Assembly: GCF_000143415.4 (NCBI RefSeq) | Contig: NW_003314270.1 | Coordinates: 1,791,048-1,855,047, forward strand | Origin: Selaginella moellendorffii | Lineage: Eukaryota > Plantae > Lycopodiophyta | Length of the DNA stretch: 64,000 bases | Reading direction: 5' to 3' | Part shown: positions 1-64,000 of the stretch, one piece after another | Layout of the letters: each line of letters starts with the position of its first letter | Position numbering within the stretch: position 1 is the first letter of the stretch | Notes under the pieces: model-generated | What the model saw: the letters and a program-made list of their open reading frames with translations, nothing else | Database searches by the model: none | Told to the model about the DNA's origin: nothing | Made by a program: the position numbers and the translations under genes

Positions 1-1779
1 GGAAGTGAAACTACCCAAGGTAGTCAAACTAAACTTGACCTCGGGAAGTTTTGCAGCCAGGGACCAAGGTTATTTGAATAACATCGGCCCCCAAGAAGTA
101 AAATTGCCTAAGGTGGCCAGCCTAGTGGCAAGAAAAACTAACTGAATTGGTGCAAAAATCCCTAAGGTCAAGCAAAAATGCCCAAAGTGGCTGCTTAAGA
201 AGAGGGGGAAGAAAAAAAAAGCAAACAAATAGAAGAAACTCACCTTTGATAGCATCGTTTTAGTTACATCCTCAATCTCACTTGCTCCCAATCTCTCGTG
301 CTAGATTTCTTATGCTCTCGACTCAATTTCTTGCATGCTCAATCACTCGTGCTCTATGTCTCGTGGGAATGATCACTCACTCTCAATCTATCACATGTTT
401 AATCACTCCCCACACTCAACTCATGGTACAAATGACGGCTAGCCTAAACCTAATCTTGGCTACTACTCTAACCCTAACCTTGGTAGCTACCCTAACCCTA
501 ACCAATTTCCTGGCCATTCATTCCAAATGCCTTAAATCACTACATCATTATATCACAGATCATTATCACCACATCAGTATATATAGATCTTATTTTATCT
601 TATCATTTATGATAAAAATAAATTTTATATCAATTTATTGTTCTTTATTCTGTATATTTTAATGACAATATAACTAGTTTATATCAATTTTTTAGTTGAT
701 ATTAATTTCTCCCAATTTTATAGAAAGGATGCATTCTCATCAATATTTCATACATGTTTTGGATTTGTTACAGGAACTTTAAAGAGTATAAATAATGCAT
801 ATTGCATTACCATATTAGATATGTTGTACTGTATTAACTTATGAATTAGATGAATCCTCATCCATAAATTTATTTGTGTTATGTAAGAACCTAAACTACT
901 CAAAATATCATTGAGCTGTTAGTGTTCACACTTATGGATATAACTTGACTCATACTGAAAATTGAATCTATCATTGAAGAATTATTATTATTGACATCAC
1001 CTAACACTTAAAATTTGACAAACAAATAATATTTCACACGCGTCGATAATTGGATTGGATATTTTGGATCTACATGCCTATCAAAATTGACATCACATGC
1101 TAAAAACTCTTCCTTGGATCTTTTCATACATCAAACATCATAATAGATGATAGTAACATTACAACTGTCACACTTGCATATGTTAGATATACTATACTAT
1201 TTATATTTATTTTGTACATTATTGACATTCTTTGTAGTGCTTTTCTTAGATTTTAATTTATGTTTCACTATAGATTTTTACAAGCAGCATAAAGAGAGAT
1301 AAAGAACTCTAAAACCTATAGAGAAGGATGGAGAGGTTTCTTCTACATTTTCAATAAACATGTATGTACATTTGTTATGTCCCAAAGGAACTAATACAAA
1401 AATTAGGCATGCCACCTTTTCACCGAGCTACTCTATGTGACACTCTCATCTCTCAATTGGACGTAATCCTAAAGTAAAATTGAACATGGTCGTCTCCTTC
1501 AAATCACGTCTCCCCCCTGAACGAAGAAGAGCGTCAAGGAGGTGCCATTGCCAATGGATCTTGTCATCGATCACCTTGCCAAAACATGAGAGCCATGTAT
1601 TTTGCCAGTCCCCCAAACAATTGGGCTTTAGTTGTTCTTTTAGGATGATGTAGTGGAGGCAAATGGCTACCACAATAAGTCTCCACCACATGGCCATAAT
1701 AGCAGATACTCTTGCTTGTTGCCTGTTGAAGTGATGATGGTTACATATCTCCTAGATTGCTTGTATTCCTATTGCTCTC

Positions 1780-2400
1780 CATATTGCTCAACATTCGTGG
1801 CCCATTGCCTCCCAGACTGATGTTCCAACTTCAGCACCAATATTATCCCATTGAATTCACATTTTCCAATCGTGCTCTCCACAACATGTGATGCACCTCC
1901 AAGCCAAACTTGCGGCCAGACCATGTGCTCCTTCAAACTAGTGAAGCATATCGCCACACCTAGCTTCAAACTCTAGGATGTCCCCTATCTCATGAGCCAC
2001 CCTGAGAATTTAATGTTATATTTCCTTTGCCATATCACATTCCCACAATCTATGTTGCATAGTCTCTACCTTGCCACACTCCTTGCATCATTAGCTTGCA
2101 TCATTCCAGAAATATTGTTTTACTAGCAGCCTGTTGTTTGCTACAAGCCAAGAAGTGATCTTGACTTTCTTTTGAACTAGCAACTTCTAGAAATCCAATG
2201 TGTTGTCCACCACTTAGTTTGTGTCCACTTCTTGCTTGATCTATTTCCTCCATAGTTTTGGAATCTATATGCGTGCCTCCTCCTTGTTTGTCTAAAGGCC
2301 ATCCCGTGCTTAGTTCACCTCAAAAGAGAAGAATTTATTCAAACCTCACCTTTATTATGCAAGACCCTATACCAAGTCTTCAATCATATACTAGTGCCAC
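1780..2400 (-). mobile_element. Degenerate LINE (L1-like) ORF2 C-terminal remnant with zf-RVT zinc knuckle
   Basis: Manual minus-strand translation gives KKVKITSWLVANNRLLVKQYFWNDAS**CKECGKVETMQHRLWECDMAKEI (CxxC..ET..H...C at about 2035-2096), followed by LWRAR...FNG. Multiple stops; boundaries approximate. Confidence 0.7.
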
Positions 2401-4103
2401 CACTTGAGTATGCCATCCCCCTCAAGTGTGGCTGCCGATTGCACCACAACCAATTGTTTCAGCATCTAGCAAAGCACTCGAATCCTCCCCTTGACCTCAT
2501 CATCAGTCACCATTGGCATGTCCTACTCTTCTCCTACTGGCAATAATGTATCATCCCTTATCACCTAAAAAGGGGCAGTTTATTGTAAACCACAAAATTT
2601 TTCCTTTCCAATTTGCCAGCTTACCTTGTCTATCCAACTAACACTGCCTTGGCCTTATCTAAGTTCATTTGCCAAGGCTCCCTAAGGCGCGGACCATACT
2701 TGAGCTCACGAGTTGAAGAGTTCAGCTCACGAGTTGAGCTCAATTTTCAATTGTAATTTAGTACAAACATTATAAATTTTAAAATTTTAAGGTTATGGCA
2801 AACCTAATAATTTAATAACTCTCTATATATTATATAGATAAAAATGTTCTAAAGAACACTTTTTGTTCTAATAATTTAAATATTTACTACATGCAATGAT
2901 AGGGACATTTGCTAGAACATAAAATAAAATGTTTGCAAAAAGAGTATTCTTGTCACTTCTTTAAATTTGTACTCTATGCTTTCTGGTTAGTAAATGTTAG
3001 GTTTGTCAGAATTTAAAAATTATTAAATTTGAAATAAGATTCTATGTAAAGCCATATAACCGTTTGAAAGGAAAAAAAATAACCATTGATGTAAGCTTAT
3101 TGCATATAAAAGAAAGACTTGGTTCTTTGTAGAATACATTCTTGAGGGGTTTGTTGTAGCATACTGTCTAGAATTTATAAATCTTCATTCACACTCTCAT
3201 TCGAAAAAAGGGAAATACACCCACAAATGTCTATGGGTTCTAGTGTTGGTAATTTTAACTCTCACAATCTTTCTTCCCAGGGTTCAAGGGCTAGGAGATG
3301 CAATAACTATCCAATTGCACAGCATAATCAAATCACACAAGAGAATGAAAGAGAGGATAGTGAGGATAGTGATCATGAGTTGGAGATAAATGCAATGACA
3401 GAGGGTGCAATAAATTGGGTGAAAAAGAATGCCCTCTTACTTGTTTTAGAAAAGTGCAATTCTGCCACTTTCAAACTAAACTCCTACTTAGTTCTACTTG
3501 GTTTCAGCTACTTGTTGCACGAGCAATGGAGCATTAGCCATCCATCCACGGATTCCCAGATCTCTCCCAATCCCTCTCTCTAGGTTAGACTAGATTTAAA
3601 GTTCAATTACACTCCCCACAGGCACAAGCAGCCAAGCACACTAAGCCTCCAAGTTCCTAATATCCCTTGGTACAATAACACTTGATTATGGGACCTTCTA
3701 AATCCTAAGCCTTGGGGGCAACTCTTGCTTCGGGATGCCGAGGGGAAACACCATGGCCTAACAGCCCGATATGGGTACCTCTACTCCCCTACTTCCATCT
3801 CAAAAGGAAGGCCCAAACCTCTAGGAAGGGCAAGGACCAATAAGCCGCAAGGTACTCAAGTGGGGCACCACTCCATATGAGCTGGGAGCATCATAGTCGA
3901 TTTCCCTTCTAGGAGTGGGAGCTACTCTTGAGCACTTCCTTGGGTGGCCTCTCCGACACCACCCGAGTCCATGCTCACTCCCACCCAAGGTCCCTCGGCC
4001 CCAATCTCAATCTCAAGTCAGTTTGGAAGCACCACTGAAGAGTTCTTTCAAAATTGTTTCCTGAACCTCACTATCTCTACTATACTTTTGAAACCCCCTA
4101 CAG

Positions 4104-4120
4104 CCCCCCCCCCCCCCCCC
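4104..4120. repeat. poly-C homopolymer (17 nt)
   Basis: Directly visible run of C. Confidence 0.9.
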
Positions 4121-4164
4121 AGGAGACACATGCTTTGGGCTTTCACCCCACGACCTGTATTAGT

Positions 4165-4397
4165 ATTCGGACTCGGTCTCGAACTCGATCTCGGACTCAA
4201 CCTCGAACTCGATCTTGGACCCAACTTCGGACTTTGTCTCGAACCTGACCCGACCTCGGACTCAGTCTCAGACTCAATCTCGGACTCAGTCTTGGACCTG
4301 ATCTTGGATCTCAGACTCGGTCTCAAACTCGGTTTCGGAGTTAGTCTCGAACTCGGTCTTAGAGTCGGTCTCGGACTCGATCTCGAACTTGGTCTCA
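4165..4397. repeat. Degenerate 6-bp-period minisatellite (CTCGGA/CTCGAA/CTCGGT/CTCGAT variants)
   Basis: About 230 bp of CTCGxx hexamers; these generate the LGLELD and PSSR low-complexity ORFs on both strands. Confidence 0.8.
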
Positions 4398-4809
4398 TCC
4401 AATGAACTCTTTATCATTTTGGTCGTGCTTTCAGGGATCCTTTAGCCTTCGACACCTTGGGGAGTTGGTTCCTTATAACTCCACCACCTATAGAAGAAGT
4501 TTGATGCTCACATCGAATGCATCTTTTTAATCATACAACTTGTTAACCATGTCTCCGAGGGCATCCCCCCACTTAGTAGTATGCCTAAGTTAGCCTCCCT
4601 GGCCAAGAGCCCATGACAACGGAATATAGGTGTCCCTATACCCCTCCCCTCACCATGCCTTAGTATGGGGTTAAGACTTGAACCTAGCCTTGCTTTACTA
4701 AAGGGTTCCTTATGTTTGGTCGACCTAGTTAACCCATGCTAATTAGCTTACCTTTAGTGCACCTTTAGGTCCCAATATATGACATTGCTCAATTTCTCAA
4801 AATAGATTC

Positions 4810-5560
4810 TTGCATAAGTACATAAAGTTCTACTTTGCAGAAATTCCTCCACTAGATCCCATATGTTCGCTAAGTTCTCCTCCGGTTCCCATGTTGCTTC
4901 GTAGTGTGAAAATCCTTTCCACTTCACATGGAATTCCCTCACCTCGCATCCTTGTCACTCACATTGAAGATGGCCTCGACTTCATATTCCTCTTCCCCTT
5001 AGATAACCTTAGATAAAGGTTTTACTTGGTCCTTACGAATCAGATCCTCAAAATACGGCTTGAGTAAGTTCACATGGAATATAAGATGCATTTTCCCCAT
5101 CTCTCGAGGAAGTCAGAGGTGGTAAGCCACCTTACCAATTTGTGCCTCAATCTCGTAAGGCCCCACAAACCTGCTTAAGGAACTCAAGATTAGTTCATTT
5201 TTAGGAATACATGCATTTTTACCTTTGGGTCAACTTTTGGCTGATCCCACTTGGTAACCTTAGATTCTTGTTGTTCAGCCACACTTTCTCCCCAAGTTGG
5301 AACTCTACATCCCGGTGCTTTTGGTTTGCATACTTGGTTTGCCTTTGTTGAGCCCGTTCCAAAGAATCCCTCACTAGATTCCAAATGTTGAGTTTTTTTG
5401 CTGTGAATGCCTCCACTGAAATATCTCATTTAAACTTAGATACGAATGAACACCTCTGGTACGCTGAAATTCTTGGTATAGATCATTTAGTGGCGTAGCA
5501 CCCTTCATAGTTTCAAACAAGGTAACAATACTACATTTGTTTAGATCATTGTCATTATGG
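4810..5560 (-). mobile_element. Gypsy/chromovirus-type integrase C-terminus (GPY/F motif) plus chromodomain, degenerate, containing a GT-AG intron
   Basis: VRDSLERAQQRQTKYANQKHRDVEFQLGEKVWL...KLTQR|FVGPYEIEAQIGKVAYHL*LP..HLIFHVNLLKPY, then EEEYEVEAI and chromodomain EFHVKWKGFSHYEATWEPEENL. In-frame stops and a frameshift. Confidence 0.85.
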
Positions 5561-7376
5561 ACCTTGCAAATGTGCTTGCTATTTGTGCAAAGTGCTGCCT
5601 GAGGCCCAGGTTGCAACCGAATTTAAAAAAGAACCGTCATTCTGTCCACCAAAGTCTACTAAGTTGATGGTTAAGGGAGTTTGGTACAAGCAAAACTGAG
5701 ATCAAGAAAACTCAACACACACTGAGGCCAAGAATGTCTTTTTCTCTGTCTTTTAAAATTTAGCTAATATGAGCTAGCAAAAGTTGTTGTCTTCTCAAAT
5801 GCAAGGATATTGAAAAGCAGCAGTATCATCTACAAGTTTTCCAATCCAATATGTGACAAATAAATATAATATGTTCAGTATTCATGTGCAATTGAAATTA
5901 ACTGTTTATTTCTATGAAAAGCCTATGTGTCGCAAAATTCAGAAAAAAAAAACTGCAGTAATCAGCATCTCCCTCCCACCTATGCATTACAAATTAATCT
6001 TTGTATCTATTCCTATATATAGGTACTTTATATTTTTAGAATGTGCCGTCTCAATAGAAAAAGAGTGGCTTAATTTCAAACTGGTGTGGAAGCCTCTTGC
6101 TCCATTTTTTGCTCAAGATAGCAGACTCGTTGGCTTTGACAGAATATGTCAATTCCTCATTCTCCTGTGAGAAAATCCTGCTAGAGAAGCTCGTGACAAA
6201 GTTGGAGGTCTGGAAGAGTCACTGGATTCCTTGGAACCAACCCCAATGCCACCTCCAGCTGCAAGCATAAGAACCAAGGAGTCCCAGCCAAGTAGTTGGA
6301 TGACGATTGTGTTCGTGATAAAATTGGTAATGTATTAATGTTGGCTGGGTAGAGAAAAGAAGTGTTTGTTTGTTACTCCTACTGTATGTAAGAGCTAAAG
6401 GTTTTTAAAATTTTTTCTTGTTGTCTAAGGCAATAAATGTATTACTACAGGAAATTGAGTTAGAAAGGGAGGTGTAATTTCCTCAAAGTGGAGAGGTTGT
6501 TGATAAGGATAGTGGAGTGGAGTGGACAAGTCAAACCAAGGACTTGGTGAAGATATTGGCCACCATGTCTCCTGTGCCACAGTATACTATCTCAAAAATC
6601 TCATCTTCATACTTTGAATGTCGAAGTGCTCTGTGCAGAAATGTTAGCTAGGCTGCCTGCCAAAGTGATGTAGCTCTGATTGTCACACCACAGCCTCGAG
6701 GTGATTACCATTGACTTTTGGTTGTCGTGAATTCACATTTGTTGTAGTTTCTTGCGTGAACTGCATGACCTGTTGCAAGACCAAAGTAAACTGGCATTAG
6801 GGCAGAATAAATCCTGTGAACTAAAACCTTGAAATGCTGTGGTAAAACTCTTTACTGTCAAAGGCTTTTAGAAAGTGTAACTAAATAGACACGTGGGCTA
6901 AAAGAAATTGTTTTGAATCATAGTAAAAAGGACTACACAATTAGGTTGCCTCATGCATTTGTCAAGAGATAATTTTGTTTCTGTGTTTTCTAAGGGACAA
7001 TTAGAAAGTCCTAAGGGCAGCATTCAGTGTGCTTCTATTTCTTGTGGTTTGTCTATTTACTTATTTTCACTGTCTAGTGCACACTATCTAAGTTTCTATT
7101 TTCTAAAAGAGATTGTAAAATCTTCTATAGATCAATGGGTGGCAAAAGAAAGAGGAAAACATGATCTAATTTTACATGAAGACTGTATGATAAATGGAAG
7201 TTCAGCAAGTTTGAATTCATCTTGATATATGAATAAAAGCATGGATGGAAGTGTGACAAACCTGGTTTCATTTAATAATTCCAAGATTGATATCCATAGA
7301 AAATGCTTTTAGAAACACTATTGAATTTATTACCTAACCTATTTATGAAGTAAATCCTGGAAATGGAACAGAAAGC

Positions 7377-7790
7377 ATGGAAAATACTAAATATTTAGGA
7401 TTCTTGCAAAACAACAAAGATGGTAAATGTGAAGCAGATTATATTGGTCTCATGGATAAACATTGTGACTATTGTAAAGTTTTTCTTTTTGCTTCTGAAA
7501 CACAATCACAATGTTGTCATGGCGGACGTGTGTTTATAGAAAAACAAATTGAATTCCCTGAAATGATTCATAAATTATTAGACAAAACAGTCCAACGAGG
7601 AAAATATAAAGAATTAATTCGAAATTATAATAGTGCTTTGGCATTTGCATCTATGGAGGCAAATATTGATGAATGATTGGCAATGGACCATATTATTTCA
7701 AAATTCATGACAAGTATACCATTCAATTGGCAGTTTTCATCCTATGCAAGGTCATGATGCAAGATATTCTCAGCTTTATATTTTAGACAC
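7377..7790 (+). mobile_element. Helitron RepHel N-terminal fragment (pseudogenised)
   Basis: CDYC...CCHGGRV...IRNYNSALAFAS, then GNGPYYFKIH / QVYHSIGSFHPMQGHDARYSQLYILDT across a stop and a frameshift. This matches the conserved Helitron pre-Rep region. Confidence 0.8.
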
Positions 7791-9255
7791 ACTATTATAA
7801 TTTCGAATGAATTCTTTAAAATTTCCTTGTTGGAATAAATATTTGTCCTTAATTATAATTTTTTAGTTATTAGAGAAACCAATATCATGTTTATTGGTGA
7901 TCATTTTTTGTATGAATATAACATAGCAAAAGAAAATTAAAATTAAAATAATCAATCTCATCTTTTGTAATAGTACGTTTAATGTATTTTAGAACAATAG
8001 AAAAAATTAATATTTAAATAATATTTCAAGTTCAATGTAAGTACATGAACATATAACAATTACTAATTTAATTTTAAAAAATTAGTACAACTTGATGTTA
8101 TAAAAATAAAAAGGTGTAAAAACTTTATCTTCAAAGAAATTTGTAAGTGAATATTCTACATACACTTCTATTCTCTAAAAATGTTTGTGAGCATATACTA
8201 ACTTTTTAGTCTCCTAACATACTATTTTAAAAAAGTAAAATATAAAAAAATATTATATTTATAATAACATATAGTTGTGTAAATCAAAGATGTAATCATT
8301 TTAATAATATAGCTTATCAAGTAATATTTAAAATATAATAAAATATATTTATATATCTCATTTCAGCCTAGTGGCTAATTATTCTCCCTATAATATATTA
8401 TTAAAAAGTAAAGAAACAATAAATTAAATATGTAAAACAAAGTTACTCATAAAATGCATAGCTTAATTTTAAAAATGACTAAGTTAAATTTTATTCTATA
8501 ATGGAAGTATAAAAATGTACACTAAAAATTAGTTTTAATTATACTTAATCCATAGTATAGTTTTGTTGAAAGAGATAGTGTGACATATATCAAATCCAAA
8601 ATTTTATTAATCATTGTAGCTTTTTTGTTCGTACCCTTATATTTTTATTAATTATTATTACAAAATTAGTCATCTTATATATGGGAGATGGATGTACACT
8701 TAATGTTCATATAATTTATATTGTATTTCTATCAAATTGTTTTTATTATTGAGAATGAAACATTAAAAAATATTTAATGTAATTTAATAATCATATCTAG
8801 CAAACATATTATCAATAGGACTATAAAATGCTATTAATTTTGTTAGTAATATAGAAAACAACACTATAATTAATTTTAAAAAATGAGACAATATACCCAT
8901 AATAGCATCAACAACATATATAAATATCAAAATCAGTAAAAATTATCAAATGCAAATTGTAATTGTTAACACTTTTTAAGTTTTTTCATTTGTCAATGCA
9001 TGGAATATAAAAATGAAATATAGAAATAAGCCCAAAAACTCTAGTTTATATACAAAAGCAAATAGTCCGGATTGAAAGGTTATCAAAATCTCATTACGTA
9101 ATATTAGTATATAGCATCATTTGGACTTTACACATCTAAATTGGAGAAATCATTATATGAAAAATAATAAAGTATTCTATTGAACGTTAAAGGTAACAAT
9201 TTAAATATTTGTTGCCTTAACCTTTAAAATTTCCTGGAACTTGGGGTTTACCAAA

Positions 9256-12005
9256 ATGGAGAAGTGGAGGGCTTTGGCGGTGGAGGCGGCGCTGTCCAGG
9301 GCGCATTCCTGGATTCTCTTCGCGGCCGTGCTCTTGATCGCCTCCTCTGCCCTCAGCATCCAATTCCGCCGCCTCGACTCCTCGCGGTGGAGCATCCAGC
9401 GGCTGGAGGAGGATTTTGTGGCCGGCCTCTCCAACGATTCCATCAGCGGCTTCCTCCTGGAGCTCACGCGGGAGCCCCATGTCGCCGGGACGCCCCAGAA
9501 TTTCCACACCGCGAGGTTTGTTTACGAGAGTTTCCAGGCGGCAGGGATTCAAACGCACTACGCGGATTTCGAGGTGCTACTCTCGTATCCACTCCAGCGA
9601 TCGCTGTCGCTGCTCCTCCCGAACGGGTCGACGCTATCGCTGGGCCTGAAAGAGGAGGCCGTGGAGGGCGATCCTAGCACGAGCAATCCAGACGTGATTC
9701 CAACGTTTTTCCCCTATGTTCCATCTGGGACAGTGTGTGGAGAGGCCGTCTATGCAAACTATGGCCGTGCGCAGGACTTCGAAACTCTCAGGCAACGAGG
9801 GGTGGATGTCCGTGGTGCGGTGGTCCTTGCGAGGATTGGAAAGATCTTTCGAGGGGATATCGTCGCCAATGCGGCAGCAGCAGGGGCAGCGGCTGCGCTG
9901 GTGTTCTCGGATCCTTTCGACTACGCAAAGAATGGAACCGAGGGGTTTTATCCATCTTCGCAGTGGTTGCCACCCAGTGGTGTTCAGCGAGGATCGGTGC
10001 TTCTAACCTCCGGGGATATTCTTACTCCTGGATGGCCGAGCACTCCGAATGCCGAGAGGGTGGACTTGTCCGAGACGAAGCTTCCAAAAATTCTAGCACT
10101 GCCGATCTCCGCACAGGATGCTTTGCCAATTCTTGCGGCTTTGGGTGGAGAAGTTGCTCCAGCGGACTGGCAAGGTGGTTTGCGGCTGCCAGAGTATCGG
10201 CTTGGTCGGGGTCCGGCAAAACTCAACTTCAGCTATGAAGTAGGCTGTTAAAGTAAAAAGAAAGAGCGCAAACAAGCAAGCCGAGGTGTGTGCAGGGAAA
10301 TCTCACAGTGACGGCGATTAGAAATGTGATCGGGATGATCAAAGGCTCCGAAGAACCAGACAGGTTTACTCAGCTTGGAACGTTCTTTTTGACATTGCTT
10401 GTGTGGAGCTTTTACCAGGTACCTACTGGTTGGAAACCATCGAGATGCATGGACGTTTGGAGGAGCAGATCCGAGTAGTGGGACTGCTTGCCTACTTGAG
10501 GTAACTTTGACGTTCTTCTACTTTAATTCACTTTACGCTCTGGACATTCTTAGATTGCACGAGGGTTTGGAAAGTTTCTCAAGCAAGGTTGGCAGCCGAA
10601 ACGAACACTCGTGTTTTGTAGCTGGGACGCGGAAGAATACGGCTTGGTTCGTAACTTGTTCGCCCTTGATCTTCTTGTGCTGAAAGTGGCCTCTTGGTTG
10701 ACAGATCGGATCAACGGAGTGGGTTGAGCAGAATCTGGACATGCTCACTGCTAGAGCAATCGCTTACATCAATGTAGATAGATCCGTGGGTGGTCCAAAC
10801 TTTGATGGTTGTGGAACACCTCAGCTCGATAATCTACTCATGCAAGTCACTAAGAAGGTCTGGCCGACAAATCGATGCTAATTTTTACTTTTCTCGTGTT
10901 TTCCTCAGGTTAAAGATCCCAATTCAGTGTTCAAGAGCGTGTATGATTCGTGGTGTGCTTTGAACAGAAATGCTACACCTGTGGTAAGCATAGCAAATGT
11001 TTTGTAAGCGATGCAAATGCTTTTCCATGTCTGAACAGATTGGCAGGCTTGGAGGCAGTAGGTCTGATTTTTCCTCTTTCCTTCACCGTGCCGGTATTCC
11101 TTCTTACGACTTGAGATATCAGACAAGTAAGGTGTGCAATTCGTAAATTATTTTGGCTTAGGTTGTTTGCAGGTTTTCCTGTGTATCACTCGTTATACGA
11201 TGATTACAATTGGATGAAAGGTTTTGGCGATCCTCTGTTTCAGCGTCACGTTGCAAGTAAGTCCGTTCCTTATCTCTCGAGAGTGACCACATATAGTGTA
11301 ATTCTGGCAGTGTCTGCGATATGGGGACTGCTTTCAATACATTTTATAAATGACGATATTATTCCATTTGACTACAGTTCTTACGCAAGTGTGTTGGAGG
11401 TACGCAGTCGAGCTATTATTCGAGCTATTATTCGAAGAGAAGTTAAGCCTATGCAGTTCTAGGCCGATGTAAGGACCTTGAAAGGCCTCCTGCCAGAAGA
11501 TATCGACGTTACACCATTACTCCGGGCGATTTCTGAGCTGCAGTCAGCTGCTAGGCAAATCAATGCGGAAGCCAGTGTAAGGAACAGGCTTTAAGAATCC
11601 GGGTGATGCTATGACCAGCGTTTTTGCCAGGTGCTTGCAACAAGCACGAGCACAAGCACACAGTCGTCTCTAAAGCGCAGATCCTTAAACGACCGGCTTA
11701 TGCTAGCTGAGCGCTCATTCTTAGACCCAATGGGATTGGCACAGGATCCTTCTAGTAAGCACTTGGTAAGCCCTTGCAAGATCAAGCTTTGAACCGTTTA
11801 GTGATTCGGCTGGCTGGAACAGATTTATGGACAAACAACAAGTGACCTCTACGGCTCGCAGTCTTTTCCAGGTATCAGCCTGGCACTGGCAAATGCATTG
11901 GCCAAGATGGACAAGAGCACCTCCAGTGTGCTGCAACACGAGATCTGGAAAGTAGCGAGAGCCATCACAAATGCAGCTCGAGTGTTGTCCGACAATTTCC
12001 ATTGA
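9256..12005 (+). CDS. Glutamate carboxypeptidase II, AMP1/LAMP1 family (M28 peptidase with PA and TfR-dimer domains), multi-exon
   Basis: N-terminal TM; PHVAGT; YANYG; VQRGSV; zinc-ligand motifs [37 protein letters not shown]; [11 protein letters not shown]. Stop TGA at 12003-12005. Confidence 0.92.
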
Positions 12006-12094
12006 TCTTGGAAGTACATGTGAGCTTACATTTTATAAAGTATATGTCTACCATTTTCTTTTTCTCTCTGTGTCACCACCAGAGAAGAGAGCTT

Positions 12095-13392
12095 TCAATG
12101 GAAGAGCTGTGCATTAGCTTGATCCAGCGCAACCTTTGCAAGGATTTTGTTCATGGCATCACTTGGATGGAAGCTGTCCCAGAAAACATACTTGGAAGCA
12201 TCACGACAGGTACCAGGAGTGAGCTTGTTACAGAGAAGAGACACCGCAAGCCGTCCAACTCCACAGCAAGACGTTAAAGTGTGCTCAAAACCTGCTTAGC
12301 AACACAAGTAGTCTCCATTAGAAGCTATTCCAATGCTGCTCTCACTCACCATAACTTTCAGGCTGCTGGATCACTTTGGAGAAGATCGTGTAGACGTCAA
12401 TGTAAGCAACTCTCAAGTCAGTCATACTTCCTCGTAGACGTTGTACGGATGATTCTAACGCTTGGTTGTGAAGACGAGCGTCCTGGTTCTCAAACTCGGA
12501 ACACTTGAGTTGGCCCTTCCCGTAGAGCGTGACTTGTGACGGGATGCATCCCAGTGGTATAAGGCCTGCAATCGATATTCTTCGAGCGCCCAGTTGGTAC
12601 ATTTCCTGGAAAGTAGCATGGGGCTCATACACGAGAAGAAAGAGGTTTCAGGGTCATACCTTGACAAAGTTCTCGACAGAAAATATGAGAACTTGACGAA
12701 ATGCATCCTTGGTATACTTTACCCGCAGTGCTGGATCGAAGTAATAGTTGTTGATGTAGTCATTGCTTCCGGAACTAAGAACAATAAACGCCTTGGAAAG
12801 GATGGACGCTGTTCTATTTTGGCCAGCAAGTTGTACGAGCTTCTGCTTGTAGTTCCGGAACCACGAAATTTGCCTAGGCAGGTTTGGTACGTTCTATCAC
12901 AACAAAGTGAAAAAAATGAGCATGATTGCCAACTCAAGTTCTCAAGTTGACTTACGAGCAGTGCCGCCGTCTTCTCGTACAGACCAGAACCAGCTGTTGC
13001 AAAGTTAACACCTTGGATGATTTTGCTTCCCTTGGCCGAGGGATCCAAGTACGGCGGAGGAAGTGGCAAACCAAGCAGGCTAGCTGCACCAAGGGAAAAA
13101 TCTCAAAAGTTAGTGGCTGGGAGCGACAACAATCAAAATTTCTTTTCATACCCAGGTAGTCACTCGAAACGCGACCATTGGAAAATCGTCCGGTCGCCTT
13201 GTGGGAGTCGAAGTCTCTCCCATAAGGAGGGAAGTCGGCCCTCACAACCGTTCCAATGTAGTCATTGTTACCAGCATCCACCGACGAGTCTCCGAATACG
13301 TAAAGGGCGGGAACGAGCTGAGAAGCTCTTGACCGCGAGGAGAGAAGGCTGGCGATAAGTGACAGTGTTGCGAAGAAGCTTGCGGCAGACAT
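12095..13392 (-). CDS. GDSL esterase/lipase, secreted, multi-exon
   Basis: Signal peptide; [49 protein letters not shown] (DxxH). Confidence 0.93.
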
Positions 13393-13813
13393 GTCTTCCG
13401 AGACCAAGTCTCTGGCCACACAAGGAAGCTCATCATGTTCGTCCTTATAACTGCGTCCTTTTACTTTGCTTTCTGTTTTCTTTCTCGCAGTAGATCGATC
13501 GAGCAGTAAAACGTTGCTTTCCCTGTACCGTCTGGTGGTGGCACACGGGTGGACGTATCAAAAACGGTGTTGGTTGAGTGAATGGTTTCCCCTGCATGTG
13601 AATAGACAAAGACGGTACTTACTTTAAAAGCCGGCCTTCCTTATTCGAAAACAAAGCTTCACATTTCCTGTGCCCCTAATGAGTGGGACAGGGAATTCTT
13701 TCTTATCCTCTCCTCCTGACCACAACAGACCAGATGATGAGCTCACATTGTGTAATCAAGTGCTCCGGCAGAAAGAAAAACAAACAAACCTTTGCAAACC
13801 TCGGGCATGTTCT

Positions 13814-15692
13814 TCAATCAATGTAGTCCATGTTGGAGTACGGCGAGAGAAGTTCTTGCAGCCAGTTCTTCTTTCTTCTCGGATTCCAGCCAATGTCCCT
13901 GCACAGCTCGTCGCTGTGCCACGTCCTGGCCAACGCTACGCATGCCCTGTCGAAGTACGGGGTCGACCACTTCATGTAGCGCACCCACTCGTTGGCACTC
14001 TTGCTCATTGTTTGAGAGTCGGGAAGTTTCACCTTTCCAGTTAGATAGTACGACAGCCAGCGAGCTCCCATCTCTGAAGCTCTCACATTTGAGACATCCT
14101 CCTGGTAACCCAGTATTGCCATCCCAGGAATTCGTGGGTGTATCATCCCTCTGCAAATAAAAAACTATTAGAAACTGGAGCCGGGGAAACAAGAACGAAC
14201 CTGTACAATGGAACTACACCGTCCGGTCCTTGCAAAACCTCTGCATATCTTTCGGGAAGAATAGCCTTGAGCTTGACTTCGCCCTCAAAGCCTGTGCAAA
14301 GCAGAACAACATCTGCTTTCAACTCGCGCTTGTTATCGAGCATGACTCCAGTCGCTGTAAAGTGCCACTTTGGCGACTTGCAAAGCTTGAGACGACCCTC
14401 TTTCACGTAGTCCATGAAGTTGTCAGGTATTACCGATATCTTGCACGAAGAAAGTTGTTTATAAAATGGTATGCTGGGCAGTATCCCATACTTTGATAGC
14501 GAAAGCGTCCACCGGAGATAAACTTCCACCACTTTAGATGTAGCCCACTTCTGCTCAATTATTAGACATCGTAAGAGAACTAAAATGGTTTCTAGAAGCA
14601 CAAATCTTACCAATGGCCAGAGGAGCGAGGTTAACAGGCTGGAAAAGAAACCTTGGCCTGGCTTGTGGTAGTACATCTCAGATAGCCTTGTTCCGAACAA
14701 ATAGGCAATGTTCACTCCAAAAACGTCCCAATGCTGGACAATCCAATGCGCTCTGCGAAACAAGAGCGTGCACGGTTTCCCTGCATGGCCGATCACAATT
14801 CGAAAAGGCAAGGAAAGAAACAAATCGAGACGTACCTTGATTCGCTTCAACCGCTTCTGCGGCAACGTCCAAAGCGGACTTTGAGAAGCCGACGACGACG
14901 ACACTATTTCCGCGGAGAAGTTTCGAGGCATTCTCAGAGTCGAGGGCCGAGAATTCAGTCGAATGCAGCACTCTTCCCTTGAAGACGTCGGCACCTTGGC
15001 CAGGCGAGAAAGATGGGAGCCTTGGAACATCTCCAAAACGACCAACGCACAATATCACGAAATCAAATTCCAGCGTCTGCGAACGAAGAGAAAATGCGAT
15101 CAAAACTTTGGCCTCGCACACCAGAACAAAGTATCTGATCCAAGCAATAAATCTTTCGAGCAGCAAAATCAAGCACGAGATAGCGCTAGCAAAGAGCAAA
15201 ACCTCCATCCAAGCTCACACGGGCAATTGGAAAATCTCACAAAATGCAGCAGAGATTTAGCTCCCTTACCTCGCGCGCCGCGCCGTCGCCATCGCCGCGC
15301 TCCACAAGAAGCTGCCATGGCCCGCGATCGCCATCGCGCCGGATACCCACAACCCTAGAATCGAACCGGACACACTCCAAAACCCCAAATTTGGCGGCAT
15401 AGCCGTGGAGGTAGTCGAGCACCTGGCCCCCTGTCGCGAACGCGGGCGTGCCCGGCGGCCACGGGAAATCCGAGAACTGGTACGCGACGCTGGGCGTCTG
15501 GAGCCGCGTGATGGCGACGCTGTTGCTCCGCCACACCCCGCCAATGTGGGACGAGCCCTCCAGCACAGTGGGCCGAATTCCTCGCTTGAGCAAATGCCGG
15601 CAAGCGCACAGCCCCGACACCCCGGCCCCGACGACGCACACCCTCGCCGCCGCTGGCGAGAACTCCAGATCGAAGCCCAGATCGTCCCCCAT
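13814..15692 (-). CDS. Flavin-containing monooxygenase, FMO1-like clade, multi-exon
   Basis: GAGVSG (FAD), GGVW, FMO signature FKGRVLHSTEF, GFSKSA (NADP), LCTGF, PLYR. Confidence 0.9.
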
Positions 15693-16701
15693 CGCTGGAC
15701 CGATCGACCGTTCCACCAGTGAAAATAATTGGCGCTAAAGGTCAACACTAACCAAGAACCCTAATTTCTCCCCCTATGCTCTATCCATGTACGAGGCATG
15801 GAGAGCGTGTAACCCAATGTCGCGATCGAAATTTATTTGATCTTCACCATTGTATATTACAAGGTTATAGTTCTAGTCTGTCGCTGCGCTGTATGAATCG
15901 TACCATAGACACCAGGGGGGTGTAAATGATCCGCTCGCCACCATTGACATTCATGGCCACACAAAGAATATTCCTTACGTATATTTTGACCTAATGTTTC
16001 TAACTGTTTGGTTTGGACAAATCATGTCCCAACAGAGGAACATCCGGCGGAATCTTGGCACACGCGCAATGTAAAAATTCCACCACTGTTTCTTTCATTC
16101 GTTTGCGCGGAATCTTGGTTGGATGAGCCAAAGCCAAGTGTGTGCGCGAGATTTTCTTGCGCCAAAACCCCACCCCCCAAAATCTCGGCCTTTTTTCCTT
16201 ACCTTTAATTTTTCGTCTTTCTTTTGTGCAAGAGAGTAGCGGCGGCCATGATTCCAATCCCGCCCTCGAGTAGTAGTGTGCGACAACAAGCAGCCACCAG
16301 CAAGGGCAGGCTTCCACAGGCTTTTGCTTTTCTCCCCTCTTCTTGCTGCTTTACTGCCCCTTTCCTCGCTCTTTGATCCTCTCCCTCCTTTCGCCCTCTT
16401 TCATCTCTGGCGCCGCGCGTCCCTTTGATCCGGGCCTGGCTGATGGATCCCGCCCAGCCGCTCCTGGATCCTGCGGCGGCACCGATCTGGATCGCGGAAT
16501 TCGCGATCACGAGCGCGCGCCGTGCGCATTCCCTGGTGGATCGATCGCCTTGTAGCTCGTAGCGAGCAGGGCAGATCCGTGAGTCCTCGGCATTGGGTCG
16601 CCGAATTGCCGCGCAAGGCAGGACTTTGGCGCATGGATCCGGAGAATTTGGAGCGCCCCAATCGGTCGTAAGCAGGGGGGTGACATAGGCGAAGCTAAGC
16701 T

Positions 16702-18745
16702 ATGGAAGGAACGCTAAGCAGCGAGCTCTCGCGAGGGACATTTGTATTCGGCCTCCACCTCTGGGTTCTCATCTGCATTGGCGTGGGCGCCATCATCCTC
16801 CTCATCCTCCTCGCGCTCATCATCTGGCTCACCTCTCGATCCTCGTCCGGCAGCCACAACTCCTACGAGAAATTCAGCTGCTGCTCCTCGTCGCAATCGC
16901 TGCCCACCACGATCCAGCAGCAGCGGAAATCGTCGGGCATCCCCATCGTCACGAAAGAGATCCAGGAAGTGGTGATCGTCCCACCCTACGCGCTCCACCA
17001 TAGCCCGTATCACAAAGGAGCCCCGCTGGACAAGGTCGCGAGGTCGATTCCCGGGGACGACGCCCCCCCAAAGAGCACCCCTACGCGCAGCTCTAGCGGG
17101 AGTAGTAGCAATAGGAGCGCCTTCTATGGCGAGCAGCCGCCGCCCCAGCCCCAGCCCCAGCCCAAGGAGATGGTCCAGCTGGGATGGGGGCGATGGTACA
17201 GCCTCAAGGAGCTCGATCTGGCCACCAATGGCTTCTGCGAGGACTCCAAGATCGGCGAGGGCGGCTATGGCGTCGTGTTTAAGGGATTTCTCCCCGATGG
17301 CAGCGTCGTCGCGGTCAAGAATCTACTCAACAACACGTAAGTCTCTCTCTCTTTCTCTCTCGCTCGGATTGGATTTGCTTGCGCTCTGGCATTCTTGCGA
17401 TCTATGGCGTTCTTGTGATCCATGGCATTCCTGTGATCCATGGCATTCTTGCGATCTATGCCAAGTCCTTGATCTTTTGTAAAACGATCTTTCCATCTTT
17501 TTTGCTCGCAGCGGCCAGGCCGAGAAAGAGTTTAGGGTGGAAGTGGAAGCGATTGGAAAGGTGCGTCACAAGAATCTGGTCAGGTTGCTTGGCTACTGCG
17601 CCGAGAGCTGCTATAGGTGAGGATCTCTAAAGTTCCAGCCCGATTTTAATCTTGTTCTTCGCGATTGTACCAGGATGCTCGTCTACGAATACGTGGACAA
17701 TGGAAACCTAGAGGACTGGCTCCATGGCTTTTCATCACAGACTCAAGCTTTCCCGTGGGAGGCACGAATGAAGATTGCTCTTGGCACTGCAAAAGCGTAA
17801 GTTTCCTTGGTGTGGACGAAAGAAACCATCAAATTCTTTTGTTTTCTTTTTACCTTGCGTCTTCTTTACAGGCTGACATACTTGCATGAAGCTTTGGAGC
17901 CCAAGGTGGTTCATCGGGATATCAAAGCAAGCAACATTCTTGTGGAGGGGGACTGGAACGCGAAGATATCTGACTTTGGCCTCGCAAAGCTTCTGGGATC
18001 GGAGAAAAGTCATGTCACAACCCGAGTGATGGGAACGTTTGGGTAAGCAAGCAAATCGAAACTCCAGATGCTTACATTCTTTTTGTTTTTCCCTTTTTTC
18101 TCGTCACAGATACGTTGCTCCCGAGTACGCAAGCACGGGCTTGCTCAACGAGAGGAGCGACGTCTATAGTTTTGGAGTCCTGCTCATGGAACTCATAACC
18201 GGAAGGGACCCTGTCGATTACAGCAGGCCACCCGGAGAGGTACGTGTCGCTCGGCTTGGCATTTGTATTCACTGTGGAAACTTTGATCTTATCATTCAGG
18301 TGAATTTGGTGGACTGGCTCAAAGTCATGGTGGCAAACAGGCACTCGGAAGATGTTGCCGATCCGAGGTTGCAAGTAAAGCCCACTCCACGGATTTTAAA
18401 AAAGGCGTTGCTGGTCGCAATCCGCTGCGTGGATCCTGACTCGCTGAGGAGGCCCAAGATGGGACACGTCGTTCACATGCTCGAGGCAGACGAGCTTCCA
18501 TACCGCCAAGTAAGTTCGCTCACAGTTCTCACAACTTACCCGATCATGTTTTACTTTTTCTCCTTTTGTTCCAGGAGAAAGCCCAAAGCGAGAAGCGATC
18601 GACGTTTGGAAATTCTCCCCACCATCACCAGGCACCCACAAAACCAGCGCCACTCTCCAGAAGGGCCGATGGCAAGGAGAACGAAGTGAATGGCGGTGAC
18701 AAGCACGCCATCTACAAGCAAAACTGGAAGAAGTACGAGGTGTAG
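16702..18745 (+). CDS. Membrane-anchored Ser/Thr receptor-like kinase (RLCK-V type)
   Basis: N-terminal TM ([14 protein letters not shown]), [53 protein letters not shown]. Spliced last exon ends ...KKYEV* at 18745. Confidence 0.92.
17386..17462. repeat. 18-bp tandem repeat (about 4 copies) in kinase intron 1
   Basis: TGGCATTCTTGCGATCTA / TGGCGTTCTTGTGATCCA / TGGCATTCCTGTGATCCA / TGGCATTCTTGCGATCTA. Confidence 0.85.
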
Positions 18746-19233
18746 AGGAGGATCCGGGAGAAATAAGCGTGGAAGTGAAGTAAAAGCTGGAGAAGGAAGA
18801 GTTTCTTTTTTTTTTTGGTGCTGGTGTTTTCATTTTGTTAGAGCTCTTGCAGCTTACAGCGCAAGTCAAGCAACTCCGTGGCAATGTGGATTTATGTGGA
18901 TTTGGTGGGGCTGCCAGTGCGAAGAAGAAGAGCAAAAGAGAGAAACACATGGTGTCACAGATGAGGACGAGCGGAGGTCCCTGTCCTTGACTGGAAAGCT
19001 TTCTCTTGGAGGCGAGAGATCAGCAGTGTTGACAGTTGGGATTTCAGTCAATGCTCCATCCAAATAGCTGTTCTACCGAATGCATATCTGTACTAGAAAA
19101 TCAAGGGGAAATTTCTCTTTTCCTGATCTTTTGTTTTGTGTAGATGTTGATCCCCTTATCGATGCGTTCCGTGCTAGACGAAGGCGATCGGAGAAATAGA
19201 GAGGGCACGTCTCCGACCAAACAAAAGTAAATT

Positions 19234-19690
19234 TCAAATCATGAGTCTAGCAAAAGCTGAGATGTTCTTCCTGCTTGTTAGCGAGTCCAAAGTCTCAACG
19301 CCATCCACAATGAACGTGAAGTCCTCCCCCAAGGACTTCCGCATCTCCAGAAAAGCCTTGAGCGAAGGGAGATCCCTGACATTGTCGTCGATCTCAGCTG
19401 TGACGTTGGGCTTCTCCGCAAACGAAAACTTGAGCGCATCAACAGACCACGTAAAGAGGCAAGTTCTAGCTCGTTTCATGTTCCATATGCATACCACTGT
19501 GGTCTCCACCGGAGCCACGGTGCAGAGTAGAGAGGCGAATGCCCTCAGCCTGCAAGACTTGCCATCGCCCTTGGGACCGACTACCTGTCTGGGGGAATCC
19601 ACATTTGGGCAAGAAGCTTCAAGTCGGGCATGCCCGCGGTTCCAAAGTGCCTATGCCAAATCCCGCTGCTCCGTCACAATTTGAGCTCTA
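19234..19690 (-). pseudogene. P-loop NTPase fragment (Crinkler-type NTPase-like)
   Basis: Walker A VVGPKGDGKS, strand VVCIWN, Walker B FTFIVDG. No ATG upstream of Walker A, in-frame TAG at 19650-19652, truncated soon after Walker B. Confidence 0.6.
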
Positions 19691-20279
19691 ATTTTGAACC
19701 CTAAACTAGTCAATGGTCAGTCTTTAAAGACCTTTTTTGACCTCTTTTGACTAACAGGGAGTCGTTGATGGATGTTATTAGCGGCTACAAGGTTGTTTTT
19801 GGAGTCTCACCTAAGGCTATGCACTAGAGGGAAGAATACGCATTTTTTTGAGTTAAAATCCAACTGTCAACACTACTAGGAAGAACAAGGACCTCAGCTT
19901 GTCCTCTTTTGTGTAGCACCATACGTTCCTTGCAACCCCAAACATAAAAGACCAACACAAAAAATAGGTTAATTTATGAGCATATGCTCAATTGATGATA
20001 TGGCAAGGCTCTTAAACTATACGGGTTATCAGCAACAACAGCACCTAGAACTGAGGCATGGTGCATAAAAGTCCGCAATTGTTCCTGCAAGACAATTCAC
20101 GCAATAGCTGTTCTAATTACAGTTTTTTATTAAGGCAAAGATTAAATACCTTTAATCATGTGTTATTAAACTATTTTAATTTAGATCAAAATCAAACTAA
20201 GCCATATTTCCTTTTTTAGGTACAGAAACTTTAATTAAATATAAATTATTTTAATTCTTAACATAAACCTTTAGTATAT

Positions 20280-20794
20280 AATTTCCAAAGATCCAAATAC
20301 TTTACCATTTGGAGAAATTAAGAAATCTCCTATTAAAATTGTTGATGGACTTATTAATGTACTAGACTTAAGATAGCATAAAAAGAAACAAAAGAATCTC
20401 AAAGATGAATATAGAGAGCATTAATATATGGAGTTAAAAGCCTATCAAACCCCATAATTAAATTTGAACCTGATGATGTTGTTGGTGTTTTAGATGTAGA
20501 GCATTGAGGTTTAGCTTCCATAAATATTTTAACAATACCACAAGAAACACTAACTGAATCTCCATCTGAATAAGTATAAGAATAATCCTTTTCTTTATAA
20601 TTAATTTTATCAATTAGTTCCTTGATTGCACCAACCACTCTTGCCATTTCATGTGAATTTAGCACTTTAAAATTACCAAATTTTGGTTCATATTTACTAA
20701 GTGATGGTGGTGAATTTGGTGATGCACTAGAAATTTAAGTTAGTATTAATATTATAGATAAAAGAAACAATATATAAAATTTTACTTGTTCCAT
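20280..20794 (-). pseudogene. Pseudogenised paralog of the secreted N-domain + GNA-lectin gene at 37041-37880
   Basis: ATG at 20794: MEQVKFYILFLLSIILILT*ISSAS...YEPKFGNFKVLN...KDYS...VSCGIVKIFM...GFDRLL..., then LCYLKSSTLISPSTILIGDFLISPNGKV. Two in-frame stops, an internal deletion and a truncated lectin domain. Confidence 0.85.
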
Positions 20795-21313
20795 GTTCAA
20801 ATTATCAAATAGCTGAAAAACTAATGGGAATAAGGAGCAATAGAAGATTCTAAATTGCATTACCAGTAATTTTTTTTTATTATATAATTAGAGAACCCTC
20901 TTATATTGTAGTATGAGTAGTATAAAGTGAAAATGATTTATATATTTTTAATATAAGTATTTTTATATACTCAACTATTGCTATTAGTAGAATGAATACA
21001 CTGACACTAGATTACAGTTAATCAGACACTATGATTTTAAGCTACTAATAAATAAGTTATATATTCATCTTCTAGCTAAAGCGAAACTAATGAATATTTC
21101 CTTTGTGTTTACCACACTAATTTAGTATAATAATCGAGAAGAGTGGATGCTGCTGTAATTTCTTATTTTTGTCAAATTTGTAAGTTTTGTGATGGACAAA
21201 GAGAATCAAGGATTGCTGCAACGCACTGAACTATAACGAAAGCTGCATACTTGTTGTCACTAAAATCCAGCTCCCACAGTTACTATCAAAACATTATTCA
21301 AACTCCTAAACTG

Positions 21314-21841
21314 TTATCTGAGCGTGTGCTGCTTCAAGTAGTCTTGTTTGTACTCCTCAAGCACAGCATCTGTAGTACTGAGAGGAAACCAGTTACTCTA
21401 TAAGCCCAAGATTTTAAAGAGAGAAAGAGAAGCACAACACTTACTAGAGGTGAAGGCACTCGTTCATCTCCTTGGCCTGTGCTCGGCAAGCCCAGGCCAT
21501 GGAAAACGTCCTCCCTTTGGCACACTCGGCGTACTTGGCCACAACAGGGTCGCATTTCCGGAACGCTTGGGCCTTCATTTTGCTGCGAAGTTCTACACCA
21601 GCAAAAAGAATAGCAAACTTAACGAAAGAAAAAACGAAAAGAGCAAGAGGAAGAAACACCAAAATGCAAAAGAAAAGGGCCAATGCAAGCAAAATCGAAG
21701 ACTGTCAAAAATACTTGACAGTATTGAGCATTGATCGGATCGCAGGAGGCAAAGGAATGCGGACTCACCTTCTTCAACCTTCTTCTGGACGCGCTCCCGC
21801 CTCTTCATCACCAGCGCCTCTACAGCCTCTTGCTCCACCAT
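21314..21841 (-). CDS. CMC1: Cmc1-like twin CX9C mitochondrial COX assembly protein (3 exons)
   Basis: ELRSKMKAQAFRKCDPVVAKYAECAKGRTFSMAWACRAQAKEMNECLHLY (two CX9C); spliced end ...KQHTLR*. Confidence 0.85.
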
Positions 21842-22040
21842 TTCCTTCCAACAAGCAGAGCTAAAACCCTAGCTGGACAAAAGAGATCGCGGTCTCGAAT
21901 CCCGCGAGCCCCCGGATTCAGCTGAAAAGCAACCGACTTTTGAATTTGTTCAAAATTTCTCACACTCAGGTGATTGGCATATCTTTCTCCAGAGAAGCTT
22001 ATAGCGGGGGTGGTAATATACATTGTTTGATTCTTCCTGC

Positions 22041-24645
22041 TCAAGAATTTACCTCGTGCTCGCCATCAAGATGTTGCTTTTGTTGCTGCATTTCTAGCTC
22101 GGAAGTTTTCTGGGGCGCGTGATCTTCTGGATCTTGAGAAGATTTCTTCGCAGCAGCAGCAGCAGCGGCAGCGGCAGCCATCCGAAGATTGGGCTTGGCC
22201 GGAGCTGCTGCTCCTGCTGTTGTGGCCGCTGTCTCACCACCGCCGCCACTTCCGGAGCCACCGTGCACGGACTTCTTCTTGGCTTTGGCATGCAGGCTCG
22301 TCAGTACGCTCTGTATATCTTCTCCAAACTTGAAGTGTTTTCCCATCTACAGGAAAGGGATTACTCAGCAAAGGCGATTATCTGTGTAGAGCCTCGATGA
22401 AATACCTGTGTCACTAGCGCATACAGTGGTAAAGTGCTGTAACTGCACAGGACTTGCACGATGACTCTACAGAACAAGTGCTGCGGTTAAAAAGGCCAAA
22501 AGAGCGCGATGAAACAGATAAAAAAAAAACAGGCTTTTGGGAGTGTCTTACCCAATGACAAGACGCGTGATGACAAAACCAAGATTTTCCATGAAGCAAG
22601 AATCGAAACCAAACGCTGCCTGCAAGGCAAGCAAAGCAAACATGCATTTGCTAGTCAGCAACACTGAATAAGATTAGTTTTACCCATATCCACACGAAGA
22701 AGGCGAGCTCGAACGCATTCTGTGAAGCAAAGAAACCATTAGAGCAGTCTGAAAGCTAAGGTAAAAAAGAAGGAAGAAGAAGAAAACCTGGAAGAGGACA
22801 AAGTGAATAAGATAGAGGATGAGTTTCGGCCGATTAAACCAGAAGAGCTCGTCTCGAAGATTGACCACCACGGTCGACTGGTTCTTTTGCTCTTCCGCAA
22901 TCTCGACCGCGAGCGCCATTATGATATTCTGTAGCTTGGCTCCAACAACCAAAAGGATCTGCAAGCCCATGAATCAAAAAATGGAAACAAAGGAGAAAAT
23001 TACAAACCCCCAGCGGAAGAAAGGCAATCCAGAAATAAGTGTGCCATCCTGCAAGTTTTTCACAAATGCGTTTGAAGAAAATTCGAAAGAAATCCAAGCT
23101 ATACCGCTGACGTTGAGCAATAGGAAGAGCACCACAAAAAACCAAAGGTAGAAACTGCAATATAAATCATTAGTTGTTCCTTGGAACGAAAACAAGAAGA
23201 AGAGGTTACCTGATGCCTACAACCTTCTTAAAGTCATCTTCCAGTACCCGAAGACGTACCTATGGAAGTCAAACGAGGGTTTCAAGTTGTGGTTCTGCAA
23301 AGAGATAAAAACACAACACTCAAGCTCTACCGCATGACTCGACGACGACGACGATTGCTTGCTTACTCGAATGAATCCCAGGCGGAGTGTCTGGTACTCG
23401 GTATATGTCACGGAACGCCCGAACTGTCGGAAGAAGCAAACCTGGAAAGAAAACATCCTCGTTTTGCTACAGATTTTTGCAAAGCTCGAGTTACTTACGA
23501 TCCAGCTGAGAAAGTCTGATGATATCCATTTTGGATTGGCATGCTTCTTTAGGAATGTGCTCTGTCTGACAAGCTTGCCGCGCTTCTTTATGCCTAGAAG
23601 AAACAAAGAAAACAGAAAGGTGAAACACGTCTTGTCTGGAGGACAGTCCGAAACAAGGAAATTTGACGTACTTGGTGTCTCGGTCTGCGGTTCGGCTTGC
23701 GCCCTTCTTTCCCAGGCACTCCATCCGTGTACCTGGATTTATTTTTTCTTTAGTGTTTCTTGTTTTTTTCTTTCTTTGTTTGTTCTGAGAAAAAAAACGT
23801 ACCTTGTATCTTCCTAATATCAGCGTTAGGCAGCTGTAGACTACGTGAACTACGGCCAGCACGAAGATGAAAATGTGTAGCTTGTGAAGGCCTTCTCTGG
23901 AAACAAAAGGGACCTTATTCTGCAAGAAAAACGATACAAAGCTCATGGTTTCTCGAAGTTCTAGGCCGTGAGTGATACGAAAAAGAAGGAAGAGAGGAAG
24001 AAAAGAAAAGAGACTAGACTAGACTAGACCTTGGCGAAGCACTTTGACGTCTCCGCGGCCTCTTTTGAGGATTCGGATGAGAGCATGCGCCGATTGAGAG
24101 CGAGGAGCCTCCGTGCGTGACCAGATGGAGTTTCGGAGGTCCCGTTGGGGGCGCCGTGTGGAGCCTCTCCCGCCAATGTCAGTGTCTTGGTATCGAATTT
24201 GCACGGTAGCATATGCTCGATGAAGTTGTGTGGCATGCATATGCTGGCGATCACGGGCTGGAACACCGTCAGGAGCAGCGATATGAATCCCAGAAGCATG
24301 AGTTCTACAAACACGCACAAAACACGAGCAAAAGCCACATTTTTTGAGAGCTCGGGGGCTCCGGAAAAAAAACAGCCATACCTTCTTTGATCTTGTCCAG
24401 CGCCTGGTAGAGCGATTTCTCCTGGCGCCTGCGGAGGTACTGCACTGACACGCATGTAGATTCGTAAGCCCAAGTGGCCCGATCGCTCGGCCGATCGATC
24501 GGCTTAACATTACCCTGCCCAAGTGGTGGATCGCTCGCACCAGGCCGAAAGACGCGAGGACGAAGATCGAGCAAACCAAGGCGACCGCCCATGTCGGAGT
24601 GACTTCCAGGGAGCCACCCTCGACATGTTTCTCCTCCTCGGCCAT
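22041..24645 (-). pseudogene. MLO: MLO family protein, copy A, with a 1-nt frameshift (null allele or sequence error)
   Basis: LEVTPTWAVALVC, ELMLLGFISLLL, GLHKLHIFIFVLA, FWFNRP, LCSYSTLPLYALVTQMG. One base is missing near 23255 relative to the family motif FHRYxLRxLEDDFKKVVGI, giving TAG at 23217-23219. Confidence 0.75.
22149..22178. repeat. (GCA/GCG)n trinucleotide repeat encoding poly-Ala in the MLO-A C-tail
   Basis: cgcagcagcagcagcagcggcagcggcagc. Confidence 0.8.
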
Positions 24646-25117
24646 GGCCACCGGAAGAACAAGGAGCGAGAGAGAAAAAAACGAGGGAGAGCGACAAGAG
24701 ATATTAGCGATCTTTAGCTATGGATGCGAACAAGAAGGAAAGCCGTGTCCCAGCGCGGCTAGCTACTTAAGCCTGCTTTGTCCATGGTACTATTTCTCCC
24801 TTCGCTCGTAAGTTTCTCGCTAAGTTCTGCGGTCCAGGTGGAAGTTTGGTGATTTGTTTACATTATTTCCTCTTAAAGTGTTTAGATTCTTGCTGGGGTC
24901 GTCTCTTCGAGATATATTCCAAGCAAGGTAAAGCAGGAAACCACTTACGAAGGGAAGGGAAAGCACGCTCGGAGCGCTTCTATAACGTTGCTTGCTCGTT
25001 TTCTTCTTCTTCTTTTTTTTTTCTCTCCGTTTGCCAGACTTCCTGCATCGCTTGAATAGTTATAAATACAGTCTAGTTGCTCTAGCCGAATCATGCTCAT
25101 GCTCACCAGTCGTATGA

Positions 25118-27292
25118 TCACTCAGAAGAAGTGGTGTTACTTGGATTGAGCTCGACCTCCTCGGCCTGGTCATGAGAGTGAGGCTGGCTCGCGTCGGAGT
25201 TTTGGATGGAAGGATGGTGCTTGGCTCTGTGCCTGGCTTGGGCGTGCCAGCTGCTCAAAGCATGCTGTACGTGTTCATTGAAAATGGCAGCCTTGTAGTG
25301 ACTCCCCATCTACACGAGACAAGAAAGTGAGTGCTTGTGCTTTTGCTTCCGGAAATGAAATGAGAATCGTGAAATGCACCTGTGTCACCAGTGCATAAAG
25401 CGGGAGCGTACTGTAGCTGCATAGGACCTGGACGATGATCCTGCAGTCGTGAATGACGTGATGCAAAGTTAGCTGGAAAACAAAAGAAAAGAAAAGTGGT
25501 CCCTCTTACCCAATGACCAATCGAGTGATCACGAATCCAAGCCTCTCCATCAGACAAGACGTAAAGCCAAGTGTTCTCTGCGTGGAAGACGAGTCAGGAG
25601 AAGATTATATAAGCCATGTATGACTCGCTTTACCCAAATCCACAGGAAGAACGCAAGCTCAAAAGCGTTCTGGAATTAAAACGAACGAATATGAGAAATC
25701 CATAGAACACTAAGAGATTCAGTTACCTGGAAGAGAATAAAGTGGAGAAGATGCAATACGAGCTGTGGCCTTTTGAACCAGAAAAGATCGTCTCGGAGAT
25801 TAGCAGTGGCTTCTTCATCATGCTGCTGCCTCACAACTTCTCCTGCTAGGGACATGATCACATACTGTAGCTTTGCTCCAATAACAAGTAGAAGCTGCAA
25901 GTACAAACCGAAAATATGATCAAACAAATCGTATGTAAATTCTTACACCCAAAGGAAGGAAAGAGATCCAAAAGTAAGTGTTCCAGCCTGTACGCTAACT
26001 TGTCAATTGAGAAGCGGTTTTCTGTATCACATACCTTTGATATCAAGCAGTAGAAACGTGACCACGAAAAGCCACAGTGGACCACTAAAGAATGAAACAC
26101 TTCTCTTTCACCCCAAAATGTGAAAGAGAAGAGAGGAAGTACCTGATCCCGACAACATCTCTGTAATCATCGTGCAAAACACGAAGAATGTAGCGATGGA
26201 AGTCGAATGTTGGCCTCAGCCGGTGCTTCTGTGAATACAAGCCTTCAGAAAACAATTTCTAAACTTTTTCACGCACCTGCAGAAACCCAACACGAAGAGC
26301 TGTGTATTCAGTTTGCGTCACAGAGCTGCCAAACTGTCGAGCAAAGCAGACCTGCCAAAACAAAGGTTAGTGTTCGAGATAAACTCAAGCACAGAAAACG
26401 GACTCACGATCCAGCTCAAAAACGGCGACGACATGTATCTCGGCTTTGCATGCTTGTGCAAAAACGTCCGCTGTCTATTCAGTCTTGGTAATGCTGGGCC
26501 ATGCTCCGCGATTCCATGCAACAAATATTATTAAAAACTAGCGCAAAGTGCGCAGCGGAATTTACCTGTTTCTTCTTCAGACCTCTGCGCTTCAATCTCC
26601 CACACTCCCCAGCAATGGACCTGACTAAAACGAGTAAGCGAAAACCCAATCCAGACTTGCACACCTTGTATCTTCCAAGTAACAGTGTAAAGCAACTATA
26701 AACCACATGAACAATCGCCAACAGGAAAATGAAAATGTGGAGCTTATGCAAACTGGACTTGGAAATGAAAGGAACTTTACCCTGAACATGACCAGCATCA
26801 ATCCAAGAGGCTATCACTTAAAATTCAGCTCACCTCGGGGCAATTGAACCTGCTGATCTCGTCAACTTCGGCCTCCGTTTCCTCGCACGGGATCATACGC
26901 CGTGTCGGCGATCTGCAAATGCGAGTCACTCCATCTCCGAAAGATGCGAGCAGGAGAGACACAAAGCCAAGAAGCATAAGCTCTGCATGGAAATGAACAG
27001 CATTTCTTGTACAAATCGGTGACTAGAAACAAACCTTCTTTGATTTTTTCGAGTGCTTGGTACAACGGTTTGCTTCTCGATCTCTCTTCCCGCTGCTGCA
27101 GCCACTGCAAAATTCAATTGCAGCATCAGAGCAAGAGAAAAACAGATCACCGAAAGAAAGATCAAGTATTACCTTGCCAGTGAAGTGAATGGATCGCTCC
27201 AAACCGAAGGACGCAAGAACGAAGATGGAGCAGACGATGGCCACAGCCCATGTCGGTGTCACTTCTAAGCTGCGATCCTTCGCTTCCTCCAT
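25118..27292 (-). CDS. MLO: MLO family protein, copy B (tandem paralog), multi-exon
   Basis: [91 protein letters not shown]. Confidence 0.92.
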
Positions 27293-27469
27293 CTCTGAAT
27301 TTCTTTCCTGTCCTCTTTTTTTTCCTCGGGAAATGTGTGAATGCTTATACAACTAATAGTCCAGGAGTTGTATGACCCCGTGACGTCACTACTTAGAACT
27401 TACCCGGAGAAACATAAGTTTTTTGTTCATGAATCAAAAGCCTCCTCCTCGAAGGCATCACACTGAATT

Positions 27470-29408
27470 CTAAGAAAGTCCGATCAGACCACCTTCACCG
27501 GTTTGTTTCTTCATGTACTCATCAGACAGTCGCATCTTTGTCACCATTTTCTGTTCCTCGACTAGAGAGGTCCCGGCTTTCAGTAGACTCGTGAGTGTTT
27601 GCTACAAAGGGTAGCAATCAAAATCCGTTACCTCAAATAGATATAAGTACCTCAGGCGGATTGAAATCAATGGTTTTCTTTTTGCTCTGGCGAAATATTT
27701 CGTTGAGTTTCTCGGGACCACCATTAGATTCCAGCCACTGCAGGCAGCACTCAGCAGCATAAGAGCCGTAAGGAAAATGAAGTCAAGACTACCTTCCACA
27801 ATTCTTCGTCACATGCTCTGGACTTTAGAGCACCGTAGAAGTCTAGAGCTAATCAAAGATGGTCCAAATCACGTCGTCAATTTCCACGAGAGCGACCCTT
27901 ACCTTGATTAGGAAATTTGTCGACAATAGTTTCGACGTCCACGCGTGAAAGACCGTCTTTGGAGTACATACGGTAGACAATATTGATCAGATCCTCTCTA
28001 CTTGGTTGCCTGCGAAGTAGATCAGAACCAAGCAGTGGTACACAAGCCCAGCGCAGTACACATACCAGTAAAACTTGTCCATTCGACCATCGCGAATAAG
28101 CGGCGCCCAAAGAGTCGAGAAATCGTTCCCCGTTACAATAATTGGAACCCGCTTGATAACGTCTCCTTCCCGCCAATCTTGACCAACGCTAACTTGTGTT
28201 GGATTGTCGGCCAAGTTCATCAGCGTACCCACCACAATTTGATTGTTCACTGTCATCTGGGTGTTTTCTGCACCGTGAGTCAAACCAAAATAAACTTCCC
28301 CTGACAACAATTTGCACTTGCCTACCAAATCGCCCAATGCCAGCATCAATATCGTTGATCATCAGGCAGCTCAGTTTTCCCTGGTACAGAGACGTTAAAG
28401 AGTGCTTTTGTCCAGTAAGTCGCAGCACGTACCTGATTTTTTACAACTTGTGCAGCTGTTCTGTAACGATCCCTGATCAAGCGTCCGGGTTCACCTGGGA
28501 TGAAGAACGAGAAAAGCTTAGCTTCCCATACAAAACGCATGAACTCACCAGCTCTTTCCGACTCCATTTCTCCCGCAGACATGATGACAGGCTCCACTCC
28601 CATGGCCTTAAATATTAGCTCGGTCTGGAAAGTCTTTCCTTGCCCTTTACCACCCCATACACCTGTATCATTTGTGAGTGAAAGAAATAACGTACTGGGA
28701 AAATGCATACCGAGGATGAGAGGGACACTAGTGTCTAGCTGCTCGGCAACATAATTTTTGACAATGTGCGTCACTAGAAGGTCATATCCATTAGCTCCGA
28801 TTTCGGTCACAAGAATTTATACACTCACCTACAGCATCCTGTAAGTCCTTGTCAGAACAATGGTACGAGTCAAACGACACAAGTGACATACCAGAAATGC
28901 CGGGGCTATATAGTAGTCTCCTTGCAAATGCTCGAACGAACGTGTGACTTTCTGCCTGTAAGCGAACACAATATCGGCTGGGGAAAACAACACTTCAGAG
29001 GACGAAGAAACAAACGAGCGTCAAAAGCTTACCTTCCTTTCCAAGAAAATCACCAACAAAAACGCTATCGATCATCCCTTGACGTGCTCCGACGGTGATG
29101 TTCATATTATCGGCCTCTTTTCCAAGCCTGTAGAGATAATCTTCGCCTACAGAATCCTTGGCAGTCCATGATGAAGGCCCCAGCCTCTCCTGCACCGGTT
29201 CATTTTCCCTGGGTGACGACGACGAGCAGGAGGGACTTGAGTATGATAGTGAAGAGCGAAGACTCGAAGCTCTCCTTCTACAAAAGTGGATGCCTGCTGT
29301 AAGATGCCTGTGCTGCTCATAATTTCCCATCAGAAACGCCGAATATCCTACCATCCCGGCCATTCCACTAGTGCTGCTGTAAACCCCTTGAAACAATGCC
29401 GTGGTCAT
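27470..29408 (-). CDS. Rubisco activase-like AAA+ protein (plastid), multi-exon
   Basis: Ser-rich transit-like N-terminus; WGGKGQGKTFQ, MSAGEMES, LMINDIDAG, TVNNQ, TGNDFSTLWAPLIRDGRMDKFYW, LDFYGALKSR. Confidence 0.88.
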
Positions 29409-29502
29409 TGAATTCCTTCCTCCATTTCTAGCCACACGAGAGCTCGCCTCTTTCCAGTAAATGACAAGATTAAAATCGTAACCCACCTGTACTGCTCCTC
29501 CT

Positions 29503-32500
29503 CTATATACCGAGGTCGAATGAAGGTATACACTCAAAATCTTCGTCCATCTGTTGTTCTATACCTGCTTGGGTACCGCGTAACCGAGATTGTTTAGTAG
29601 CTTCAGCCTCCAGTGCGTCAAGATCTAGATCATCAAAGAAGTCGTCCGCGATTGGCTCGTGGCTCGGCCCAGCACCTGTACTAGCTTTCCAAGGTTCCCT
29701 GTTCTCCATGCCTGTCCTGCAACTAATGCCGTTTGATACCTCCACATCAGTCTTCACTGCTGCGTCTATCGCGTTATTTGACGGGCCTGCTCCCGTATGA
29801 AAGCTCAGCTTCCTCTTTCTAAATTCCTTCGTGCTGCACTCGACTTCTTCTTGCTCGTTACGTGTGTGCAACTCGGGCCGTGGCGGTAGTAAATTAAACG
29901 TGACGGACTTTTTACCACTGTCGGATGCAGGAACCGATGGTGGATGAGAGGATTTTTCGGATGACTTGCATAGGCTGCTAGAAGTAGGAGTGCTGCCGGA
30001 ATGAAGGGACCGCATGTAAGCCAAGGCTTCAGCCGGGGACTGTGAGAGCAGGGATCGTCTGTAAAGATGAAAGTTCAATAAAAGAGTGGAACATCACACT
30101 TTCAATAGACCTGTAAATCGCCATCATATCCACAGAAGCACCGCTACCGGGACCGCTGGTATGGACATTGTCGTCAATGAAACTATCGCTACACGTACAA
30201 TTTTCTTGATCAGTGTCAGGAGAAACTTCCGCATCCGAAGAAACTCTACAGCGAAAAACAATTAGACAGCAAACAATATAAGGAAAACATACTCGGCCTC
30301 GTCATCAATAAAATGCCGAACGGCTTCCTTTATCTGTTCCTTTTCTGAAAGATGAAGCAAGTTGAGATTCAATCGGCGGATTACGATATGTATATTACCT
30401 GTATCAGTCGCCCGATTTTCATCTTTGAAAGTTGCCAAAAGTGGCAGAAGTTCTCGTCCCCTTTTAAGCCGTTTCAAAGGACGAGGCTTCCTAACTGCGG
30501 AGGGAAGTTCACTACTAGGACACTTCCAGTCTTCGTTACTGCTGTTTCTGCCACTTCTCTGGACACGAGCCTCCGAAGGCAGTCTTGTAAAAATGGGACT
30601 TTCAAAGATTACTTCCGCCTTTGCGATGTCAGGTGTTTCTGGCACGAATTCCACCAGTTTCGGACTTTCACTTATTGGCACCGGAGACGCGTTATGTGTG
30701 CTTTCTAGCTGCTTGCTATCGGGTGCTCTTCCGAATAAATCAGGTGGTGAAGATACCATCACGTACCCCTCATTTGTGATGGAAATGGCACCATTGGTGA
30801 AGTAAAAATGATGGTTTGGCGGAGAGCTTTGTTCTGGAGCAGGATGTAAAGCTTCTGCTGGAGCATTTTCAGCACTTGCGTCTGCAAGTGATTCATAGGG
30901 ATCTGGATGAAATGGATAGTCTTGCCAGCCCTGATCACCAGCATGGTCAAAGACCGCGTCTTCGTCATTTTTGGCTACCTGCAAAACAAAACTTACTCCA
31001 GCCATACACTCAACATATATGTACCTTATCACTTTTTGAAAGCGGCAGTTCAGGGTGACTGTTATCAACGGCATTTGAAGGCGGGAGTGTATCAATAGCG
31101 TTCCGAGGTGGCAGCTCACGCAGCTCACGCAGCTCTTGCAATACATCAATAAGCATTGAGGTGGTCCTCGAGGAATGTTTAACACTGTGAATAGCAGTAG
31201 CAATAAGCTGGTTATTCGGAAATGCAATAAGCGATGGACTCCAGATTTCCTCCTCCGGTGACTTGAAGTACTTTGACAGCATCGCGCTCTCGTCTGCTGT
31301 AAGCTCGGCAATCGGATTAAATGTTTGAGTTTTGTCTTGTTTCGCTTTGCGAAAACGAGGCACAAATTTCTCAATTGTAAGCTTTGTCATTTGTAACTGT
31401 GGTGTAAAGGCATGAGGAACCTGCATGATAAAGAAATGTTATAACATATAGCAATTAGGAAACATTTACCATTCTAGAGCTGGCATGAAAGTTGAAGCTT
31501 CGTAGCCCACCATTCATCATGTGCTTGCCGATAGCTTTGCCTTTAGCTTGTTTGTTCAGATAACCTTGAATTTCTGTTCCCTCACTAGCCAAAACAAGTG
31601 CCGTCTGTTAAGGAAACCAGTATATCATACAAAAGCTAGAAAAAGGATATCCACTCGGCCATCACGTTTTCGGCCAGTTCGTCCCATGCGTTGAATCATC
31701 CTCAAAGGAGAGATATTGGCATCAAAACAGATAACCAGATCCACTTCCATAATGTCGAGCCCTTCTTCACCAATACAGGTAGCGACTATAGTGTTGTAAC
31801 CACCAGCTCGAAACTTCTGAAATGCTACATGTCACACAACTTTCATGTTTCCAAACAAGAAGCAGACCTGAAGGACTTGCTGCTGAATCTTTTGAGATTG
31901 TCCTTTAGAAGTTTTCCCTGCAAACAAGTTGAGCATCTTATAGGTAGATATGAAACTAACCAGAGCTTTGCCCAACAAACTCCATAGCTTTTACGGGACC
32001 GTTAATCTTGCCTAAGCACTCCATTATGTCCCTAAGGCAAGCATATCAGGAACAAAAAGAAAAGTTCTGAAGTTCATACTTTACGCTCTCCCTGAAATTA
32101 GTGAAGATAATTGCCCTTGTATTCCCTGAATTGTCAGCACCTGACGGTGGAGAGGGAGTTAACATGTTAATAAAAAAGCGATCTTCTTACCGAAGTGAGC
32201 CAAGATAATTTCTTCCATCTTATCAAGCTTAGGACTTGGAGCACCGTGATTTATAGTCTGCTGCATTAACTGTTTAACATGAAGCAACTTTTCATTTCGA
32301 CCCATCATCCGTGCAAGTAACCTGTTACAAAGAAATTATCAGTAGTTAGAAATATGGCAAACTGTCGTACCCTTGCTGCAATTTTTGTTGAAGCATTTCA
32401 AATGCTGGTTTTATACCGTGACTAGAAAGTAGCTTGAGTATGTGGCATAACGTTATACCTACTCCAAAACACCCTTCCAGTTCACCAGTTTGCCCTTGAG

Positions 32501-34133
32501 CAAGAGATACTGGAGGAACTTGTCGAAATTTCTCTCTCGCAGTGAGAAATTCATAGGGAGTGAGCTGGCACCAAAAAACATCAGAACAAGATCATGACGA
32601 ATGAAAACTGTACCCTTGCAATATCCCTGTTGTAAAACACTCCATAGTTACAGAGTTTTAAAACTACTGGCTGGAGGATATCTGAAAGCATGTCTCTGAG
32701 CTTCTTCGATTCTGCATTCAACGGAACCTACAAATAAAATTGTGAAATAGCATCGCGTCAGCTTCTCCAATTTCCAAGTAGCAAAATCATACCGTAATAA
32801 CTTCGAGCTTCCTGTCGTGCGTGTACTGGCTCACGTCGTGATCATACTCGTCACGGTACTCCAGGCAAGATATATTTAGATTATCAACGACAGATTGTAT
32901 GGTTGCATGTTTAGCTGCAGCCAAAACATTTCAGGAAGTAAAGGCGGATGTTTCTATAACTTACATCCAGGTGTTGCCGTCAAAGCCAGTATTCGCAACA
33001 CTATTTTCGCAGCCATTATCTGTCTGTGATACGTTAGCACCGAAAACAAGAACAAATTTTTTTAACAATATAACCTCTCGGACAGCCACACAATACGCGT
33101 AATTTCCAAGAGCGCGATGAGCCTCATCCACAACAAGGCAGACAAGTTGTTGTAGTGGGCAACTACCTGTATTCGGCAATCGATCAAGACGAAAAGAAAA
33201 GCGAGAAAGGATACTTTACCAGACTTTATGTCTTTTTCAAGAACTTGTGGTGTAACAAAAAAGACCCGCTTGCTTTTCCAAAAAGCTGCTCGTTGCGAGG
33301 GATTAATCTGTCCTGTCATATCTATCGTCAACGCCTGCAGACAATTTCCACTGTAAAGGCCATCACAACTAGCAAACGTACCTGAGGAATGCCCACAACG
33401 TTGTGACAGGCTTCAATTTGCTGAACAACCAGTGGCTTCGAAGGAGCTGTAAACACAACCTTTCCTACGAGAGAGACATCACCTTGAGAATCAAAGGAAG
33501 AAACCATCCGAAAGCATACCTTCCGGAAACCATCGGTAAAAGTTGTACATCACTACGGCGGCAATCAATGTCTTTCCAAGTCCGGTTGGCAGTGAAACCA
33601 AGGTGTTCGTAAAGAGCGCCGTCTTTGCAATAGAGAACTGATACTCCCGACATGGAACATTTTCTGCGCAAAGATCAGAGATAAAACAGGTAAACAACAC
33701 AAAGAAAACGCGCAAGAAGACGAATCAGAAAGGATTTCAAGTAATTGTTGGTGAAGGAAATAACTCGGAACTAAAAAAGAAATCGAATTGAAGAGAATGT
33801 ATGAAACAAACCTGGATACACCCAAGTAGTCGCAGCAACGGGATCAATGGGCACTTGTATCCCTTCCACATCTCCATCTCTAGCTTGATTTTGCTCACCA
33901 CTATTCGCCCGTCCTCTAAAGAAAGAATCGAGTGTTTGCTGTCGCCCAGCTCGATGCTGCGCCTCAACATTTTGCTTGCTCTGCAAATACCCGGCCTCCA
34001 CATTCTCCACCTCCGTCACGGCCGCCGCCCAGTCGATACCCTGGCCGATCCAACCAGGGTCTCAAGCGAACAACAAGAGGAAGAACACACTCACATCATC
34101 ATCAAAACCTGCCGCATTCCCAGGCAAGGGCAT
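29503..34133 (-). CDS. FANCM: FANCM DEAH-box helicase, multi-exon
   Basis: N-terminal DDD|GIDWAAAV; [27 protein letters not shown]; VTPQV; DEAHRA; LALTATPG; [10 protein letters not shown]; [11 protein letters not shown]; [21 protein letters not shown]; C-terminal PSFDLGI. Confidence 0.93.
31598..31650 (-). other. U12-type AT-AC intron (53 nt) in FANCM
   Basis: 5' ATATCCTTTT, branch site TTCCTTAAC (31607-31615), 3' AC. Removal restores DGRVVVLASEG. Confidence 0.88.
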
Positions 34134-34421
34134 TCCACCGAGCCGATCCAGACGCGTTCATGCGATCAGCTGATGGAATCCTCGCTCCCGCGGCATCCTC
34201 CAACCCTAGAGCGCTCGCTTGGCGGCAAACATTAGGGCTTTTACCATTTCTTTAATAGCTTGGTTTGCTTAAGTATTCTTATTTGTTAATCCAACTGATC
34301 AAATAGAATTTATAATTATAAGTAATTTATAAACACAAGATTATATCAATTATTAAATGATAAAATAAAAAATAATATACTAGAAAGGGTTTAAGAAAGT
34401 TTATAAATTATAAATACAAGA

Positions 34422-34595
34422 TGTGAGGGCCAAGTGTACGGCTACGATGCCGTATACTAATATTAGCGTAGTGGATTTTGGTAGCCGTCGGATTGGTTTC
34501 AATCCGGACCACTCGCTCCTGTATATAAGCTAGGGTTTTTGGGCTAATTAAAAGGCACATTTCTGTATTCCCTTTCCATATTCCATGCACTCACA
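34422..34595 (+). mobile_element. Short (about 174 bp) solo-LTR-like repeat
   Basis: Bounded by TGTGAG...CTCACA, with internal TATATAA. Homologous direct copy at 38056-38226, which is followed by a PBS-like site and gag. Confidence 0.7.
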
Positions 34596-34770
34596 AAAAT
34601 AGATTTTTTTTCTTATGTTTTTTAGATTGTTATAAGTTTTGATGAATAAATGGTAGAATATTTTAGAATATTCAAATATATTAAAGTATATCCACCACAC
34701 ATTTGCTTAAGTAAACCAAAAACTTTAAAGAAAAGAGGAAGAGAGATTTCTCCATGTTTTCATCCTGCGA

Positions 34771-36222
34771 TTAGAAGCGAGCTTTGGTTTGCCAGGCCGA
34801 AATTGCACACATGATCACGTCCTTCCACCCCAGCAGGACCCAATTCTCATCCCTTCCACACCGAAAGTGCTCGCTATACTTGTATCCTCCCCACGTAGTC
34901 TTCATCCTCTCGTAATCCTCGTCCTCGACCGGGAATGGCTTGAATCCAGCGCGCTTGGCCCTCACGTCCCAGGTCTTGTACTTCTCCGGCCGCTCCACTT
35001 GATCCAACCCATCGCACGCCACCACGTTCATGATCACCTTCTGGAACGTCTTCTCCATCAAGCTCCGCTGCTCCAGATCGTCGCTCAACCACGCGTCCAT
35101 GGACTCCATCTTCGCCGTGTAATACTCGAGCGCCGCCTCGAACTTTGGGAGGAAGAACGGCGAGCTCATGGACGAGTTCCCCACGGTCATCACCACCAGC
35201 TTGGGGCTCATCTTGCTGATCCTCTCGAACAGAAGCTTGCGAGGATTGTTAATGGCGACCCACTCGTCCTTCATGTTTTGCAGCCTGCCGTTGGAGTTGA
35301 CGACCAGGAACTCGTTCGAGTGCGTCACCGGCTGGACCGTCTCCCAGGAGTTGGACTGGATCGAGCAGAACTCGAGCTGGACACCGTGTGATCTCGCGTA
35401 CTCGGTCAGGCGCTGCCCCGCTTGTGTCGCCTCGGGAACCATTGGCAGATCGATCCCGGTGATCTTGAGATGTGGAGGACCTTCCGGACGGACGCTCAAA
35501 GCCTTGATTAACGACGGCCACTGGTGACCGCAGAAGATCCCATAGTCGACGATGTGGACTCTCCTCGCTCCAGCGCAAGCTCGGAGAATCACATCGTTGG
35601 CGAAGGTGTGGATCCTCGAGGAAGGGAGGCACGCGATCCGGCTGCCCGAGAGAATCCTCCTGGTGGTCATTCCAGCCACCAGAGCCCTGTATGTCTGCGG
35701 CCCTGTTCCTGTCACCCGGGCTACCAGCGCTTCGATGAAGAACATCGCAAGCCTCTCTAGCGGAGTCGACTGTGACCAGACCACTTGCCTGAGATCGCTT
35801 GCCAGGGCGTAGAAAGCCGCGAAGTCCTTGGCTGCTACGGCTCGAGCACACTCCATCAAGCACCACTGTATATCTACAGTCGGAGAATTTGGGGACTCGT
35901 CGATCACGCCACTGACGAAACCTGCGTCGCTGGGTGAGCCTGGTGAGTCGCTCTCCCTGGAACTCTCCCTGCTCGAGGAAGAAGGGGAAACGATTGCCGT
36001 GAGCTCGTCCAGCAGACCTTGGTAAGATCTCTGCGGAGGAAGAGATTCAACCTCGTCGTCTTCGTCCATGAGCATTCTGGACAGATAGGAGAGCGTTGGA
36101 TCGTTGGAATCAGGCGACCATTGCTGCTCCGTGTAGAAACTAGCCGCTGGCTCGAGCTTTACCTCGTGTTGCTGGAGAACCCTTCTCAGCTTGGTTACCA
36201 AATCCTCCCCCAGATTTCCCAT
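34771..36222 (-). CDS. GRAS transcription factor, LISCL/SCL14-like, uninterrupted CDS (copy 1)
   Basis: TLSYLSRMLMDED, LMECARAVA, ERLA, VHIVDYG, QWPSLI, PPHLKITGID, PFF.PKF, NVVACDG..ERPE, GWK, SAW. Confidence 0.92.
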   Translation of the reverse strand: MGNLGEDLVTKLRRVLQQHEVKLEPAASFYTEQQWSPDSNDPTLSYLSRMLMDEDDEVESLPPQRSYQGLLDELTAIVSPSSSSRESSRESDSPGSPSDAGFVSGVIDESPNSPTVDIQWCLMECARAVAAKDFAAFYALASDLRQVVWSQSTPLERLAMFFIEALVARVTGTGPQTYRALVAGMTTRRILSGSRIACLPSSRIHTFANDVILRACAGARRVHIVDYGIFCGHQWPSLIKALSVRPEGPPHLKITGIDLPMVPEATQAGQRLTEYARSHGVQLEFCSIQSNSWETVQPVTHSNEFLVVNSNGRLQNMKDEWVAINNPRKLLFERISKMSPKLVVMTVGNSSMSSPFFLPKFEAALEYYTAKMESMDAWLSDDLEQRSLMEKTFQKVIMNVVACDGLDQVERPEKYKTWDVRAKRAGFKPFPVEDEDYERMKTTWGGYKYSEHFRCGRDENWVLLGWKDVIMCAISAWQTKARF

Positions 36223-37040
36223 CCGCGCCAGAAACCCTGCAAAGACAGACTCTTGTGATCCAAGTCTAACGCACGTGGTGGAAACAGCCTTGATCGACGT
36301 GGTAGCTGAGGTGGACAAAAATAGCCACGTGGCAGATTCTAGGAATCTTCAAAATCAAGGAGACAGCAAAAGTTAAATGGGAAATTAAAATTTGGATAGA
36401 AACTGTGCCAGAAACATGGCACAAGGTATCATTATTGAGCTTGGAGGATAACAAGAGGGATGGGAGGTTAGGCTAGACTTTTTTTTATTTCCACCTTTAA
36501 AAAGAAGAGAGTGTTCTTTGTGAGGAATTTACTTTGGATTGTGATTCTAGGACCACTATACAGTTAATATCAAAGATTCCCAGCCCAACTTAAAAACTGT
36601 GGCAATTTCTCCATCCCAAGCATGAAGCTGTTAAAGGATGTCTCCAACAAGTTAAAGTAATCTGGATATAAAGAAGCTCACTACCCTCTGTTTAATATGG
36701 TCTCAGATGTTCTAATATTTAAAACCTTATCTATGACTTTTCCTGGTCTAAATCAGGTTCTTAATCATGGGTTAAAAACCTTGTAACAATTGCTTCTATT
36801 TATCTTGACATAATTTATCTATAGATAAAATATTCAAGCAGCATAGCAAGTTTTATTAAATATTTCAAACATATACAATATAAAAGGTTTAGAGATTTAT
36901 TTTATTCGATTGTTTATAGAAGAACAATTTACAGATCTTTAGAATTTTTATTATATATTATATATTCTATATATTTTTAGTCTTTTGGTGATATCAATAT
37001 AAATTAAATTCTTTATATGTGATACAAATACCTTTAACAT

Positions 37041-37880
37041 TTAACATAAATATGGAGGGTTTAGTTTCCAAAACTCTTTACCTTCAAACATTGCAGAATA
37101 TATTTTTATATTACAGCTATTTTGAACAGTAAGATAAAATATATCTAACTCTAAACATTTCAATTCTGGAAAACAATACTTATTAGAATCCCAAATAGCT
37201 TTGTAATTGTTGTATAGAACTAGATTACCATCATTTTGTAATTTTAATTTACAATATATAATATTACTTTGTGATGTTTCTGAATTCCAAATTTTATCCT
37301 TAAGATAATAAAGAACTAAAACACAATTTGATTCTAAAATCAAAATAACTTTACCGTTTGAAGAAGTTAGAAAATCACCAATATAAATTATTGATGGACT
37401 AATTACTGTACTAGATTTAAGTTGGCATAAATAAGTATGGTATGAAATTTTAGTTTTCTCAAACAACTCTTCTTTTGGTTCTAATTTATATTGTATAAAG
37501 TAATTAGGATTTTCATTTTCAAAGGATTCACAAAGATTAATTTTAAGTGTACTGATAAATGGATTTATAAGTCTTTCAAAGCCTTGAATTAAGTTTGTAC
37601 CCTTTGTAGTGCCTTGTGTGTCAGATGTAGAGCAATCATCTTTTGATTTCATAATAATTTTAACAATTCCACATGAAACACGAATAGATTTTCCACTTGA
37701 AAATAACTTAGAATAATCTTTTTTTTTATAATCTATTTTTCCTATTAGTCTATTGATGATACGAATTACTTTATCCATATCCTGTGGATTTAATACGTTA
37801 AATTTTCCAAATTTTGGAGAGTATGCAATAGCACTTTGAATTAATAATACAAGTACAAATATTAAAGATACTAACTTCAT
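37041..37880 (-). CDS. Secreted protein: unrecognised N-terminal domain plus GNA/bulb-type (B-) lectin domain, intronless, AT-rich
   Basis: 279-aa ORF with ATG and signal peptide MKLVSLIFVLVLLIQSAIA. B-lectin pattern GDFLTSSNG..LILESNCVLVLY...IWNS...LKLQNDGNLVLY...IWDS...LTVQNSCNIKIY...FW. Paralog at 20.3-20.8 kb. Confidence 0.8.
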   Translation of the reverse strand: MKLVSLIFVLVLLIQSAIAYSPKFGKFNVLNPQDMDKVIRIINRLIGKIDYKKKDYSKLFSSGKSIRVSCGIVKIIMKSKDDCSTSDTQGTTKGTNLIQGFERLINPFISTLKINLCESFENENPNYFIQYKLEPKEELFEKTKISYHTYLCQLKSSTVISPSIIYIGDFLTSSNGKVILILESNCVLVLYYLKDKIWNSETSQSNIIYCKLKLQNDGNLVLYNNYKAIWDSNKYCFPELKCLELDIFYLTVQNSCNIKIYSAMFEGKEFWKLNPPYLC

Positions 37881-38055
37881 TTCATTTAGATAAGATTCAA
37901 ATTTTAAAAAACTTAATTCATATATAATATATAGCCAAATTAAATTTAAATTTAAATAAATAATATTTATAATTAATATAAACTTTGTAAAGCCACTTGC
38001 TTATACTTCAGCCTACCTAGGTATAAACAATAAAGCATCAATAAAGCATGTAACA

Positions 38056-38875
38056 TGTGGACATATATAGCTACAATGCCGTATATTAATATTAGCATAG
38101 TGGGATTTTGATAGCCGTCGAATTAGTTTCAATTCGGACCACTCGATTTTGTATATAAGTTATAATTTTTGGGCTAATTGATATACACATTTTTTATATT
38201 TCCTTTCCAAATTCCATGCACTCACATTAGTAGAAGTGAGGAGCACCTTTAACTCACATTGGTGGAAGTGAGAGGCACCTTTAATTATCCTTCAGGAATG
38301 CTTGGATTTGGGATTTTGGTTTAGATCTAACTTTTATACTGTCTAAATCTCTCTTTCTTTCTAGCTTTTTTTATTTCTTTTCTTTTGCTTTTTCTTTTTC
38401 ATTCATCTTCATGGCAAAGTAATAGTCTCTTCCTCTTTTAACTTTGACTTGATGCTATGTGATTGCAATTGAATAACCAAACTCAATTGATAGTAGTATT
38501 CATGACATATGGTATAGCTTTTCCTACTTTTGGTGCTAGTCCTCACGTTCGGCTAGAGTTATTTCGTAGGAATCCTGAGGATGATGTGTACTATTGGCTC
38601 GATCATTTCACAGTGATTGCTATATATCATTCTTAGGATGATACTTGATGTTTGCATGAATTTCCCATGTGTCTCTAAGGGACAACACTGAAGTGGTACA
38701 ATGGTTTGAGGGTAGCCACTCATGGGGATTAGAATATTCTTCTAAATGTCTTCAAATGTGCATTCAAACATGTTGATGATTTTGATAATGCCTCTTAACA
38801 ATTGCATCATCTTCATCAAGGGCCATCAGAGCCAGTGATGCAATTTGACATTCATTTTCGAAGTTTCTTACTTCG
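38056..38875 (+). mobile_element. LTR retrotransposon 5' end: LTR, duplicated PBS-like site and degenerate gag
   Basis: LTR 38056-38226 ends CTCACA; 32-bp tandem duplication containing TGGTGGAAGTGAG; gag-like EDDVYYWLDHF...FPMCL*GTTLKWYNGL...QLHHLHQGPSEPVMQFDIHF with stops. Confidence 0.72.
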
Positions 38876-39161
38876 TGCATGTAACTCACATGAATTTAAA
38901 GCTAAACTCCAACCCCATTGTACTACAAAACAAGGGTCCAATAAAATCCTATGAGCACCAGCTCTCTATATCTCGCACTTGCACACTAAATGGTATTAAA
39001 TGGTGTTTGGCACAATTTTGGTATATCAGTGGCTTAACGTAAGAAAGAAGGTACCCCATCGACTAGAGTGCCGGTGCGACGTTGAGGATTTTGGCTCATG
39101 CTTTGCTTTTTGCTCGAAAGTTCTAAGTTTTGGTCGTGGTTTGCTCACATTGTCCTTTCAG

Positions 39162-39584
39162 CATTGGATTCGAACGAATGGCGGAAGTTTTGACTCTTAG
39201 AAGCAAAGCCTATGACTCACAACACGAGATGTTACAGGCAAGAGGAAAGAAAAAGTGGAAAACAAGACGATGTGCTAATGTTCTTTATATAATTTTGTTG
39301 TCCAGGTTTGCCTTGGATGACGATGCACAACTGGGTCTTAACGTTGCTTCGTGCCTCTTGACAAAGTAACGGAGCTGCTAAACTTTATGACGAAGATCCG
39401 TGAATTTTTCTTTGCTTTGCAAGGCTGCCATGGGTAAGAAAAAGGATGGGAAGCCAAATGCGATCATCAGACCGTATGTAAAATTGTTTTACGCTTGGAA
39501 TCACTGTAACTCGTGCTTCGTGCTGACAAATATACGCCCATAAGTGATCTAGATGTTCATGGTCACTTCGATTTACTTGTGAAG
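39162..39584 (+). pseudogene. NADH-cytochrome b5 reductase (CBR2-like) internal gene fragment, 4 exons
   Basis: LDSNEWRKF*LLEAKPMTHNTRCYR|FALDDDAQLGLNVASCLLTK|AAMGKKKDGKPNAIIRP|YTPISDLDVHGHFDLLVK. TGA at 39191, GC donor at 39238, one acceptor reads AA instead of AG. Confidence 0.82.
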
Positions 39585-40559
39585 GTATTGTGTTCTTTGC
39601 TTGGGCTTACCCAAGTTGGGTGCAAAACAAGGAGTGATATAACCTAGCAAAAGCTAAACTAATGTTTTAGGTGGTCAGACATACATTTCAATCACTATCC
39701 CTATTATATATTTGAAACCCCCTATAACCCCCCTTAAGAACATACACTTTGGGCTTTCCCCCCAAGCCTCCTTTAGTACTAGTCTCTGGGATAAGTTTGA
39801 AATTTACAAAATATAGAATGTTCTTAGATTGCGAATTTAGACATGGGATGAACACCATTATGTTCAAAACAATCTCTACATTCCATAGATATGCAAAATG
39901 AGTAAAATTTAAACACTTTTCACAAATAACATTTGGGACCAGAATGAGACTGATAGCAAGGGTGTTTGGTATGCATGGTAAGTTATCATGTAGCAATATT
40001 AAGGGACTAGACTCAATATGCGAGGGTTCTTGCTAAGCCAATACAAAACAGAGTAAAAAAGAATTAATAAACTGAGCCAAATATGCTTAGCTAAATAAAC
40101 ATTTAGGAATTCCTTTTTTTTGCTCATCCAGCTAAGTACAAATGCTAAATCCAGTTTACTAACACTTGGACAAGAGGGGTTAATAAAGAAAATTAGCAAT
40201 ACTGACTTATTATTGTCATAGCAGTAAGAAAAGAGTGTTTATAAAGACTGACCAACAAGTATCTTTCAATACCTAAAGTCATATTTGCAACACTCTGCCC
40301 CCCTTATTAAAGATTGATATCCTTTCTCTTCTTGGAATAGGACGCCACAATCCTCGCCTCCAAGGTAAGAGAAGAGTTCTAACATAGAAAATAAAAAGCA
40401 ATTTTTTTTAAGATTTCTTTGCTAGGATCCTTAAGATTAACCCATGCTCAATCCCTTGCCATCGTATGGGCAAGGAAGGCTGATCAATTTCATTTGTAGA
40501 TGCCCAGAAGTAGCACCGGAAGAGGGTGTAATTTTGAGTCGCAATGAAAGGCGAGGCAA

Positions 40560-40914
40560 CCCATATGTATGGATTTCAGTATATTGTCGAACCAGCTAGC
40601 ACTGGAAAGTCCACCATGCCACTATGAGATACCTTTCTCAAGAAGGCCACCACATGATTTTCCTTGATGCTCAAAGGCCCTGCAAGAATCTAGAAGCAAC
40701 TTTGTTATAGAGCCTTCCGCAAGAATTCCTTGCTATGGCTAACCTTTCAATGATTTTTGAATGTATGGCCTTTCTGATGCGTTTGATAGTAAGAGCTACG
40801 ATTGTAGTGGACGGTGGCAATGTGATTTCAACAAAGAGTGGTGCTACTACTTTGCTAGATGGCCTTGTGAATGTTTACAATGTAGTATTTTGTGCTTCGC
40901 TCTTCAATGAATAA
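40560..40914 (+). pseudogene. Second degenerate P-loop NTPase fragment (Crinkler-type NTPase-like)
   Basis: YIVEPASTGKST (GPAGTGKST after two G>A changes), then after a frameshift HMIFLDA...ATIVVDGGN...NVVFCASLFN, with an internal stop. Confidence 0.55.
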
Positions 40915-42190
40915 AATGAAGTGATCCATAATCCCAAAAACTCATTTTATTGAGTTGATAGATTATGCATGTCTTTAGTGAGATCAAAATCCAAAACTGG
41001 CAGAGATTTAAATTCTGTTTAATGGGTTAGAATATTTTTTATGTGATTAACTTTATTTTTAATACTTTATGAATAAAATAATCAAATTTACCTAAACATA
41101 TTCTTTTCTATAAATTATTATAATCTTTGAATATTTTAGGTTAAAATTAACTTTTATAATTTACTTTTAACAGTATTTACAAATATAATACAAAAATTAT
41201 ATTTTGTACAAATGGCCTGTCTAAATATCACTAAAATATATAAAATTCAACACCAGATGATTGTATATTAAATGTGGGTTGACTCAGTTTTATGAATGTG
41301 TAAGACCATGATTAAAACTTCAAATGTTAATAAAAAAACATTACACAACTTTAACAATAAGAGTACATATTATATTTTTATATATAGCCTTAGCTATTTA
41401 CAATCTAGCTTATTATCAGAAAAAGCTACAATAATATATGTAGTAGTTGATTAAACAGCGATATTTTTAAATCTTTTTACTAACTGCAAATATAGTTTAT
41501 TAGTACATAATACTATGGAATATAAAATTTAAATTTATAGTTTTAATATCATATATATTTACAAATAATTATTTTCTTGTTTGGAGCTGGGTAGTAATAT
41601 ATTAATGCTCCTAAAAACTTATTGTTTTATTTTCTAAGTAAAACGTATAATTAATTAATATGTTGTAGTAATTAAGTCTCTTTTGTTTGATAAAATCATA
41701 ATAAGTCTATCCCAAGTAAAAATATAATTTACATATAACATATTATTGATAATAGAAACTTATTTTTACTTTTTTCTTTGTCAGGTTTTTTTTAAAATAT
41801 ATTCATATTTCCAAATAATAATTTGTATATAATATCTTTATTAATGAATATTTATTCCTACTTATGCCTAGAAATATATTTCGTTCTGAATATTTTTATT
41901 ACCAAGTTTACAAAAATTAATTTTTCTATTCATTTAGCATTTTCTAGGCATAATTCCCTCAATCAAAGTGGAATACAATATTTGTTATTTTAATACTATT
42001 CCAATTTGGTTTTTAATAAGCAAAAGCCCTAAAATATTTATAGGGGTATCGTATATTATAAAATCAAAACAATATTTTATTAATTACATGTTGGGCAAGT
42101 GCTAGATATATATAAACAAGATTACATCAATCAATATAAAATCATTAAAGAGAATCAGCATGCAATACAAATACTTACACAGTCAAAATT

Positions 42191-43618
42191 TTATAAGACT
42201 TGAGCTTTAGTCTCCCAAGCAGACATTCCACACAAGATTACATCCTTCCACCCAAGCAACATCCAGTTCTCATCCTTTCCACACCCAAAGTTTTTGTTGC
42301 AAGCATAACCTCCCCACTGTGATTTCATCCTCTCATACACCTCTTCACCTACTAGAAACGGTTGAAATCCAGCTCTTTTTGCTCGCGAGTCCCAGGTCCT
42401 GTATTTGTCTGGCCTCTCCAGTTGCTCCAGGCCATCGCAAGCCACAACGCTCGTGATTGCCCTCTGGAACACCTTCTCTACTAAATCGCGATCACCAATC
42501 GAATCCCAGCCCAGCCATGCGTCGAGGCATTCCATTTTTGCGGTGAAATGCTTCAGCGTCTCGTCAAACTTGGGAATGAAGAACGGCGAGCTAAACGAAG
42601 CGTTTGACACGCACATCACGAAGACTTTGGGCCTCATCTTGTAGATACTCTCGAACAAAAGCCTGCGAGGATTGTTGACGGAAATCCACTCGTCTCTCAT
42701 ATGCTGAAGGCTCATGTTGGAGTTGACGACCAGAAGTTCGTTGGCAAGAGTTACCGGCTGAACAGATTCCCAGGAATTCGACTGGATCGAGCAGTACTCG
42801 AGCTGTACCCCGTTGCTCCTAGCAAAGGCTGCCAAACGTTGCCCGGCCACAAAGGCCTCGGGCACAGTGACAAGATCGATGCCTGTGATCTTGAGCTGTG
42901 GAGGACCTTCCGGACGTACTGAAAAAGCCTTGATCAAGGAAGGCCACTGGCGACCGCAATGAACCCCATAGTCGATGATATGAACTTTGTTGGCTCCTGC
43001 GCAAGCACGCAATATGACATCGTTGGCAAAGTTGACTACTATTGCGAACAGCGGCAGCCTCGCATCTGCCACTAGCATTCTTGAACTAATTCCAGCCGAA
43101 ATCGCCCTGTAAGCTTGAGGCCCTGTCCCTGCTAATCTGGCCGCAAGCGCATCAATGAGAAAACGAGCTACCTTCTGCAAAGGAGTTGATTGCAATGCAA
43201 CTGCATCCCTGATGTCTCTTGCCAGATCATAGAAGCCTGCAACATTGTTTGCAGCTACAGCTCTCGCACACTCCATCAAACTACTGTGAATGTCTGTAGT
43301 CCTCCCCAAATTTACCTCAAAGCCGGATGATTGATCACTACCCTCTGTCGAGCTATCACTGCTTTCACTAGGAGAAACAATTGCCGAGAGCTCGTCGAAC
43401 AAACCTTGAAAGGAAGGCTTTTGTTGCTGCGCCGAGTCAGCTTCTCCTTCCCCTTCGTCTTCCAGCAGCATCTTGGACAGATAGGCCAGAGTATCTCTCG
43501 AATCATGCAAAGCATCGCGCTTGGAGTAGCCGATCTTAGCAGCTGGCTCGAGCTCTACCTGATTCCTGTAGAGAACTCTCCTGAGCTGCGAGACTAGATC
43601 CTCGCCCGCCGCCTCCAT
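42191..43618 (-). CDS. GRAS transcription factor, LISCL/SCL14-like (copy 2)
   Basis: TLAYLSKMLLED, LMECARAVA, VHIIDYG, QWPSLI, SSPFFIPKF, VVACDG..ERPD, SAW; collinear with copy 1. Confidence 0.92.
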   Translation of the reverse strand: MEAAGEDLVSQLRRVLYRNQVELEPAAKIGYSKRDALHDSRDTLAYLSKMLLEDEGEGEADSAQQQKPSFQGLFDELSAIVSPSESSDSSTEGSDQSSGFEVNLGRTTDIHSSLMECARAVAANNVAGFYDLARDIRDAVALQSTPLQKVARFLIDALAARLAGTGPQAYRAISAGISSRMLVADARLPLFAIVVNFANDVILRACAGANKVHIIDYGVHCGRQWPSLIKAFSVRPEGPPQLKITGIDLVTVPEAFVAGQRLAAFARSNGVQLEYCSIQSNSWESVQPVTLANELLVVNSNMSLQHMRDEWISVNNPRRLLFESIYKMRPKVFVMCVSNASFSSPFFIPKFDETLKHFTAKMECLDAWLGWDSIGDRDLVEKVFQRAITSVVACDGLEQLERPDKYRTWDSRAKRAGFQPFLVGEEVYERMKSQWGGYACNKNFGCGKDENWMLLGWKDVILCGMSAWETKAQVL

Positions 43619-44152
43619 GTCGCCGCCAAGAGACCTGAAGTAAAAAACCATAGAACTTGTGAAGCAAAGCCACAGATTAAACACTAAGAGAACACGTGAG
43701 AGAGTGGAACACTAGAAAACAACAAAAGTGGTTACCGACACTTCACCAAAAACTTTCCCAGACAACAGCTGGAAGAGACCTCCAGCAAAACCTTAGCTTG
43801 GAATATAAACAAAGGAAGAACAACAAGAACCACAGAAGAAGCCGTGACGAGGAACAATGATCCCCTAAAAAACAAGATCGAAGCCAGATATGATCGCGCG
43901 CACTGAACGGGGACCCAGCGCTTCGCGGAGCGTAGGAGCGCAGCTCGACAGTCGACAAACCCTAGAGCTTGAAAATATTTCCCCCAATTTGCTACGACCT
44001 AGAAGCAAAGCCGTTCTTCCTGTACCAAAGTGGGGTCTTAGGCTAGATTCCTGGGTGGATTTTCGCAGAAATTCCACTGCCAAAAAGAGCTCTCTTTCCT
44101 CTCACCTCCATTTAGTTCTTCCCTCCCCAAGGACGCACAAAGAAAGGCCCCA

Positions 44153-46114
44153 ATGGAGGAGGGCAGCAAGAACAGCAGGCGCTACATTCTCGCCAAATGG
44201 GCGGGATTCGTCTCGGCAATCTGGGTCCAGGCGATCGCCGGCAACAACTATGGCTTCTCCAATTACTCCGTGGCGCTCAAATCCATCGGCGGCTACAACC
44301 AGGTGGAGCTCAACAATCTGGGCGTCGCCAAGGACGTCGGCAAAGCCCTAGGCGTCGTCGCCGGCTTGGCCTCTGATTTCCTCCCCCCCTGGCTCATCCT
44401 CTTGATCGGCTCGCTCGACGGCCTCATCGGCTATGGCGCGCAATGGCTCGTCCTCAGCAGGAGAATCGCGCCGCTACCCTACTGGCAGGTCTGTTCCATT
44501 CCTTGCCCTGCCTGGCTGGATACTTTGCTAGGAATGGTAGATCGCTCCCTTGTTCTTGCTCGATTTCTTCCAATCTGTCCTTCCTTTTTGGATCTTTTGC
44601 TGGAATTCTAATGCTTCTCTCGTTCTTGCGCTTTCGATCACTCTCGTACGATCTCGCTCCTGGCAGATGTGCGTGGTGCTGTGTATGGGCGGCAACAGCA
44701 CGACCTGGATGAACACCGCGGTTCTAGTCACCTCCATTCGCAATTTTCGCTACAATCGCGGCCCGGTGGTGGGGATTCTCAAAGGATACATTGGCCTCAG
44801 CACCGCGATCTTCACCGTGCTGTGCTCCGCGCTCTTTAGCAACGATCCGGCCAAGTTCGTGCTCCTCCTGGCGATCATCCCCTTTGCGGTGTGCATCGTC
44901 GCCATGATCTTCCTCCGCCCGGTGGCGCCTGCCAGCAGCAAGCCCGAGCAGGAGGAGGAGCGCCGGGGCTTCTTCTTCCTCAACTCCATGGCCACGCTCC
45001 TCGGCGTCTACCTCCTCTTCTACGACTTCCTCAAGTTCTCGGGAACCATCGCCGCGATCTTCTTGCTCGTCCTCCTGCTGCTCCCGCTCTATCTCCCGGC
45101 CAAGCTCCTCCTCTTGCCTCGCAAATCGATCCCCCAAGATGTGGAAGCGCCGACAGGGGGGAATCTCGATCAACCATTGCTACAGCAGCAGCAAGTACAG
45201 GGGGAGCAACCGGGGCAATCCTCGCCCCCCTCGATCGATAAGGACGATCTGGCGAAGAACCGTGGAGAGCGGATCATCCATGGCTCTCCAAAGCTCGGAG
45301 AAGATCACAACGTGCTCCAGCTCGTCAAGAGGTACGAGTTCTGGCTGCTGTTCGTGTCGCTGCTCTGTGGAATGGGATCGGGCACGGTGGTGATCAACAA
45401 TCTCGGCCAGATTGGCGAGACGCTGGGCTACAAGGATGTCGGCACCTTCGTGTCGCTCACTAGCGTGTGGGGATTCTTTGGCCGCATTGGATCGGGTCTC
45501 GTGTCCGAGCACTTCCTCAGGTATGGATAGAAACTTACGAGTTTTTACGAGTGCCAAGTTCTCACGAGTGTTTCCATACGCGCAGATCTTCCGGAGTGCC
45601 ACGGCCGGTCTGGCTGGCGGCCTCGCAAGTTCTCATGATCGTCGGCTTCGTGCTGCTCGTCTCGGCGCTCCCCGGCTCTCTTTACATCGGATCGAGCATC
45701 ACCGGCCTCTGCTACGGCGTCCGTCTCGCAGTCACCGTCCCGACCGCGTCCGAGCTCTTCGGCCTCAAGTACTTCGGCCTCATCTACAACATTCTCATCA
45801 TCAACATCCCCCTGGGATCCTTCCTCTTCTCGGGACTCCTGGCGGGATTCCTCTACGACTACGAGGCCCAGAAATCTCTCGGCGTTGTCGCTAGCGCTGC
45901 TCCCTCGATCTCCAACCCCGGATTGTGGAATGGTCTGCTCCAAAGCTTTGGACCTTCCGGGAGGGCGTGCCTTGGAACGCGATGCTACAGGCTCACGTAC
46001 GTGACGATGATCGGCATTTGCGCGCTGGGGTTTATCGTGGACACGGTGCTGGCATTTGTCACCGTGCCGCTCTATCGCAAGCTCAAGAACACGTTCGCGA
46101 TCAAGAGCCGGTGA
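44153..46114 (+). CDS. Nodulin-like MFS transporter (NFD4-like), 3 exons
   Basis: WVQAIAGNNYGFSNYS, LGVAKDVGK, GGNSTTWMNTAVLVT, RGPVVGILKGYIGLSTAIF, INNLGQIG, ASELFGLKYFG. Confidence 0.93.
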
Positions 46115-46179
46115 TCCGCCACCTTTTGTTTGTATGATGTTTACGGTCAAGAGCCCTAAAAACAGAGTCCCTCCAATTG

Positions 46180-46848
46180 CTAGGACGAATGCCACCAAAG
46201 GCGATCGTCACCACTGCATTGAATGGAATCAGAGCAAGATGATTGACATGAGGGGGGGCTCACGCCCATGGCCTGGGCCATGTCGTACAAAAGCCGCGCA
46301 TTGTTCATGAGATACTCCTCTTCGTATACTCCCAGTGTCACCATTGCTTGCTGGAGCCATCGATCGTCAATCACGACAGCGCAACCGTCAATTGCATATC
46401 GCGCAGCCTCAGCTTCCCGATCCTGGGCGATTAGATGTGTGATCGACATTTCTTCCGCTTCATGGTCGATGTGATCGTTTCTTATCACCATCACTTCAGG
46501 CTCCAATTGCGACGCCTCTGCGCGGTCCCTGTCGCTGCCCGGGCTGACATCGATGCTGGAATTGGAATTGGAATTGGGCTGTAGCGATTGGTGATCTTCT
46601 TCTTCCTCCTTGGAATGATCGTTGAGAAGAAATTGGTGTGGGAAATTGAGCTTGTGGAGAGGGCCGTGCGATTCGACCAGCGCTTGATCGTATGCCATCG
46701 CCGCGCTCTCGGGGCTGTGGAAAGTTCCCAGCCACAGTCTCTGCCCGTCGGGCCTGCAGAACTCTGCGACCCATTTGCCAAAGCTTCGCAACCTCACGCC
46801 CCTGTACTTTTTCTCCTTGCTCCTTTCAGAATTGCTATGGCGCGACAT
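46180..46848 (-). CDS. AP2/ERF transcription factor, DREB-like with divergent AP2 domain
   Basis: YRGVRLRSFGKWVAEFCRPDGQRLWLGTFHSPESAAMAYDQA...LNFP; C-terminal LLYDMAQAMGVSPP and LW motif. Confidence 0.82.
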   Translation of the reverse strand: MSRHSNSERSKEKKYRGVRLRSFGKWVAEFCRPDGQRLWLGTFHSPESAAMAYDQALVESHGPLHKLNFPHQFLLNDHSKEEEEDHQSLQPNSNSNSSIDVSPGSDRDRAEASQLEPEVMVIRNDHIDHEAEEMSITHLIAQDREAEAARYAIDGCAVVIDDRWLQQAMVTLGVYEEEYLMNNARLLYDMAQAMGVSPPSCQSSCSDSIQCSGDDRLWWHSS

Positions 46849-47690
46849 CTTCTCCAAAAGCCTTGGAAAGCTCTCAATCTTGTCTATAGCTGCTACTCTT
46901 CTGGACGTCCCAGGAACTCCAAAACATACTCGAATCATAGAGTACAAATACACTTCGATGCTAGAAGATCTATCTCGAGCTGCTCCAGGTTTTTGGGCTT
47001 CCAAGCAGGTATTCTTGAGAGTATACGTACGTAGAATGCTCCGGTCCACACTGAGATATGACGCAGTCGCACAGGACCAAGCACACAAAGGAGCGTAGAG
47101 CGTATGTTTTGAATGACCGTTGACGTAGGCCGTTGACCACGTTTCACAGAGTTGACTTTGTTTAGCAAATCGCCTTCTGTGGCAGATCAAACACTTAGAA
47201 ACATCCAAACTAAAAAGCTCTTACGTGTTCTAGAAGAACTAGGGGAGTCTAGATGGCAAGAAAGGGTGATAGTGGTGGCAGCACCAGAGCTTGGTGGCGC
47301 ATTAGTAGGGCAACCAGTGGCAATCTCATGCATCCTTGCTGCTGCTTTATCTGCAAGAAAAAGAATATATCTTGTAACATGCTTCTTTAGGGGTTTGTGA
47401 TGTGGAAAGCTTGCTTAGAAACGTACCACATTCACCAGTTGTAATTTTGAGCTTCAACACATTGAAGTGTAGCCCATAACTCCATTCAAATAAATCTAGA
47501 TCCAAAAAGCCAACTTGTTCCTTCTCCGTCCACCTTGAGCGAGAAAGGGAAGAACAAGATTAACAGAACCATCTAACAAAATTAGAGGTATTGGTAGTGG
47601 CTCGTGGTATCTGAGATCTTCCAAAGATCATGAAATGTGTGTCGACAACAACTCTCCTTCTAAGGCGCAGCATTTTAGGGTTCCTTTGGG

Positions 47691-48726
47691 ATGTTTTCCC
47701 TCCTCTTTCCCTGGAGCAGTAGCATTGCCACCGGCAATGCGAGGTATGTGCATCGATGTGGCTGTGCGGCCGAGAGCGCTAGCGATGTAGCCTCCTCTTG
47801 TCCGGAGGATTTGGCAGCGAGGATTGCCGGCATTTTGCCAAATGCGAGGCTAAAGAAGTCGCTCGAAACGCGCAAGCTGAGACGAAGCGTGGGCATCGAT
47901 TATGGCCTGGAGAGGACGGGAATCGCTGTGACCTTCTGTGGCTTGGCTCCTCGTCCTCTATCGGTGATATAGAATTCTTTTCTTTCGTAGTTTTTTTTCT
48001 CTCTGTCTTGTTTAATAACACTTCGGTTTCTATCCTTGTTTAAAACAGGTGAGCAAACTCAAGGGTGACAATCTCATCAAGAAGCTGCTGTCTGTTGCAA
48101 AGAAGGAGGTAACAAAGGCGAAATAGATGCTTTCTTCTTGATACATATTTTCTTCCAAACTTGTAGAAAGCTGATGAATTTATAGTTGGATTGCCGAGAT
48201 CATGGGACGCTCAGGAAACTGAGCAATCAAACAAGACACGCACTTTCGCGGGAAGGCTTGCACAGTATAGTGCTGAAGAGTAAGTAAAACTGGTGCATAT
48301 TTGCCCTGATTTCTTGTGATCGTCTTCAGGGGTGTGAGAGTTTTCCTTCACGACGAATACATGACATCAGAAGATGCGCTGGAGTTTATGATCTACAGGT
48401 TAAGCTATGCACCCGTTACATGCCGGCTCACAGAAAAGCACACTTTGCTTCCAGGGGCAGCACCAAGAAATCACGAAGGCTCGAAGTAGATGCATATGCA
48501 GCTGTGGTAGGCATCCCGAATCAAGTGACCGCGTAATTGCTAATTTGTCAAGGCTCGTCTCATGCAGATTATTCTACAAACATATTTTCACAACGACGGC
48601 CGCTTTGCGCAGCTGATGGTCCCCAAACGTGGGGAGCTCCAAGAGACACTCTGCTCCAAATATTACCAGAGGTTGTCTCAAATTGAAGAAGACGAAGACG
48701 AAGATGAAGACAACGAGGAACTGTAA
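47691..48726 (+). CDS. YqgF/RuvX-like RNase H-fold nuclease (organellar), multi-exon
   Basis: SVGIDYGLERTGIAV, FIVGLPRS, FAGRLA, VFLHDEYMTS, VDAYAAV; acidic tail. Confidence 0.85.
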
Positions 48727-49079
48727 AGATTTCGTTATTTTTGCCCCTATGAGTTGTCTACGAGTTCAATAGCTCCTAAGCTATGACAGCACGCGCCGGA
48801 TACTTACAAGACTATCTTATTCTGTGATTGGAAATTATCGCCAAGGTCTCCGGTTTTTACTTCTAAGTTATCATATTTTGGACAGGCTTTAAGCGAATTT
48901 GTCGATCAGAGCTCTCTGTAAGAAATTTGGCTTCCATTTTTCAACTGAGACTCACTCCCAGCCAACAAAGACTGATACAAGAGACCAGAGCCACATCTTC
49001 AGTAAATAATAGTCGTGTTAAAAGAACTGGACATAGCTGGCTAATTTCCTCCCAGTAATCATCTTCTTCCACAAGATCT

Positions 49080-49284
49080 CCTAGCAGCTTATCTTCCAGA
49101 GTCTGCTCCAGTCGCTGTTAGTCTTCGCGAAAAAGCTTTGGTGACCGACGCCCTTGCAGCAACTCCCACTCGGCTCGTTTTGAAATCAATAAACAAGAAC
49201 CCGCTTTTGCTACCTTTCATGATGTGGCGAAGCCTGAGGTCGCCATGGAGAACACCATGGTTGCACATTTTCACCAGGCTACCA

Positions 49285-49330
<46 letters not shown>

Positions 49331-49430
49331 TTTATTTTGACTTTTGTTTGGTAAAGTATTTTATCAATGCTTTAACTACCTTGAATAATGTTTTGCTCAG
49401 CTCCCTAGTCTGAGAGAGCAATGTAGACAT
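49080..49430 (-). pseudogene. Atypical protein kinase C-lobe fragment (CR/REase-kinase type)
   Basis: VYIALSD*G ... LVKMCNHGVLHGDLRLRHIMK...FLFIDFKTS. Confidence 0.6.
49288..49328. repeat. (GA)n microsatellite, about 20 units
   Basis: Directly visible. Confidence 0.95.
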
Positions 49431-50219
49431 TAAATGTTTGTTATTAAGAATTTTTTATTTTAACTTCTTTGAAATATGCACACATCCAAATAATTTTAAA
49501 GAAATATTCAAATTTGTTTATATTAACCACTTGCATTTTATATCAAAATTTGGAATGTTCATGAGGTGAGAAAGTTTTTCTCATCTTCTAGCCATCAACT
49601 TACTGAGATTACAGTTTGCTGGAGGAACTTGCTGGGTGTGGAAAAGAACGGTCTCGTCCGAATCCTCATCATTCTCCAAGACCCAGTGAAGTCGTATAAT
49701 GTTTAAACAAGGACATGAGCACAAAACTCTTAATCCTTTGTGATCAGTGAAAAGTTCCTCTTAGAATCCTCGAGAACGCCTTCATTCCTCGATCGATGGT
49801 GGAGTTTCGGAGTGAAAAAGCCGCGACGAGGAATTCTTCATTGAGAAAGAGCGTAATTCTTCATTTCCTTGGCTGGAATCTGGATTTTGATGAATTCGTC
49901 GCAGGGATTGATACAATGCCGTGAAAGAAATCTAAGCTCGCCTGGAAATTGCCACAGCATCGCAGCGCAATCCGGCATCGCGCTCGGCAGTGGTGAAGCA
50001 CGGCTCCCGGCGGAAGCAGCGACATTCCAGGGAAACGCGATCGATGGAGCGCGGATGGCAGATGATTCTCTGGTGACAAACGACTAGAATTACTCGCGCT
50101 AGTGATTTTCTTCTAAGGTTTTTACCTGGGAGCGATGCATGCTAGATCACCGATCGATGGAAGGACGGCGGCGCTGGCGCCAATGTATATGCATTAGGGA
50201 GGAGCGAAATCTTTGAGTG

Positions 50220-50775
50220 ATGGCGCAGCATCGGCAATCTCGTCCAAGGTTTCTTCGCAGTGCGAGATCAAACAAAGTAACCATGGCCGCTCCAGTGGAC
50301 GATGAACAAGGTGGCTCCGGTGGACGATGAACAAGGTGCATTGGCATTTCTTTCCGAGGTTTAGCTTTCCAAAGAAGAAAATCGCGATCTTTGTTTGTAA
50401 GGTCTTGGATCTACGCGCAACACACAATTGCTGGGCTTACTTCTTTTCTTTTTCCTTCTACTTTTTCTTGTTTCAATGTTTCATTTTCTTCCAGGTTAGA
50501 TCAAAGAACGCTATCATTTTAGCTATGATGGAGAGCCTGAAGGAATTATAGGACGGCTAATCTATGGTGCCATAGAAAATTCTGGTGTGGATGGAGTTAT
50601 GGCCGTTGTTACAAGGTACCTATCATCTTTTTTCCAAACGAAAGACCAAAAGCTAATTGAAAATCTAGGTACTTTGGTGGAACGAAGCTTGGAACTGGAG
50701 GACTCGTTCGAGCTTACGGAAGAACCTGGTTCTCAAGCTTAGCTTTGATCATCTTGGAGATGTGTACCCTCTCGT
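50220..50775 (+). pseudogene. IMPACT/YigZ (UPF0029) family pseudogene with introns
   Basis: EIKQS..APVDDEQGALAFLSE|VLDLRATHNCWAY|..YDGEPEGIIGRLIYGAIENSGVDGVMAVVTR|YFGGTKLGTGGLVRAYG. A 25-bp tandem duplication (50289-50338) shifts the frame. Confidence 0.8.
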
Positions 50776-52799
50776 AAGCATTGGTGTTATTAGTTTTGTG
50801 AATCCAAGCCAAGAGCATTAAAGAAAGCTATGACGAAGACAATGAAAGTAGCAGTGTAGAAATCCAACTCTCAGGTGAGGGGAAGAACCTCAAAGCTCTC
50901 TCACCGGAGGCATCACAATTCAGCGAGCTACAACAACGAAATCCCAGTTATTTTTTTCTCCTTTACTTATAAGGTTTAGAGCTAACTAGATTTCAAAGCT
51001 GATCTTGGATCATATAAAACCTCTCCAAGGATCCGAAGCTCACTTGGTTTGCAAGTTTCTCGTTGCTATTTTGTAGACTTTCCTTGTTCTTTTCATTTGG
51101 TGATTTAGTCTTTGCACAGCTCGCTCATCCAGTGCAGGGATGCTGCCATGCTGATCCATTTGTCAAACAAGGAGCAAGAGATGAAGGCAAGTCTCTCTTC
51201 AATGTTTTATTCTTCAGTTACAAACGTGCTGGCACTTCAGACTCTCGTCCACAATTTGAAGCTTTCTTTGAGGCCTCCAACGCATCAGGTGCTCAAGCAT
51301 TCTCCAGTCTAGCTAGATCTTACAACTTCCATACATGCAGAATGTACACGTACAAAGGTTAGTGTGTTTCATTCAATGGTAACACTATCTCAAGTTGTGA
51401 CTTCCAAAGTCTAGAATTGCAGAAAAGAAGGTGAAGGACCCGATCTTGCTGCTATCCAGTTCACTCTGCACAGTGAAATGGCAATATAGACAAAGTGTTG
51501 TATGGATGAAGAGAAAGGAGGGTTTCTTTCTTTCCCGTATAGGACTTCTTTAGTCATGTCTTACAAGGTTTTGATACATGCCCAGGCTGATAAGATTGCC
51601 TTCTGATTTCAGAACCAATAGAAAATTCTTGTTAATAACGTGAACATTATCTTTGATTTAAAGTGGTACTTTGATCTACTCTTATGGAGTTTTCTTAAGA
51701 AATTATACACTAAACATGAAAGGTTTTGTGTTAATTTTGCTTTTTTCTATCTTGGTTGATTGTTTCAAGTTTTAATTTGATCAACAAGCAAAACTTTTGT
51801 GATGATTTAATTTAAAATTGAAAGCATCATTACATTTAATTTTCTTGAATTCATTCCTCCACAATATCATTATTTCATCCTTTCACTTTTGTTTTTTAGC
51901 TTGAAAATCTTATTCAAACTTAAAAGAAAAATCAATTTCCCAATCTATTGCCTCTAGCTCCTCCTCCTAAGAATCCTTTTTAAGCACAAGATCCTCATTG
52001 TCCATATTCTGGATGATTTAATTCATTTCCTCCTCATCAACTTGAATTTCTGTTGAGCCTTCTTTGTGTTCTGATTGCTCTGAAACTCCTTAAACATGAA
52101 ATTTAGCATCTCCTTGTCATCCATGTCCTTGAGATTTGATGGTAAAATTTCAATCATCTCTTGGTCACTTATTGGACTTTCTGCCACATTAGGGAACACA
52201 ATAAGGGTGTGTTCCTCCTTATTTACAACTTTATTCTCCTCAAGCAATGCCATGATTCTATCCATCTCCATGTTATCAATGTCAAAATCTTCCATGTCCT
52301 CCAAGCTTTATTAGTCTATTAACCATAACCACTCTGACTATCATTGGTTGGCAAACTTGTACTTTTCAACTTGGAACTTCTTGTTCTAATATGCTATGTC
52401 AACTTCTTGAGTGCTTCATGTAGGTGGGCTTTGTTTTTCCACCATAGGTGAATTTTTTCTTCCACTGACTGCAATGGTACTTTGGCTAGCTAATGTTATC
52501 ATTGTTGAAATAGTTGAAATTAGTTGAGTGCTGCTTTTTTAAGTATATTTTCAACTCACTCTATTAGAAAGATGAATACTCAAACAGTGCGTAATTCTGG
52601 AGAAGATGGAACTCCTTTTACACCTTGCTGCTCTTTGCTACTTCTCTATTGAAAGTACAATTGAAACCTAAAATATTTCCTTTTTTACAAGCTTTAAGGG
52701 ATGAAATGGGGTTGAATGTGTTTGAAGTTTTGGTAAAGGGAGTTTTATTAAACATCTTTCAATTCCCACCTTTATATCTGTAGAGAGTGGAGAGAGCGA

Positions 52800-53470
52800 A
52801 TGGAATAGTTGTTGGCATTCACACACAGGGGGAGAGAGAGAGAGAGGTCTGCTCGTTTTGCTCGGACGCTCTCCACGCTCGTCTCCCTCGTCCGAGAGAG
52901 CAATGTAGACGAAGAAGCTGTGCGTTTGAAGCCTCCAGGGCAAGATTGTTCCATCGGTACTCGCCGGCTTCCTCACTGTGGTTCCTCAGGTCGAAAGTTT
53001 TGACCCCTGCCTTGTGTCTACGCACAGCTCCCTCTAGCGCGGCCCTGTAGTTGCCCACGCAAGCCATTCGCTGTTTGAGTCCGAGCTCCGCCGGGAGTGC
53101 CGCCAAGTCGTCCACGCTCACCTTGCGACCGCGCAGCAGCAAGGCACCAGTTCTCTGGACAGTCTAGCCTTGGCATGATCTCCGCTTTTGTGGCGGATCA
53201 TCATGCTTGATGATAGCATGATGATCCGCCACAAAAGCGTAGAATTGCAGCGGCCGCTCCGTCACATCGATAACCGGCGAGCATTCGAGGCTTGTATCCC
53301 TTGGATCCAACGAGGGACGGAGGAATTCTGTCTGGTTGTAGTTCGTGAGGAAGCCATCCACCACGATGCACCCAAACTCCTCCTGGACGAAGCCCATGCA
53401 TTTTGATCTTGCAGTTGTTGCTTGGATTCCCCAGACCACTGCCACAACCCTTTGGCGACAAGACTCTCGA
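52800..53470 (-). pseudogene. Degenerate restriction-endonuclease-like plus kinase N-lobe module (Crinkler-type)
   Basis: KCMGF...GFLTNYNQTEFLR...LECSPVI...FYAFV, then VKTFDLRN...GTILP...FVYIALSDEG, with stops and frameshifts. Confidence 0.55.
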
Positions 53471-53557
53471 CAAGAAGCTGCTGGCCCTGGCAGCCGGACG
53501 AGGAGTAAACTCCGCTTTGCTCAGCGAGAAGGTTTTTGGAGTTTCAGGGTTTTGGGT

Positions 53558-55014
53558 TTAGATGATCCATTTGACAGTCTGCTCCTTTACAATGTCGGCA
53601 TTCTCCAAGAGTTCGTCCAGCTCCTGCTCAGCCCCGGCCTCGGCGCATACCACCACTGCTGTGCTCCTCGGATCATACTCTAGATCATCCTCGTCCCATA
53701 GTTCCTGGAACGATCCAACTTGGCCGTCCCATTGATCGTTGGCAGCCTCAACCGAAGTGCAAACTTTCACCTTCTTCTTCTCCCACTCTGCGAACTTTTC
53801 CTGGAAACACAGCACGATCGAGCTTATGGATCATTTTGGATAGAGTTCTACCTTGTACGCTAGTAGTTCTGGCCTTGGAGCTACGTAGAAGAGCCGGACG
53901 TCCCGCCGCAGCCGTAAGTTGAGGCTACTCACATCGGCATCTTTCGTCTCGATCAATGCCTTGGCCGCGGCTATGCCTTTCCCCTGCGCGAATATCAACA
54001 GCGTTGGATACTGGGTGATGAAAAGCACTGGCCGCAAGTCCATCCCGCTGGAGTCGAGTGGCCCCAGCTCGATCTCATCTCCTGCAACCATAAGAAGCTG
54101 CTAGAAATGAAAGATCAAACCAGGAAACTCAAGAACCTTGTTTCAATCCATAAAACTCCGGTGCTTCCGACTCGGTGACGTGAAGCTGGAGGGGACTCTT
54201 GACGGAGAGGAAGAATTGCGGAAGCTTTTGCGTGCCCGAAGGAACGTCGGCTCTGGCCTTCATGGTGACGGCATGGTTTACTTCCCAGGAGAAGGGAGAG
54301 CTCGACACTGGGACCTTGATGGAGCTCTCTTGGCCAAGGAAGCGAACTTGGGCCATTTGTCCAGACTTTGTGTATGCTTGCTCCCGGGGAATAAACTGGC
54401 ACAGTGATCAAAAGAAACTCGCATGCTACAGTGGTCCCCCAAAAGAAAATCAGGAAGAACTTCCATGCAAAGAGTGCAAAGATAGATCAATGCTTCAAAC
54501 TTGAAAATGCAAAGATGAAAAGTTGGAATGAAATGGAAACCAGCCATGGCAAAGAAACGAATGAAAGAAAAAAAATTGGAAGTACCTCTCTGGAGCACTC
54601 GGCGTCGACAGTGATGCATCGAACACCTTGAGCAACATCCGCGACCTCGATCACAGCAGCAGCACGGAAATCCCGCTCCTCCATGGTGGGAACCTTGGCG
54701 ATCTTGAAAGAGGCGCTCCCTACCGAGTTCGTGACCACGGTGTCGAATTCAGCACCCATTCCCCTGCCAATGTCCCCCGCGCTCGCTCCACCGCTCGGGC
54801 CCTTGCTCACGTCCCTCGTCTCCCTAGGGCCCCTCTTTGGCGGAGCAGCTTCCGCCGCTGTGGATTCCGCCGCTGTCGCCACAATGCAGCAGTAGCGCGA
54901 GACGCGCAGTGAGGAGATCCTGGCGGAGGAGGAGGAGGAGGAGGAGGAGCGCGGAGATCGCATTGGGAGGCCGAGAGGCCATCGCTGCTGCTCGATTCGA
55001 TGGAGAGTAGCCAT
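53558..55014 (-). CDS. Plastid FNR-like FAD/NAD(P)-binding oxidoreductase (pKIWI502-like), multi-exon
   Basis: Transit peptide with poly-Ser; AYTKSGQMAQVR; IELGP...GMDL; LLIFAQGKGIAAAKALIE; VRLFY; LAYKEKFAEWE; LEYDPRSTAVVVC. Confidence 0.8.
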
Positions 55015-55167
55015 CTTAGGGCTTAAGCGTTATCCAGATATTTATGTTTTGTTTAAATCAACGGAATAACAAAAAATGTAGTCAACCTTTAGGGTTTTAA
55101 AGTCAATGGTCAATTGTCAAATTTTTAGCCAAGTCTAAAAAGTTATCAGAAAAGTGAATACATGGGC

Positions 55168-55780
55168 TTAGAAATAACCGTCCTCTCTGTCCTGCCTTTC
55201 AGCGTCCTTGTTCGCAAGTTTGATAGCTCTAAACCATAGGAACGCCTGCAAAGATTGACAATACAATCTCAGGGACAAAGAAAAATGGGAACTTACAGAA
55301 ACTGGGATGCCAGTGATTGAAAAGAAGCCCAGCACCGGTGTGTAGAAGGGACTGTCCGGTTGAATCACCCCAAACACGGGATTTTTGTTGAAGTACTCGA
55401 AAATGGAGCCGACCTGTTTGAGCAAAGCGCGTTGAACAGACTTGGAAATTCAAGAGAGTGTACCTTACAGCAGCAATGGCGACCAAGCACGAAGCCACCA
55501 GATAAACGATGTAAGGCAAATCCTGGAAGCCTTCTGAGGAGACCTGTTTCTTCTCGCCGCTAGCCCAAGGAGGAGGAACATCAGATCCCGGCTTGGCCCA
55601 TTCTGGAACGCCTTTGGCCTCCTCCTGCTGCTGCTCCGAGGAAGACTTCGAAGAATCGGAGGAGGTCGTAGCTGGCCTTCTCGCCAGAGCCAACTTATGC
55701 CTCGAAAAGCCGGATTTTTCCCAGGAATAACTCCTGCTGTGACGAATTCCACCACTGGAAACTTGCAGGCATATCGACAT
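55168..55780 (-). CDS. Conserved plastid/thylakoid 2-TM protein of unknown function, 3 exons
   Basis: PEWAKPGSDVPPPWA, DLPYIVYLVASCLVAIAAVGSIFEYFNKNPVFG, FYTPVLGFF, ANKDAERQDREDGY. Confidence 0.8.
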
Positions 55781-55896
55781 CGAGCAGCCCCTTTGCAAAG
55801 CAAGTACCTAGTTTGGCCGCCAGGATATTTTGCTCTCTTCTCTTCTCCACGAGTTTTTCTGTCAGTCTATTATATTTCTGCTCAAAACCAATGCCA

Positions 55897-56984
55897 TCAG
55901 ACGGTTAATCGCTCAATTTTGACGTTGGGCGGAGCGAGCATGATCATAAGAAACACGGGCACCATAGCCGTGCTCAGGTGCTTCACTGTATGTCCACTTA
56001 CTAGAAACCGAGTCCAGTGATAAACTCTAGAATCGAATGCTTCAGCAAGCTTGGCCAGCAGGTACATACCTGCGAACGAATGAAACACGTTGAGTTTCAG
56101 AAACAAAGGTCGAGAGTTGGTCTCGCAAGCCTGTTTTTTACCTGCAGCCCACATCCAATACCAGGACTGTGTGTATTTCGGAGGCAAAGCGACTGTCATA
56201 GCGGGGATGGCAACCGAAGGAATAAATTGCAGGAGTGCAAACAATTGCATATCGTCAGCGAACCTGCAGACGTAATCTCTATAGATTAGAAGAAGAAATA
56301 AAAGGAGAAAAGAAGTCTTTTGCATACCACCAATATGTTGCCGTTGCTGAGGCCGCTAGCAGCAACGGCACAAACGATTTTGGTCCTTTGAGCTCGTCTC
56401 GTTTTTCCACAACAAAGACAGCTACGATCGATGCAAAGGCATAAGCCATCTGTCACAAGCAAAGCTAGTTTCGCGAAGAAAAAACAATGCAAAGATGATG
56501 GAACTTACTGGCAGGCAATCCCAAACGAAGCGAGAATCACTCGGCCTGAGATGGTAATACGCTGAACCAAATGCCGAGGCCGTGATTCCAACGAAAAACC
56601 ACGTCCATCCCCAGACTTCCCCTTGAGAACTATGATCCTACGTTTAGCAAAGGAAAGGAGAAAGGGAGAAAATCCATACCTGAATCCAAAGTAATTCCCT
56701 TGCGCGCACAGCACAGTTCCAATGCAGCCAATGACGAGGTAAGGGAACGTCGAAAAAACATTCAACGTGTTTGGAAAGCCTGCAGAATAACGAAAGCGAA
56801 GCTTTGACAATGGCGAAGAACGAGGTTGCAACTTACCTAGGAAATTTCTTTGATCGGCAAACGCGTGCTGTGACTGATTCTTAGTGATCGCTGGCGTGAG
56901 CAGCATGAGAAGGAAGAAAAGCAGCAGCGAAGCGCCCCACAACAGCGTCCGTTGATCCTTGTTCTCTGTCTCGGGCAGCCCCAT
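55897..56984 (-). CDS. Alkaline ceramidase-like (CREST family) membrane hydrolase, multi-exon
   Basis: HAFADQRNFLG.PNTLNVFS, SAYYHLRP, WDCLP, SGHTVKHL. Confidence 0.82.
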
Positions 56985-57325
56985 TGCCCTAAACCCTAAA
57001 TCACAAATCCTTGCATCACTAAGAGGTCATGCAATCGTCAAACACCATTTGTCTACGCAAGTCATTGAATTGTAAGGAGTGTGTACTTTCGTATCAAACA
57101 AAAAACTTTCCGAATTTCTCGTGTGGCAAAGACTCACTTCGATTTGTGTTCTAACATCGATCTAGTTTTTTTAAAGCACCCAAGAACAATCTTTGTGTGA
57201 GAGGAATATATCGGACTTCAATCATCAAATTATCAGCAATACAAAGCTTTTTCCATCCAAGTTGAGGGGTCAGTACGGTCATGAACAATGGTCGCCAAAA
57301 CTTTCTAGAATCTAGAACCCGAGAA

Positions 57326-58363
57326 TCACAGCCCGGACAACAATTGCTCCATGTAATCCACGTCGGGCTCTTGGATCTCCACAACCAGGGGAGCTTGCCT
57401 CTTGCTGGACGACTGGGACAAGGAAGAATCTCGCGCCCTCTTCCTCGTTCGCTCTTTTTGAGACTCGATCGCGCTGGTGACGGAGCTCTCGGGCGACGAC
57501 GATTCGGCACGGGCGGCGGCGGCGGCGGCAGGGGTGGCGAGGCGGAGGGGGAAATTGAGCAGCGCTCGCCGTCCGCGCATCTTAAAGGCGGCCTGATCGT
57601 AGGCAATCGCTGCCTCCTCGGCGGTCTCGAACGTTCCCAGCCAGATCCGCGCGCCCTGCTTGGTGGAATCGCGGATCTCCGCCGCGAATTTCCCCCAGGG
57701 CCTCCTCCGTACGCCCCGGTACTGCCTCCGGGGCTGGCTGGCCGGCTGTACGGGCGCCACCGCCGCTGGCGGCACCGCTGCTGCCGCCATAGCCACCGCC
57801 ACCGGAGGCTCTGGCTTCACATCTTGGATTGCTTCGATCTTCGTGGGGGCGGAATCGAATGGGTGCCTGGTGGCCGCCTCCTTGAGCAGCCCATAGAGCG
57901 GCATCTCCTCGGAATCGTTCTCGTTGAGGAAGAAGAGGTGATTTGGGATGCCTGTGTTGATCCGCTTCGATCCCCAGCAGGGGCTCAGCTTGGGCGACGG
58001 CTGCCACGCCGCTGGCACGGGCGATTCCATGAGGAGCGTCTCCGCCGCCATGAGGTAGTCCTCTGTGACTTGCGGCAAGCTCACTCGCAGCTTGCTCCTG
58101 GGGCCGTGATCGCAGCTGGGATTCGAGAGTGGAGTAGCAGCAGCTGGGAATCCCGCGCCGCTGCTCGCATTCTTGTCATCCACTTGCAAGAAGCTCGCCC
58201 AATCTAAGCCGCCATCATCCACGAATTCCTGCTTCACAACGCTCGCCATGCCTCCTCCTCTCCTCTCGCGGAGGCTATCCTCGATCTTCTTGGCCAGGAA
58301 GCTCGACTCGTCCGAGAACGTGAAGAAGTCCGAGCCAATGCCCTCGCAATTTAACATCTCCAT
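57326..58363 (-). CDS. ERF transcription factor (group IX-like), intronless
   Basis: [14 protein letters not shown] motif; [58 protein letters not shown]; C-terminal DYMEQLL. Start codon choice is uncertain. Confidence 0.9.
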
Positions 58364-58424
58364 GGACTTGACCTGTGAGAGAGTTAGAGCTCGCAAGCGG
58401 TGAGGAAGAATCGGCGATGCCCTG

Positions 58425-58880
58425 CTCTTATGTACTGGGAGAAATTTGGGCATAGGCTGCCCAGGTACCCGGAAGCTTCCCTCGTCTTTTAGCACGTGGG
58501 GTATAGCCCGCGCGCTTCGTAGGAAGCTCGATGCGCAATAATGTCTGCCACTGGTGGCGTTCTTGGCCACAACACGTGCTCAAGGAAGCTTCAACCGAAG
58601 GACCGGGTCTACCACACGAGGGTGAAGCTTCCGGGAAGGAATATCTATCTAGCTAAGGCTGACGCGTCACCACTTTTGTAAGTTTTCGTACGAGACGTAC
58701 GCAAATTGCTCGCTACCCAGACATCCAAGAAAAAGGTATCTTTGATCTTGGACTTATTGGTGGTCCAACGACGATAGGAAACTATGAAACTACGTCGGTG
58801 CGGTTAGATATTTTACTTGCGTGCGTGCTGAGTGGACTGCGAATCTTTTATTTTCACAATGGAGTAATCTCACGCACGTG
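58425..58880 (-). promoter_or_regulatory. ERF upstream region rich in G-box, CGCG and GAAnnTTC motifs
   Basis: CACGTG at about 58493, 58573 and 58875; CGCG at about 58509 and in TGACGCGTCA (58660-58669); GAAGCTTC at about 58452, 58585 and 58624. Confidence 0.45.
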
Positions 58881-58974
58881 AAAAGCATGTCATTTAGCGG
58901 GTCTCTAGCATCCAAATCAAACACCAAGACCTTGACAATGGAGAGGTTATGACAAGGTGCTTTGAGAAACGTGG

Positions 58975-61299
58975 CTAGCCCTGAGAAACAGTCGCTGGAT
59001 CCTCCACGATTGCCCTAAGCCCAGCACACATGTTTGAGAGGACTACGTGCGTTGCCGAGTGCTTGGGATCCAAGCCGAGCAAATGCCGGGCGATGCGAAC
59101 GCCGCGCTCGCCATCTTTGTGACCCTCGCACGCCGCCAGCAATGCGCTCCACGTACAAACATCGGGCTCGAAGGGCATTGTGTTTGTGAGACTCTCGGCA
59201 TTTTCCAGTTGCCCGGCCCTGCTGAGACTGTCCACCATGAAGCAGAAATGCGTCTTTCTGGGCGAGATTCCGTGATCGTAGATCATGTGAAGGAAGCATC
59301 GCCACCCTTCGTACAAGAGCCCAATGTGGTTGCACGCCACGAGCACACCTCTAAAACACAGGGCATCTGGTTTGACGCCGTGTAGATTCATGAGGTGGTA
59401 AATCTCCATGGCATCGACTCCCATCCCAAAGTTCGCGAAGGCCGCGATCACGACCGTCCACGACATCAAATGGCCGTTTTCCGGAATGGAATCGAAGAGC
59501 TTCTTGGCGGCCACGAGGTTGCCATTCTGCGCGTAAGAACCAACCATGCCGTTCCACGCCACCGCATCACGGGCGGGCATATTCTCGAACATTGCCCGTG
59601 CCTGCCCGAGCTGCCCGCTCATCGCGCAGAGCTGGACGATGCTCGTGCAAGCAACGATGCCGTGCACGGGCATGGCGCCAAAGATGTCGTACGCGTTCTC
59701 GGGATGGCCATTGTAAATGTACGCGTGGAGCATTGTGGCCCAAACGACAGCGTCCATACGTGGCATCGTCTCGAATATGGCCTTGGCCTCCTCCAGATGC
59801 CCATTAAAGGCAAATGCAGATAACATAGTCATACACGACACAGTGTCACACTCAGGCATAGAATCAAATCCACGCTTGGCTTGTGCCACAAGGCCGGATT
59901 GTCCATACGCCTGTATCATAGACGTAGAAGCGACAATTCCACGCTCGGGCATGGAGTCAAAGGTGGCTTTGGCAGCGTCAACGTAGCCATTCTCGGCATA
60001 TGCTTGTAGCATCGCTGACCACGTAACAAAATCTCTCCCGTTCATTGAGTCAAATATTGTCTTGGCACGGTCAACGTCACCTCTGGACGCAAATATGGTG
60101 ACCATTGCAGTGCACGAAACGGCGTTCTTTTCGGGCATAGAATCAAAAACAAGGCACGCAAGTTCCATTTGCCCGCAATCGGCATATGCCTGAACCATTA
60201 TAGTCCACGCCACAATGTTCCTTTCGGGCATTGCATCAAACAGCATCTTTGCTCGCTCCAAATGACCACTGGAGGCATATGCCAAAAGCATTGATGTCCA
60301 GGAAACCAAGTTACGCTTCGGCATTGTGTCAAAGATGTGCTTGGCTTGCTCGAGGTGGCCATTCTCGCCGTACATGGCGAGGATGGCCGTCCAGGCCACT
60401 ATGTTCCGTACGGGCATATTGTCAAACATGGCTTTGGCGGTCTCGATATTCCCAGCTCGAGAAGATGCTAGAATCAAGCTTGTGCATGAGACAACTCCCC
60501 ACTCCGGCATCGAAGAAAAGATTCCTTTTGCCTCTTCCAGACGACCACTCTGGGCAGCTGCTGCGAGCATCGAGTTCCAAGAGACGACGTTCCAGTGGGG
60601 CATTGTTTCGTATAAAGCTTGTGCTTGATTCATTTGGTTTGCGTCGATAAAAGCTTGGAGCATTGTGTTCCATGACACAAGATTTTTCTCAGGCATTGAA
60701 GAAAAGAGCTTCCTTGCTTTCTCTATATGCCTGGAATGGGAATATGCGTGGATCATTGTCGTCCATGACACAACATTTTGCCCTGGCATGGAATCGAACA
60801 CCACCTCTGCCTGTTTGAGGCAGCCGTTCTTAACGTACGCTGCCAGGAGAGCATTCCAGGAGACGATGGTCCTTTGAGATGCCGGGAATCTTTCAAACAT
60901 GTCCCTGGCTTTGTGGATATACCCTCTTTGGGCATATGCCATGGCCATTGTCGTCCACGAACAGGAATCGGGGGCTGCGATGCCATCAAAGACCCGCTGA
61001 GCGTCGTCCAGGCTGCCACACTTGCTATACATCTGGAGGAGCATATTCGCCAGGGATCTATCCGATCGGAGGGCCTCATTGGAGGCGATGAGCTCGTGGA
61101 TTCGCTTCCCTCGAGCAATGTCGTGGTCATCTCCACACGCCTTGAGAAGAGACGCGAGGATTTCTCCCGAGCACTGCGAGTTACTCGAGATCAAAAACTC
61201 CGAGACTGGAGGCTTCTTCTTGTTCTTCGCGAGTGATTCCAATTGGGATAGATCCAGCGCTGTGCTACCGGGAGAGATTCCCTGCCGCGTAGCGCCCAT
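58975..61299 (-). CDS. PLS-class PPR protein with about 16 consecutive 31-aa (SS-type) repeats and an E motif, no DYW
   Basis: Intronless 774-aa ORF; repeats of the form RNxVSWxxMLxAYAxxGHLEEAKxxFDxMPE; P2-L2-S2 (HFCFMVDSLSRAG) and E (WSALLAAC...HVVLSN). Confidence 0.93.
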   Translation of the reverse strand: MGATRQGISPGSTALDLSQLESLAKNKKKPPVSEFLISSNSQCSGEILASLLKACGDDHDIARGKRIHELIASNEALRSDRSLANMLLQMYSKCGSLDDAQRVFDGIAAPDSCSWTTMAMAYAQRGYIHKARDMFERFPASQRTIVSWNALLAAYVKNGCLKQAEVVFDSMPGQNVVSWTTMIHAYSHSRHIEKARKLFSSMPEKNLVSWNTMLQAFIDANQMNQAQALYETMPHWNVVSWNSMLAAAAQSGRLEEAKGIFSSMPEWGVVSCTSLILASSRAGNIETAKAMFDNMPVRNIVAWTAILAMYGENGHLEQAKHIFDTMPKRNLVSWTSMLLAYASSGHLERAKMLFDAMPERNIVAWTIMVQAYADCGQMELACLVFDSMPEKNAVSCTAMVTIFASRGDVDRAKTIFDSMNGRDFVTWSAMLQAYAENGYVDAAKATFDSMPERGIVASTSMIQAYGQSGLVAQAKRGFDSMPECDTVSCMTMLSAFAFNGHLEEAKAIFETMPRMDAVVWATMLHAYIYNGHPENAYDIFGAMPVHGIVACTSIVQLCAMSGQLGQARAMFENMPARDAVAWNGMVGSYAQNGNLVAAKKLFDSIPENGHLMSWTVVIAAFANFGMGVDAMEIYHLMNLHGVKPDALCFRGVLVACNHIGLLYEGWRCFLHMIYDHGISPRKTHFCFMVDSLSRAGQLENAESLTNTMPFEPDVCTWSALLAACEGHKDGERGVRIARHLLGLDPKHSATHVVLSNMCAGLRAIVEDPATVSQG

Positions 61300-61542
61300 G
61301 AAATGAAGATCCCATGGAATGCTTCGAGCGCGCGAGCGGCAAAAGAAAAGGTTTGAATTTGAAAATTTGTGTTAGGCAATGGACACGTTACACATACACG
61401 TGGAATCTTAAAACCCTTGGATTGCAAGGCTAGGGCTACCATTCGCGCTCTCTCTTGGCGGAGCTGTGGAGCTAGGGTTTGAGAGCGCTTGCCCCGGATT
61501 CTCTCGCGATCTGGAATGAGATAAATCGCGCGGCGCTGGCTC
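61300..61542. promoter_or_regulatory. Probable bidirectional promoter between PPR and ABC1K
   Basis: 243 bp between divergent ATGs; telo-box-like AAACCCT (61411) and TAGGGTTT (about 61472), G-box CACGTG (61397). Confidence 0.5.
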
Positions 61543-64000
61543 ATGAAGATTGTGGCCCGGCAAGCATGGGCACATCTGCGACGGCGCGCTAGCATGATCG
61601 TCTCGTCCCGGAGCTTAATCGGTATGTTCTTGCTGATGGAAATGTAGTCCATTGAGTTCTTCATATTGTAGGTGTTCCCTCAAGAAATTTTGCAAATGGA
61701 TGCGTTCATCGGAAACTCTACGAGCAGGTGTTCCCTCTCGGCAGGCTTCATCATCTGTGAGTCTTTCGTGAATTCTTTTTTGGCTTTTTTTTTACGGTGG
61801 TATGCAGGCTTTGGAACTGCCGTGGGATTCACTCGGCGGCGATTAACCACGCGACTGGCGGGACGATTACTCGACTCAGCTGGGAGATGTGGTATCGACC
61901 ATTTCAGGTTTTATACAGAGCGTTCATTATCATGGCGGAGGTCGTCTTGCTGAGCATCTGGCATGCCACGGAAAGGGATGTCAAGAAACGAGCGGAAAGA
62001 GTAAGCGTATAGAGAGGATGTCCCACGCTAAGCTTTACTGTTTTTCCAGCTGCGCAGGTCACTCATACGCCTTGGTCCATTTTACATCAAGGTATATTGT
62101 CAGATTTGTGAAGCTGAAACTGAGTTCTTTTCTCTGCCCATCCAGCTTGGTCAGGCTCTGAGTACCAGACCGGACATTCTTCCCAGTGTTTACTGTCACG
62201 AACTGTCAAAACTTCAGGTTGGTTTTCTTAGTGCTTCTATTTCCGCAGACGTAACACGGCTTTTCTCAGGACCAAATCCCCCCATTTCCTAGTTCTAAAG
62301 CGCTGAAGTTTATTGAGAAGGAACTTGGAGCCCGCACTTCAGAAGTTTTTGCGGAGATTAGCAAAGAACCTCTTGCCGCCGCATCGCTGGGTCAAGTCTA
62401 TAAAGGTATTGCATATAAGTTTTTATAACAAGAATCTTTTTTATCATTGTTATAAACAGCCAAATTGTTTTCTGGGGAAACTGTAGCCGTGAAAGTATTG
62501 AGACCTGGTGTGCCTGCGCGTCTTGCTCTGGACGCGCGGCTGCTAAATCTTGTTGGCGGCCAGCTGCAACGTTTTACCAGAGCACGGGGCGACGTTGCTG
62601 CCGTTGTAAACGAAATGGTAAGGCGTAATTCTTTGAGGCATTTCTTTTTCTGACACGTAGTTTTTAGGTGGCTCATATGCTTGAGGAAACGGATTATCTT
62701 AACGAGGCCAAAAATACAGAACGTTTTGCAAGCCTTTATGGCATCGAGCATCCAGGTACCGATTTGTTTGCATTCATGCAAGGGTTAGTTAAAGACTCTA
62801 GTCTGTCCTACGTCTAGCTTAGTTCTTGGAATGTGTCAACGACTGAGTCACTTCTTTTCTGTAATGCCAGTCCGAAATTTGTTTCTCAGACGAAGGGCTA
62901 CTAACCGGGAAAAGGAGATCGAAGAAAGGATTGGTTAAAGTCCCGAAGATATTTTGGCGTTACACTACCAAGGGTGTGCTCACAATGGAGTGGATTGACG
63001 GTATTAAACTTACTGACAGGGAGAAACTAGAAAAGCTGAACCTCGACGTTCAGGATCTCGTCGACCAGGTTTATATTGCTTTATTTATTTGATATGCTTA
63101 AACTTATTTATTTTATTTACTTTCACCAGGGTGTCTTTTGTTCCCTGAGACAATTGCTCGAAGATGGTTTTTTCCATGCTGATCCTCATCCTGGCAACCT
63201 CGTAGTGACTCACAAGGGGATTCTTGCATACTTTGATTTTGGTATGATGAGTGACTTCCCTAGGCATTACCGCATTGGTCTCATTCGCACGGTATGCTTA
63301 ATATATATTAATGGGTGAATTCTGACGAGGTTGTTGCAGCTTGTACATTTCGTGAATCGAGACTCGGAAGGACTTGCTCAAGATTTTCTGTCACTTGGAT
63401 TTACTCCCCACGGTTCCGACCTGAAGCCTATTGTTCATGCGCTCCGCAAGTCTTTTGGAGATGAGAAGACAAAAGCCCAGCTAGATTTTCAGGTTAGTAC
63501 CCAGTTTCTCGTAAATGCTGTTGTAAAGCAAATTGATTTTGCAGGGCATAATGAGTCAGCTCTCCGATGTTATGTACGAGTTTAACTTTCGCCTGCCTCC
63601 AGAATTCGGACTTGTGATAAGAGCCTTGGGATCTCTTGAAGGAACAGCAACAACTTTGGATCCAGAATTCAGAGTTATCGAGAGTGCATATCCTTTTATT
63701 GTCGGGAGACTTCTTTCAGATCCTGAGCCGGATATGCGACAAATACTGCTGGAGCTTTTGATACGCACCAACGGCACAATACGGTGGCATCGGCTTGAGC
63801 GGCTGGTATGCAATCTTTACAAGATTTATCGGGCATCTGTATGATTCGAAATTTTGTACAGGTTGTAGCCATATCCCAAGACTCTACCCCTACCAAGCAG
63901 TCTAGACTCCAGTCATTTGACATGCGGGCTGTTGCATCCGCAGCCGATGATCTGCTCGCCTACATTCTCTCTGACAAAGGCATACGAGTGCGAATTTTGC
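61543..64000 (+). CDS. ABC1K/UbiB atypical kinase, multi-exon, runs off the window end
   Basis: [74 protein letters not shown]. Confidence 0.92.

Follow-up and report, generated by a model that had tools for sequence, protein, structure and literature searches.

The closest described relatives of the protein studied here are plant lectins of the GNA family. Gastrodianin (GAFP-1), a monomeric mannose-binding antifungal lectin of Gastrodia elata (1xd5/1xd6), is the closest relative with a solved structure, and the two have the beta-prism II fold in common. As regards the genomic setting, the nearest known case comes from the AT-rich, repeat-rich effector compartments of some fungal plant pathogens, e.g., the AT isochores of Leptosphaeria maculans. 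A survey of plant GNA-family chimerolectins found that fusions between GNA and other domains vary by lineage, e.g., GH+GNA in bryophytes (PMC6362431). In Selaginella moellendorffii, Maumus et al. (PMC4083422) described unannotated families acquired by horizontal transfer, and lectins are not among them.

Here, we analysed an open reading frame (ORF) encoded in a stretch of 64 kb of S. moellendorffii DNA (hereafter the window). Its product is predicted to join a GNA-type lectin to an N-terminal domain in which we could detect no relatives. Our analyses taken together make it probable, at roughly 0.6, that positions 37041-37880 are a genuine, lineage-restricted nuclear gene of S. moellendorffii missed by annotation, which would code for a functional secreted glycan-binding protein with a probable role in defence. 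The kind of protein is already known, i.e., a GNA chimerolectin; what is new is the comparison between alleles, the dead paralogue in the window and the depletion in CpG. In the literature, we found no paper describing this lectin-fusion family or its N-terminal partner domain.

An intact reading frame between two GRAS genes

The ORF is flanked by a tandem pair of GRAS genes (GRAS1 and GRAS2) and has the following features:

37041-37880 (stop codon included), minus strand: intact single-exon ORF from the ORF listing, 279 aa, ATG start, TAA stop, predicted fusion of an orphan domain and a GNA lectin
37824-37880, minus strand: putative signal peptide, residues 1-19, MKLVSLIFVLVLLIQSAIA, read from the sequence
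37416-37823, minus strand: orphan N-domain and linker, residues 20-155, 4 Cys, pI 9.3, no relatives detected
37044-37415, minus strand: predicted GNA-type (B-lectin, beta-prism II) domain, residues 156-279, 6 Cys, from phmmer on the PDB and an AF2 model
37212-37238, minus strand: sole complete QxDxNxVxY mannose-site motif, QNDGNLVLY, residues 215-223, from the alignment
37964-37971, minus strand: possible TATA box, TATAAATA, 84-91 nt upstream of the ATG
36852-36857, minus strand: possible polyadenylation signal, AATAAA, 184-189 nt past the stop codon

The intact 279-aa frame was the starting point of the original prediction, and we recovered it exactly, from ATG to TAA. The identical ORF is present in scaffold GL377574.1 of assembly GCA_000143415.2, to which the window belongs and where the neighbouring GRAS protein is matched residue for residue. 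No gene was called at this place of GL377574.1 in the v1.0 annotation, and the 279-aa product is missing from the collection of called genes. Frames of this length are not expected by chance. Given the composition of the AT-rich block that holds the ORF, the probability of a stop is 0.094 per codon (one expected every 10-11 codons), and the probability that 279 codons stay open is ~1e-12. The longest open run in the block has 319 codons, while none of 2000 shuffles exceeded 136, which bears out the earlier remark that a long frame is kept open in AT-rich DNA.

The signal peptide proposed before also fits what can be read from the sequence. MKLVSLIFVLVLLIQSAIA, which precedes YSP, has an n/h/c layout with K2, a hydrophobic core of 12 residues and AIA followed by Y20, thereby placing A at positions -3 and -1 of the cleavage point. 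The predicted mature protein has 260 aa, about 30 kDa, a pI of 8.8 and 10 Cys; it carries no N-glycosylation sequon. Strings such as TATAAATA are common in DNA of 23% GC.

A predicted lectin domain with one canonical mannose site

Residues 156-279 match gastrodianin/GAFP-1 (1xd5, E 9e-10) and GNA (E 5e-8) in a phmmer search of the PDB. The Pfam family B_lectin (PF01453) matches with 20.7-22.5 bits (E 2e-4 to 6e-4), under its gathering score of 32.4. Word searches, both for the full-length protein and for residues 150-279 alone, matched bacterial tandem B-lectins only. We built an AF2 model on an alignment of 17 rows, including bacterial B-lectin repeats; this rescued only the lectin half of the protein, where the block means of pLDDT are about 69-91 over residues 156-279.

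In this model, residues 156-279 form the three four-stranded subdomains of the beta-prism II fold. Its comparison with gastrodianin (1xd5) gives a Z of 17.9, with an rmsd of 1.4 A over 110/110 residues at 34% identity (VIA), and that with GNA (1msa) a Z of 14.7 (VIA). Thirty-one lectin entries have Z >12 (12.8-17.6 for the 30 other than 1xd5), and the next rows, which are unrelated, have Z <4 (VIA). The lectin of UmbA4, from the umbrella toxin particles of Streptomyces, is among these structural matches (Z 16). As judged from the model and the sequence matches, we assign residues 156-279 to the GNA-type beta-prism II lectins, with one canonical predicted mannose site, in line with the original prediction on both the domain and the number of its sites.

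Only the middle subdomain has a complete mannose motif (one of three), QNDGNLVLY. The first motif is degenerate (ESNCVLVLY at residue 183, pattern ExNxVxVxY), as is the third (QNSCNIKIY at residue 253, pattern QxSxNxKxY). With two of the three sites degenerate, the domain may bind sugars weakly or differently, or may have lost this ability. Degenerate sugar sites also occur in many accepted members of the GNA family. In the phmmer alignment, C186 and C210 align with the two Cys of gastrodianin, and correspond to the conserved intradomain disulfide of the family (Cys29-Cys52 in GNA numbering). This lectin is peculiar in having an insertion of some 8 residues, as well as 4 extra Cys, between and after subdomains 2 and 3.

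An N-terminal domain without detectable relatives

The region between the putative signal peptide and the lectin had been described as a Cys-containing domain of about 100 aa. It does contain Cys, but it is larger (about 136 aa, residues 20-155) and has only four of them, at positions 70, 83, 117 and 152. When 1.84 billion representative proteins were searched with an HMMER profile of residues 20-155, none matched at E<=1e-3. Neither residues 20-156 nor the homologous piece of the paralogue described below match any Pfam family at E<=10. A profile search of the PDB with the N-domain gave noise only (E >0.2), and the ESM Atlas gave no usable match. Scans confirmed with tblastn revealed no relatives in viral contigs, 185,579 prokaryotic genomes or JGI metagenomes. 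A known plant lectin-associated domain, which the original prediction had named as evidence against it, was thus found neither in Pfam, the PDB nor the 1.84 billion proteins, and its description of an intronless secreted protein in which a domain without known relatives precedes a GNA lectin is supported.

Two candidates were discarded. The matches to DUF7756 (E 0.08-0.11) and DUF2661 are sub-threshold and extend over the linker or the signal region. The idea that the domain is a second, decayed lectin repeat receives an hhalign probability of 0.2% against the B-lectin alignment. The AF2 models of the N-domain have pLDDT of 25-40 in both runs (the single-sequence run has a mean of 35), and these two low-confidence runs share, in rough outline only, two helices (near residues 32-47 and 95-105) and a hairpin near 109-135. 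From its sequence, the N-domain is a domain without detectable relatives and a candidate for a new fold or function.

It had been suggested that the N-domain resembles the KP4 killer toxin of the Ustilago maydis virus P4 and its kin, in which case the protein would be a toxin targeted by its lectin. KP4 has an alpha/beta-sandwich fold with five disulfides and carries 10 Cys. The protein studied here is, like KP4 and KP4-like proteins, small and secreted (by prediction), it is basic (pI 8.8) and has cysteines, its secondary structure is mixed alpha/beta (in low-confidence predictions only), and architectures joining a lectin to an effector are known, e.g., the above-mentioned UmbA4. Yet, the profile of the KP4 family (PF09044) matches neither residues 20-156 nor the paralogue piece, the PDB gives no sequence match, four Cys in 136 residues are unlike the content of KP4, and the pLDDT of the N-domain model is too low for a comparison of folds. 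With neither sequence nor profile similarity, the likeness to KP4 finds no support and we regard such a fold as highly improbable.

Two haplotypes, a dead paralogue and probable selection on the intact copy

The window has a counterpart in another scaffold of the same species. The 90% cluster of the neighbouring GRAS protein includes its allele, EFJ34329.1 / XP_002963996.1, encoded in S. moellendorffii GL377569.1. Along 9.2 kb that comprise GRAS2, an AT island, the block of the ORF and GRAS1, this scaffold is collinear with the window, of which it represents the second haplotype in the v1.0 assembly. Moreover, contigs of DNA runs labelled S. moellendorffii carry the ORF at about 99% identity. 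Because two collinear haplotype scaffolds and the DNA-run contigs hold the ORF, misassembly is excluded, and so is the contamination that the original prediction had considered for the AT-rich block.

The allele in GL377569.1 is intact and codes for 284 aa. The alleles differ by five substitutions, of which three are synonymous and two non-synonymous (H148Y and I259V), and by one in-frame insertion of 15 bp (PPKAK) that directly follows the signal peptide. All 10 Cys and the intact mannose-site motif are kept in both alleles. The allelic omega is 0.16, which with only five substitutions is not significant by itself (binomial p 0.056 for <=2/5 non-synonymous). Mismatches between the two haplotypes are distributed as follows:

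ORF: 0.6% (5/840)
AT-rich flanks, 3' and 5': 1.5% and 3.2%
36223-36700: 2.3%
GRAS1 coding sequence: 0.8%

The ORF has fewer mismatches than the AT flanks (5/840 versus 11/525, Fisher p 0.018) and than the wider flanks (5/840 versus 22/1003, Fisher p 0.005). Allelic divergence is about 2% in the non-coding flanks, three to four times as much as in the ORF. Each of these tests, like the comparison with the paralogue below, is small on its own, and together they provide moderate evidence of purifying selection on the intact copy.

The search for further copies with tblastn, also advised in the original prediction, uncovered a second one in the window, which has decayed:

20283-20800, minus strand: decayed paralogue (pseudogene), tblastn 55% and 71% identity, E 2.5e-32

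This paralogue has a stop in the region of the signal peptide and another in place of the codon of Cys117. A deletion accompanied by a frameshift has removed residues 121-149, and the sequence is no longer recognisable past residue 183, i.e., the lectin domain was lost. The remaining piece of the N-domain is 55-56% identical to that of the intact copy and keeps three of the four Cys. The comparison involves two copies, both in the 64-kb window, whose similarity in DNA is confined to the coding part. Their dS is about 0.6 and pN is lower than pS (p 0.001 over both pieces), with an omega versus the pseudogene of 0.53 in the N-domain and 0.32 in the start of the lectin. A dN/dS near 1, combined with a lack of expression, had been named beforehand as evidence against the original prediction, and both values are below 1. 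Since one paralogue in the window is dead, members of this family do decay.

The ORF could itself be a relic, recently inactivated or never functional, which is open but neither expressed nor under selection now. In favour of such a relic, the ORF lacks annotation and sits in repeat-like, CpG-depleted DNA beside a high-copy repeat, with a dead paralogue nearby and two of three sugar sites degenerate; furthermore, none of the runs whose contigs hold the ORF is on record as RNA. However, an unconstrained frame closes quickly at 0.094 stops per codon and this one is open in both haplotypes. The sole indel in the ORF is in frame, its divergence is a fraction of that of its flanks, and the 10 Cys and the intact site were retained in both alleles. 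We find the relic an improbable account, and favour a gene that is maintained by selection.

Some sequencing data would be compatible with expression. The contigs of three small runs of 2020, whose library type is unrecorded, cover only 36809-37953, i.e., the ORF with 73 nt upstream and 232 nt downstream, and include no adjacent unique DNA. One of these runs carries the allele with the 15-bp insertion. The high-copy repeat is ~10-fold deeper than the ORF in the three runs, versus ~700-fold in the DNA runs. This pattern of coverage, together with TATAAATA and AATAAA, would fit an mRNA. We take this coverage as no more than a lead to a possible expression of the gene.

AT-rich, CpG-depleted islands and the origin of the gene

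The composition of the ORF is very different from that of the neighbouring genes. It has 24.8% GC and a GC3 of 14%, versus 57% and 74% in the adjacent GRAS gene, which agrees with the contrast noted in the original prediction, and GC3 is 55-77% in four neighbouring genes. The residues FYMINK make up 42% of the 279-aa protein versus 21% of GRAS1. The ORF is part of a larger block:

36701-38065, no strand: AT-rich, CpG-depleted block holding the gene, 23% GC, CpG observed/expected (o/e) 0.27

On the 5' side of the gene, a high-copy repeat begins directly next to this block, at about 38066. Windowed GC drops to <30% in eight blocks of at least 400 bp of the window, and the rest of its 64 kb has 40-58% GC. 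The block of the pseudogene is also AT-rich (26.5% GC, CpG o/e 0.20). CpG o/e is 0.20-0.35 in all four AT islands measured, versus 0.85-0.93 in bulk DNA and GRAS1, and these islands lack the TpA depletion found in the rest of the window. Within the window, the AT islands other than that of the pseudogene have no similarity to the ORF, and only pieces of a short high-copy repeat match between islands. In the literature, we found no paper on AT-rich, CpG-poor islands in Selaginella.

AT islands unrelated to the ORF are just as AT-rich and as depleted in CpG, so that we most simply attribute the composition to the genomic compartment and a local mutational regime, rather than to a recent transfer. 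The equally AT-rich paralogue, at a dS of about 0.6, suggests that the family has long resided under the local AT bias. Deamination of methylated cytosines in repeat-like chromatin is the probable cause of both the AT-richness and the depletion in CpG, and the islands would escape the process that enriches ordinary genes in GC. The AT-richness would then reflect a long-standing local regime and a foreign donor would not be needed. CpG depletion could also have come with an AT-rich, CpG-poor donor.

The original prediction suggested a foreign or mobile origin. Under this hypothesis, the family came by horizontal transfer, the donor being AT-rich (an amoeba, a fungus, a giant virus or another endogenised element), or was the cargo of a mobile element, and the AT block of 1.3-1.4 kb is the imported unit. 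The low GC3 and the amino-acid usage unlike that of neighbouring genes would fit such an origin, as would an intronless gene with compact AT-rich flanks and the occurrence of two or more copies within AT blocks of the window. It also has a precedent, since S. moellendorffii is reported to hold horizontally acquired, partly unannotated gene families (PMC4083422). Against it, plant GRAS genes flank the locus, in the same order, in both haplotypes, and no convincing terminal inverted or direct repeats, nor target duplications, bound the gene block. The two copies are similar at the DNA level only in their coding part. The N-domain has no donor-like relatives in viral contigs, prokaryotic genomes, metagenomes or 1.84e9 proteins, and the best match of the lectin among solved structures, by structure and by sequence, is a plant lectin. 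Finally, islands unrelated to the ORF share its composition and CpG depletion, and the paralogue has not drifted to the composition of the host. We thus regard a foreign or mobile origin as unlikely, and prefer that of a resident gene shaped by the compartment that holds it.

Discussion

If the gene is functional, its product would enter the secretory pathway and act in the apoplast or the cell wall, or possibly in the vacuole. The lectin domain may dock the protein on mannose-type glycans of microbes, of herbivores or of the plant's own wall. This docking would be monovalent, so that specificity is probably narrow or of low avidity. The orphan domain could supply a second activity, be it as an effector, in oligomerisation or in the binding of a second ligand. 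Gastrodianin and other GNA-family chimerolectins provide the analogy from which we propose that the protein has a role in defence.

The results suggest that the genome of a model lycophyte still hides intact, apparently constrained protein-coding genes. The gene was missed because a GC3 of 14%, in a neighbourhood of 55-77%, defeats gene finders trained on GC-rich genes. As it is unannotated, surveys of annotated proteins could not see this lectin fusion, and their reliance on annotated proteomes means that plant lectin surveys undercount the family. The islands, with 20-25% GC and a depletion in CpG, adjoin normal genes, and some of them carry genes that are apparently live, which raises the question of the interplay of mutation, methylation and selection in lycophyte genomes. 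The orphan N-domain is attached to a well-understood targeting module, which makes it a candidate for a new fold or function.

One could go much further and imagine a hidden family of secreted proteins in Selaginella, each made of an effector of orphan fold and a single-site GNA lectin, residing in a dedicated repeat compartment, AT-rich and depleted in CpG, that would be the plant counterpart of the fast-evolving effector compartments of filamentous pathogens. The N-domain would then be a new fold with a new activity delivered by the lectin, antimicrobial or otherwise, and the family might go back to an ancient transfer, with an AT-rich donor that has yet to be sampled. We consider this scenario quite unlikely, and retain the more modest one of a resident gene that annotation missed.

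How does the protein compare with known systems? With gastrodianin and GNA (1msa), it has in common two aligned Cys, one QxDxNxVxY site and secretion (here predicted). It differs from them in that the lectin makes up the C-terminal half of the protein, behind an orphan domain of 136 residues, in that degenerate motifs occupy two of its three sugar sites, and in having ~8 extra residues, 4 extra Cys and a sub-threshold B_lectin score. It resembles the plant GNA chimerolectins (PMC6362431) in joining a GNA domain to an unrelated domain in an early-diverging land plant, whereas its partner domain is in no Pfam or InterPro family. The lectin-like bacteriocins LlpA and pyocin L1 are also secreted two-domain proteins of about 250-280 aa with a B-lectin (E 1e-6, Z 14.5), but they are bacterial and their second domain is another B-lectin, which the N-domain studied here is not (hhalign probability 0.2%).

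The genomic setting is best compared with the AT-isochore compartments of fungi. To our knowledge, RIP is not known in plants. Both settings include small secreted Cys-containing proteins with very low GC3, encoded in AT-rich, repeat-like blocks between genes of normal GC, but the host is here a plant and the signature is one of CpG depletion.

AT-rich islands of the window

The AT-rich DNA around the lectin gene is one of eight blocks in the window, defined by a windowed GC below 30% for at least 400 bp, that are interspersed with genes of normal GC and have a GC of 22-32%.

AT-rich blocks
451-1401
2701-3201
7151-9251
20051-21201, holds the decayed paralogue of the lectin gene
34201-34801
36701-38501, holds the lectin gene
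40901-42251
51601-52001

CpG is strongly depleted in all four of the eight blocks that were measured (observed/expected 0.20-0.35 vs 0.85-0.93 elsewhere), and these four do not share the TpA depletion that marks the remainder of the window. Among the window's other AT-rich blocks, only that of the pseudogene shows similarity to the lectin ORF.

High-copy repeat (depth about 700 times single-copy in DNA runs)
38066-38500, directly upstream of the CpG-depleted block around the lectin ORF
34441-34603, further piece
8989-9118, further piece

The upstream repeat contains a 32-nt tandem duplication (38220-38283), and contig ends or jumps are numerous at 38066, 38335, 38448 and 38491. At 38601-39717, mismatches to the other haplotype (L002, on GL377569.1) rise to about 8%, compared with 1-3% in neighbouring non-coding DNA; possible causes are the alignment of a repeat to one of its non-allelic copies and a long-standing divergence between the haplotypes.

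7377-7676 (+), 99-aa ORF at the edge of the 7151-9251 island

This ORF has a Cys-rich motif (C..C ... CC..G) and presumably resembles the N-terminus of a Helitron Rep/helicase; a Pfam search gave no match at E<=1e-3.

Differences between haplotypes in coding sequences

L002:8389-8403 (window ~37824), 15-bp insertion in the lectin-ORF allele
34771-36222 (-), GRAS1; other-haplotype copy L002:10001-11452
42191-43621, GRAS2, tandem paralogue of GRAS1

The insertion encodes PPKAK directly after the predicted signal-peptide cleavage site and places Pro at its +1 position, where this residue usually disfavours cleavage. In the dead paralogue this position is occupied by a longer spacer rich in S and P, so the shorter form, found in the window, may be derived. 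The two GRAS paralogues share about 70% nucleotide identity. Between its haplotype copies, GRAS1 shows 10 non-synonymous and only 2 synonymous differences, and the resulting omega of about 1.5 is atypical for a conserved transcription-factor family.
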